In this document: one piece after another, positions 1 through 41,333 of the stretch
How the letters are laid out: the number at the start of each line of letters is the position of its first letter
How positions within the stretch are numbered: position 1 is the first letter of the stretch
Assembly: GCA_964534625.1 (NCBI GenBank)
Contig: CAZHRF010000029.1
Coordinates: 1-41,333 of the forward strand
Origin: an uncultured archaeon
GTDB taxonomy: Archaea > Asgardarchaeota > Heimdallarchaeia > Heimdallarchaeales > Heimdallarchaeaceae
DNA: 41,333 nt
Reading direction: 5' to 3'
Notes under the pieces: model-generated
The model's input: only the letters and a program-made list of their open reading frames with translations
Database searches by the model: none
What the model was told of the DNA's origin: nothing
Made by a program: the position numbers and the translations under genes

Positions 1-2
1 CT

Positions 3-278
3 GTAACGTTCTTGCATGTTCTATCTTACAGGAAAAAAGTTTGGGGATGCATTGGGCTAGGACTGACCTTTTGTAACGCAGATTTACGAACCTATCGTGA
101 CTACTTTAACTTTTGCCGCCCTCACCAGGGTATTGACTTATTGACTCCTGGTGAAAGATTTATGAACCTCCCACCCAAAGATATTGTACTCAAAAGTGTA
201 ACCGATCTTATTGAGTTAACAAGGAATATGAAAAGACGAGTGATGGTAAAATCACTTAAACAGTTTTACCAACCATAA
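3..278 (+). mobile_element. C-terminal part of a DDE integrase-core transposase (IS481/IS3-like); frame open to the window edge, possibly a remnant
   Basis: YRDYFNFCRPHQGIDLLTPGERF matches the Y..YYN..RPH.(S/G)L...TP motif that ends rve-type integrase cores. Possible element end near 313-335 (ttggacaaatagttgtattgac). Confidence 0.7.
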
Positions 279-432
279 GGCACCTCTCCATTTCTATAAC
301 CATCAACTAAACTTTGGACAAATAGTTGTATTGACTTTGTTTGTTAGCTAAAAGATATTTAGAGAAAAATCGATAATATAATTGTCATAATGTGGTGGGG
401 GATAAGGAGAGAGAAGGGACTACCTAAAACAA

Positions 433-672
433 TTATCTGATGAAGTTAAAATGTATCCATAGTTCATAGGTTTCATAAAACGGATTAGGACTTGGCGAGT
501 TATATTCCTCCCATAAGCTAGGTTTATCATCTTGCACATTACTATAATCAACCATCCTAGGCGCATATTTTATCAATTCACCATAGTAATTGATAGTATC
601 AGCTATTTTGTCTAGTACTTTTTAATTTTCATACGATGATTGCTCTATTATTCCTTCATCATACAATTTACT
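433..672 (-). pseudogene. Possible degraded gene fragment of unknown origin
   Basis: 80-codon protein-like frame (SKLYDEGIIEQSSYEN*KVLDKIADTINYYGELIKYAPRMVDY...) with one in-frame TAA at 622-624 and no start; family not recognised. Confidence 0.25.
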
Positions 673-686
673 TTAAAAGAAAGTTT

Positions 687-912
687 CTACCTGGACAGGA
701 AGGAATTCTAACTCGATGTTTTGTCCGCATGGTAATAGATTTTTGGTTCTGACAGACAGATTTTTGGTTCTGGGGTATTCAGACTTAGGAGGTCAAACTA
801 AGCCAGAAAATTCCTAAAGGGGTTCTAAAGGGTTCAACCTATAACAATCTTATTCCATACGGGAATAAAAGTTACATCGGAATGCTTTCGCCACTTCCTG
901 TCCAGTTTGTAG
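687..912 (-). ncRNA. Candidate structured non-coding RNA (unassigned); alternatively a MITE-like element
   Basis: Perfect 12-bp closing helix 691-702/894-905. Internal hairpins at 841-875 and 782-804 contain G-U pairs only on the minus strand. GCGAAAGC GNRA loop at 884-891. Upstream BRE-TATA at 960-973. Confidence 0.55.
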
Positions 913-959
913 CTTTTTTTATAGTCCTTTGGAATCTTCCTCTTACTTTTCTCTTTTTC

Positions 960-973
960 TTATATAAACTTTC
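960..973 (-). promoter_or_regulatory. Archaeal BRE-TATA promoter facing the structured element
   Basis: Minus strand reads gaaag-TTTATATAA: a purine-rich BRE directly followed by a TATA box. Confidence 0.5.
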
Positions 974-1049
974 TTACTTTTTTACTACCTAAGTTTTTCA
1001 GTTATATATTGTAATTACCCCTTTATATATGTAGTGAATCTCTCATCAT

Positions 1050-1775
1050 CTAAAGATGTGATTCTCTTGTTTTTTCTATTGCTTCTTGTCTAATTATTTC
1101 CCTGCTTTCACTTATTTTGTCTTCTATTTTTGTTTCTATATCGACAAACAATTCTTCGTCAAATTCGAATGAAAATATTTTTGCTAATGCTTTAACTAGT
1201 TTTCGTGATGTTTTATATGCTGGTTCTTGGGGGTTACATTCTCCAAGTATCGCGAATGCTCGTTTAAATCCTTTTTTTTCACATAATGCTAATGTTTCAA
1301 CATACGATCCATAGATTACTCCTTCTTCAAGAATATCTATATCATGTTTTTGTACCAGTTCAAGCATCTCTTTGCTATATGATACAGCCAAGGTATTTGG
1401 GTCGTCTACATGGTTCTGTTTTGATGGTATCCCTCCAACAGGTATTATATAGGCTACTTCATTTTTTATATAAAAAGAGACAAGGTTTTCTACAAACTCA
1501 CCTAGATCTTCATAGGGTATAGGCACTTCAGATATCATTATTGCCATTTTTTCAGATTCTAATATTCTAATAGCATGCTCAATGAGCCCTTTTTTTACTA
1601 TTGCTACGGGTGGTACTGCATCTGTTTGAATTATTGCCACTTCTTCCATCCTTAAGCTTTTTATTAAAAACGAACTAATTATCGATCCTATGCCTCCAGA
1701 TCCCGTGAACAACTGGATTATAGGCTTGTTTTTTAGTGAATACTCTTTTTTTACTATGTGTATTGAAAACGTCAT
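1050..1775 (-). CDS. PAC2-family proteasome assembly chaperone (PbaA/PbaB-like)
   Basis: FTGSGGIGSI (GFPG.G.VG-like), IIPVGGIP, EEGVIYG, AILGEC..QEP motifs; helical C-terminus. Confidence 0.85.
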   Translation of the reverse strand: MTFSIHIVKKEYSLKNKPIIQLFTGSGGIGSIISSFLIKSLRMEEVAIIQTDAVPPVAIVKKGLIEHAIRILESEKMAIMISEVPIPYEDLGEFVENLVSFYIKNEVAYIIPVGGIPSKQNHVDDPNTLAVSYSKEMLELVQKHDIDILEEGVIYGSYVETLALCEKKGFKRAFAILGECNPQEPAYKTSRKLVKALAKIFSFEFDEELFVDIETKIEDKISESREIIRQEAIEKTRESHL

Positions 1776-3649
1776 TTATCTCTTCCTCTTTTTGTTCTTT
1801 TTCTTAGTATGGTTCCAATAGTTATTGCGCTTATTACACTTGTTATAGCAATTGGGTTTTGTTCTATCGTTTCTCTATTGAAAAAATCACCTACGTCAAA
1901 TCCTGCTTGGTACAAATATTCCATAGATTTTGTTATATTTGGTTCATATTTTATTACATTTTCATGGTAATATTCTCCAAAATATCTTGAAAGCGGTGTG
2001 TCGGTAATATTGTAGAGAGAATCATGATAGTTATTTAAATACGCTTTATCAATTGCGTGAGAAATAGCTTTTCTTACAGCAAGCCCTCGTGAGATGTTTT
2101 CAACTCCAGTATTATTGTAGACTATATTTGATCCAAGTACAGGATGATCTAAATTTATTGCCAAAAATATTATGGAATTTTCCAACACTGAATCTGTCTT
2201 TAATTGATTTTTATATTCATCATCAAAAACTGCTGCTGTAGGATCATTTCCCAAATCTACTAAATCTAATTTACCCGTTTGTAATTCTAATTTTAATGAA
2301 TACAGTTCCCCAAATGTATGGACTATCACCCGTTCAATGTTTAGTTCAGCTGGTTCAGTATCTAGTACTCCATGTCCATGCCATTTGTCAAATTTAAAAA
2401 ATTGTGCAGTCAATCCTATCTCTGTATTTTTAAAATCCAACCTATATTTACCAGTTCCAAAAGGATTTTGAGCATAATCATTCCATTTTTCAGTTCCTCT
2501 TATATTTCCAGATGAATGATTTAGATAAAATTCTGGGAATGGATAAATAGATAAATCTTCTAATGCATGTGCATAATATTCGTTTTCTGGTGTTTCTGGG
2601 TTGGCATCAATGTATATATCAATAGCCGTTTCATTATATTCTTCATATGATTTAATCCATTTCAACAAACTAGCATCATTATTGATTGTTGAATTAGTCA
2701 TCAAGTCTAAGGTGAAGAGTACGTCTTTTGTCGTAAAAGGTTGATCAATGTAAGTGTTAGCTTTATTTGGTTGCCAATAAACATTATGGCGGATATTTAC
2801 TCTTAGCGTTGTATCATTAACATATTCCCAGCTTTTAATGAGCCCATGGTTTGTCACTTCCGATTGATGTTTCAAGTGAACTAATTTATCCATCATTAAT
2901 GAGATCAATAATTTTTCAGAAGCTGTTCTCATGGTCAATTGATTCAAGTCTGACCACTTACCTATACCTATATTCAAATTTGATGTGTTTTCTTGTCCTT
3001 GTCGTTGTTCGAAAGACATATAGGGTAAACTATCTGATAAACCTAGTTCTGCTTCAAATCCAGCAAGATTATACCAATAAACATAAGTTCTGATAGGTGT
3101 AAATAAGGGAATCATAGGAACAATATTTTCCATTATATGATTTTGAACCTCATGGTAAAGTTCTATACGTTTTGTTTTGTTCTTTTCTTGTACAGCCTCT
3201 GCTCGTCTAGCATTAGTGTATCCATCATCCATTTCATCCTTAAAATTAAATATATTTAAACTGGCATTTTCAGTAAAGAAAAACTCCAGATGGGGAGAAT
3301 TCGCTTCTTCAACTTTCAGTAAAGCTAAGTCGTAATTTCTATTATATACCACTGTATCAAGAAATGTAGCATAATCCATTGATCTACTTGAACTTTTGAT
3401 ACCTATATTACCCATAGCCTGAATAATCTCCCCCGCATACTCTTCATAAAAACTAGGTTCCAATTGCCCTCGTTCATAATAGCGCAGTTCTATGGAAAAC
3501 AAGGCATCTCTAGTAGAAGGTAAACGAACGAATAAGGGGATTATAAAAAAACTTGTAACAAAGAATAATCCTAGAAACACATAAAACATCATTTTTACAG
3601 TATTCTTATCTACTGTTTGGAATTTAGATTGTTTTTCTTTACTGCTCAT
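1772..3649 (-). CDS. ABC transporter substrate-binding protein, family 5 (DppA/OppA-like), circularly permuted, with N- and C-terminal TM segments
   Basis: GLIKSWEY..DTTLRVNIR..V.W, FTTKDVLFT, PFGTGKY, RKAISHAIDK and KRIELYHEVQ...PMIPL motifs. Stop overlaps the PAC2 start. Confidence 0.85.
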   Translation of the reverse strand: MSSKEKQSKFQTVDKNTVKMMFYVFLGLFFVTSFFIIPLFVRLPSTRDALFSIELRYYERGQLEPSFYEEYAGEIIQAMGNIGIKSSSRSMDYATFLDTVVYNRNYDLALLKVEEANSPHLEFFFTENASLNIFNFKDEMDDGYTNARRAEAVQEKNKTKRIELYHEVQNHIMENIVPMIPLFTPIRTYVYWYNLAGFEAELGLSDSLPYMSFEQRQGQENTSNLNIGIGKWSDLNQLTMRTASEKLLISLMMDKLVHLKHQSEVTNHGLIKSWEYVNDTTLRVNIRHNVYWQPNKANTYIDQPFTTKDVLFTLDLMTNSTINNDASLLKWIKSYEEYNETAIDIYIDANPETPENEYYAHALEDLSIYPFPEFYLNHSSGNIRGTEKWNDYAQNPFGTGKYRLDFKNTEIGLTAQFFKFDKWHGHGVLDTEPAELNIERVIVHTFGELYSLKLELQTGKLDLVDLGNDPTAAVFDDEYKNQLKTDSVLENSIIFLAINLDHPVLGSNIVYNNTGVENISRGLAVRKAISHAIDKAYLNNYHDSLYNITDTPLSRYFGEYYHENVIKYEPNITKSMEYLYQAGFDVGDFFNRETIEQNPIAITSVISAITIGTILRKRTKRGRDK

Positions 3650-3839
3650 AAATATTCACTAATGAACATCTTGTACTCACGTTTATATTTGTTCACATAG
3701 GATAAGAAAACTGATATACAATAGTTTAAACAAAGAAACCACAAATTCATAGTTAAAGATATTCTTGTTTATTTTTTCTACTTATTTTGTTGTTAGAAAC
3801 ACGTATATATATGTACTCCAATATATTTATGGGAAAAAA

Positions 3840-5024
3840 ATGAATGAATTAAAACAAGCTATTATTCAATCAGCTAAAAAAATTGAAGAGTATATCATAC
3901 AAACTAGAAGACATATTCACAAACATCCTGAAACCAGCTTTGAAGAAGAAAAAACAGCCACGTTTATAGAAGAAGAACTAACAAAGATAGGTCTAGAACC
4001 TATTAGAATAGCTAAAACAGGTATTATGTGTATTATAGAAGGGAAATCAGGGGATGGTACTATTGCTCTCAGAGCTGACATTGATGCTTTGAACATACAA
4101 GAAGAAAATGAGAAGGAATACAAAAGTCAGAATCCAGGAAAAATGCACGCATGTGGTCATGATGGTCATACCGCTGCACTTCTTGGAGCAGCACATGTTC
4201 TCGTGCAGTTTAAAGATAAAATCAAGGGAAAGATTAAACTTATTTTTCAACCAGCAGAAGAAGGGGGTGGTGGGGGAAAAATAATAGTTGATGAAGGACA
4301 TCTTAATGATGTTGATGAAATTTTTGGTATTCATTTATGGCAAGAATTACCAGCAGGGACTATCGGGCTACGAAAAGGCGGGTTCCTAGCTTCGGCAGAT
4401 GAATTTACCATTACCATCACAGGGAAGGGAGGCCATGCAGCTAGTCCTCATCTTTCTATTGATCCTACCTCGGTTTTAATCGATATATATAATGCACTCC
4501 AAAAATTAATCTCTCGAGAGATCAACCCATTTGCAGATGTAGTACTTACCACACCCGTGTTAATTGGTAGTGACGCGTTCAATGTTATTCCCACCAAAGC
4601 AGCTATTAAAGGGACATTAAGAACATATGACTCTGAAATTCGTTCCTATATTCTAGAAAGAATGGAAACAATTATCAAAGGATATGCAAAAGCTTGGAGA
4701 TGTACAGGGGGAATGACATTAGACAAGATTTCTTACCCACCACTAATTAATCATGATGAAAGCGTAGATAAAGCAAAAAAAATCCTTTCGGAATTGGATG
4801 AGGTCCAATCTGTTGATCCTAGTCTAGGAGGAGAAGATTTTGCTTTTTATTTACAAAAAACAAAAGGTGCTTTTCTTGCTTTGGGTATCAAAAATGAAGA
4901 AAAAGGAGTAGGTCTATATCCACACCATCACCCTAAATTTGACATTGATGAAGAAGTTTTATGGAAAGCTACTGCAATATATAGTCTACTTGGACTCTCT
5001 AATACATTCATCAAAAGCGAATAA
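3840..5024 (+). CDS. M20D-family amidohydrolase/carboxypeptidase
   Basis: RRHIHKHPETSFEE, ALRADIDAL, MHACGHDGH, FQPAEEG, GKGGHA, GEDFAFY, HHHPKFD. Start moved to ATG 3840. Confidence 0.93.
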   Translation: MNELKQAIIQSAKKIEEYIIQTRRHIHKHPETSFEEEKTATFIEEELTKIGLEPIRIAKTGIMCIIEGKSGDGTIALRADIDALNIQEENEKEYKSQNPGKMHACGHDGHTAALLGAAHVLVQFKDKIKGKIKLIFQPAEEGGGGGKIIVDEGHLNDVDEIFGIHLWQELPAGTIGLRKGGFLASADEFTITITGKGGHAASPHLSIDPTSVLIDIYNALQKLISREINPFADVVLTTPVLIGSDAFNVIPTKAAIKGTLRTYDSEIRSYILERMETIIKGYAKAWRCTGGMTLDKISYPPLINHDESVDKAKKILSELDEVQSVDPSLGGEDFAFYLQKTKGAFLALGIKNEEKGVGLYPHHHPKFDIDEEVLWKATAIYSLLGLSNTFIKSE

Positions 5025-5036
5025 AAATAAAGTATA

Positions 5037-5459
5037 TTAATCCTCAAGAATAATTCCAAATGCAAAGTTTCCACTTGGAACAAAGGTCGCTCCTTGTTTA
5101 ACAAAACCCATACCCGTACCTAAAGATGATTTGGGAAGGCATAAAGTGCCCTCCAAGACTGTTAAGGTAACAGAAACTTTTTTTTCTACTTTTTTTACAT
5201 TGGGTAATAAAATGTAATATTCTTGTTTATTTTCAGCAATTTGAATTGTTTTCTCTTGTATGACTTTATTATCTATAGTTAGTGTTATGCTACTTTTAAT
5301 AATTTCTTGTTTTGTTTCACCAAAAGTAACTCGAAATGCACAGCCTCGAATTCCTTTTTTGAACAATACTCCCGCAAACACTTGTTTTACTTGATCTTTT
5401 GGAACTAATCTAATAGTTTTTTCCCCTGTTGATCCTTCTATACTCCATAAAATATTCAT
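5037..5459 (-). CDS. Hypothetical protein (~140 aa, beta-rich)
   Basis: Coding-like only from MNILWSIEG (ATG 5459); the ORF-track extension upstream is low-complexity intergenic sequence. Confidence 0.6.
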   Translation of the reverse strand: MNILWSIEGSTGEKTIRLVPKDQVKQVFAGVLFKKGIRGCAFRVTFGETKQEIIKSSITLTIDNKVIQEKTIQIAENKQEYYILLPNVKKVEKKVSVTLTVLEGTLCLPKSSLGTGMGFVKQGATFVPSGNFAFGIILED

Positions 5460-5688
5460 TATTACGCATCTCAATATGGAAATTAATTCCTCAAATATAT
5501 CTTTTTTTGCATACAGATAATAAAACATATTATAAAATGCAATTAAAAATTGACACATAGAAAAAAACAAAAGGAGAATCGTATAAGTCTCTTTAATTGA
5601 CTTTAAAAAAGGAATTATTGACTTGATATCGTTCCACAATGTATAGGGTAAACTTTTTAATATACAATGATAAAACAATATACATGTC

Positions 5689-5709
5689 ATACGTATGTTA
5701 CATACGTAT
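5689..5709. promoter_or_regulatory. 21-bp palindrome, candidate operator upstream of pgk
   Basis: atacgtatgt-t-acatacgtat with perfect 10-bp arms, in a divergent intergenic region. Confidence 0.45.
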
Positions 5710-5811
5710 CAATTAATCAAATAATTCCAAAGGGTTCCACTAGGTGCTTAAATGTTAATTAAAGAAACCTCTAAAAAACAAAAATACAAACCAAAGAATT
5801 TTTCACAGATT

Positions 5812-7032
5812 ATGCGATTCAAAAATAAAGAGTCTATTACCGATATTGACGTCCGAAATGAAAAAATATTGCTTAGAGTAGATTTTAATGTTCCAATTGA
5901 TGAAAATGGGAATATTACTGATGATCGAAGGATTAGGTATACTCTGCCAACACTCTATTTTTTGTTGAATGAAAACTGCAGCATCATCATAGTTTCGCAT
6001 TTAGGTCGCCCCAAAGGTAAAGTTCAGGACAAATATCGTTTAGATCCCATAGTTAAGCGCCTTAAAGAGCTTCTCCCCTTTTACAAAATATTCAAAGCCA
6101 ATGACTGTATTGGAAAAGAGGTAGAGGAACTAGCAAATAATCTCAAACCAAAACAGATATTAGTATTGGAAAATCCTCGATTTCACAAAGAAGAAAAAGC
6201 ATGCGATGCAGAATTTTCCAAAAAACTAGCTAGTTTAGCTGATATATATATTAATGATGCCTTTGCTACAGCCCACCGAAAACACGCCACAACATATGGT
6301 GTGTGCAAATACATGGGAGAAAACGGGTATGGTTTTCTAATGGAGAAAGAAATGAAGTTTTTATCACATTATTTAAGCAGACCAAAAAGACCCTTTTCAG
6401 TAATCTTAGGAGGGGCTAAAGTTGCTGATAAGTTAGAAGTCATTGATTATTTGATAGGTCTGGTAGATAATATTCTAATTGGGGGGGGTATGGCATACAC
6501 GTTCTTAGAAGCCCAAGGTTATTCAATTGGTAAATCTATGTGTGACGTTTCCAAAGTTCAACAAGTGAAAGAATTCTTGAAAACAGCAAAAGAAAATGGG
6601 ACGCGTATATATGTACCTAAAGATGTAGTGGTATGTAATAGTTTTCAAGATATTGACACTATCGAGGTTGTTCCTATTACTGATATCCCAGAAAACAAAA
6701 TGGGTGTTGACATTGGTTATGAAACTATTGCAGAGTATCAAAATGTGTTAAAAGATTCCAAACAAGTAATTTGGAATGGTCCCATGGGTATATTTGAGAT
6801 AGAAGAATTTGAAACTGGAACACGGGAGATTGCCAAACATCTTATTGAATATAAAATATTTACAATAATTGGTGGAGGCGATTCTGCTGCTGCATTTGAA
6901 AAATTCGGTTTTGACGAGGATGTTTCTTTTATTTCAACTGGTGGAGGCGCAAGTTTAGAAGTTATGAAAGGAAAGTCTTTGCCATCGATCGAGTGTTTAA
7001 CAGATAAAACACCAGACATAATATACGAATAA
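5812..7032 (+). CDS. pgk: Phosphoglycerate kinase
   Basis: LRVDFNVP, SHLGRPKG, LENPRF, NDAFATAHR, LGGAKVADK, WNGPMGIFE, GGGDS, ISTGGGASLE. Start ATG 5812 (alternative 5752). Confidence 0.97.
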   Translation: MRFKNKESITDIDVRNEKILLRVDFNVPIDENGNITDDRRIRYTLPTLYFLLNENCSIIIVSHLGRPKGKVQDKYRLDPIVKRLKELLPFYKIFKANDCIGKEVEELANNLKPKQILVLENPRFHKEEKACDAEFSKKLASLADIYINDAFATAHRKHATTYGVCKYMGENGYGFLMEKEMKFLSHYLSRPKRPFSVILGGAKVADKLEVIDYLIGLVDNILIGGGMAYTFLEAQGYSIGKSMCDVSKVQQVKEFLKTAKENGTRIYVPKDVVVCNSFQDIDTIEVVPITDIPENKMGVDIGYETIAEYQNVLKDSKQVIWNGPMGIFEIEEFETGTREIAKHLIEYKIFTIIGGGDSAAAFEKFGFDEDVSFISTGGGASLEVMKGKSLPSIECLTDKTPDIIYE

Positions 7033-7123
7033 AAACAATTATCTCTCGCATTATGATGATAAGGGTTACTGGGTCTTTTTGAACCTAATAACTACACCCT
7101 TTTTTCTTGTTTTTCATACATTT

Positions 7124-8695
7124 CTACAAAAGAAAAACCATTAATCCAGCAACTATTGTCCCAACAAGTATCGCAAGTAAATTGATTATATCATTTTTTA
7201 TCCATTTCACACCTGAATAATATTCTGTTTCTTTTGTACAATGAATTGGTTTTTCTGTTATTTTTTTACATATTGTGCACTTATTCAATTTTTGTATTGT
7301 ACAAGCAAAAATACTATCAAAATAAGACCCTATGAATCCCCCTATTCCTCCTATAACTATAATAATCCAACTTTTTTCAGGTAAAAGGGAGTATGTATCA
7401 ATGAAACTAACAATCCACCCTACAAAGCCTATTAATGTTGCGCCTAGAAAAGAAGCGGCCAAACCTACCAATGAAACACCACCAGGTGACCCCTTTTCTA
7501 CAATAGTCCATGGTTTTAAAGCCAACCTCGGTTTTTCTTTGGACATAGCCCCTATTTCGGTTCCTAGTGTATCAGCAAGACTTGTTGCCAAAGCGCCTGC
7601 TGTCATAATTGTAATTATAGGATCCCGTATCAGAACGCCTAACAATGCCAAAATTGCAGGAATAAAACTATTAACCATCGCTTGCACACTATCTCTTGCA
7701 GTATCACCTTTTTCATACTCTTCTGTTATTTTTTTCTTTTTTGTTTTACCCACAAAAGTAAAAAACGATCCAACTACAAAAAACGTGATATACATAGCAC
7801 CCCAAGACCATGAACCCAACCCTAAAATCAACACCCCAAAGTAAAATCCCGCAATCGCCCCATCCCATGTTAAAGCTTTAAATATAATTCCTAAAATGGC
7901 TAAAATCAACCCTATAGCTAATCCAGCTATAATAGCATAGAGAGAAAGAAATTCATTCAAATTAGCCAAATCCCCATCAAAAAGGCTATGTAAACCAAAC
8001 AGCACCAATGCATTACCAGCAGGTACAGCTAAGTTATCAAACCCTTTTGGAGTAATGGCTTCAATTACCGCAGTAAGAAAACCAGTGAGTAATCCAAGGT
8101 AAATAGAGACAGCCAGTGTTCTTTGTAAGATCAGACAGGCGATTGAAACTGAGCCAAAAGTCGAAAATGCTGCAGCCCAACTCCCCAATAGACTTTTTGT
8201 ACCTCCAAAGATAGTATATGCTTTATCATGACCAAATTTAGATCCCACAACAGCACTAACCCCATCTCCCCATACTAATGGCAAAAATGAGCAAATCAAA
8301 ATAACATTATGTTGATCAAGGGGAGCAGCATTAAAGAAAATAGCTGTCAATATAGTTAATGCCAGGGCATAATATACCGTTCCATACGTATGTCCATTTT
8401 CTATGCTCTTCAAACGAAACTGTTTGATTGGAGATCCTGGGCATGTAAAGTAGGTAAAGAAAATAAAAAAAGTTGGACCGATTAATGCTGTCCAAACATT
8501 TGTGAACATAAAGGGAAAGCCAATTACAACATTACCTACACTAAGATGAACGATCTTTCGTGTAACTTGACCTTCAATAATGTCTTTCCTTTTTAAAATC
8601 TCTGCAATAAATAAAACAAGTAAAACAAAAAGAAATAATATAAGTAGTGAGAAAATATCTTTTGGAGTAAAAATATTACTAATATTAACGATCAT
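7124..8695 (-). CDS. Membrane fusion: SEC59/DGK1/VTE5-type CTP-dependent polyprenol kinase plus DUF92 (VTE6/TMEM19) domain
   Basis: N-half: RKIVH, WGDGVSAVVG, KSLLGS, EAITPKGFDNL. C-half: LTWDGA, RDSVQAMVN, ADTLGTEIG, GGVSLVG, CTIC..HC, NDIINL. Confidence 0.85.
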   Translation of the reverse strand: MIVNISNIFTPKDIFSLLILFLFVLLVLFIAEILKRKDIIEGQVTRKIVHLSVGNVVIGFPFMFTNVWTALIGPTFFIFFTYFTCPGSPIKQFRLKSIENGHTYGTVYYALALTILTAIFFNAAPLDQHNVILICSFLPLVWGDGVSAVVGSKFGHDKAYTIFGGTKSLLGSWAAAFSTFGSVSIACLILQRTLAVSIYLGLLTGFLTAVIEAITPKGFDNLAVPAGNALVLFGLHSLFDGDLANLNEFLSLYAIIAGLAIGLILAILGIIFKALTWDGAIAGFYFGVLILGLGSWSWGAMYITFFVVGSFFTFVGKTKKKKITEEYEKGDTARDSVQAMVNSFIPAILALLGVLIRDPIITIMTAGALATSLADTLGTEIGAMSKEKPRLALKPWTIVEKGSPGGVSLVGLAASFLGATLIGFVGWIVSFIDTYSLLPEKSWIIIVIGGIGGFIGSYFDSIFACTIQKLNKCTICKKITEKPIHCTKETEYYSGVKWIKNDIINLLAILVGTIVAGLMVFLL

Positions 8696-8785
8696 AAAGC
8701 CACCATCTTTGATTTAAATATTCTTGGTCTCCCTATAAAAGGCATTTATTAAATCTTTTCAAAATTAGAGTATGATATACACCTC

Positions 8786-9961
8786 TTACAATATTTGCGA
8801 ATATATTTTCTCTAATCTTTTTCCAATAACATCATAATCAAATTCTTTCATTGCATACTCTTTTATTGTAATGAAAAGTTTCCTTTGATATTCTTTGTCT
8901 TCTATGAACCTTAATATTTTTTCGACTAGTTTTTCTTGTTTACCTACTGGATAAAGACAATCGGAATTTTCAGGTACTATCTCATTATATGGTGAAATAT
9001 CAGAAGCAAAAACAGGTAATCCCGTTGACATCGCCTCAATTATAGGACTGCCCAAACTCCCCTCTTTTGAAGGATAAGCTAATAAATCACTTGTATGATA
9101 TGCAAGTTTTAATTCAAAATCATTAATATAACCAGTGATACTTGTATTTTCCTCTATTTCCCATTCCACTACTTTTTCTTTGATCTTTGGTAATTGAGGA
9201 CCCTCACCTACCAACAAAAATTGTACATCACTTTCATTTCTAAGAATAATAGGTAAAATTTCCAATATCTCTAATTGTCCTTTTCGAGGAATAAAGGGAC
9301 CAATTAACATTAATGTAGTTTTTTGTGATTTAAGAGCATATTTTTCTCTAAACATCTCTATATCTTCTAATCGAGGTAATTTAGCATAGACTTTACAATT
9401 TATTGAGGGGGGTATGACATGTAATTTTTTTTGAAATTCTTGTTTATCTAATCCTAGCTTATGCTCTACATATTTTGAGGGTACTAAAAGTTTTTCAGCT
9501 CTTTTAAGCAGATTTTTTCTCCATAAAAACCATCGAATTGGAGGATTAAGAGAAACAACTATAGGTTGATGAATTTTTCCCCGTTTTTTCGCTTTTAAAA
9601 ATGAGATAGCAGAAAAGTCTATTGCATGAATCAATGAGAAATTTATTTTTTCATTTAGCTCATAGAAATGCTTTAACGCTAGATTAGAAAAATGCCTGCA
9701 ATCTCGAACTATTGTGCCTTTTCTTCTTCGAAAATATCCTCTCCCTTCTTTTCTTTTCGGTAGCTCATAAAAATGAACGTTAGGTAAGTCAAGTAATGGT
9801 TCATCTTTGTCCATTTTATGTGTTGTAGCAATATGTAACTCTATATCTTTCGATGCTAAGGATCTGACCATTGAATAACCATAACGTCTTGTACCAGCCA
9901 ACGAACCAACATAGGGCGAACCCATTTCAATAGCCAATACATATACTGTTATAGTCATCAA
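8786..9961 (-). CDS. Glycosyltransferase family 4 (GT-B)
   Basis: GPFIPRKG, LVGEGP, YPSKEGSLGSPIIEAMSTGLPVFASD. Confidence 0.9.
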   Translation of the reverse strand: MMTITVYVLAIEMGSPYVGSLAGTRRYGYSMVRSLASKDIELHIATTHKMDKDEPLLDLPNVHFYELPKRKEGRGYFRRRKGTIVRDCRHFSNLALKHFYELNEKINFSLIHAIDFSAISFLKAKKRGKIHQPIVVSLNPPIRWFLWRKNLLKRAEKLLVPSKYVEHKLGLDKQEFQKKLHVIPPSINCKVYAKLPRLEDIEMFREKYALKSQKTTLMLIGPFIPRKGQLEILEILPIILRNESDVQFLLVGEGPQLPKIKEKVVEWEIEENTSITGYINDFELKLAYHTSDLLAYPSKEGSLGSPIIEAMSTGLPVFASDISPYNEIVPENSDCLYPVGKQEKLVEKILRFIEDKEYQRKLFITIKEYAMKEFDYDVIGKRLEKIYSQIL

Positions 9962-10061
9962 GTAAGATTTTATCTAACAATAAAAAGCATTTTGGTTGTA
10001 AAACAACATATTCTCTGTTTATTTTATTGATAACTCACATATAAAATAAATGGAGGATAAA

Positions 10062-10667
10062 TCAATCCAATGGATAGTGTTCTTGTAAACCATACGGTAA
10101 ATCTTCTTTTTGGATGTTTTCCTTACCCCAAATTAGTTCAACAGAATCATCTATTGTAAATATATACATTTTTTCACAAGATAATAAAGGGGTTACATCA
10201 AGTTGTTCCAATTTGTTATTAACAAGATAGAGAATTTCTAAATTTTTGTGATTCTTTAGAGCAGACAAATCTAATTTATTGAGTTTGTTAGCTGATAAAT
10301 GGAGAACTTCAATGTTTTTATTTTTACTAATAGGAGATAAGTCGATTGAAGTAAACTTATTAGATGATAGGTATAATCGCTTTAAGTTAGACATGGGAGA
10401 CAAGGGAGAGAGATCTATGGTTTCAAGTTGGTTCCGTGATAAATGTAATATTCGTAAAAGAACACAGTGGGATAAAGGTTCAAGATTAATTTCTTCTATT
10501 GCATTCTCAGAAAGATATAACCGTTCAAGTTTTTCACAAATTGAAACTGGAGAAAGGTCTATTTTCTTTATTTTTTTCTCTCTCAAATCAATCTCCTGTG
10601 TGCTTTGTTCTAATTCAATTTCTATTTCTTCATCATTTGTATTTTTATATGTAAGACTAAAACTCAT
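10062..10667 (-). CDS. Leucine-rich repeat protein
   Basis: About six 24-aa repeats, consensus IDLSPLS....L..L.LS.N.(L/I). Confidence 0.92.
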   Translation of the reverse strand: MSFSLTYKNTNDEEIEIELEQSTQEIDLREKKIKKIDLSPVSICEKLERLYLSENAIEEINLEPLSHCVLLRILHLSRNQLETIDLSPLSPMSNLKRLYLSSNKFTSIDLSPISKNKNIEVLHLSANKLNKLDLSALKNHKNLEILYLVNNKLEQLDVTPLLSCEKMYIFTIDDSVELIWGKENIQKEDLPYGLQEHYPLD

Positions 10668-10855
10668 CTCGGATCTCCTTAAAGATATGATTTATCTAAT
10701 AGCAACTTGAATTAAAGGTATAATTATAAAAGACTTCTGAAAGATAGAAAAGAAATTAAACCAATATAATTATGATCCCCATTAATCAGTACTACTTAGA
10801 GGGGAACTTAACAAATTTGAAATCTAAAAAAAGAAAATAAAAAAGGAAAAGTTGT

Positions 10856-11860
10856 TTAATTTTTGCGTTTTCTGATTATTGCAGCTGTACTAATTAGCGC
10901 TAGTGGCACTAATATCATTCCAAATGATGATGGTTCAGCTACTGGTGTGACTAACACGTTGATGACGTTATTAACAAACATTCGTCCCCATGTATCTCCA
11001 TCTTGAAATACTCCTGTTTCTGTTTTATTATTATACATATTCTTATAATATGTAAACATAGATTCCCCAGCGAGTATTAAGTGACTATCACCTACTGGTT
11101 CATAGATAACACCAGGATAATTACCAGTTGTAGTTGAGTTAGCATACAAGTCCAAATCAGTATCGGACAAATCAGAATCAGCAGATACAGATTCTTCATC
11201 AAATGAAGCTAAGATTTCAATATCGCCAACAGCTGTTGTACGTAAATCTATGTAGTCTTCACCATCATAACCTAAGATTGAACAAGGTCCATGTAAGATA
11301 AAGCCACCTTCAACATCTTCATTAATTTGAGCGGTTATTGAACCAGCTTCACCAGTTGCAATAGTAGTAATTCCAGCTCTGTAAGCGGCACCATCATTAT
11401 TTGTGGGATCACTTATTGAAGTTGCATCTAAACGGGCTTTTGAACCAATTGTGTCTAAAACAGTATTAAGCGTCCCAGGAGTGAAGTATCCACCGTAATC
11501 GGAATCTCCACCAATGAATAACAGTTTGTCACCTTGTTCATACCATTCTTTTATCATTGTTAATTCAGATGTGTTGTAGTCATCTACACTACCAGGAATA
11601 AACAATGCAGCGGCATTATCAGGTATCTCAAATGTTTCATTGATATAGATAACTGTGTTACCAGCTTCTGTAAAATTGCCTTCTAGCTGTTCTAGTTCAT
11701 CGTGGTTTGGACCATGGCTAATGTCAAATAAGATAACAGCACCAGAAACTTCAATTGAACTTTCATAAGCTGCTACATTTTGAACATTACTAGCCATACT
11801 AAATACAAGTGTAAAAACTAGAAGAATACTTATTGTTAGTTTTTTCATTTTTTTATTCAC
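10856..11860 (-). CDS. Secreted, C-terminally anchored surface protein with a GIFT/DUF4350 (GATase-like) domain
   Basis: Signal peptide; VILFDISHG...LFIPG...ELTMIKEWYEQGDKLLFIGGD...LNTVL...LILAGES; C-terminal TM plus RKRKN. Start GTG 11860 or ATG 11848. Confidence 0.7.
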   Translation of the reverse strand: MNKKMKKLTISILLVFTLVFSMASNVQNVAAYESSIEVSGAVILFDISHGPNHDELEQLEGNFTEAGNTVIYINETFEIPDNAAALFIPGSVDDYNTSELTMIKEWYEQGDKLLFIGGDSDYGGYFTPGTLNTVLDTIGSKARLDATSISDPTNNDGAAYRAGITTIATGEAGSITAQINEDVEGGFILHGPCSILGYDGEDYIDLRTTAVGDIEILASFDEESVSADSDLSDTDLDLYANSTTTGNYPGVIYEPVGDSHLILAGESMFTYYKNMYNNKTETGVFQDGDTWGRMFVNNVINVLVTPVAEPSSFGMILVPLALISTAAIIRKRKN

Positions 11861-12158
11861 CGCACTAAAGTGCTATTTACCAGTAGTATGTAACATAATT
11901 AAATCTTTCCCATATAGACATGAACCTATTTTCCGACATTATTAATCAATCAAGCATACATCTAACACTAAACTGTTTTTTACATTTTATTTAGTAGAAA
12001 AAAAGTTTCAAAGGATATACCAACACCAACCAATAACTTAGGGATTATTTTCCTTATAATACGCAAATTTAAAATAAATAAAGAGAGTGTATAGAAAACT
12101 ATTAGTATCTAAAGTATTGATACTGGAATACTGGATATTAGTTCTACCACGATTTAAA

Positions 12159-13766
12159 ATGATAGCTGCATACAGAATTCGGGACAGAAAAAAGACAAAA
12201 ATTGGGTCTAAGACCACATTAGGGTTAGGGGATATCATAAGTCTCTCTTTTTTTACTGATCCTACTTTTAATAGCAGCAAAGATGTCATCAATGAACATT
12301 TCATGCTTATATCTCCCTATGGTACAATCATAAGGCAAGAAAAAGTTTTAGTAAATTCTTCAAATTATCAGAATTTTTATTCCTTTAAAATACCCCCCAA
12401 TCTTTATTCTGGCGTTTATATTTTACTCTTGGAAGGAGATTTTACATACAGAGAGAAGGTTATTATCAAAACAAATAAATTTCTTCTCCAGAGATTGCTC
12501 TTTTCATATAAACTTGAGATTCATAACCATAATTCTTCTTCATTAAGTAATTTGCTTGTTGATTTTATTATCCCGCCAAATATTGCTCCTATTCAACAAG
12601 TTACGAGGTTAGAGACGAATTATCATGCAAAGGGAATATTAACTGACAAAGAAGGGAATAAATGGCTTCGTTTTATTATTCCGTTGATTCGACCCCAAGA
12701 AACGATTACATTAGCATATAGAGCACTAGTAATAGTTAGACTAATTGCCTATGATGTTACCCCTATTCTAAGAAATAAAAGACATAATGCGGATAAATAT
12801 CGTAGGATTTATGAGAGATACACACAACATGAACCGCACCTTGAATCTAATCATCCACTTATTCGTGAAATGGCCATGAATCTTAGTGATATTTCAACAA
12901 TTGGAAATGCAATTGAAATACTAAATTTTGTTCGTACGTCTTTACAATATCGGGCATTAAATCAAGATTATGGTGCGGCTTTCGCCATAGAAAATGGTTT
13001 TGGTGATTGCACAGAATTTGCTTCTCTATTTGTTAGTATATGTCGAGCAGCTAATATTCCAGCAAGATTAGTTACTAGTTTAGTACAAAGTGAAACAGGT
13101 GGATGGGAACAACATGCCCAAGCAGAATTTTTTTCAAATGGATTTTGGTGGCCCATAGATCCAACACTCCAAAAGGATAAGAGATATTTGAGTAGAGACC
13201 CAGAAACAATAATCTTACGGAGAGGAAATACATTAAAAAATTCACATAATAAAGAGATACGTATTGGATTCGACGAACTAGGTTCAGTACCTAATCCCAG
13301 AATATCTTGGGATTGGGAAATAATCACTGATAATCAGAACAAGAATAGAACAACTCCGCTTAAAGAAGTAGATAAAGATTATTCAACCCTTCGAACTGAA
13401 AAATTTCGTAATATAAAGTGGCAGTATAAACTAGGACATTTAGATTTGGAAAAACCAAAAGAAATGATTGAAATTAAAGCAAAAATACCGTCCACCGTTC
13501 CAGCCTCTAGCCCGTTTAGAATCCCCATTAGATTAATAAATAAAAATAGAAAAGAGGTATCAGGTACTTTACGCATATCATTTAACAAGGGCGCAATCTA
13601 TACAAATCATCTTGAACCTTGCATACTAGATAGCTATTCAAATTATGAAACTATTATTCAGATTCCGTCTCATAACTTTCTTGGTAAGGCTTTAATTGAA
13701 ATTATTTTTCAAAACGAGAACGGCGCAATTATGGGGTATGAACAACAACTAGTGAAATTTCAATAA
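12159..13766 (+). CDS. Transglutaminase-like domain protein
   Basis: GDCTEFASLFVSICRAANIPARLV, QHAQAEF, WWPIDPT give a Cys-His-Asp triad. Start moved to ATG 12159. Confidence 0.88.
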   Translation: MIAAYRIRDRKKTKIGSKTTLGLGDIISLSFFTDPTFNSSKDVINEHFMLISPYGTIIRQEKVLVNSSNYQNFYSFKIPPNLYSGVYILLLEGDFTYREKVIIKTNKFLLQRLLFSYKLEIHNHNSSSLSNLLVDFIIPPNIAPIQQVTRLETNYHAKGILTDKEGNKWLRFIIPLIRPQETITLAYRALVIVRLIAYDVTPILRNKRHNADKYRRIYERYTQHEPHLESNHPLIREMAMNLSDISTIGNAIEILNFVRTSLQYRALNQDYGAAFAIENGFGDCTEFASLFVSICRAANIPARLVTSLVQSETGGWEQHAQAEFFSNGFWWPIDPTLQKDKRYLSRDPETIILRRGNTLKNSHNKEIRIGFDELGSVPNPRISWDWEIITDNQNKNRTTPLKEVDKDYSTLRTEKFRNIKWQYKLGHLDLEKPKEMIEIKAKIPSTVPASSPFRIPIRLINKNRKEVSGTLRISFNKGAIYTNHLEPCILDSYSNYETIIQIPSHNFLGKALIEIIFQNENGAIMGYEQQLVKFQ

Positions 13767-14476
13767 GTTGAGAAAACAAGAAAAACAACAACGCCCACCC
13801 ATAATGGAATAAAGAGATTATCATAGAAATCCGAGCAGATAGCTTCAATTAGACAGCCTACAAAACCTATTGCTAGAATTGTTATTACATACTCTAAAAC
13901 AGGAATCGAATATAATGTAAGGGAAAAAAATATTGAACCAGTTATACCCATAAATACAGCAGTAGAACCTTCTACAGTTTTCACAGTTTTAACAGAGTAT
14001 TCTACTGTTCCAAATATTCGACCAACTATTTCTCCTAAGCCATCTCCAAATCCCAAAGAAAAAACTGCGCTTATAAATGACCATGGAGCATTCATACTTA
14101 AAAAGAAAAGATACACTAACGTTGCTGCGGTAATTAATACATTGAAAAAAAGTTCTTTTGTTGTTCCATCAACTCTTGTATCCTTATCCAACAAACGAGA
14201 TATCAGTCGTACTTGAGGTAATAAAGACAGAATTACAAAAACTATTACAGAACCAATAAATACAATTATAATATCATAAAAATTATTGTGTAGATATCGT
14301 AAAATGCCAAAATATGCTAAAAATGTTATATGATCAAACTTTCGCAATACCCAATTTGGTAGATTTGTTTTCCAGAGTGATAAAGAGAAAAATAGGAACA
14401 GGTATAACCCTAAAATAGATAATATATCAAGTATCAGATTTAGCGAAGATAAATCGAATACTAATGCATATGACAT
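13760..14476 (-). CDS. SEC59/DGK1/VTE5-family membrane kinase (dolichol/phytol kinase-like)
   Basis: LRKFDH, GFGDGLGEIVG, KTVEGS, IEA...DNLFIP; multiple TM helices. Confidence 0.85.
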   Translation of the reverse strand: MSYALVFDLSSLNLILDILSILGLYLFLFFSLSLWKTNLPNWVLRKFDHITFLAYFGILRYLHNNFYDIIIVFIGSVIVFVILSLLPQVRLISRLLDKDTRVDGTTKELFFNVLITAATLVYLFFLSMNAPWSFISAVFSLGFGDGLGEIVGRIFGTVEYSVKTVKTVEGSTAVFMGITGSIFFSLTLYSIPVLEYVITILAIGFVGCLIEAICSDFYDNLFIPLWVGVVVFLVFSTY

Positions 14477-14565
14477 TAAAATACCTACTACTTTCCCTTT
14501 AAAACGATTTCTGTTATCTCAAACTATTCTTAAAAAATAAAAAAGAAGGAAGCCAAAAAAGAGAA

Positions 14566-17451
14566 TTATATTCCCGTTATTGCTTCTGTTCTTGAGCCTA
14601 GAACTACATTTGTTATAAACAAACTGATGATCTGCAAAATCATCAAAAACACGCCTAGAACACAGAATACTTGGAAACCAAAACTTTCGCTATATCTAGC
14701 CATAACCCAAGTAATTGTCCCACCTTTTGAATTATTTATTACCAATATTGTTGTTGAAACCTCACTTAAACAATATATGAAGGACACAATAGATCCCGCA
14801 AATACATTCAGTGATATCATTGGCACAGTTATTTTTGCAAATGTTCTCGTTCTATTTGCCCCTAAATTCATTGAAGCCTCTTCCAATATTACATCTGTTT
14901 GTTGTAATCCCGCATATGCTGCTCTTACAGTAAACGGAAACTTTCTGATGGTATAACTAAGCACAACTAAAGTTACAGCTATGGTTTGAAATGGATCTAA
15001 TAACAAACTTTCAGTTAAATTCATCATGAATTTTGTGAAGAAATTAGGATGATTAGTGTATATACCACCCCAATCAAAAACCATGTAATAGCCTAATGCT
15101 AAAACAAGACCTGGGATAGCTATCGGTATAGTAATTAAAGCATCAAACCATTCTTTACCTCTAAAATTCTTTCTACTTACAACATATGCAGCTGATGTTC
15201 CAAGAAGAATGATCAGTATAGTAGCGAGAATGCTATAATAAAGCGTGTTCTGTGCAAATAAAGATATATTCAATTGTATATCCGCTTGGGCTGGAAGAAA
15301 TACTGATTTATAATGATCCAAAGTCAAATCGATATCTTGGACTCTACTTAAACGAAAGTTTACAACCAATGAACCCAATATTACCCCCATATGTACCATT
15401 AATGAACCCAAGAAGAGTATAACTAAATATGGATAAACCAACAAAGACTTCCATCTTAATGTTGACATTCTATATTTTCCCGCTCTTCCCTTTGATATCA
15501 TGGCATATTGTCTAAGTGAAACATATTTGCGAATAACAAAAAAACCTATCAAGGCGAGCAATAATAAAATTCCCCCTTGCACACAAATTTCCGGAGTTAC
15601 ATTAGACGAACCTTCCTTTGTCAAATTTATAAATACTGAATAAGTTATTAATTTACTAGCTAATGGATCACCCAATCCTTGAAACACAATTGGTGTGCCT
15701 ACATCTTCCATTGAAAGAATAAGAACAAGTATAGCACCTGCACCAATACCGGGCATAGCTAAAGGCAATGTGACCGTCCTAAACAATTTAAAACTACTAG
15801 CGCCAAGATTTTCCGCCTGTTCTTCCATGCTCGGATCAATATTGACAAATGATGAGAAAGAATTCAGATAAATCAAAGCAAAGAAGTGCAAAGATTGAAC
15901 AAGAGATATTCCAACAAAGCCACGAATAATTAAACGTATATCCAACAATGGTTCAAGAAGAAGAATATTTAGCAATCCATTTGGTCCCAATAATAAATTA
16001 AAACCAAATCCTGAAATAAATGGTGGTATTATGAGTGGTGCTAAGGCAAGTAAGCTGAAAATTTTTTTAGCTGGAAATTCATATCTTGCAAGTATAAAAG
16101 CAAGTGACACACCTAAAATTATGGATACAAGCGTGGTAACAATTCCAAGCATTATTGAATTAAATACAACACCTCTGGAAACGCCTACAAATATCAAAAA
16201 AGTAACATAATAAGGGTCTTGATATTCATTTACAAAAAAGATGCCCGAATTGTCACTTATATCAAGTAATACTAACCCCATCTTGCCCATGGCCAAGTAG
16301 AGAGTATTATTATCTGGGCTAACAATAAACCGCTCAGGTATGTTTTGTATGAAATCATAGCTATCTATTATAGAATAATTAGTGTTATTTTCAATATTAA
16401 GAAGTTCTAATTTATATGTAATATCCAATATATTTTTAGTTGAGACAACTGCAACAGTATCAACTATTTTCACTTCATACGTTTGATAACTATTATCATA
16501 ATTAATCTGGGTTATATTATCAATCGTGCTTATATTCAATGAAAGGATACCATCGCCACCCAATGCTATGTAGGCTGTATCTTTTTCTACTGTAATATCT
16601 TCAACTCTAAGCTTTTTAAGCTTGCTATTTTCATCAATATTTATTGTAGAATTAATTTGTTCAGGATTTGTAGAATCAGATATATCAAATATAGAAATAC
16701 CCATTGTTATTCCCCCAACAAAAAGAAAATCTTGATAAAAATCAAATGTCTTAATTGTTCTTTCTAAATCCGTAGAATAACTATGTGTAATATTGTTCTC
16801 TACATCACTAACATCAAAGATATGGAAATAGGTATCATCAGAACAGACATATAACTTATCATTATTAAGCGCCATAAAATTGGTCTTATTTGTCCCCAAA
16901 TCAACAGTATATAGGGGTACAATATCTTCGTCAATGTTAGTAATATTAAAAACGTAAAGTTCAGAACTCGATATAGAGATAAGATGCGATCCCACAACAA
17001 CCAAATCATTAAATGGTTTATTTACTTCAGAATATTGTGCCAATTCCTTTATGTTGTGAGGGTCACTTATATCTAGCATTTCAATACCTTGTAATTGTTC
17101 AGCAATGAAAATATAATTATCTTTAATTGCTATAGATTTTCCATAACCGCCTCTTACATCATTTTCTTCCTTACTGAAAAACGAAGTAGATTGATCTCCA
17201 GCAAGATTGAAGTTTTCTTTATCTTGAAAAGTATTAGCAATAGGTTGTAATGAAAAAGTATTATTGAAATAAACAGCACCTGATAAAACCAACAATAATG
17301 GAATAACCATCCATATGATAAAAACAATTGTAACAATAGAAATAACAACTTTACTTGATGGATCTTTTAATAAGCTTTGATATACGCGATCAATAAAAGA
17401 ACGTTCATAGCTTAACTTTTTATCTTTATGGTATTCTTTCTCTGGCATCAT
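14566..17451 (-). CDS. FbpB/ThiP-type double-domain ABC permease with an inserted LVIVD-repeat beta-propeller
   Basis: Two EAA loops (MEEQAENLGAS, LEEASMNLGAN), PLIIPPF, PIAIPG; seven LVIVD-like repeats at ~16225-17150; agagg SD before ATG 17451. Confidence 0.9.
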   Translation of the reverse strand: MMPEKEYHKDKKLSYERSFIDRVYQSLLKDPSSKVVISIVTIVFIIWMVIPLLLVLSGAVYFNNTFSLQPIANTFQDKENFNLAGDQSTSFFSKEENDVRGGYGKSIAIKDNYIFIAEQLQGIEMLDISDPHNIKELAQYSEVNKPFNDLVVVGSHLISISSSELYVFNITNIDEDIVPLYTVDLGTNKTNFMALNNDKLYVCSDDTYFHIFDVSDVENNITHSYSTDLERTIKTFDFYQDFLFVGGITMGISIFDISDSTNPEQINSTINIDENSKLKKLRVEDITVEKDTAYIALGGDGILSLNISTIDNITQINYDNSYQTYEVKIVDTVAVVSTKNILDITYKLELLNIENNTNYSIIDSYDFIQNIPERFIVSPDNNTLYLAMGKMGLVLLDISDNSGIFFVNEYQDPYYVTFLIFVGVSRGVVFNSIMLGIVTTLVSIILGVSLAFILARYEFPAKKIFSLLALAPLIIPPFISGFGFNLLLGPNGLLNILLLEPLLDIRLIIRGFVGISLVQSLHFFALIYLNSFSSFVNIDPSMEEQAENLGASSFKLFRTVTLPLAMPGIGAGAILVLILSMEDVGTPIVFQGLGDPLASKLITYSVFINLTKEGSSNVTPEICVQGGILLLLALIGFFVIRKYVSLRQYAMISKGRAGKYRMSTLRWKSLLVYPYLVILFLGSLMVHMGVILGSLVVNFRLSRVQDIDLTLDHYKSVFLPAQADIQLNISLFAQNTLYYSILATILIILLGTSAAYVVSRKNFRGKEWFDALITIPIAIPGLVLALGYYMVFDWGGIYTNHPNFFTKFMMNLTESLLLDPFQTIAVTLVVLSYTIRKFPFTVRAAYAGLQQTDVILEEASMNLGANRTRTFAKITVPMISLNVFAGSIVSFIYCLSEVSTTILVINNSKGGTITWVMARYSESFGFQVFCVLGVFLMILQIISLFITNVVLGSRTEAITGI

Positions 17452-17732
17452 TATACCTCTTATATGAGAGGATACAAATTGCCGTTTTTTAATATTTCTC
17501 AAAGAAGTTTTAAAAACTCAAAACAGGTTTTAAAAGAATTTTATCATCTAAAATCTCTGTGTTTTTAATGTGCTTTTTGAATAACGGGTTTTTGATGAAG
17601 ATAGATTACGTTTAAAATAATCATCTATCAATTTGGAACAAATCAAATTTAAATTAGTTAAGACATATCATCTAATCTAAATTAAAATGTAGTATTTATG
17701 AAAAAATTAAAGAAAAGAAGTATGTAAAATTC

Positions 17733-19229
17733 TTAGTTTTTCTTTCTTTTAACAACAACCGTTACGATTGCTATTGTAAGCAACCCCAATAACGTTGTTG
17801 CTGGGTTGATAGGTGACGGTTCTGTGTCTTCTCCTCTGAGTTCGGTTAGAATATCATTATATTTATTTCGTGCAAAAGATCTCCATTCAGAATTTTTTTC
17901 CGCTGAAAACTCTGCATCTTCTTGGTATTGCGTATTCCATTCAATCGCTTGTTCCAATGTCATATCGACTTCCCCAATTGTTGCAATATGTTTGTCAAAT
18001 ACAGTTTTATTTATCTCCTCATTTCTATACTGCGTGACTAACTCTCCCCACATCTCTCTTAGATTACTATGTGGTACAGAAATTGTATTATGGAAATAAT
18101 ATATTGATGTCGTTAAAGTTTCTGTAGCTAATGTCTCATTAAACTCTATTCCTTCATTTTCGATAGTTTCATTGTATAGTTTGTATAGGTCTGTTTTAGT
18201 CTGTCCAAATTCAGTCTGGAAAGCCGCTTCTACTACAGGTAATCTTTCAATACCTTTTTTTAGCCAAACAGATTGTCCTTCAGGAGATAAAACATATTTT
18301 AAGAATGCCTTAGATGCTTCTTCTTTTTCTGTATGTTTGGCAATTGCAATTGGATCACCATTTACGATAGATTGTCCTTCAGGTATAATATATTCACAAT
18401 CAGGATTTTCATCCATGGCAATAACACCATAAAAGTCTATAGTCATAGCAATACCCACATCACCTCTAATTGCAGCGGCTCTTGTGTCTACTGAACCGGG
18501 ATAAATACCAGAATTTGCTCCCATCTGAGTTAGTATTCGCCATCCTTCTTCCCAACCAAATGCTTGCAGAATAATTTGGTAAATACGTGTATTCGAAGTT
18601 GTAGCAGGGGGATCTCCCATGCTGATTGCTTTAATAGCATCAGACACATAATAAACAGGAGAGGCTAATTCTTCCCATGTTTTTGGAACAGGTAAGCCAT
18701 GATCATTCAAAAACTGATGATTAACTGTAAACCCAAAACTTGAGATAGCTGCAGCTATATATACTAGGCTATCATTTTCATCAGACCATTTAGTACCAGC
18801 ACCCGCAATACTATCGGGAACGTATGAATCAACGTGATCTCGAAAGTCACTATCATTTATATGTAGTAATCCGCCAAATTTGTCCATGGTGCTGAAAAGC
18901 GATGGACCTCCACCCCATGCAATATCCATCCCTTTAGAAGGATCAGTTAAAGCTTTTCGCCATGCCTCATCGGTACTATATTCATAATATTGAATATTTT
19001 CGATACCTAGGGCTTTTGCCTCATCAGTTTCTAGAAACGCATCAGCAAATGCTTGTTGAATAGTAATATCATGTCGAGTTACAATATTTAATGTAATATC
19101 AGATTTTTCAGACGGTAAAGCAGTACCAGAATCTGGTAACCCATTAACATATAACTTCATGCCAGATAGTAATGGAGATATTATAACAAGCATCACCGTT
19201 ATAAAAAGAATATTCTTTTTTATTTTCAT
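17733..19229 (-). CDS. ABC substrate-binding protein (Fbp/AfuA-like, class II PBP) with C-terminal anchor
   Basis: DIAWGGG, PKTWEEL, GDP..TSNT, GWEEGW, IIPEGQSIVNGDPIAI, FLKYVLSPEGQ; signal peptide; TM plus KRKKN tail. Confidence 0.88.
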   Translation of the reverse strand: MKIKKNILFITVMLVIISPLLSGMKLYVNGLPDSGTALPSEKSDITLNIVTRHDITIQQAFADAFLETDEAKALGIENIQYYEYSTDEAWRKALTDPSKGMDIAWGGGPSLFSTMDKFGGLLHINDSDFRDHVDSYVPDSIAGAGTKWSDENDSLVYIAAAISSFGFTVNHQFLNDHGLPVPKTWEELASPVYYVSDAIKAISMGDPPATTSNTRIYQIILQAFGWEEGWRILTQMGANSGIYPGSVDTRAAAIRGDVGIAMTIDFYGVIAMDENPDCEYIIPEGQSIVNGDPIAIAKHTEKEEASKAFLKYVLSPEGQSVWLKKGIERLPVVEAAFQTEFGQTKTDLYKLYNETIENEGIEFNETLATETLTTSIYYFHNTISVPHSNLREMWGELVTQYRNEEINKTVFDKHIATIGEVDMTLEQAIEWNTQYQEDAEFSAEKNSEWRSFARNKYNDILTELRGEDTEPSPINPATTLLGLLTIAIVTVVVKRKKN

Positions 19230-19462
19230 TTTTTATTCTACCTAATTGTCCAAAAGTGGACTCTATAATAGTATATTTACAACATTTCATAAATGTTATT
19301 GTGAAACTAAAGTGTTTAATAAAAACAAAAATTAAGGTGTTTAGAAAGGGAAATAACTTTTTCAGCTTTACAACATTTTTTACACAAACTTGAAAAAGTT
19401 TTAGACGAATAAATGAACACAACAGTACTTTTTTAATGAGTAACTACAAGGAAGTATCAAAG

Positions 19463-19483
19463 ACTTGTAAACCATTTACAAGT
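19463..19483. promoter_or_regulatory. Palindromic candidate operator just upstream of the phosphatase gene
   Basis: acttgtaaa-cca-tttacaagt with perfect 9-bp arms, ending 7 nt before ATG 19491. Confidence 0.45.
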
Positions 19484-19490
19484 ATTAAAG

Positions 19491-21056
19491 ATGATAATAA
19501 TGAAAAAGAAATGCTTGTTACTAATAGTTCTATTTATTCTACCATTTTTTATGACAAATAATGCTTTAGCTCATGACAATGATAAAATTGTTGAAGATAT
19601 AAGAAATACTGAAAATTCTTATCCTCAACATGATAAAGTCGTATTCATCACGTGGGACGGTGTTCGCCCTAAGTGGATGAAAGAACTCACAGCTGATGGC
19701 ACCCTCTATAATACATCCCGTGTCTTGACGGATGGGCACTTGCAACAAGTTAGAATCACCAATCACAACACAGGTACTAACCCAGGGATGGCTGCAATAG
19801 AATCAGGATATGGTCCAAATATCAATCAAATCCACGCCAACCAATTTGGTCCTGGCAGCGACAAACTTTCCATTCCAGAGGGCTTAACCATTTCCGAAAG
19901 GCTCAGAGCCCATCATGGAACCGATATTAAAATTGGTATGTTCTTCTCATGGAGTTATCATCAGGTCAATGATGATTATATGAATCAAAGTCCCAACGGG
20001 GAAAATTATACAGATCCTATCTTTGAAAATATTCGTCCAGGTTCTGAGGTAGACTACTGGTTTGCAGCAGAGAATTTGTCTTGGACACCTGAAGACGAAG
20101 AATGTAAAAGAGCAGCGTTAAATGGGTTTAATGAAAAATACCAATTATACTATGATCCGCTTATCAGAGCTCAATATATTGCAGAACATATCGTAGATTT
20201 CATTAGTAATTATTCTTCAGATAATTTCTATATCAGGGCTCACTTCACCGAACCAGATAATAGAGGTCATGGATACGGGGAAAGTTATTCATCCAATCGT
20301 AGTAAGATAACTCCTGAATATTTAAATGCATTATTAGCGTGTGATGAGGCAACAGGTATGATACTTGATGCCTTAGAAGATACAGGAATATTTGATGATA
20401 CTCTAGTCATAATTGGTACAGATCATGGTTTCTTTGGAAAAGGGCATGATGAAGATCCTTGGCCAAGTACTCTCACAGAAGTAGTAGAACAATATTTTGC
20501 AATAAGTGATTTGGATTTTGGGTCTACAGAAAACATAGCTGTTGATCAATGTGATTTTGCTCCATCAATCCTCGAATCAATGGGTGTTAATATATCCACT
20601 CTTGATCCGCTATACCTTGGTGATGAGGATACAGGAATTCCTATGTGGAAACGAGTAGACGAAGATCCAGTTAAAATTAGAAAACTTCAATTTTCAACGG
20701 CAACAGAAGGATATAAAGATGTTACAGAAGATACGGAACTACCGCAACAGTTTAATTTGCGTTTACAGGTAGTTGAGTGGTCAGAGATAACCAATGCTAG
20801 TATCATAACTAATGATCAACAACCAATAGCTGCAAACACAAAATCTAATATTGCAATATCGTGGAGTAATCTTATCGCAACTCAATTTGAAGTAGGGGAA
20901 CAAGAGATAACCTTTTATCTTGAAGATCAATTTGGCAACATTACTGAAAAAACTTATACAATAATAATTGCCAGTAGTGGTGGAATACCCTTCCTATTTC
21001 TAAGTTCATTAGTTGGGTTAGCTGCGGCTATTATTTTTGTCAAAAAGAAAAGATAA
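19491..21056 (+). CDS. Surface-anchored alkaline phosphatase superfamily enzyme (NPP/phosphodiesterase-like)
   Basis: VVFITWDGVR, TGTNPG (Thr nucleophile position), HFTEPDNRGHGYG, IIGTDHG, DFAPSIL; signal peptide; TM plus KKKR tail. Confidence 0.88.
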   Translation: MIIMKKKCLLLIVLFILPFFMTNNALAHDNDKIVEDIRNTENSYPQHDKVVFITWDGVRPKWMKELTADGTLYNTSRVLTDGHLQQVRITNHNTGTNPGMAAIESGYGPNINQIHANQFGPGSDKLSIPEGLTISERLRAHHGTDIKIGMFFSWSYHQVNDDYMNQSPNGENYTDPIFENIRPGSEVDYWFAAENLSWTPEDEECKRAALNGFNEKYQLYYDPLIRAQYIAEHIVDFISNYSSDNFYIRAHFTEPDNRGHGYGESYSSNRSKITPEYLNALLACDEATGMILDALEDTGIFDDTLVIIGTDHGFFGKGHDEDPWPSTLTEVVEQYFAISDLDFGSTENIAVDQCDFAPSILESMGVNISTLDPLYLGDEDTGIPMWKRVDEDPVKIRKLQFSTATEGYKDVTEDTELPQQFNLRLQVVEWSEITNASIITNDQQPIAANTKSNIAISWSNLIATQFEVGEQEITFYLEDQFGNITEKTYTIIIASSGGIPFLFLSSLVGLAAAIIFVKKKR

Positions 21057-21070
21057 TCATTTGTGAATAC

Positions 21071-21097
21071 TTTTTTATTTTTTATTTTTTATTTTTT
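21071..21097 (+). terminator. Oligo-T terminator (ttttttA units)
   Basis: Repeated T6 tracts just after the phosphatase stop, between convergent genes. Confidence 0.5.
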
Positions 21098-21151
21098 CTA
21101 AGATTTGCAACTAAGCTCTTAAAATACATTTTTAGGAAACGTCATTTAGGA

Positions 21152-21607
21152 CTAATCAACTTGTCCCCAAGTTATAAATTTTCCATCATATCGCTTTACT
21201 AATACCGTTCCCAGTTTTTTCCATCTCTCTTCTCGATAGCGGATAATAGCAAATTGGGCTTTGTCTATTTCGTTCTGTTCTTTTTTAATGATTGCAGATT
21301 GTAATCTCCCCTTTCGATAAAATATTCTCGGGATGTATTTTCCTTCTTTGGGTGTCCGAATAAAATCTTGTGCCATATCTAAAAAATCAGCGACAGGTAA
21401 ATTTGTATAGATTGCTGAATGTTTTTGCGTATATGCAGTACCTAAACACAATTCTTCTTTTTTATTGGTTTTTTTACATCTAGCACAAAAAACCAAATGG
21501 CAAGCATTACAGACCTTCCAATTTTCTAGTACAGCTTGAGAGAGTTTTTCAATCTTATTACAACTAGAGCATCTAATATAGTAGAGAGAGATGTCTTTTG
21601 ATTTCAT
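21152..21607 (-). CDS. RING/PHD/FYVE-like binuclear zinc-finger protein, last gene of the SMC operon
   Basis: C-x2-C-x16-C-x2-C-x4-C-x2-C-x9-C-x8-H; ATGA overlap with the upstream gene. Confidence 0.7.
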   Translation of the reverse strand: MKSKDISLYYIRCSSCNKIEKLSQAVLENWKVCNACHLVFCARCKKTNKKEELCLGTAYTQKHSAIYTNLPVADFLDMAQDFIRTPKEGKYIPRIFYRKGRLQSAIIKKEQNEIDKAQFAIIRYREERWKKLGTVLVKRYDGKFITWGQVD

Positions 21608-22275
21608 AGCCTATTAAACTCCTTACTTATTTTTTTTCGCTCGTCATCATCAAATTCAATAAAAAGACGAAAAATTGCTTGTATCTCTCCCCTACCCCGT
21701 TTCACGTAACCTAAGGTATCTAGTTTTCTCAATATTCTATCAATTTTGTATTCTTTCAGTATTCCAGGAACAACTAATTTTGTTTTAAGTTCTGTTACAT
21801 TTACTATATTTTTTTCATTTTTTTGCATTAAAGCAATAACAGACCCTAACACCAACAATTGGTCTTCAGTTAATTCTGGGGGGGCATAATGTTGAGATTT
21901 CAAACAGTACCATATCTGTTCTTTGTGAGTATATTCAACAATCTTTAAACCCAATATGTTCACGAAACGATCATATTCTTCCAATTCCTGATTTAATGTT
22001 GTTATATCATACTTTGTTGCTAAAAGCAGATCCATTTGAGTACAACCATATACTGTTTCGCCTTCAAATTGCCATCTTCTTGTCAATATAGTGGTTAATT
22101 CGCGGAATAAAGCTGTTTTCTCTTTATCGGTTATTAAAGGAGGAAAAAAGGCTTCACGATCAACATACTGTTTTTCTGTAGATTTTTTGCTGGTTCTTTC
22201 TATATCTTCAGAATGAGGAATAGGCTTTTCAGTCTTACCCTTTCCAGAATTTTCAATATCGATTGAATCATCCAT
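21604..22275 (-). CDS. Tandem winged-helix KITE protein (Nse1/ScpB-like)
   Basis: WH-A end (ELEEYDRFVNILGLKIV....WYCL), linker helix (LTEDQLLVLGSVIAL), WH-B (IDRILRKLDTLGYV...EIQAIFRLFIEF). Start ATG 22275 overlaps the upstream stop by 8 nt. Confidence 0.7.
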   Translation of the reverse strand: MDDSIDIENSGKGKTEKPIPHSEDIERTSKKSTEKQYVDREAFFPPLITDKEKTALFRELTTILTRRWQFEGETVYGCTQMDLLLATKYDITTLNQELEEYDRFVNILGLKIVEYTHKEQIWYCLKSQHYAPPELTEDQLLVLGSVIALMQKNEKNIVNVTELKTKLVVPGILKEYKIDRILRKLDTLGYVKRGRGEIQAIFRLFIEFDDDERKKISKEFNRL

Positions 22276-23053
22276 CAACGTCGACCTCTTCAGTTTTTCT
22301 AGAATGTTTCTTTGGAGATAATAGCAAGGAACTAACCACAGAGTCTTTAGGTGAATTACTAGTTCCCCTCTTAAACAATAACATCTCACCCAAATTAATT
22401 ACAATCAATTTTTTTTCACTTACCAATTTTGATAATAATTCAGCTTCAATCGTTGTCAATAATTCATTTAGTACATTTTTAGATATCTTCTTACCTACTA
22501 ATTTGTCCATTAAATTCGTTTCAATTGTCATAAAAACCTCATCTCCAATATGATCTTCTGTTTCTAGTTTTGAAAAATCATACTCACTATAGATGTTAAT
22601 ATAGTCCTCCGAACTACCTTGAGGAGTTAAATCCATTATCTCTCCGCTTACTTTTTCAATATTTACTTGATCAAAAGGGAAAAAACAATCATGTGTGCAA
22701 TAAACTATAGGTTGACATGTCTCAGCAACAAATTGAGAGAACTGTTCTATTCTTCTTTCACGTGTCAATAAGTTGGATAATAGCTCATCTTCACGTAAAT
22801 CAATCATTTCAATAAAATCTTTATAAAGAGATGAATCTAGTAAAAAACTTTTTTGTTCATCGATGTATAAATACGCATCTGAAACCTTGTTTCTGTCTTT
22901 TTCTGCCTCATCTAAGTGTATAGATTTCTTTTTCTTTATTGATCGAGAATATTTTTTTTGTAATTCAAATAGTGTTAGAAAAACAAGATTAGCCCACTCT
23001 CCGTCATATTTCTCAAATGAGATTTTTTCATTTTGATTTTCAGGTTTAGACAT
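22268..23053 (-). CDS. Probable kleisin (Nse4/ScpA-like)
   Basis: Lies between SMC and KITE genes; helical N-domain with FLLDSSLY; low-structure middle; C-terminal WH-like ELLSKLVSEKKLIVINLGEMLLFK. Confidence 0.5.
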   Translation of the reverse strand: MSKPENQNEKISFEKYDGEWANLVFLTLFELQKKYSRSIKKKKSIHLDEAEKDRNKVSDAYLYIDEQKSFLLDSSLYKDFIEMIDLREDELLSNLLTRERRIEQFSQFVAETCQPIVYCTHDCFFPFDQVNIEKVSGEIMDLTPQGSSEDYINIYSEYDFSKLETEDHIGDEVFMTIETNLMDKLVGKKISKNVLNELLTTIEAELLSKLVSEKKLIVINLGEMLLFKRGTSNSPKDSVVSSLLLSPKKHSRKTEEVDVDG

Positions 23054-23056
23054 TTT

Positions 23057-26017
23057 CTATTGCACCTCTAAAGATTCGATGAGAATATGATGACTGAATT
23101 TAGGCGACAATTTAACATTATCTAGAGTAGGCGTGATTAATATAAACTGTGGTAGGAGAGTTTCTTCTTCTTTTGAAAGATTGTATAATGATAAAACCAT
23201 AGAAAAAGCGTGAGCTTTATTTTTATAATCTAGTTTCTGCGTAAACTCATCAATTGCATGAATCGGACAATGATTCTGATGTAAACCTAAAATAATTGCT
23301 TGAGCAATAAGCGTTTTTTCTCCTCCAGATAACTGTCTATATGACCTATTATCTCCTTTAGTCTGTGCTTCAATGTGTAATTCAGCTCTTCTTTGATCTC
23401 TGTAATTAGATATTTTGATAAAAATCGTTTCAAAAACATCAGCTAACAAAAATGAAAGAGCAGCATTTAAATCCTCTACAACATTTATTATCCCCGTTTC
23501 CCATTCCTCTAATCGTTTTTGTAAATCTTTTTCTAAATTTTTCAGATGTTCACGCTCTCCCTCATTGGTTTTAATCAAATTTTCGACTTTTTTTTGTTGT
23601 GATTTAATAGTCTCTTCACTTATCTCTGGAGTAATATTTATCAACTCTAATTGCCCTTTAATCGAGTAATATTCTTTTGATATAGTGTCACGGTTTTCAC
23701 GAATTTCAGAAGGCTTTTCTCCAGATTCTTCTGCTTTTTTCATTTTGAGAGGGAGAAAACTGTTAAATTCTTGTAACTCAGAAGAATAGCGCGATTTTTT
23801 TTCAACAAGTGATTGTTTTTCCCTAGCTAAACCTTCTAGTTCTGAGTTAATTTCGCTCATATTGCCTGATATACGCTCTTTCTCCAATTTTTTTGTTTGT
23901 ATCAACTCTGATAGTTTTACCATTTTTTTCTCAATAGTATAAATTTTATTTTCTATAGTTTTTATAGCATTTTTTTCAATAGCAACTTCAGTTAAAAATT
24001 CTTGTCGTCTCTCTTCAATAAGTAAAATCTGATTTTCAAGTTGATTTTTGCTTAACGACCAAGGGTTTAATTTTCTTTTTAGTTCATCTTGGTCTTTGAA
24101 GAGACTTATTTTTTTACTTCGTAATAACGTTTCTTTTTCCTTTAAACTTTCATTCTCTCTTTCTAATTTGCTCTTATTATGTCTTAATTGAGAGATGGAT
24201 TTATATTTTTCAATTTCAACACCTACTTTAATACTACTAACGGGAGGCGGTCTTGTAAATGCTCCACGATGAAGAAAAAAACTATTACAGTCAGTTGTTA
24301 GGACGTTTACTCTATTTTTTTGAGCAAAGTCCGTAAGTAAATTACTCGATATATTTGGATAAGCCAAACATGTTCGAACGAACTTTCTTAAATAGTACAT
24401 TATGTGAAACGGTCCCTCAATAAGATTAATTGCCATATCTATTACTCCCGATGGTTTATTTTCTAATATCTGATTTTTTTGCTTATAATCAGGTATTGGT
24501 CCTTCTTCTTCTAATACCCTCCCTACAGTTATGTTAAGTTTATAATTACTAGACAAACCATCGTATATCTGTTTGGCTCTCTCATACGCATCATGAGATG
24601 TGGCAACATAGTGAAAAAGAGCTGTTCCAATAACAGTAGTAATTGGTTTTTCTAGTTCTTTATAGGAATCTTTTATTTTAATAACTTCAAAAACAGGACC
24701 TATAATTTCATCGGTATACCCAGTTTGTTCAATTGCTGATTTAAAACGAACAACATCTTCTAAGGTTTTTCTTTCTCTCTCTCGTAGCTGTCCAAAACGC
24801 CTACTTCGTTTGTCAATTAAATCTTCTAACTGCAAAATTTTTTCCTTATTCAGATGAATATTTTTTTGGATCATATGAATATTGGATTCAGTATCATTTA
24901 TAGTAATTTTAATCGTATCTAAAGATTTTATAAGGGCTGCTTTCTTTTTTATGCTTTCTTCACTGCTAATATTTACAAATTTCTCACGTCTTCTTTCAAG
25001 TTCTTGCAATTTACTTTCATAATTAGTTATTATATTCTTTTTTTCTTCTATTTTTCCTTCTTTACGATTCTTATTTTTTTCTAGCAGATCGAGTTCATAT
25101 TTTGTTTCAGTAAAAACAGCTTGTTTTTCTTCGAGTGTTTTTCCTAGAGTTTGCTTTTTTTTAAGCAAGGTGTTTTCTTTTTGCTTTATTTTTTCTCTTC
25201 TTTCTCTTAAAGATTGAATCTTATCTTCATTTTCAGTAATAGCCTTTTTGAGTTTAAGATAATCATACCACGCCAGTTCTCTTTTGAGTATATCAAATTT
25301 TTCTATCAGTTCTGTTCTTTGCTCTAACTGTTCATAGTCGTCTTTCATTTTTTGCAAGTTGTTTTTTTCCCTCTCTAGCTGTAACAACAATGGAGAAACT
25401 TGTCTTTGTTTCTCTTCTAGTTTGCTCTTCGAAATCTTATATCTTTCATATGTTTCTTTTAGACCTGTTGCTTCAAGTAAGTTGTCTAATTTTTTATATG
25501 GGGAATCATTGGCAAAAGCATCTAAAAAACCCTCCTCAGTAAAATTAAACATAGTTTCATCATGAATACCTATACTCTTCATGATACGCTGAACCTGGCG
25601 CCTTGTAACTGATTTAGAGCTTGTTCCCGTATGGATTTGCCGTTTGATAGTTCCCTCTTTTCTTATCTCGGTTTCAATACTTATATTACTATGAGACAAG
25701 ATGTGTTCAATATCGGGATCATCAATCTGAAAAAGTCTGCTCCCATTGGTTAAAGGATTACATAATGAAAGGATAATAGTTGAATGATCATCAAAAGGTC
25801 CGATTAACTCAGTGTTCTTTGAAAGTGCTACTCTACTAGGAGTTTGTCCTACAGACAGTATAAGTGATTCTAGAATTTGGGTTTTTCCACTCCCATTGGC
25901 TCCAGATATAACCGTGATAGGATTGTTAGATAAATCTAGTTCAGTATATTTATGCATTTTATAGTTGTACATCTTGAGTGAATCGAAAACAAATCCTTCT
26001 TTACCCTCTACATTCAT
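23057..26017 (-). CDS. SMC5/6-type SMC ATPase
   Basis: Walker A GANGSGKT; two long coiled coils; central hinge IIGPVFEVIKI; signature LSGGEKT; Walker B AIDEFTQKLD; QFILITP end typical of SMC5/6. Start ATG 26017. Confidence 0.88.
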   Translation of the reverse strand: MNVEGKEGFVFDSLKMYNYKMHKYTELDLSNNPITVISGANGSGKTQILESLILSVGQTPSRVALSKNTELIGPFDDHSTIILSLCNPLTNGSRLFQIDDPDIEHILSHSNISIETEIRKEGTIKRQIHTGTSSKSVTRRQVQRIMKSIGIHDETMFNFTEEGFLDAFANDSPYKKLDNLLEATGLKETYERYKISKSKLEEKQRQVSPLLLQLEREKNNLQKMKDDYEQLEQRTELIEKFDILKRELAWYDYLKLKKAITENEDKIQSLRERREKIKQKENTLLKKKQTLGKTLEEKQAVFTETKYELDLLEKNKNRKEGKIEEKKNIITNYESKLQELERRREKFVNISSEESIKKKAALIKSLDTIKITINDTESNIHMIQKNIHLNKEKILQLEDLIDKRSRRFGQLRERERKTLEDVVRFKSAIEQTGYTDEIIGPVFEVIKIKDSYKELEKPITTVIGTALFHYVATSHDAYERAKQIYDGLSSNYKLNITVGRVLEEEGPIPDYKQKNQILENKPSGVIDMAINLIEGPFHIMYYLRKFVRTCLAYPNISSNLLTDFAQKNRVNVLTTDCNSFFLHRGAFTRPPPVSSIKVGVEIEKYKSISQLRHNKSKLERENESLKEKETLLRSKKISLFKDQDELKRKLNPWSLSKNQLENQILLIEERRQEFLTEVAIEKNAIKTIENKIYTIEKKMVKLSELIQTKKLEKERISGNMSEINSELEGLAREKQSLVEKKSRYSSELQEFNSFLPLKMKKAEESGEKPSEIRENRDTISKEYYSIKGQLELINITPEISEETIKSQQKKVENLIKTNEGEREHLKNLEKDLQKRLEEWETGIINVVEDLNAALSFLLADVFETIFIKISNYRDQRRAELHIEAQTKGDNRSYRQLSGGEKTLIAQAIILGLHQNHCPIHAIDEFTQKLDYKNKAHAFSMVLSLYNLSKEEETLLPQFILITPTLDNVKLSPKFSHHILIESLEVQ

Positions 26018-26236
26018 CTTTCCAATCGACCTTATTGCTAAAACTAGTACAGAGAACATACTATTTAAAGCAATTCAATTCACATACAATGTAACTAATA
26101 AACTAGATTCAAAGAAAGAAGAAAGAAAACGGCACATGTGACAAGTCACTTATCCCTTCGTATGCTTTTTATCTTGATAAGAAGAAAAACAGAAAGAAAA
26201 AATAAAAAGTAAAAAGAAAAGAAACAAAAAAATAGG

Positions 26237-29200
26237 TTATTTCTTACGTTTTTTGTTTAAGGTTACTACTGCGGTAATAACTAAGGTTGTAATGGTGATA
26301 TATACAAAATCCATTGAACCAAGAAATCTTGTTCTCTCTTGTCCACCTGTATGTACATCTGCACCTGCTGATGTACCAGTTGAAGTAGAAGAACCATAAT
26401 CTTCCCAATTATCTGTTTCTTGCGCTTCACCATTCATTACCATAAGAGATGAGGTTCCACCACCAAGTGTAGGATCGCCTCCACCTAGTTCATTTTCAAA
26501 TGCAGTAGAATAAACAACAACCATACCAGGTAAATTACAGCCATCATTCGTTAAGAAAACCCAATGCATTGATATTTCTACACTTTCATTTACATCGAGG
26601 TTAATGTCCTCAACAGTTATGACTGCAAATCCACCATAACTTCCATTGGATACTGTCCCTTCTGTTGTTGTTACCCATCTGAGCTCTAGCTCATCTTCAT
26701 TGAAATATTGTAGTGCTAGAATATCAGTTTCAGTTCCACCAACATTTTCAATGGTCACAGTAACTGTTAGTTCAGAAGGTTTACCATCTTCAAAATCAAA
26801 CTCAACTGTTGTGGTTATATCTAATACGGGTTGTGGCCATGCGGGGGCTAATGCTTCAGAATCGGGCAATAAAAGTCCCCATGCCATGTTTGAAACAACC
26901 CATTGATGGGTTTCACCTGCGCCCTCATATACTGCGGGAGGCGCGTCGGGATTGAAGAAATTCTCAACTTCTAATGGTGGTTGGCCATAATCACTTATGA
27001 AATCCACTACTGCATATACTGGATGAATCCCTAAGAATGAGTTAGCATCAACAGTAACATTGAATTCATGTTTTGTTCCATTTTCAATTATTCCTACTGT
27101 TTCTACATAGAATATTTCAGGTTCTACTATCTGCCAATTATTACCCAATCGACCATGAACTAACCATAAATCTACTTCATGGGCATCAATATCACCGACA
27201 TTTTCTATATATCCGGTAATTTGTACTGGATCACCAACTGTATATTCTAGTTTATCTAGTTCTACATATACATTTAATACAGCTTCATCGTCAACAAGTT
27301 GGAAGTTTATGCCATTACTAAATCCAAAATATTCAAAACCTGCGGTATCTTCATAGCTAAATCGCGCACCAACAGATATCCAGATATCTTGCCATGCATC
27401 ATAAAAACTTATAGGTCGGCCATATGCCAATTGACCAGCTTTATCTGCATACCCTAGTAACATTTGCATCATTTCATAGAAGTTATGTTCATTTGTTACA
27501 AGTTCAATAGCTTTACCAAAATCTCCGTCCGGTATATCTACTAGTGACCAAAACATGGCACCAAATGTCATCCATGGAGCTGTTATGTTTTCTAGTGCCC
27601 ATTGTACTGTAGTTGATGCACCAACATCAAGAGTAGCTATTTCAGTTTCTAAGAACCATTCGGTTCTGTTCTCTCCGAAACGTGTTACAGTACGATTAAC
27701 TAAGTCGAAATCTTGGTAATTAGGATCAAATAGTGTCTGATTAACATATAAAAGATCAAATAAATCTTTGGCTGCGTTCTTCACTCCATCTATAAGACTT
27801 GCCTTATAATCACTCAATAGCTCACTTACTTCTGTATAGCTATAATTATTGATATCTATTGGATCTAGAAACTCTTTAACTCTATTGACAAGAATATTAC
27901 TTAAACCATCAGGATTACTTACTGAGATAGTTGTATCTATAGTACCTATTTGACCTGAAACATCATAAGTAGCAGACTCTGTTTTTACAATTTCCTCGGT
28001 ATTTGTTTCATCAAAGTCTACCCATGTTCCATTTTCATATTGATACCAGTTATCAAATAACAATACCTCTTGTGTCAGCTCCATATCATCATAACCTTCG
28101 AATGCTCCACCATAGTCGACATAAATCGTTACACTAGTATTCGTCTGTATGGTATCGGAAATATTGACATCGTCTCTTAACCTTGGTAGAACAGGTTTAT
28201 TCTCGATTAAATCCATAAAATCTGGTCCTAATGGATAACTGATTAGAACATTTTTGGCTACTTCGGTACCTGTATTAATAATATCATACTCCATCTGTAG
28301 GATACCTTCAGTTTGTAATAAATCATGGTCATATGCCATATTAACTGATACCCTTGGAGCAAGTAGTGCTGAATGATCTACTGTATACGTCACTTCAAAA
28401 TCCAGTGTTGCTCTTTTCACCCATCCTGGATATTGCATATCCCAGTCCATTCTTCCAGTTATTTGTGGAGCTACATTATCTGTATCCGGTGTGATTACTG
28501 AAGGATTGATTGTATAGGGGAATCGCACTTTCACACTAGAATAATGTTTGTAACCTTCCATTGTAGAAGCTGTTAATGCTCCTCCAAAGATATTAGCGGC
28601 AGATAGTGTATAGGGACTTGTTCCTGTTATTGCTTCATCATCTACATAATAGATCCCTCTGACAGATTGTATTCCATAAGGTGTTTCACCTTCTCCTACA
28701 AATACTGTTTTTACAGGGGCATCAGCTATATCAGTAGCACTTAATGCTGAAGCAAAACCATCTGTTATATCGCCTTGTATTTCTGTTACAAGATCATTAA
28801 ATTTACTATTTCCTTCTAATCCACCATTAAACGCATATATATTTGGATCATATATTGCCCCTAGCCACAAATCTATTCCATAATAGTCGGAGTAGAGTTC
28901 GGCTACTGCCATAGCGTCTTGAACATCAGCTGATGTTTGCATCTGTAAAAGTAGTGTGGCATTATCAGGCGCTTTAAATGGTCTTCTTAGAAGATAACTA
29001 TCATATGCTTCTTGATCAGATAGTACAAATATCCAGTTCTTCACCTTATCCAATGCTGTTCCTGTTGGTTTTTCTGTCGATGGACCTCCAACAAGATTCA
29101 TCTTTATGAGAGCAGCAGAGTCAATACCCGCTACAACCGTTAAATCTTCAATAAAATAGGGCTCTGATTGTGTTGTCATTTCAGAACCAAATTGATTAGT

Positions 29201-29290
29201 TGCAGCCATTACTTGACTAGCTGTCCCACTTAAGGTTAGCAATACTAATAATGTTCCTAGCAAGGAACTTAAAATATATTTTGACTTCAT
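26237..29290 (-). CDS. Large acidic surface (S-layer-like) glycoprotein with Ig/CARDB-like segments
   Basis: Signal peptide; repeated (I/V)xN(T/V)G beta-sandwich motifs; many NxS/T sequons; Ser/Thr/Gly linker; TM plus KKRKK; gaggagg SD. Confidence 0.7.
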   Translation of the reverse strand: MKSKYILSSLLGTLLVLLTLSGTASQVMAATNQFGSEMTTQSEPYFIEDLTVVAGIDSAALIKMNLVGGPSTEKPTGTALDKVKNWIFVLSDQEAYDSYLLRRPFKAPDNATLLLQMQTSADVQDAMAVAELYSDYYGIDLWLGAIYDPNIYAFNGGLEGNSKFNDLVTEIQGDITDGFASALSATDIADAPVKTVFVGEGETPYGIQSVRGIYYVDDEAITGTSPYTLSAANIFGGALTASTMEGYKHYSSVKVRFPYTINPSVITPDTDNVAPQITGRMDWDMQYPGWVKRATLDFEVTYTVDHSALLAPRVSVNMAYDHDLLQTEGILQMEYDIINTGTEVAKNVLISYPLGPDFMDLIENKPVLPRLRDDVNISDTIQTNTSVTIYVDYGGAFEGYDDMELTQEVLLFDNWYQYENGTWVDFDETNTEEIVKTESATYDVSGQIGTIDTTISVSNPDGLSNILVNRVKEFLDPIDINNYSYTEVSELLSDYKASLIDGVKNAAKDLFDLLYVNQTLFDPNYQDFDLVNRTVTRFGENRTEWFLETEIATLDVGASTTVQWALENITAPWMTFGAMFWSLVDIPDGDFGKAIELVTNEHNFYEMMQMLLGYADKAGQLAYGRPISFYDAWQDIWISVGARFSYEDTAGFEYFGFSNGINFQLVDDEAVLNVYVELDKLEYTVGDPVQITGYIENVGDIDAHEVDLWLVHGRLGNNWQIVEPEIFYVETVGIIENGTKHEFNVTVDANSFLGIHPVYAVVDFISDYGQPPLEVENFFNPDAPPAVYEGAGETHQWVVSNMAWGLLLPDSEALAPAWPQPVLDITTTVEFDFEDGKPSELTVTVTIENVGGTETDILALQYFNEDELELRWVTTTEGTVSNGSYGGFAVITVEDINLDVNESVEISMHWVFLTNDGCNLPGMVVVYSTAFENELGGGDPTLGGGTSSLMVMNGEAQETDNWEDYGSSTSTGTSAGADVHTGGQERTRFLGSMDFVYITITTLVITAVVTLNKKRKK

Positions 29291-29505
29291 TTTTGACCTC
29301 CTCTTTATAGGTGTCTAATAATAACTATAGAGATAATCTATTATAAAGATTCTTTTTCGATTATATCTAAGTACCACATTCGAAAAAAGTCGAATAACCC
29401 CCCATTTGTTCTTACAACATATATTAAGGCATTAATTCCTTTTCATCATATCTCTAATTTATTTAATTAATTTTTCATTAAATAAAACAAATACGTTTAT
29501 ATCTT

Positions 29506-30462
29506 CTAATTTAAGTTGTTACGAATATTCATTGCTGCATCCTCAGGTAAAGTTCCATTGATAAATGTGCCAGTACTTGTTTCGACAGCACCTAAAAGTT
29601 TTTCCGAGTTAGAGTTACGTTGTGGAGTGTGAATTTTAAAATACAAATGATATCGAAATTGTTTGTTGCAATTGAACGGTTTTTGATGTAAAGAAAGAGA
29701 GTAACTTATTTCTTTTTTAAAATGCTTATTTAGTGCAAGTATACATTTAGGAAGCAAAAATGCAAAACTTTCTAATTCTCTTCGTGTACTTTGTCTAAAG
29801 TCCCCATAATGTCTTTTTGGATAGATAAAAATATCATATGCATACTGTGAAAAATAGGGTACTAGTGCTTCAATATAATTATCTTCATATATTATTTGAC
29901 TCTTATTTTGCTGTTCAATCAACAAATACTCACAGACCATGCATTTTTTCTCTTTTTTAAAATATTCATCAATAACATTAATTTCTGTTTCAATTAGTTT
30001 AGGTACAAATGATAATCCATATATTTGTCCATGTGGATGAATAATGGATGCCCCCACTGCTTTTCCATAGTTTTCAAATGGTAGTACATATTTGATTTTT
30101 TGATCTTTTGTGATATCTTTTGTCGCTTCCATCCAGATATTAAAGATTTCCAATATCTCTTCTTTATTTAAGTCTACAAATTTTGCATCATGTTTATCCG
30201 TATATATAACAATTTCACTCTTACCATACCCGCCTGCCTTTTTATGAAATTTACCCATTAGTACTTTTAGAGTTGAAACAGTAGTATTGAGGGAAGGATA
30301 TTTGTTTGGCAATCTTAGTGGTCCTTTAAATTCAGGTATTTCTTCTGAACCCGGACAAAATGGGCATTCATCCTTATTCCTATTTGGTCTATCCTGTCTT
30401 TTTGGAGAATATATTATCCATTCATCTGTAAAGGGATTATATCTTATTTCTGGATTAGACAT
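29506..30462 (-). CDS. galT: Galactose-1-phosphate uridylyltransferase
   Basis: RYNPFTDEWII.SPKRQDRP, CPFCPG, NKYPSL, FENYG..VGASIIHPHGQ. Confidence 0.93.
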   Translation of the reverse strand: MSNPEIRYNPFTDEWIIYSPKRQDRPNRNKDECPFCPGSEEIPEFKGPLRLPNKYPSLNTTVSTLKVLMGKFHKKAGGYGKSEIVIYTDKHDAKFVDLNKEEILEIFNIWMEATKDITKDQKIKYVLPFENYGKAVGASIIHPHGQIYGLSFVPKLIETEINVIDEYFKKEKKCMVCEYLLIEQQNKSQIIYEDNYIEALVPYFSQYAYDIFIYPKRHYGDFRQSTRRELESFAFLLPKCILALNKHFKKEISYSLSLHQKPFNCNKQFRYHLYFKIHTPQRNSNSEKLLGAVETSTGTFINGTLPEDAAMNIRNNLN

Positions 30463-30558
30463 TGAACTATCTCCGTAAACCTACTACAAACATTCCATTT
30501 TATATGTTTCTCAACAGCTTCACCAGATTTCCAAAATATTTTTATTACGAAAAAGAAA

Positions 30559-31791
30559 GTGATACTTGTGTATTCGACAATTTTACTCCATGCCAATCTT
30601 CAATATGCAGAAATCCCAAAAGAAGAGATTTCTAAAGTAGTGGAAAGGAGTTATCTTCCTGTTTTAGAGTCTTTAGTAAATTATCCTTCAGTAGCTGTTA
30701 CCCTTAATTTTACTGGTGTAACTTTAGAAATTTTGAAAGATAAATATCCAGAGGTTATTGATGTTTTAAAGGAGGGTATTCGTAAAGGTAAATTTGAGCT
30801 CACTGCTTGTGGGTATTCCCACCCCATTTTTCCATTATTACCACAAAAAGATTGTGAGAAACAGATAGAATTTCATCTAGAGGTATTAAAAGATAGCTTG
30901 GATTATACACCCGCAGGGTTCTGGTTACCTGAACTTGCCTATGATCCCACTTTACCCAGAATCTTAAAAAAAATGGGTATTAAATATACATTTTTTGATG
31001 ACGAGTTATATGAATTGAGTTCTCCTCTAAAAAATGATAATCAACCTTTTAATTCCCCAATAATGACATCTGACATCTTTCTTTTGAACTTAATGAAAGC
31101 AAAATCTATTCCTAGGCAACTAATTGAATTCTTTCGTACATTACGAAATATAACCAAGATGTGTAAAAAAACCGATTTTTCTCCCGTAGAACTAAAAGGA
31201 GCAAAAGGAACAATCACAGGATTGCGAGCGCCCAAATCGTGGGTAATCCTTTCTTATGCATCCATGTTAGGATATCCTTTTTTGAACCAAAAAAAAGCTA
31301 TTAGAATCTTGAAGAAGTATAAGAAATCTTCTGGACTAGTTATGCCCTACTGCATGGATATTGAATTTTTTGGTTATAGAAGTTATATAGGGGGAAGACT
31401 AGTTACAGAAAAACATCTTATTGATTTCATTGATAAAATGATACAAATTGATGGAAATGAGATGATACTTCCGTCAAAGTATTTGGATACACACAAATCT
31501 TTAGAGATAGGATATATGAAAACGGGTAGCTGGGCACCCGATCGACGCTTAGACATCTGGACAAAAGATGAAGACAACGCGAAACTTGAACGATTGTGCC
31601 AAGAAGTTCGAGATTATATGAGACTTTTACCTGATAATGACATTGATAGAGAAATATGGAAAAACCTTCTCCTTGCTGAAAATAGTGATGGTCGGGGATG
31701 GGATCCCATTTGTCAAAGAAGACTTGATTGTTATTCCCATGCTCTTGAAGCCCTTAGATTAATTAAAGAAAAAATTTCAAGACCAACTTAA
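30559..31791 (+). CDS. GH57 glycoside hydrolase, Thermococcales-type alpha-galactosidase
   Basis: HANLQYAEIP, YSHPIFPLL, FWLPELAYDP (nucleophile Glu), DIEFFGY, SWAPD, AENSDGRGW. Confidence 0.85.
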   Translation: MILVYSTILLHANLQYAEIPKEEISKVVERSYLPVLESLVNYPSVAVTLNFTGVTLEILKDKYPEVIDVLKEGIRKGKFELTACGYSHPIFPLLPQKDCEKQIEFHLEVLKDSLDYTPAGFWLPELAYDPTLPRILKKMGIKYTFFDDELYELSSPLKNDNQPFNSPIMTSDIFLLNLMKAKSIPRQLIEFFRTLRNITKMCKKTDFSPVELKGAKGTITGLRAPKSWVILSYASMLGYPFLNQKKAIRILKKYKKSSGLVMPYCMDIEFFGYRSYIGGRLVTEKHLIDFIDKMIQIDGNEMILPSKYLDTHKSLEIGYMKTGSWAPDRRLDIWTKDEDNAKLERLCQEVRDYMRLLPDNDIDREIWKNLLLAENSDGRGWDPICQRRLDCYSHALEALRLIKEKISRPT

Positions 31792-31798
31792 GTGCGAT

Positions 31799-31851
31799 TT
31801 TTTCTTATTTTTCTTATTTTTCTTATTTTTCTTGTTTTTCTTGTTTTCTTT
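31799..31851 (+). repeat. 9-bp tandem repeat (tttttcttR, about 6 copies), probable terminator
   Basis: Directly visible after the GH57 stop codon. Confidence 0.7.
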
Positions 31852-31962
31852 CCGTTAAATTAGTTATTATAACAACAATATTTATATTTATATGGTCTAT
31901 ATCATACTTACGTTATTATCTTTATATGTAATGCTGAAAAATACTCTAAAGAGGATTCATTT

Positions 31963-32793
31963 ATGGAGATCGAAATATACATACATAGCGATGAATGTGA
32001 CCATTGTAGTCCATCATTCAAATTCTTAACTGCTGTTCTTAGTACCTTAAAAACCGATAAAATCAAACTTAAAGTACATCAAGTTGAAAAGAACAAAGAA
32101 ACTGCAATTAATAATGCCATACCTATTAATCAATTACCTGTCATAGTTCTTCCTTCAGGTTGTAAAATTACTGGGTCTTTATCACATGAATTAATAGGGA
32201 CGCTTGTGTGTTCTTTATTAACGGGGTCAAAAGTTCCTGTACAATCCTCGGATAAATTTGACATTGACTCTAAAGATGCTTCACTTCTTATTGAATTAGC
32301 ATCCGCTATGATTGAGTATCAAGCAGCTTATACAATAAGAAGAGATAGAGCATATACATTTATTATCAAAGAGAGTACGAAAAACGTACCCCTTGAAAGG
32401 TACAAAGAGTTAGCACAACATACCAAAATTATGTTGCTTACAAACTTTGATGAACGACCAGATATTAAATTATATGAGCTTGGTTTAGATAAAAATGTCT
32501 TTTTAGGTCACATATTTAGAGACAACATGGTGATGGCTGCAAATCTTATCATCTGGCGTGACAGAGCTAATCATGTTACTTATTTTAGATTAAAAAGAAC
32601 TAACAGTAAATATACTGGTGAATGCTCTACATTACTAGGAGATGGAAAAAAGACAATAAAGACCTTCTTTAAACCATTATTTATGACCGCATCCACAATT
32701 AATAACGAGGGGCATAGTGGAGAGGGTCAAAATAGAATAGTTGCAAGTGTAAAAGAAGTTAGCACAGATCTTAACCGCTTGTTGAAAAAATAA
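31963..32793 (+). CDS. Thioredoxin-like (CxxC) domain fused to a probable DICT sensory domain
   Basis: N-terminal IEIYIHSDECDHC...QLPVIVL...ITG; C-terminal LIELASAMIEYQA...TF..ES....ERYKELA; gagg SD. Confidence 0.6.
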   Translation: MEIEIYIHSDECDHCSPSFKFLTAVLSTLKTDKIKLKVHQVEKNKETAINNAIPINQLPVIVLPSGCKITGSLSHELIGTLVCSLLTGSKVPVQSSDKFDIDSKDASLLIELASAMIEYQAAYTIRRDRAYTFIIKESTKNVPLERYKELAQHTKIMLLTNFDERPDIKLYELGLDKNVFLGHIFRDNMVMAANLIIWRDRANHVTYFRLKRTNSKYTGECSTLLGDGKKTIKTFFKPLFMTASTINNEGHSGEGQNRIVASVKEVSTDLNRLLKK

Positions 32794-32816
32794 ACTTTTT
32801 TTCTTTTCTTCATTCA

Positions 32817-32996
32817 TTATTCTTTTAATACTCCATACCCGTCACATCGAGAATATTTAATGACGCAAGAACCATCTCTTGTTTGATAATATTTACAGAA
32901 ACCCCCGTGAACTGCTTCATACTTCGGACAGTTAGCATCAGGATTACTATTATTATCTTCTTTCTTAGACCCTTTTGGAAGTGGTATATCGACCAT
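32817..32996 (-). CDS. Small Cys-rich protein (59 aa), absent from the ORF track
   Basis: MVDIPLPKGSKKEDNNSNPDANCPKYEAVHGGFCKYYQTRDGSCVIKYSRCDGYGVLKE*; preceded by SD-like ggaagga. Confidence 0.65.
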   Translation of the reverse strand: MVDIPLPKGSKKEDNNSNPDANCPKYEAVHGGFCKYYQTRDGSCVIKYSRCDGYGVLKE

Positions 32997-33040
32997 ACTT
33001 TATCATCCTTCCTTTATATTAAATATTTTACCGTATACAA

Positions 33041-33181
33041 CTATCTGTATTTATAATGTGGATTTAATCGCTCACAATTTGGACAGTATTCATCATCTCT
33101 TGTTAAGATCGTTCTACATCCAGTACATTTGAAGGTTTCGTCATAATTGCTTTTATCTTTATGCAATTGATGTTCATTCAT
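33041..33181 (-). CDS. Small zinc-ribbon protein (46 aa), absent from the ORF track
   Basis: MNEHQLHKDKSNYDETFKCTGCRTILTRDDEYCPNCERLNPHYKYR*; CxxC-x10-CPxC. Confidence 0.75.
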   Translation of the reverse strand: MNEHQLHKDKSNYDETFKCTGCRTILTRDDEYCPNCERLNPHYKYR

Positions 33182-33239
33182 TTGTATACTATGTTAGAAA
33201 ACACTAATTTAACTATTTTGTATAGGTAAAATTTTTTAC

Positions 33240-33421
33240 TTAACTAGTTTCTTGAAAGTCCTGAGGGATGTAGAATCCTCGAAGAGTTTGGAGTATCTAT
33301 CGTACGTACTGTCGGGACGACAGGAACTACAGACGACGCTTGTGCAGAAGAGATCAGTCCTCCTTTCGAGGCTACTTCGATGAAGCAAGAACCCATCTGC
33401 CTGTAGGCAGTGGTAGTTCAT
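33240..33421 (+). mobile_element. Non-autonomous IS200/IS605 miniature (PATE-like), lacking tnpA and tnpB
   Basis: GC-rich island. TTAC target at 33236-33239; AAAG at +16..+19; left hairpin 33263-33280; right end GAAC-ccatctgcctgtaggcagtgg-tagTTCA(T). Confidence 0.8.
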
Positions 33422-33437
33422 CATAAAATAATTTCCT
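33306..33437 (+). ncRNA. TnpB omega-RNA (reRNA) scaffold plus putative flanking guide
   Basis: tactgtcgggacgacaggaa...acgcttgtgcagaagag.tcagtcct...ggctacttcgatgaagcaagaa-hairpin-tagttca follows the typical IS605 right-end RNA layout. Boundaries are approximate. Confidence 0.7.
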
Positions 33438-33542
33438 ACAAGACAAAATTTCTTGTGTACTAGGAATTTATTACTTCAATTTCAAAATCCTTATTTATCT
33501 TTCAAGTGTAGAAATATAAAAAGTATATATGAGGTTTTTAAT

Positions 33543-35066
33543 ATGGAAAAACTAAAAATTAAACTTGAACCTTCATTAAACAAAAAAAGCAATTATGCAC
33601 TTATTAATGCAGATTATGCTCACAAATATAATTTATTACCTGGAGAATTAATTGAACTAACTCCTTATAACATTGGCTTAAAAGTATTTACTAGTGACTC
33701 TTATCCAGAAGAACACATTGGAATATCAAAAAATACTATTGATGAATCTGGTATGAAAGTTGGTGAGAAGGTTTCTATTAAACAGATTATAAATGAGGAT
33801 ATTATTCATTTATTGCATAAAAAAATGCGTTCAGAATCTTTAAAAGAAGAAGAACTTAACTTGATTTTTTCTGCTATTGATAAAAACTTAATGCATCCAC
33901 CCCAAATTGCGGTTTTGATGTCATTATTTCAAGTTGTTGGGATGTCTCATAGTGAAACGACTTCAATGGCAAAAGCTATTTTAAACACATCTAGAACCCT
34001 TACTATTAAGAGATCCCCTGTTGTGGATAAACATTCTATTGGTGGCATTGCTGGGAATAGGATCACCCCCATTATGATCCCTATAATTGCTGCTTCGGGA
34101 TTAGCAATTCCCAAAATATCAACACGAGCGATCACCTCACCTGCAGGTACTATTGATACAGCAGAATTATACATGCCTTGTGACTTAACTTTGTCTGAGA
34201 TGTCTGAAATTGTTGAAAATACGGGAGGATGTATTGTATCTGGAAAAAACGTAGGGATAGCTGATGTTTCCGATAAAATCATATCTGTTGTAAAAAACAT
34301 TAAAATTGATCCCAGAGAATTCATGATTGCAAGCATTTTAGCTAAAAAAATAGCAGCAGGAAGTAAATATGTATTAATAGATCTTCCAACAGGTAAAACA
34401 GCAAAATTAATAGGAAGAGATGAAGCCCATGAAGTCGGGAGTCTTTTTACATCAATAGGGTACTCCCTTAAACTAAAATTGGATTGTATAATCAGTCCAG
34501 GGGACAGGCCAATAGGTACAATGATCGGTCCTGCATTAGAAGCTAAGGATTGTTTGACCATTTTAAAGAATGAAGGTGGAAGTACAGATTTACGTTCAAA
34601 AGCACTATCACTTGCGGGTATTATTTTAGAGAGTCAAAATTGGTGCCCCAGAGGATATGGATATGAATATGCACAAGATGTATTAACCAGCGGAAAAGCA
34701 TATGAAAAATTCAAGGAAATTGTCGATAAACAAGGGGGAGATAAAAATATACGCGTAGATGACTTACCGACAGCAAGTGAAATAGTCACAATTAATTCGG
34801 AATCAAACGGAGTAATCTACGGAATTGACAGTGGTAATATTACTACTTTAGCTAGACAAGCTGGAGCGCCTATTGACAAAACTGCAGGAATAAAAATATT
34901 AGTTAACCGGGGAGATAAAATCAAGAAAGATGACCCATTATTTGAAATTCATTCTACATCCTCATCAAGGCTCTCTTCAGCAGTAGAACTAGCCAACCGT
35001 GATTTCAATCCAATTCATATGGAAAAAATGGTCCTTGAGGTTATACGAGGACCTAAAGAGCTATAA
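33543..35066 (+). CDS. AMP phosphorylase (thymidine phosphorylase family, archaeal type)
   Basis: N-terminal extra domain; DKHSIGGIAGNRIT, PKISTRAITSPAGTID, ASILAKK, IGPALEA, AGAP.DK.AG; gagg SD before ATG 33543. Confidence 0.92.
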   Translation: MEKLKIKLEPSLNKKSNYALINADYAHKYNLLPGELIELTPYNIGLKVFTSDSYPEEHIGISKNTIDESGMKVGEKVSIKQIINEDIIHLLHKKMRSESLKEEELNLIFSAIDKNLMHPPQIAVLMSLFQVVGMSHSETTSMAKAILNTSRTLTIKRSPVVDKHSIGGIAGNRITPIMIPIIAASGLAIPKISTRAITSPAGTIDTAELYMPCDLTLSEMSEIVENTGGCIVSGKNVGIADVSDKIISVVKNIKIDPREFMIASILAKKIAAGSKYVLIDLPTGKTAKLIGRDEAHEVGSLFTSIGYSLKLKLDCIISPGDRPIGTMIGPALEAKDCLTILKNEGGSTDLRSKALSLAGIILESQNWCPRGYGYEYAQDVLTSGKAYEKFKEIVDKQGGDKNIRVDDLPTASEIVTINSESNGVIYGIDSGNITTLARQAGAPIDKTAGIKILVNRGDKIKKDDPLFEIHSTSSSRLSSAVELANRDFNPIHMEKMVLEVIRGPKEL

Positions 35067-35094
35067 GAACTCTAAAAGTGATAACAGGTGTATT

Positions 35095-35625
35095 ATGCTG
35101 ACTACTGACAGGCATTTTACTTATCATTTTTTTGATTTACCTATTGGGTATAATTTTCAAAATTTGATTTTAGCATTAAAAACAGACAAAAATAAGAACT
35201 CTCGTAAATCAATACTTCAACTGATAGATCCTGAATACCTTGTAAGTGAAAGACAAATAGCTGTTGGCTTATTTCATGTAGAAAAAGTTTTTGAAGATAA
35301 CAATAACATTTCCAATGAAAAAGGAACAGAACTATTACTGCATTTAGCAGGAAAAAGACAGATAAGAAAAGCATTAAAGGATTTTGGGATTAAAAATAAC
35401 ACAAAATATATTTTTTTAATAGCATTTGGGGGAACGAGTGAGCAAAATTCTCAAGAGCTAACAACGTTTGTTCAACGACATATACTAGAAAAATATAAAC
35501 TAGAAAATATAGCCCTTCCTATTTCTCCTCTTTCAAAACTGGCTGAATATTATGATTCCCCAGAAGATATAACGCAAATAGAAAAAAATGCATTGGAACG
35601 AATGGCTTATTTAGCCTTAGAATAA
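35095..35625 (+). CDS. cgi121: KEOPS complex subunit Cgi121
   Basis: QLIDPEYLVSERQI, ELLLHLAGKRQIRKALKDFGI, terminal LERMA. Start ATG 35095. Confidence 0.88.
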   Translation: MLTTDRHFTYHFFDLPIGYNFQNLILALKTDKNKNSRKSILQLIDPEYLVSERQIAVGLFHVEKVFEDNNNISNEKGTELLLHLAGKRQIRKALKDFGIKNNTKYIFLIAFGGTSEQNSQELTTFVQRHILEKYKLENIALPISPLSKLAEYYDSPEDITQIEKNALERMAYLALE

Positions 35626-35634
35626 GGGGAAAGA

Positions 35635-36675
35635 TCAGCCTTGTATCCAGTTTCTAAGCAATCCTAGTCCCATTTCAATATATTGCTTTTTTATTTCTTT
35701 TATTCTACTCAGTTCATTAATTTTTTCTTCAGAATTACTAAAAAGCATAGGCACTAACTTTCCAGCTTCTGGAAGCACACTACTTACACCTGCAGCAGTA
35801 AAAGATTGTTTTCCACTCCCCGTTAAAGGTATATTTTCAGATTCAACTAAAAACTTATTGAACCACAAAGGATGAGCTGAAAGCAACTTCAATCCATTAG
35901 AAATATTGTAAGAATCTTTTTTCTGTATATGAGAATTAAACTTTTCAAGAGCCACTTTATTTGGATGAAATACATTACGCGAAAGAATGCCTTTAACATA
36001 TGCTTGAATTGTTCTCGGTTGTTCAATAACATGAAAAGGAATAATAGTAGAAACATCAGTAATAGTAGCATCAATAGTATCAGATCTATATATCTTTTCA
36101 GAGGTATATATTTTACCCAAAAGATCAAGAGAAAGGCACAATCCATTAATTTCAAAGCATGAATCAAGATAATTATCTCGATCAATAGCAAATTCAGAAT
36201 AAAAAATACCCGGACCAAAGATAACCGAGATCCGTTCTTGAGTTATTTCTTTAAAGGTGTGCGTTTCATCAACCAGCATAACAACGGTATCATGACGTAA
36301 TTCCTTCACTTGTTTCCCTAAATAAAAACCTTTCATAGGCGTACCTACTAGTTTGGTCCAAGAAGGGATAATTAAAAGAGAATTCAATTTTCTTGATTTT
36401 ATTTCAGATAATCGCATTTTCTTTTTTGTATCTTCTAATTCCAATAGTTCTTTGTCTATTTTTCTGAATATTTGCTCTTTTTCAGGTACTCGACGGGGAT
36501 ATCCTTCTTCTACCATAAAGGCTATCAATTCACGCATGGGTATATCTCCAGTATCAAAATTATACATATCTCCACTCCCATAGAACTCTTTTAATAAATG
36601 GAGCAATTTTACCTTTTTGTCTATTTTTTTGTATTCTTTAGACTCTTTAATGGATAAATCTTTGGCTGGCATCAT
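35635..36675 (-). CDS. Hypothetical protein (346 aa)
   Basis: Long ORF with normal composition; no motif recognised. Confidence 0.75.
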   Translation of the reverse strand: MMPAKDLSIKESKEYKKIDKKVKLLHLLKEFYGSGDMYNFDTGDIPMRELIAFMVEEGYPRRVPEKEQIFRKIDKELLELEDTKKKMRLSEIKSRKLNSLLIIPSWTKLVGTPMKGFYLGKQVKELRHDTVVMLVDETHTFKEITQERISVIFGPGIFYSEFAIDRDNYLDSCFEINGLCLSLDLLGKIYTSEKIYRSDTIDATITDVSTIIPFHVIEQPRTIQAYVKGILSRNVFHPNKVALEKFNSHIQKKDSYNISNGLKLLSAHPLWFNKFLVESENIPLTGSGKQSFTAAGVSSVLPEAGKLVPMLFSNSEEKINELSRIKEIKKQYIEMGLGLLRNWIQG

Positions 36676-36757
36676 AATAACCTTTTTTGGATTGTAACTA
36701 GTATTATATCTGATTTTATATAGAATACTATTTATTTAATCTTTGCCGTTCTATCAG

Positions 36758-37738
36758 TCATTTATAAGGGGGATACATACCTGTTTCAATTAAGCTAGAA
36801 GCTAAACAAATTCCCTTTTGTAAGGATTCCTCAATTGAGAACGAGAGAAGGTAGGAAGAAATAAAACCAGCATTAAAACAATCACCAGCCCCAACAAAAG
36901 AGACTTTTTTCTTTAATTGGTGAGTAGGCACAGTGAACTTTTTATCAGCATAATACGACACTTCTTTGGATGTATGATATATAATAGGAATTTGGTATAA
37001 TTCATAAAATTCAGCAATATTACAATTATTAAAACCAAGTAAAGTTTTTAATTCAAATTCATTAACAGAAAGAAAGCGATCTCCTTTTAAGCGAGATAAT
37101 TTTAAAAGAAATTGAAGAAACTCACCTAATCTTGTAAAACTAGTAATATCACAAGGGTCGATGAATATAATGCCTTCATATTTATAATCAGCTATCAAAT
37201 CTAATTTTTTCTTGAAATTTATTTTAGTATCATAAATTACCGAATTAGAAGGGAAAATGATCCCCAAAAGCAATGCACTAAACCATTCTATTGAATACGC
37301 ATTTAAAGCGATGTTTGATATGGGTTTAAGCATACTTGTAGCATATTTTGATATGATTTCTTTATCAAGTATTTCGGGTTTTAAAGGGCATTTTAAGGAG
37401 TTAAATTGTATTTCACCTTGGTGCATGTTCAATATGGCAGTATAGTTTACAGATGCATCTTTGATTGGATAAATTTTTACTTGACTACAATTTTTCTTTA
37501 CCAGTAACTCAAAAAGTGGGGATGATGGACCAACGAATCCGATATCATGACCCAATCCAGATAATGCTCTAACGACATTAAAACCATTACCTCCCGGTAT
37601 TAATTCGATTTCCGTATTTGTATGATGTGCACCAAATTCAGGTAGTTTTTCAATGAGTTTTGTTGTGTTAGTTACCGGTTTGATGTTTATATCAATAAAA
37701 CTGTTATCAAAACCACCATATAGCATTTTCAATCCCAC
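36758..37738 (-). CDS. PfkB/ribokinase-family carbohydrate kinase
   Basis: PGGNGFNV..ALSGLG, SVNEFE, VGAGDCFNAGF. Confidence 0.88.
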   Translation of the reverse strand: MGLKMLYGGFDNSFIDINIKPVTNTTKLIEKLPEFGAHHTNTEIELIPGGNGFNVVRALSGLGHDIGFVGPSSPLFELLVKKNCSQVKIYPIKDASVNYTAILNMHQGEIQFNSLKCPLKPEILDKEIISKYATSMLKPISNIALNAYSIEWFSALLLGIIFPSNSVIYDTKINFKKKLDLIADYKYEGIIFIDPCDITSFTRLGEFLQFLLKLSRLKGDRFLSVNEFELKTLLGFNNCNIAEFYELYQIPIIYHTSKEVSYYADKKFTVPTHQLKKKVSFVGAGDCFNAGFISSYLLSFSIEESLQKGICLASSLIETGMYPPYK

Positions 37739-37744
37739 TATTAA

Positions 37745-39766
37745 TTACATTTTATCTAGTTTTTCTAGACCCATTGCATCGAAAAGGCTTTCCATGCACT
37801 TTACATAAGAATGAACTAATACCAATCTGAAAATCTTTTGTCCTTCTGTCTCAGCACCTATTACATGGCAAGTCTCATAAAATTTATTAAACGCTTGACA
37901 TAGTTCAAAAGCATAATTAGCGACAACGTCTGGTCTTAAATTTTCAACTGCACGTTTATACACAAATGGTAATCGCTCAATTAATTTAATAAGTATCCAT
38001 TCATTTTCTTCTTCCACAATAATTTTTTCATTATCAAAAGTCTTTATTATATCATTTATAAATTCCGATGCTTTTTTGAGAATATTCTTTGCTCTGGTAT
38101 ATGCATATTGTAAAAACGGTCCAGAGTTCGCATTGAGATCCGTTGCTTTCTTAACATCAAATACCACATTTTTCTGGGGATCCATATTTAAAATTGAATA
38201 TTTTACACTCGAACTTGCAATAGCTCTTACTATTTCTTCTCTTTCATTATCATTAAAGTCTCGATCTTGTATAATTTTAAACGCTTCTTCACTTGTTAAA
38301 TCATATACCTCATCGGGTGTCACATATTCTAATTCTCTTCCTGCCATTTTTCTTCCTATTAATGTAACGTATTCATAATCAAAATGAACAATTTTATCAG
38401 CTAATTCTTTTTTATTCAGTGCATACAAAGCTATCCGTACAATCAATTGAGGGAATTGTTGCTGTTTTCCTATTACATTATAACATTTGGTAGGAGCAAA
38501 ATCATCAAATTTGTGTAAATGATAAGCAATGTCTCTACAAGGATAAAGAGGTACGCCCTTTGAATTAACAAGAATGGCTTCAGGTATTTCATGTGTAATA
38601 AGATATTTTTCCTTAAATCTAAGAGAAGATGCAACTTCATCAGATTTTAGTAATCGAGCTTTACCATCATGGCGCAACCATCCCTTCTCTTCTAGCGTTT
38701 GTAGAATTGTGCTAACTTCACCCATCCAAGCTATATCAGATTCTCTATCAAAATCATCATGATGGATATTAAAAAGTTTTAATGTCGTAATGTGACCAGA
38801 TAATGCTTCAGTCGTTACTTCTCTAAATTTGGCTATTATATCTTTGTCAGAACCTTTTAAATAAGCTTGAACATAGTTCTCTGTTTTCTTGTATAAATCC
38901 TTAACTTCAGAGAGTATCAACTTTTGCAAGGTTTGATAAATATCAGGTATCTTCTCTAATAAAGAATTTTGGACTTGATAGTTTTTTTCTAATCTTTCCA
39001 GAAGTCGTGTTAAATCTTCCTCTCCTGTATTTTCAGCTAATAATTCAACGTAAGAAGAATATTCTTGATTTTCCAAATAATATACGTTTGAAGCAATAAT
39101 CTTTTGTTCCTTAAAATGGGACAATAAATCTTTTTTTAATATTTGAATTTCTAACATAGTATTCATTGAAGCGTAAATCTGTCCAATCCAGAAATCAATT
39201 TTAACATCAGGTTTGATATCATGATTTTTTAGTAGAAAGTATCCTATAACAACAGGAGCTATCTGTTTTCCTAAATCATTAATGTAATACCTTACATTTA
39301 CTTTAGCTCCCAATAATCTGTATATTCGTCCTAAAACATCACCAATAACGGACCCTCTAAAGTTACCTATATGCAAAGGATTATTCGGGTTACTTGAAGT
39401 ATGTTCGATCATGATTTTTTCTTCAGATTTAAGGCTGAGATTTGTATAATGATCATCTAAAACAGTTTTAATAACATTAGAAGAAAAATGCTTTTTATTA
39501 AAGAATAAATTCAAAAAACCTCTTTCTACACTAGCTTTTTCTACTAAATGATTATCTTTTATCCGCGATTTTAAAGTCGCACCTAGTTTTTGTGGATTCA
39601 TTTGCAACTTTTTAGCTAGAGCAAATAATGGGAAACTTAAATCACCAAAAGAAGAACTTGGGGGACGAGACCAAATCATTTCCTCTTTAATATCGTATAA
39701 TTCTTTTACATAGTCTTCGAGTACGGTCTTAATTTGATCATAAGGACGATGAAACATGATAATCAT
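37745..39766 (-). CDS. argS: Arginine--tRNA ligase
   Basis: FGDLSFP, EHTSSNPNNPLHIGN, YYINDLGKQ, RDIAYH, KMAGRE, NSGPFLQYAYTRA. Confidence 0.96.
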   Translation of the reverse strand: MIIMFHRPYDQIKTVLEDYVKELYDIKEEMIWSRPPSSSFGDLSFPLFALAKKLQMNPQKLGATLKSRIKDNHLVEKASVERGFLNLFFNKKHFSSNVIKTVLDDHYTNLSLKSEEKIMIEHTSSNPNNPLHIGNFRGSVIGDVLGRIYRLLGAKVNVRYYINDLGKQIAPVVIGYFLLKNHDIKPDVKIDFWIGQIYASMNTMLEIQILKKDLLSHFKEQKIIASNVYYLENQEYSSYVELLAENTGEEDLTRLLERLEKNYQVQNSLLEKIPDIYQTLQKLILSEVKDLYKKTENYVQAYLKGSDKDIIAKFREVTTEALSGHITTLKLFNIHHDDFDRESDIAWMGEVSTILQTLEEKGWLRHDGKARLLKSDEVASSLRFKEKYLITHEIPEAILVNSKGVPLYPCRDIAYHLHKFDDFAPTKCYNVIGKQQQFPQLIVRIALYALNKKELADKIVHFDYEYVTLIGRKMAGRELEYVTPDEVYDLTSEEAFKIIQDRDFNDNEREEIVRAIASSSVKYSILNMDPQKNVVFDVKKATDLNANSGPFLQYAYTRAKNILKKASEFINDIIKTFDNEKIIVEEENEWILIKLIERLPFVYKRAVENLRPDVVANYAFELCQAFNKFYETCHVIGAETEGQKIFRLVLVHSYVKCMESLFDAMGLEKLDKM

Positions 39767-39873
39767 TCCTAATTAGATACTATTAGATTTAGTAAATTTG
39801 TTCTTAACTCTACTTAAATATTACTTTCTAAACTTTCTCATCATTATTTACTTTTTAGTTTTACTATAAGAAG

Positions 39874-39979
39874 AGTACTTCCGAATTAAGGTAAAAACCA
39901 ACGTTTCTATAAATTTAGATGCATCTTTGTCTATTTGAATACTGAAATTATAATAATTAAACACTATTTCGGAAGTACT
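39874..39979. repeat. 12-bp perfect inverted repeat around an 82-nt AT-rich spacer
   Basis: agtacttccgaa (39874-39885) / ttcggaagtact (39968-39979), between divergent argS and trxA. Confidence 0.55.
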
Positions 39980-40110
39980 AAAGAAATACTGTTTTATTCT
40001 AAGTACTTTTAAACCATGTATTACCAATTTAGTGATAAAGCAAGCCATATATACCACATACTATATTGTGATAGTAACTTGTAAAACTAGTATTAACAGC
40101 GGAGATTGAA

Positions 40111-40440
40111 ATGCAAAAAGTAGAAAATGTTACTGCAAAACAGTTAGAAGAGATTATTGCATCAGACACGAGACCTGTAATAATTGATGCATGGGCCCCA
40201 TGGTGTGGTCCTTGTAAAAGCATTGAACCTTATTTTAAGCAACTAAATGAAGAATTTGGAAATCAAATGAGATTTGTTAAAGTAAATGTTGAGGATGACC
40301 CCACAATAGCTCAAAAGTATATGATTACTAGCTTACCTACTTTCGTTATAATTAAGAATGGTGAGCCATATAGTAATTTAATAGGAGCAAATAGGAAAAA
40401 GTTGAAACAATTAATAGAAGACACATTAGACGAAAATTAA
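40111..40440 (+). CDS. trxA: Thioredoxin
   Basis: IDAWAPWCGPCK, FVKVNVE, SLPTF. Confidence 0.95.
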   Translation: MQKVENVTAKQLEEIIASDTRPVIIDAWAPWCGPCKSIEPYFKQLNEEFGNQMRFVKVNVEDDPTIAQKYMITSLPTFVIIKNGEPYSNLIGANRKKLKQLIEDTLDEN

Positions 40441-40490
40441 AGAGACAAAGTTAATATGTCGATATCCCATTTGTACTTGGGGATCAAATC

Positions 40491-41123
40491 ATGGGATCAC
40501 CTAAAGGAATAGAAATACAATTTCCCTCTGAGATATATAAATACCTAGTTCGCAAGACCAATTCCGCATTAAGAGAAAGATTTATTGATGTTTCATTTCC
40601 TTTTTTAAAAATTCGTTTTTTGGAAATAAACAGAAAAGGGAGATGGGATATAGTTGACTGGCTATATAGCGAGATAAGCAAAAGGTTAGTCAAAATTGTT
40701 CAAAAATATGAATTAGAAGTGGAAAAAGATTTTAGGCGAAAAACCATCAGAAGCGACTATAAAGTAGAAAAAAGTTTTCGAGAGATTCACATTATTGGGT
40801 ATTACAAAATTCCACCAAGATCAATCTCACATATTCTTTCTATTTGTATTTGGACTTATGTTATTTTCACTTTTAATGTCAAACCGCCAGAAAATGAAGA
40901 AACCAAGAAAATGGCAGACAAATATGAAGAAGAAGCAGAAAGATATATTAAATATCTTAACAGCAAACCAAGAGAAAAAGTTTCGCTTAATATTCCCAGA
41001 AAGTGTATTATCAGTTGTGGTGAGGAAGCTTTTTCATACAACAAATGGTATTATCAAAAAGATGGGACAAGTAAAACGATTTACACACCCATTTGTAAAA
41101 AACATAAAGATTACTTGGTTTAA
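40491..41123 (+). CDS. Hypothetical protein with a possible C-terminal Zn-binding motif
   Basis: 210-aa ORF ending CIISC...ICKKH. Confidence 0.7.
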   Translation: MGSPKGIEIQFPSEIYKYLVRKTNSALRERFIDVSFPFLKIRFLEINRKGRWDIVDWLYSEISKRLVKIVQKYELEVEKDFRRKTIRSDYKVEKSFREIHIIGYYKIPPRSISHILSICIWTYVIFTFNVKPPENEETKKMADKYEEEAERYIKYLNSKPREKVSLNIPRKCIISCGEEAFSYNKWYYQKDGTSKTIYTPICKKHKDYLV

Positions 41124-41177
41124 ATGATGATTGTAAGAAAACAAATTTTTATAATCAACTTGAACAGACAGATAACA

Positions 41178-41333
41178 ATGAGCAATGAAAAATATGCTGA
41201 AAAAAAGATTCAATTAATTCAAATCTTAAAAAAAATTAACAAAGAATGTGACCTTGGTGCTGTTGCAGTTGTAACATTTGAAGGTCGTGAAGTGGCTTTT
41301 TTCGCGGATAAAGGCACCGATCACAGTATCATG
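41178..41333 (+). CDS. Roadblock/LC7-domain protein, 5' part (truncated by the window end)
   Basis: MSNEKYAEKKIQLIQILKKINKECDLGAVAVVTFEGREVAFFADKGTDHSIM: helix, beta strand, (D/E)G turn and strand typical of Roadblock. Confidence 0.75.
   Translation, partial: MSNEKYAEKKIQLIQILKKINKECDLGAVAVVTFEGREVAFFADKGTDHSIM

Follow-up and report, generated by a model that had tools for sequence, protein, structure and literature searches.

The window, by which we mean the whole 41,333-nt stretch of DNA analysed here (contig CAZHRF010000029.1, assembly GCA_964534625.1, from an uncultured Heimdallarchaeaceae archaeon), carries four tightly packed genes on its reverse strand. The first operon gene encodes an SMC5/6-related SMC ATPase of 1000 aa with a hinge (23057..26059), followed by a kleisin candidate of 261 aa assigned solely by its position (22268..23053), a KITE subunit of 223 aa (21604..22275), and a finger protein of 151 aa (21152..21607), the conserved fourth gene, whose orthologues likewise lie beside KITE. 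The SMC and kleisin candidate genes are separated by a 3-nt gap, and the end of the kleisin candidate overlaps the KITE start by 8 nt (22268..22275, ATGGATGA). The KITE ORF runs from its ATG at 22275 to a TGA at 21604-21606, and the finger ORF starts with an ATG at 21607-21605, giving a 4-nt stop/start overlap (ATGA, 21604..21607) by which both genes would be translationally coupled. The ORF coordinates thereby confirm the KITE end as quoted in an earlier note on this DNA, with its TGA overlapping the ATG of the finger ORF; the 8-nt overlap between the kleisin candidate and KITE is absent from that note, as is a second conserved module in the finger protein.

The KITE, SMC, and kleisin candidate subunits

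The KITE protein comprises a disordered N-terminal tail of ~45 aa followed by two winged-helix (WH) domains. Its AF2 model (mcb2166f8d559) has a pLDDT of 80.5 overall and above 89 from residue 51 on, and matches Nse1 structures in the PDB from Xenopus (7dg2_A, Z 11.4 over 162 aa), human (NSE1, 5hvq_C, Z 10.1), and yeast (7ymd_B, Z 9.6), but also ScpB (4i98_C, Z 10.4) as well as MukE and JetB. The model and these matches bear out the tandem-WH KITE nature that had been proposed for this protein, which is encoded, as KITEs are, beside an SMC and a kleisin candidate. As modelled, the fold fits Nse1 and ScpB about equally, and the tandem WH is thus not specific for Nse1. The best full-length structural match is nonetheless Nse1, with an alignment that covers residues 2-181 of 7dg2_A and 9-188 of 5hvq_C and stops at the residue just before the Nse1 RING. 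By sequence, KITE was unmatched by the Pfam family SMC_Nse1 (PF07574) in hmmscan at E<=1, and the whole genome held no match at E<=1 either; SMC_ScpB likewise failed to match the KITE gene and gave only sub-threshold matches, on other contigs, in the genome search, while a protein-language-model atlas offered nothing beyond weak leads, which pointed to MAGE and MksE. A profile of the KITE subfamily detects one copy per genome, more divergent paralogues being possible. Nse1 pairs with a paralogous KITE (Nse3/MAGE), whereas the Asgard operon has one KITE gene, so that a homodimer would be expected rather than an Nse1/Nse3 heterodimer.

For the SMC protein, hmmscan gave 47.9 bits to Pfam SMC_N and 20.2 bits to SMC_hinge, the latter rising to 23.7 bits, over the cut-off, in the genome search. 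A family profile built from 10 orthologues found its best match in yeast Smc6 over the full length (E 2.9e-44), followed by SMC4 (3e-31), prokaryotic Smc (2e-25), and SMC5 (1e-24), in agreement with a relationship to SMC5/6. The kleisin candidate occupies the same slot between SMC and KITE in all loci and had no match in Pfam or the PDB by sequence. In two GTDB families of Asgard archaea (f7 and f12) a canonical 1200-aa SMC is also encoded elsewhere in the genome; in family f1, the operon SMC is the only hinge-bearing SMC found in genome searches. A defence system (Wadjet, Lamassu, or others) was considered and rejected, as PADLOC returned only generic ATPase matches for the SMC and none for the other three proteins.

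Conservation and distribution across Asgard archaea

The loci compared come from eight GTDB families of Asgard archaea (f1, f2, f3, f6, f7, f8, f12, and f29). Wherever enough contig is available, a locus shows the order SMC, kleisin candidate, KITE, and finger, and the finger is its own ORF in all examined loci of these families. Of 400 Asgard genomes, 68 contained full-length finger orthologues, which adjoin KITE wherever the contig allows. Furthermore, the phyletic patterns of the finger and the KITE subfamily are nearly identical: each is present in 27 of 30 genomes of family f1, and the finger and KITE occur in 11 and 10 of 12 genomes of f7 and in 19 and 16 of 19 genomes of f12, respectively. 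Searches of family f4 recovered neither of the two, f5 gave one weak partial match for each (E 7e-4 for the finger and 6e-9 for KITE) in different genomes, and f20 a single weak match to the finger (1/135) and none to KITE; the operon SMC used as query had no match in five f4/f5 genomes. The four genes thus share their gains, retention, and losses across the Asgard families. The linkage between KITE and the finger that had been claimed for the window is therefore strict and co-inherited, and zinc-finger homologues unlinked to it did not turn up within the full-length family.

The KITE/finger junction itself differs between families. The 4-nt ATGA overlap is present in 25/25 family-f1 loci examined, several of which use a TTG start; outside f1, and depending on the family, the genes overlap by 14 nt, abut directly, or are separated by spacers of 20-38 nt with differing relative frames. 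Fused KITE-ZnF ORFs, which the earlier note had proposed to look for in other genomes, were lacking among the relatives searched: no fused KITE-finger protein occurred among 1.84 billion representatives, in a search for long proteins, or among KITE relatives, whose lengths range from 105 to 419 aa, and the database relatives of the finger protein are all 69-176 aa long. Judged from these gene layouts, the two-gene state of KITE and finger is ancestral and universal here.

Ligands and predicted fold of the finger protein

The binuclear RING-like zinc finger spans residues about 10-66 (21410..21580, reverse strand), with four pairs of ligands formed by C13, C16, C33, C36, C41, C44, C54, and H63; the previously noted spacing C-x2-C-x16-C-x2-C-x4-C-x2-C-x9-C-x8-H is exact in the 151-aa product. 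Among 45 non-identical orthologues, which are 22-49% identical, C33, C36, C44, C54, and H63 are invariant and C13 is present in 44 (all that cover the position), while C, H, or D occurs at position 16 and C or D at position 41. In a few database relatives, H63 is missing and a Cys four residues past C54 takes its place. Given such conservation among divergent orthologues, the alignment indicates that the eight-ligand pattern is not due to chance.

The AF2 model of the finger reaches a pLDDT of 90-97 over residues 11-50. Its best structure match is the RING of RNF4 (2xeu_A, rmsd 2.5 Å, 58/64 residues) with Z 5.7; scores of about 5 lie below the level treated as clearly non-random, modest values of this kind being expected when a domain has 60 residues. 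The Prp19 U-box superimposes with an rmsd of 1.8-2.1 Å, and RING, U-box, SP-RING, or ZZ domains make up nearly all top 50 entries in two VIA searches as well as the majority of the best Foldseek rows. These matches of the predicted model favour a RING/U-box-like fold for the downstream finger, which had been put forward as RING-like. At the sequence level, the best Pfam matches of the finger family all fall under the gathering score (zf-RING_UBOX 1.9e-4, zf-C3HC4 1e-3, zf-RING_4 4.6e-3), individual members have sub-threshold matches to RING families, B-box, FYVE, and IBR and weak ones to the CNOT4 and CesA RINGs, and the protein-language-model atlas offered nothing usable. From the superposition on RINGs, and since both variable ligand positions (16 and 41, ligands 2 and 5) would belong to site 1 if the ligands were cross-braced, we infer for the modelled finger a cross-brace mode of zinc ligation; sequential ligation may apply instead, given the weak IBR matches. 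As in canonical RING and U-box domains (RNF4, Ring1B, Prp19) and C4C4 RINGs (CNOT4, the cellulose synthase zf-UDP), the ligands come in four pairs, but the finger differs by its 16-residue loop between pairs 1 and 2, which contains a short helix, by the unusual spacing of the last pair, and by E2-contact residues that are not conserved in this lineage.

The finger is followed by a C-terminal module (residues 67-151; 21155..21409, reverse strand), predicted by AF2 to consist of a short helix, a long helix (residues 91-119), and a three-stranded sheet with a pLDDT of 87-92. E127 and W129 are invariant in the 45 orthologues, and R139, G142, and W147 are present in 44 of them; the module has no Pfam family match. 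The finger appears to be portable, as it also exists alone in a paralogue, ZnF2, which is devoid of the C-terminal module and paired with a transglutaminase-like gene. Two ORFs beside ZnF2 in L061, considered as a ubiquitin-like protein and an E2, were dropped, as they had no support from Pfam.

Function and origin of the finger protein

We consider it fairly probable that the 151-aa protein serves an Asgard SMC5/6-related complex as its dedicated fourth subunit, and is not half of a broken gene. Likely, its conserved C-terminal helix-plus-sheet module would dock on KITE or the kleisin and so anchor the protein to the complex, where the N-terminal two-zinc finger could act as a portable interaction module presented to partners. 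In this position the finger might stabilise the KITE-kleisin subcomplex, or it might recruit a partner such as a ubiquitin-charged E2; by analogy, this would be the role that the Nse1 RING plays in cis in eukaryotes, supplied here in trans. In the window's own lineage, the positions resembling the E2-contacting helix are Lys45 and Asn48 instead of Ile/Phe, so that a structural or adaptor role seems to be favoured over catalysis in this lineage; ligand 7 is followed by Leu here. A conserved charge-based binding of DNA was rejected in view of pI values of 4.8 to 9.6 across the orthologues. Like the charge, the E2-contact-like residues are not conserved among them.

An active E3 ligase, in which the finger would recruit a cognate Asgard E2~ubiquitin and modify the kleisin or chromatin proteins, is conceivable by analogy, with the odds rather against it. 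Canonical RINGs contact the E2 by a helix of the form C-L-x-x-W, and the helix after ligand 6 of the finger resembles it as C-[IL]-x-x-[FVY] in most families outside f1; in addition, Pro follows ligand 7 in 43/45 orthologues. The RING/U-box matches of the model point in the same direction, as do the E2-like genes (at least 4) and ubiquitin-like genes (at least 2) of this genome that score above Pfam cut-offs, and Nse1 itself provides a precedent, working as an E3 with Ubc13/Mms2 and Nse4 (PMC8750328). Against such an activity speak the Lys45, Asn48, and Leu of the window's lineage, an operon that contains no E2, E1, or ubiquitin gene, and the ZZ, B-box, FYVE, and IBR relatives of the same fold, which are not RING-type E3s.

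As to its origin, the operon mirrors the layout of Nse1 in two pieces, and common descent of its finger with the Nse1 RING is possible, if not likely. Both systems share the tandem-WH KITE fold, an SMC5/6-type partner SMC, which is Smc6-like here, and a RING-type binuclear finger after the second WH, realised here in gene order. However, the C4HC3 vRING of Nse1 follows WH-B in the same polypeptide, whereas the Asgard finger is encoded as a polypeptide of its own in all genomes and is of the C4C3H type. The proposal of the earlier note that the finger is Nse1 RING-like held in part: the core spacing C-x2-C-x4-X-x2-C is common to both and fits C4HC3 fingers, by which the vRING is defined (PMC8750328), but this spacing is generic to binuclear treble-clef fingers, and a specific homology to the vRING found no backing in Pfam. 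Thus, besides the unmatched PF07574, zf-RING-like (PF08746) was absent from the matches of the finger protein at E<=5 and from the 25 families that were matched by the largest numbers of the 23 finger-family members, and a genome search with it yielded just two unrelated matches (E about 0.3).

The more far-reaching version of this kinship holds that the Nse1 vRING descends directly from the free-standing finger, which would have been fused to the KITE C-terminus on the eukaryotic stem; in this view, an Asgard SMC5/6-like complex would already have possessed a RING subunit in trans, and eukaryotes would have fused this RING to one KITE paralogue, giving rise to Nse1. We regard both statements as unlikely, albeit not negligible. 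The agreement of gene order with Nse1 domain order, the KITE alignment that ends where the Nse1 RING begins, the Smc6-like SMC, the RING-type fold of the model, and the shared core spacing speak for such a fusion. They are opposed by the missing matches to PF08746 and PF07574 and by the structure searches, in which Nse2, RNF4, Prp19, and ZZ, but no Nse1 chains, were among the 50 entries listed per VIA search, these entries showing the best chain only and possibly hiding a weaker alignment. Moreover, ligand 5 is Cys and not His, the last pair is C-x8-H or C-x4-C and not C-x2-C, nothing in Nse1 corresponds to the additional 85-aa C-terminal module, searches of families f4 and f5, which belong to the same class, did not recover the operon, and no fused intermediate exists in any database searched.

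Even less probable, to a degree that makes it hard to credit, is that the finger protein is the counterpart of Nse2/Mms21 and not of Nse1, a RING-type subunit that would bind the SMC arm via its long helix. Nse2 SP-RING chains do occur among the matches (7qcd_C Z 4.9, 3htk_C Z 4.6, 7p47_A Z 4.3), and a finger and a long helix are combined in one protein here, but many unrelated RINGs reach the same Z values, the order of the domains is the opposite of that in Nse2, SP-RINGs coordinate a single zinc while eight ligands are conserved here, and the translational coupling is to KITE instead of the SMC. Finally, the notion of a split Nse1 as a broken or frameshifted gene (be it by an assembly or sequencing frameshift, by a recent split through which a fused KITE-RING gene became a pseudogene, or by a programmed -1 frameshift making the fusion) has in its favour solely that shifting by 1 nt at 21604-21607 would bring the two genes into one frame, and it is effectively refuted by the separate ORFs in all examined loci of the eight families at 22-49% identity, on which an assembly frameshift was rejected, by the spacers in differing frames, by the lack of a slippery heptamer at the KITE/finger junction, and by the fruitless searches for a fused protein.

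A probable fourth subunit sets this operon apart from related systems. ScpB, MukE, and JetB have a fold like that of the Asgard KITE, whose gene similarly follows the kleisin (candidate) in the operon, but we know of no zinc-finger partner gene in any of these systems. Archaeal SMC5/6-related operons have been described as comprising three subunits, an SMC, a kleisin, and an Nse1/3-like kite (van Hooff et al., bioRxiv 10.1101/2024.01.07.573240; Yoshinaga & Inagaki, PMC8665677), and they resemble the present one in that a non-canonical second SMC paralogue is encoded in one operon with kleisin and kite. In contrast, a fourth, RING-like gene belongs to the unit here, and in family f1 the operon SMC is not a second paralogue to another detected hinge-bearing SMC. 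As a 2025 preprint (bioRxiv 10.1101/2024.01.07.573240) takes the Nse1 RING for an innovation of eukaryotes that archaeal kites lack, the linkage of a RING-like gene to an Nse1-like kite appears to be undescribed.

Either an SMC5/6-type machine was already paired with a RING module before there were eukaryotes, or such a pairing arose twice. SMC5/6 is the least understood of the eukaryotic SMC complexes and, to our knowledge, the only one with built-in RING-type ligases. If the free-standing finger were indeed the precursor of the vRING, the Nse1 RING would not be a eukaryotic invention. The operon further offers a simple four-protein archaeal system for the role of a RING in an SMC complex, be it by clamping kite and kleisin structurally or by recruiting an E2, and cells of family f1 would apparently possess no other hinge-bearing SMC complex.

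Separate genes for the KITE and the finger

Four tightly packed ORFs on the minus strand of the window encode an SMC-like protein of 1000 aa (23057-26059), a kleisin candidate of 261 aa (22268-23053), a tandem winged-helix (KITE) protein of 223 aa (ATG at 22275, down to 21604), and a 151-aa protein with a zinc finger (21152-21607). The kleisin-candidate and KITE ORFs overlap by 8 nt, and the ATGA stop/start overlap between the KITE and finger genes claimed earlier is indeed present at 21604-21607, as the KITE ORF terminates in ...AGG CTA TGA and the finger ATG starts one base earlier. No competing ORF of at least 50 aa was found on the opposite strand of 21152-22262. The KITE frame is open further upstream to a GTG at 22389 (window 22276-22389, minus), whose use would yield 261 aa and overlap the kleisin candidate; the alignment and the orthologues, which are 189-239 aa long, favour the ATG at 22275 as the true start. 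Near the operon lie two large proteins of membrane or surface type: a permease-like protein of 978 aa carrying a long insert on the extracellular side (14566-17502, minus; ~3.6 kb beyond the finger gene) and, directly upstream of the SMC gene, a secreted protein of 1017 aa anchored at its C-terminus (26237-29290, minus). Neither seems connected with the SMC genes.

A six-frame search of 83 genomes of the class recovered full-length, stop-free finger matches of ~150 aa in the GTDB families f1 (the family of the window; 28/30), f2, f3, f6, and f7; when 400 genomes of the phylum were searched with a profile, f8, f12 (19/19), and f29 joined the list. Onto 37 and then 10 further loci cut from these genomes the four window proteins were mapped: the order SMC, kleisin candidate, KITE, finger recurred wherever the contig was long enough, and the finger was its own ORF in all mapped loci. 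The 4-nt overlap is kept in all 25 f1 loci, several of them with a TTG start, while spacers of 20-38 nt separate the two genes in f2, f7, f8, and f12 where ORFs were called; at one locus (L036) they directly abut, at another (L035) they overlap by 14 nt. In many f1 genomes the finger apparently starts with TTG within TTGA instead of the ATGA of the window (e.g. L027:8042-8497, L031:1532-1987, L032:7968-8423), so that the overlap is conserved and the start codon is not. The relative frames of both genes vary among families, and the junction contains no slippery site. Fused KITE-finger ORFs, which the earlier note had proposed to seek in other Asgard genomes, did not turn up in any search: HMMER against 1.84 billion representatives gave 27 matches, all of 69-176 aa; the finger profile found none among proteins of 309-2000 aa; and among proteins of 105-419 aa the KITE profile had 14 matches, all of 189-239 aa. 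An assembly artefact or broken gene is thus effectively ruled out by the two-ORF state across families, the differing frames, the lack of a slippery site, and the absence of fusions from these searches. The gene arrangement is one of coupled translation, and the four genes are inherited together.

The SMC, KITE, and kleisin candidate

The operon SMC possesses Walker motifs, and its hinge scores weakly but above threshold; taken alone, the sequence is too divergent for classification. A profile of ten orthologues, compared with PDB targets, matched yeast Smc6 in one full-length stretch (E 2.9e-44), followed by human SMC6 (3e-38), SMC4 (3e-31), prokaryotic Smc (2e-25), and SMC5 (1e-24). On these E-values, the protein belongs with the SMC5/6-related SMCs of archaea as understood by Yoshinaga & Inagaki (PMC8665677) and van Hooff et al. 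(bioRxiv 10.1101/2024.01.07.573240). Genomes of f7 and f12 encode an additional canonical SMC of ~1200 aa elsewhere. In two closed f1 genomes (G005:C1, G006:C1) and in the genome of the window (G000, 90% complete), the operon SMC was the only hinge-bearing SMC found, and neither ScpA nor ScpB had a Pfam match in the latter; f1 may have lost the canonical condensin-type complex.

The 223-aa protein is modelled as a disordered tail followed by two winged helices, with pLDDT >89 from residue 51, and its full-length structural matches identify it as a KITE: Nse1 (7dg2_A, Z 11.4 over 162 aa; 5hvq_C, Z 10.1; 7ymd_B, Z 9.6) and ScpB (4i98_C and 3w6j_C, Z 10.4), then MukE and JetB, the preference for Nse1 over ScpB lying within the tie margin of the tool. 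The alignments stop at Nse1 residues 181-188, just short of its RING. The 261-aa ORF is a kleisin candidate named from its position only, as sequence searches gave no kleisin support.

The finger and the window-type KITE subfamily are present in, and absent from, the same families. The query used recovered no operon SMC from five high-quality f4/f5 genomes. A distant relative of the KITE occurs in the family f14, in an SMC-like operon that is shorter (831, 233, and 172 aa), has no finger gene after the KITE-like ORF, and looks like a different SMC-like paralogue. At L076:4950-8590 (minus) and L078:3292-6935 (plus), this operon comprises an 831-aa ATPase, a 233-aa ORF, and a KITE-like ORF of 167-172 aa matching the KITE profile with E ~1e-10. 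From the shared family distribution and the distant, finger-less f14 operon, it follows that the unit is gained and lost as four genes.

A RING-like finger with its own C-terminal module

The ligand spacing described earlier is exact: C13, C16, C33, C36, C41, C44, C54, and H63. Two alignments were examined, one of 23 database relatives and one of 45 orthologues taken from the loci. In the orthologues C33, C36, C44, C54, and H63 are invariant, and C13 is present in every sequence covering it; C, H, and D all occur as ligand 2, the 6/6 cut-out f12 loci have D as ligand 5, and a few distant relatives carry a Cys four residues after C54 instead of H63. The alignments thus indicate that eight zinc ligands are maintained, and if ligation is cross-braced, the tolerant ligands 2 and 5 would share one zinc site.

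The AF2 model (pLDDT 84 overall, 90-97 over residues 11-50) runs strand, knuckle, strand, short helix, strand, knuckle, and a helix starting at C41/C44. The match list from Foldseek and two VIA-align searches is almost uniform, with RING, U-box, SP-RING, and ZZ domains, including the RNF4 RING (2xeu_A, Z 5.7, rmsd 2.5 Å, 58/64 residues), the RINGs of Ring1B/Bmi1, Rad18, Rbx1, TRAF, and Tfb3, Prp19 U-boxes (rmsd 1.8-2.1 Å), and the Nse2 SP-RING (7qcd_C, Z 4.9; 3htk_C, Z 4.6). As absolute values these Z scores are low, and we call the predicted fold RING-like on the uniform match list and the ligand pattern. Pfam matches were all sub-threshold (zf-RING_4, zf-UDP, zf-RING_UBOX, zf-C3HC4, B-box, FYVE, IBR), and a PDB profile search reached the RINGs of cellulose synthase and of CNOT4 (E 0.1-0.3). 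The Nse1 RING-like model PF08746 was not among the Pfam matches and gave only two unrelated hits at E ~0.3 in the genome search, and the 50 fold matches listed in either VIA search included no Nse1 chain. A RING-type fold is therefore borne out by the model, but no tie to Nse1 in particular is established.

Residues 67-151, absent from the first description of the protein, fold into one short and one long helix and a sheet of three strands (pLDDT 87-92 in the sheet). E127 and W129 of this part do not vary among 45 orthologues, and 44/45 retain R139, G142, and W147. This module matches no Pfam family. A paralogue of 115-140 aa, ZnF2, covers profile positions 9-70 only and lacks it; in f7 and f12 ZnF2 adjoins a transglutaminase-like gene. 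At L061 (1671-2066 and 80-1681, both minus) and L066 (6605-6982 and 7001-8713, both plus), a ZnF2 of 125-131 aa is directly followed by a transglutaminase-like protein of 533-570 aa (Transglut_core E 4e-24 and 2e-20). In f12 this pair is found immediately upstream of the SMC operon in divergent orientation, in f7 at a distance of 10-13 kb. The finger would thus be a portable module and its C-terminal part an anchor specific to the SMC complex.

Proposed role and relation to Nse1

The finger protein is probably a stoichiometric fourth subunit, anchored via its C-terminal module, and its RING-like finger would serve in trans the function that the Nse1 RING has in cis, by stabilising the kite-kleisin subcomplex, recruiting a partner, or both. 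E3 activity is conceivable, as the genome of the window carries E2 and ubiquitin genes. In most families the sequence after ligand 6 reads C-[IL]-x-x-[FVY], similar to the helix with which canonical RINGs bind E2. Most f1 members, including that of the window, instead have Lys after ligand 6, with Asn at the second position in the window and several others, and the window finger has Leu after ligand 7 in place of the usual Pro. Judged by these residues, an active E3 appears possible but rather doubtful overall, and more doubtful still for the lineage of the window. Charge is not conserved among the orthologues, which argues against a conserved electrostatic role in DNA binding.

The vRING is defined as a C4HC3 domain next to WH-B, and Nse4 is a substrate of Nse1 (PMC8750328). 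The earlier note had read the KITE and finger as a split Nse1, perhaps in its pre-fusion state: the overlapping genes and the ligand pattern stand, the interpretation is only partly supported, and it is quite improbable that this finger is the direct ancestor of the Nse1 RING. While the three-gene archaeal SMC5/6-related operon was already known (PMC8665677; bioRxiv 10.1101/2024.01.07.573240), the literature searched contained no description of a RING-like gene in such operons. What appears new is a probable RING-like subunit, conserved and encoded by its own gene, in an archaeal complex related to SMC5/6; its SMC, KITE, and finger are assigned to their folds and families by the profile and structure matches.

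Follow-up and report, generated by a model that had tools for sequence, protein, structure and literature searches.

What is the short GC-rich island that lies between two divergent genes of an uncultured Heimdallarchaeaceae archaeon, and what can it still do? We addressed this question in the window, by which we mean the whole 41,333-nt stretch of DNA that was analyzed, and in the genome assembly to which it belongs. A sequence-only reading had described the island as a protein-less IS200/IS605 element with an omega-RNA interior that TnpA could move. Our analysis explains positions 33240-33421, with good confidence, as what an internal deletion left of an IS608-like insertion sequence of the IS200/IS605 family that carried only tnpB.

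The locus and its parts

The element is 182 nt long and has a GC content of 48 to 52%, compared with 21 to 30% in the flanks. An AMP-phosphorylase-like gene follows on the same strand; its start codon, at 33543, lies 121 nt past the right end of the element (about 120 nt had been claimed), and the open reading frame (33543-35066) has the three-domain makeup of nucleoside/AMP phosphorylases. On the upstream side, the neighbor is a 46-aa Cys-rich ORF (33041-33181, minus strand), for which we obtained no Pfam match and, in an exact-protein look-up, no record. This ORF is probably a genuine gene for a small zinc-binding protein. It is conserved at the DNA level in related genera, where the divergent pairing with the phosphorylase gene is kept. 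A scan for tRNAs and tmRNA returned none. The parts of the element and its flanks are as follows.

33235-33239, plus strand: TTTAC, insertion target (left cleavage site TTAC, 33236-33239) and predicted TnpB TAM, outside the element
33240-33263, plus strand: left-end stub, 24 nt, with a 15-nt spacer (33240-33254), the guide AAAG (33255-33258), and then tcctg
33261-33421, plus strand: tnpB 3′ remnant and right end, together the omega-RNA scaffold module, 161 nt
33263-33280, plus strand: stem-loop GAGGGAT / GTAGA / ATCCTC, first stem of the retained module
33309-33323, plus strand: scaffold hairpin CTGTCG-GGA-CGACAG
33339-33389, plus strand: long-range helix of CUUGU (33339-33343) with GCAAG (33385-33389), from the RNAalifold consensus
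33347-33378, plus strand: stems enclosed by the long-range helix, GAAG/CUUC (33347-33350 with 33375-33378) and CCUC/GAGG (33359-33362 with 33368-33371)
33389-33392, plus strand: right guide tetranucleotide GAAC (family consensus GAAA)
33393-33413, plus strand: right subterminal imperfect palindrome CCATCTGCC-TGTA-GGCAGTGG, present in all copies
33414-33421, plus strand: right-end tail TAGTTCAT, with the right cleavage site TCAT at 33418-33421
33422-33441, plus strand: flank and prospective omega-RNA guide CATAAAATAATTTCCTACAA, predicted from its position past the right end

The TTAC, 15-nt spacer, AAAG, GAAC, right hairpin, and TTCAT end thus lie where the sequence-only reading had placed them. 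TTTAC was taken as the target because the left flanks of the family read TTTAY and the full elements of a sister genus are also preceded by TTTAC. The tcctg that follows AAAG represents the opening bases of the lost left hairpin.

Related copies in the host genome

We searched the host assembly (3.37 Mb in 120 contigs, 89.8% complete) with blastn and recovered ∼26 related copies, with E values down to 5e-47. In the alignment of these 26 copies, similarity breaks off exactly after TTCAT / GGTAGTTCAT, and the right end was therefore set at 33421. The copies fall into three sets, namely, five linked to tnpB, 13 protein-less copies of ∼395 bp, and a remainder of contig-end fragments or diverged sequences. 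The tnpB-linked copies (C16, C4, C64, C69, and C97) match the window copy over all 161 nt that start at 33261. In them, this sequence runs on directly from the tnpB zinc-ribbon domain, the Pfam match to PF07282 ending 5 nt before the homology. The 161-nt module is 85% identical to the zinc-ribbon continuation at C16 and C4, and by tblastn the window copy still matches TnpB residues 197-244. The 13 members of the ∼395-bp family have a complete left end and have their last 117 to 120 nt in common with the window copy. The two share the scaffold and right end, the TTTAY target, and the logic of the AAAR guide, but the window copy derives from the tnpB-linked variant, with homology that reaches to −161 into tnpB coding sequence, and it has no left palindrome.

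Several variants of these ends were also observed. A right end with a 31-nt insertion in the inner scaffold stem loop occurs at C64:346-540 (plus strand), C113, and C25; since these sit on copies that break contigs, they may be the most recently active. A second right-end/omega-RNA variant, with a ∼45-nt insertion, was found by the covariance model described below and missed by blastn (C30:34237-34399, C7:61981-62143, and C31:2387-2548, plus strand), and it is joined to a second tnpB lineage (C30, C7, and C27) that is broken by stops or frameshifts. Another miniature, of ∼190 nt, at C14:41854-42040 (minus strand) begins with TTAC, 14 nt, and AAAG, followed by a diverged scaffold that has no first hairpin; it ends in GTAGTTTAT and has the motif ttcttgAAAGtNctg in common with the left stub in the window. 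Finally, at least 12 copies of a ∼47-nt single-hairpin element were identified, in which TTTAY, 13 to 15 nt, AAAR, and one hairpin are followed by TAGTTCAT. They lie at C2:61243-61294(−), C2:42304-42355(−), C3:129042-129093(+), C7:31517-31568(+), C25:11810-11861(−), C27:31961-32010(+), C30:6468-6540(−), C31:14884-14933(−), C32:5261-5311(+), C38:2370-2421(+), C51:10798-10845(+), and C76:7876-7926(+). This element, which is REP-like in look, combines the left-end guide and the right-end tail on one common palindrome, and the omega-RNA scaffold is absent. The ∼47-nt copies may either transpose as such or come from repeated deletion between two palindromes.

The left end is a 24-nt stub

In IS608, left cleavage occurs at a TTAC that precedes the foot of the left palindrome by 19 nt, with the guide AAAG, and right cleavage occurs at TCAA, with the guide GAAT (PMC3201880, PMC5934647). 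The window copy has the same left geometry, with 19 nt from TTAC to the expected foot of the left hairpin and AAAG at +16 to +19, as the sequence-only reading had recognized. The guide pairing rule established for IS608 (PMC5934647) was applied to the family. Flank and guide covary, TTAC occurring with AAAG and TTAT with AAAA; the 395-bp and full elements follow this pattern, as do 10 of the 12 single-hairpin copies.

Only 24 nt of the window copy (33240-33263) match the left ends of the family, with 21 of 24 positions shared with the left end at C38:2375 and 18 of 24 with that of the miniature at C30:3280, and homology to the 3′ part of tnpB holds from 33261 on. The canonical left palindrome, CCCYGTCC-TTGA-GGGCGGGG, which is the TnpA binding site, is absent after 33263. 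The hairpin after AAAG had been taken for the left transposon end, a reading that its tnpB 3′ homology overturns. As a stand-in for the left palindrome it was ruled out on three grounds, namely, homology to tnpB coding sequence, a start 4 nt past AAAG rather than directly at it, and a lack of resemblance to either the left or the right palindromes of the family. This stem-loop (33263-33280) is conserved in the tnpB-linked copies, where C64 has AAGGAT/ATCCTT, and in the 395-bp family a similar loop, TGTAGAG, recurs on another stem (CCGA/TCGG); the stem-loop therefore belongs to the RNA module. We found the junction between left stub and scaffold at no other locus in the host genome, and this single-copy junction indicates that the element is most likely a remnant of deletion in place and not a proliferating miniature.

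The right end carries a copy-specific mismatch

At the right end, the palindrome and the TCAT terminus are intact, and the window pair GAAC/TCAT contains one mismatch, C-T, at the pair adjoining the cleavage point. The other aligned same-family copies of the host genome have GAAA with TCAT (C36 and C6, which are diverged or carry indels, were left out of this scoring), and the mismatch is therefore specific to the window copy. It had been noted from the sequence, together with the suggestion that it might immobilize the element, and both points agree with our results in that the mismatch is real against the family consensus and the element is probably immobile. By analogy with IS608 work, the C-T mismatch would impair cleavage. 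In sister genera, the right guide GAAT is paired with a TCAA end, so that guide and cleavage site covary at this end too, as GAAT-TCAA in the sister genera versus GAAA-TCAT in the host genome. Variants of the right palindrome keep their pairing, an example being CCATCC...GGGTGG at C6. The loop of the right hairpin is TTTA in most copies and TGTA in the window copy. The TGTAG said to occur in both hairpins is indeed present, but it is probably incidental, and we rejected it as a meaningful feature given that TTTA predominates in the right loop.

Related genera lack the insert

In three genomes of a related genus of the same family, the same divergent gene pair is separated by a spacer of 253-262 bp vs. 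455-479 bp with the insert present. Alignment with this genus showed one clean gap, between TTTAC and CATAAAAT (CATAAA), with no target duplication, and the empty-site junction can be written TTTAC|CATAAAATAA in this cross-genus, rather than same-species, comparison. The TTAC-junction empty site that the sequence-only reading anticipated in relatives is thus seen in related genera, which are without the ∼182-nt insert. Two Logan contigs (SRR7048219 and SRR7048222), located by the exact AMP-phosphorylase-like protein, both carry the occupied allele at 100% identity; no same-species empty site was found in those two metagenome runs. The sequence near the phosphorylase promoter that is conserved with relatives lies downstream of the insert, and we therefore would not expect the insert to have a strong effect on the phosphorylase gene.

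The retained module has the covarying fold of an omega-RNA

We aligned 15 sequences for folding. Besides the window copy, the set comprised tnpB-linked and gene-less copies from the host genome as well as six ends linked to genes in other Asgard MAGs. The consensus structure has four parts, which are the hairpin at 33309-33323, the long-range helix, the stems nested inside it, and the right palindrome. Over the 24 pairs of this structure, 96.9% of cells form standard pairs, compared to 28 to 54% when the partners are slid by one to three columns. Cells changed on both sides numbered 26, versus 8.0 ± 2.1 in shuffled alignments, and none of 500 shuffles reached 26. Pair counts on the RNAalifold consensus gave seven pairs with changes on both sides, with three pairs of this type in the inner stem, and the hairpin at 33309-33323 shows compensatory changes from CG to UA and the reverse, as well as AU and GC, among the 15 sequences. 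Several conserved G-U pairs exist on the plus strand only, consistent with transcription of the RNA in the same direction as tnpB. A single-sequence fold was no better than shuffled sequence on either strand, and the structure claim is accordingly carried entirely by covariation.

A covariance model built solely from seven foreign gene-linked ends matches the window once, at 33303-33421 (plus strand), over the full length of the model (69.8 bits, E = 1e-15). In the host genome, this model finds 24 places, among which the window copy scores as well as copies that are still gene linked, and every consensus helix of the scaffold is still intact in the window copy. Rfam gave nothing relevant, either at gathering thresholds over the whole window or at E values up to 10 over 33100-33560; the covariance-model match proposed beforehand was thus obtained with a model made from foreign ends and not with those of Rfam. 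Together with the ∼26 copies and the tnpB-linked ends, this match upholds the description of the island as a protein-less IS200/IS605 element with an omega-RNA interior.

Parent elements and the missing transposase

The parent left end in the host genome spans ∼125 nt, in which TTTAT, 15 nt, and AAAA are followed by the hairpin CCCCGTCC-TTGA-GGGCGGGG and then the tnpB start codon. Because the left end abuts this start codon directly, the full elements of the host genome are tnpB-only. A full-length tnpB lies beside a window-type right end at C16:37084-38353 (plus strand); this gene is a pseudogene, interrupted by a stop codon in frame after ...SKTKSGK and by a frameshift near 37714. The tnpB genes at C4, C69, and C97 are truncated. 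Eight contig ends enter the left end or the 5′ part of tnpB (C57, C74, C37, C99, C112, C41, C76, and C13) and six enter the right end (C64, C72, C101, C113, C70, and C25). With 14 contig ends inside this IS family, several near-identical tnpB-only copies were probably collapsed or left unassembled, and the assembly probably underestimates both the number and the intactness of IS copies. The six to eight copies that end contigs are what suggests that an intact TnpB partner exists.

No Y1 tnpA was detected in the host assembly, either with Pfam PF01797 or by tblastn with the TnpA of a sister genus (best E, 0.19); as the assembly is only 89.8% complete, this does not prove its absence from the genome. 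The sister genus has a complete element of 1.8 kb, with TTTAC, AAAG and the hairpin CCATGTCC-TTGA-GGGCATGG, a Y1 tnpA of 140 aa, and a tnpB of 423 aa, after which the 3′ part reads ...GAAT, the hairpin CCACCGCC-TTTA-GGCAGTGG, and TAGTTCAA. Among solved structures, the TnpB of this element hits that of ISDra2 (E = 8e-62), and the matches for its TnpA are the TnpA proteins of ISDra2, Sulfolobus, and IS608. Relatives with tnpA and tnpB and the same end design occur in other Asgard MAGs. The expected neighbors of such ends were therefore found, as tnpB in the host genome and as tnpA plus tnpB in sister Asgard genomes, and the full tnpA/tnpB parent that had been foreseen exists in sister genera but not in the host assembly, where tnpA was not found and the resolved tnpB genes are broken.

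Origin and fate of the element

We propose that a parent element inserted 3′ of TTTAC between the two divergent genes. A later deletion would have fused left-end position +24 to sequence that begins 161 nt short of the right end, probably through microhomology at CTG. This event would have taken away the left hairpin and nearly all of tnpB but spared the omega-RNA scaffold, which is complete, along with the right hairpin and the terminal TTCAT. The deletion model, which is an inference, requires one additional substitution at the junction (AAAGc to AAAGt). With the left palindrome absent, a C-T mismatch in the right pair, and tnpA undetected in the assembly, excision and copying by Y1 transposase appear to have been lost, and from its sequence the element is probably no longer mobile.

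The movable, non-autonomous element that the sequence-only reading envisaged would be a miniature of the PATE or MITE kind, excised and inserted by Y1 TnpA in trans. We consider this quite unlikely. The TTTAC flank, the 19-nt spacing, and AAAG are correct, the right hairpin and TTCAT are intact, and the many protein-less relatives at different sites point to past TnpA activity; yet the left subterminal palindrome bound by TnpA is gone, the right mismatch is found in this copy alone among the aligned same-family copies, the junction is single-copy, and searches of the assembly, which is 89.8% complete, turned up no Y1 transposase. That the element transposed as a mini-element whose siblings were later lost is conceivable in the strict sense. 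A different reading makes the island a structured RNA of the host or a 5′ regulatory leader of the AMP phosphorylase gene, with no transposon origin, as its position as a folded GC-rich island 121 nt upstream of the gene and on the same strand might suggest. To this we give practically no credence: its ∼26 copies lie at unrelated loci, some fused to tnpB, a distribution that refutes it, the same spacer in related genera is without the island, and neither Rfam nor the single-sequence fold (z = −0.73) lends it support.

For the deletion remnant itself, the question is whether its RNA is of any use. A plus-strand transcript, if made, would be an orphan omega-RNA carrying the guide CATAAAATAATTTCC..., with TTTAC as the TAM, and this guide could direct a cognate TnpB, made from another locus of the genome, to cut the allele with the empty site, TTTAC|CATAAAAT. 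We found no second target of the 16- to 20-nt guide in the host genome (searched with 16 nt and up to one mismatch); the predicted guide fits only the empty-site allele of its own locus, which follows the homing and retention logic described for TnpB with its omega-RNA (PMC10055086). Such use of the orphan omega-RNA by TnpB is possible, although we lean against it. The chances are about even that the remnant is an inert, decaying relic that was never a usable RNA and leaves its neighbors unaffected. Its 85% identity to the nearest relatives indicates that the event was not recent, the tnpB mRNA context and the internal tnpB promoter region are gone from it, the resolved cognate tnpB genes are broken, and the genome offers the guide no second target. 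Less easily squared with inertness are the intact state of all consensus scaffold helices, the full-length model match with a score on par with those of gene-linked copies, and the several near-identical tnpB copies that probably exist where the assembly breaks.

Relation to known elements

The element resembles IS608 (Helicobacter pylori) and ISDra2, the "peel and paste" elements of the IS200/IS605 group with Y1 TnpA, in its insertion 3′ of TTAC, its AAAG at +16 to +19, and its 19-nt spacing. As in IS608, the right guide lies 5′ of the subterminal palindrome, and the sister-genus elements have exactly the IS608 pair GAAT/TCAA. In contrast to these systems, the window copy lacks both genes and a left palindrome, the family uses GAAA/TCAT (GAAC in the window copy), and tnpB is the sole gene of the full elements in the host genome.

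PATE-like elements, such as the PATEs of Haloquadratum walsbyi (PMC3119063) and those of Geobacillus stearothermophilus (Meers et al., PMC10055086), are likewise gene-less and keep their ends and the omega-RNA scaffold; the omega-RNAs that they often encode depend on use in trans (PMC10055086), and the scaffold in the window would similarly need a TnpB encoded elsewhere. Unlike PATEs, the window element is shorter (182 nt), has a 24-nt left stub without a palindrome, and is single-copy, and it is better called a deletion remnant. The module is like the TnpB omega-RNA of OMEGA systems (ISDra2 type) in its origin from the tnpB 3′ end and the right end and in its covarying scaffold of several helices, and also in that the prospective guide is the DNA past the right end and the TAM is the transposon target motif. 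It differs in being unattached to tnpB and covered by no Rfam model.

Significance

Protein-less IS605 elements with omega-RNAs have already been published, and the present case opens no new mechanism. We think it very unlikely that the remnant has become an immobilized, domesticated guide-RNA gene, fixed between two promoters, which would be transcribed from AT-rich sequence upstream of it and whose product would serve a TnpB made elsewhere; if this were true, a domesticated guide RNA would police the locus against loss or act on the AMP phosphorylase promoter region, and an Asgard archaeon would have moved a step closer to RNA-guided regulation of the TldR type. As a deletion remnant, the element adds a well-delimited case of a stand-alone omega-RNA module in the Asgard archaea (Heimdall group), and its family supplies natural covariation evidence, at both ends, for the IS608 guide/cleavage rule in archaea. 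For annotation, it means that a GC-rich island upstream of a metabolic gene is, in this instance, transposon debris and not a new RNA or a regulatory leader.
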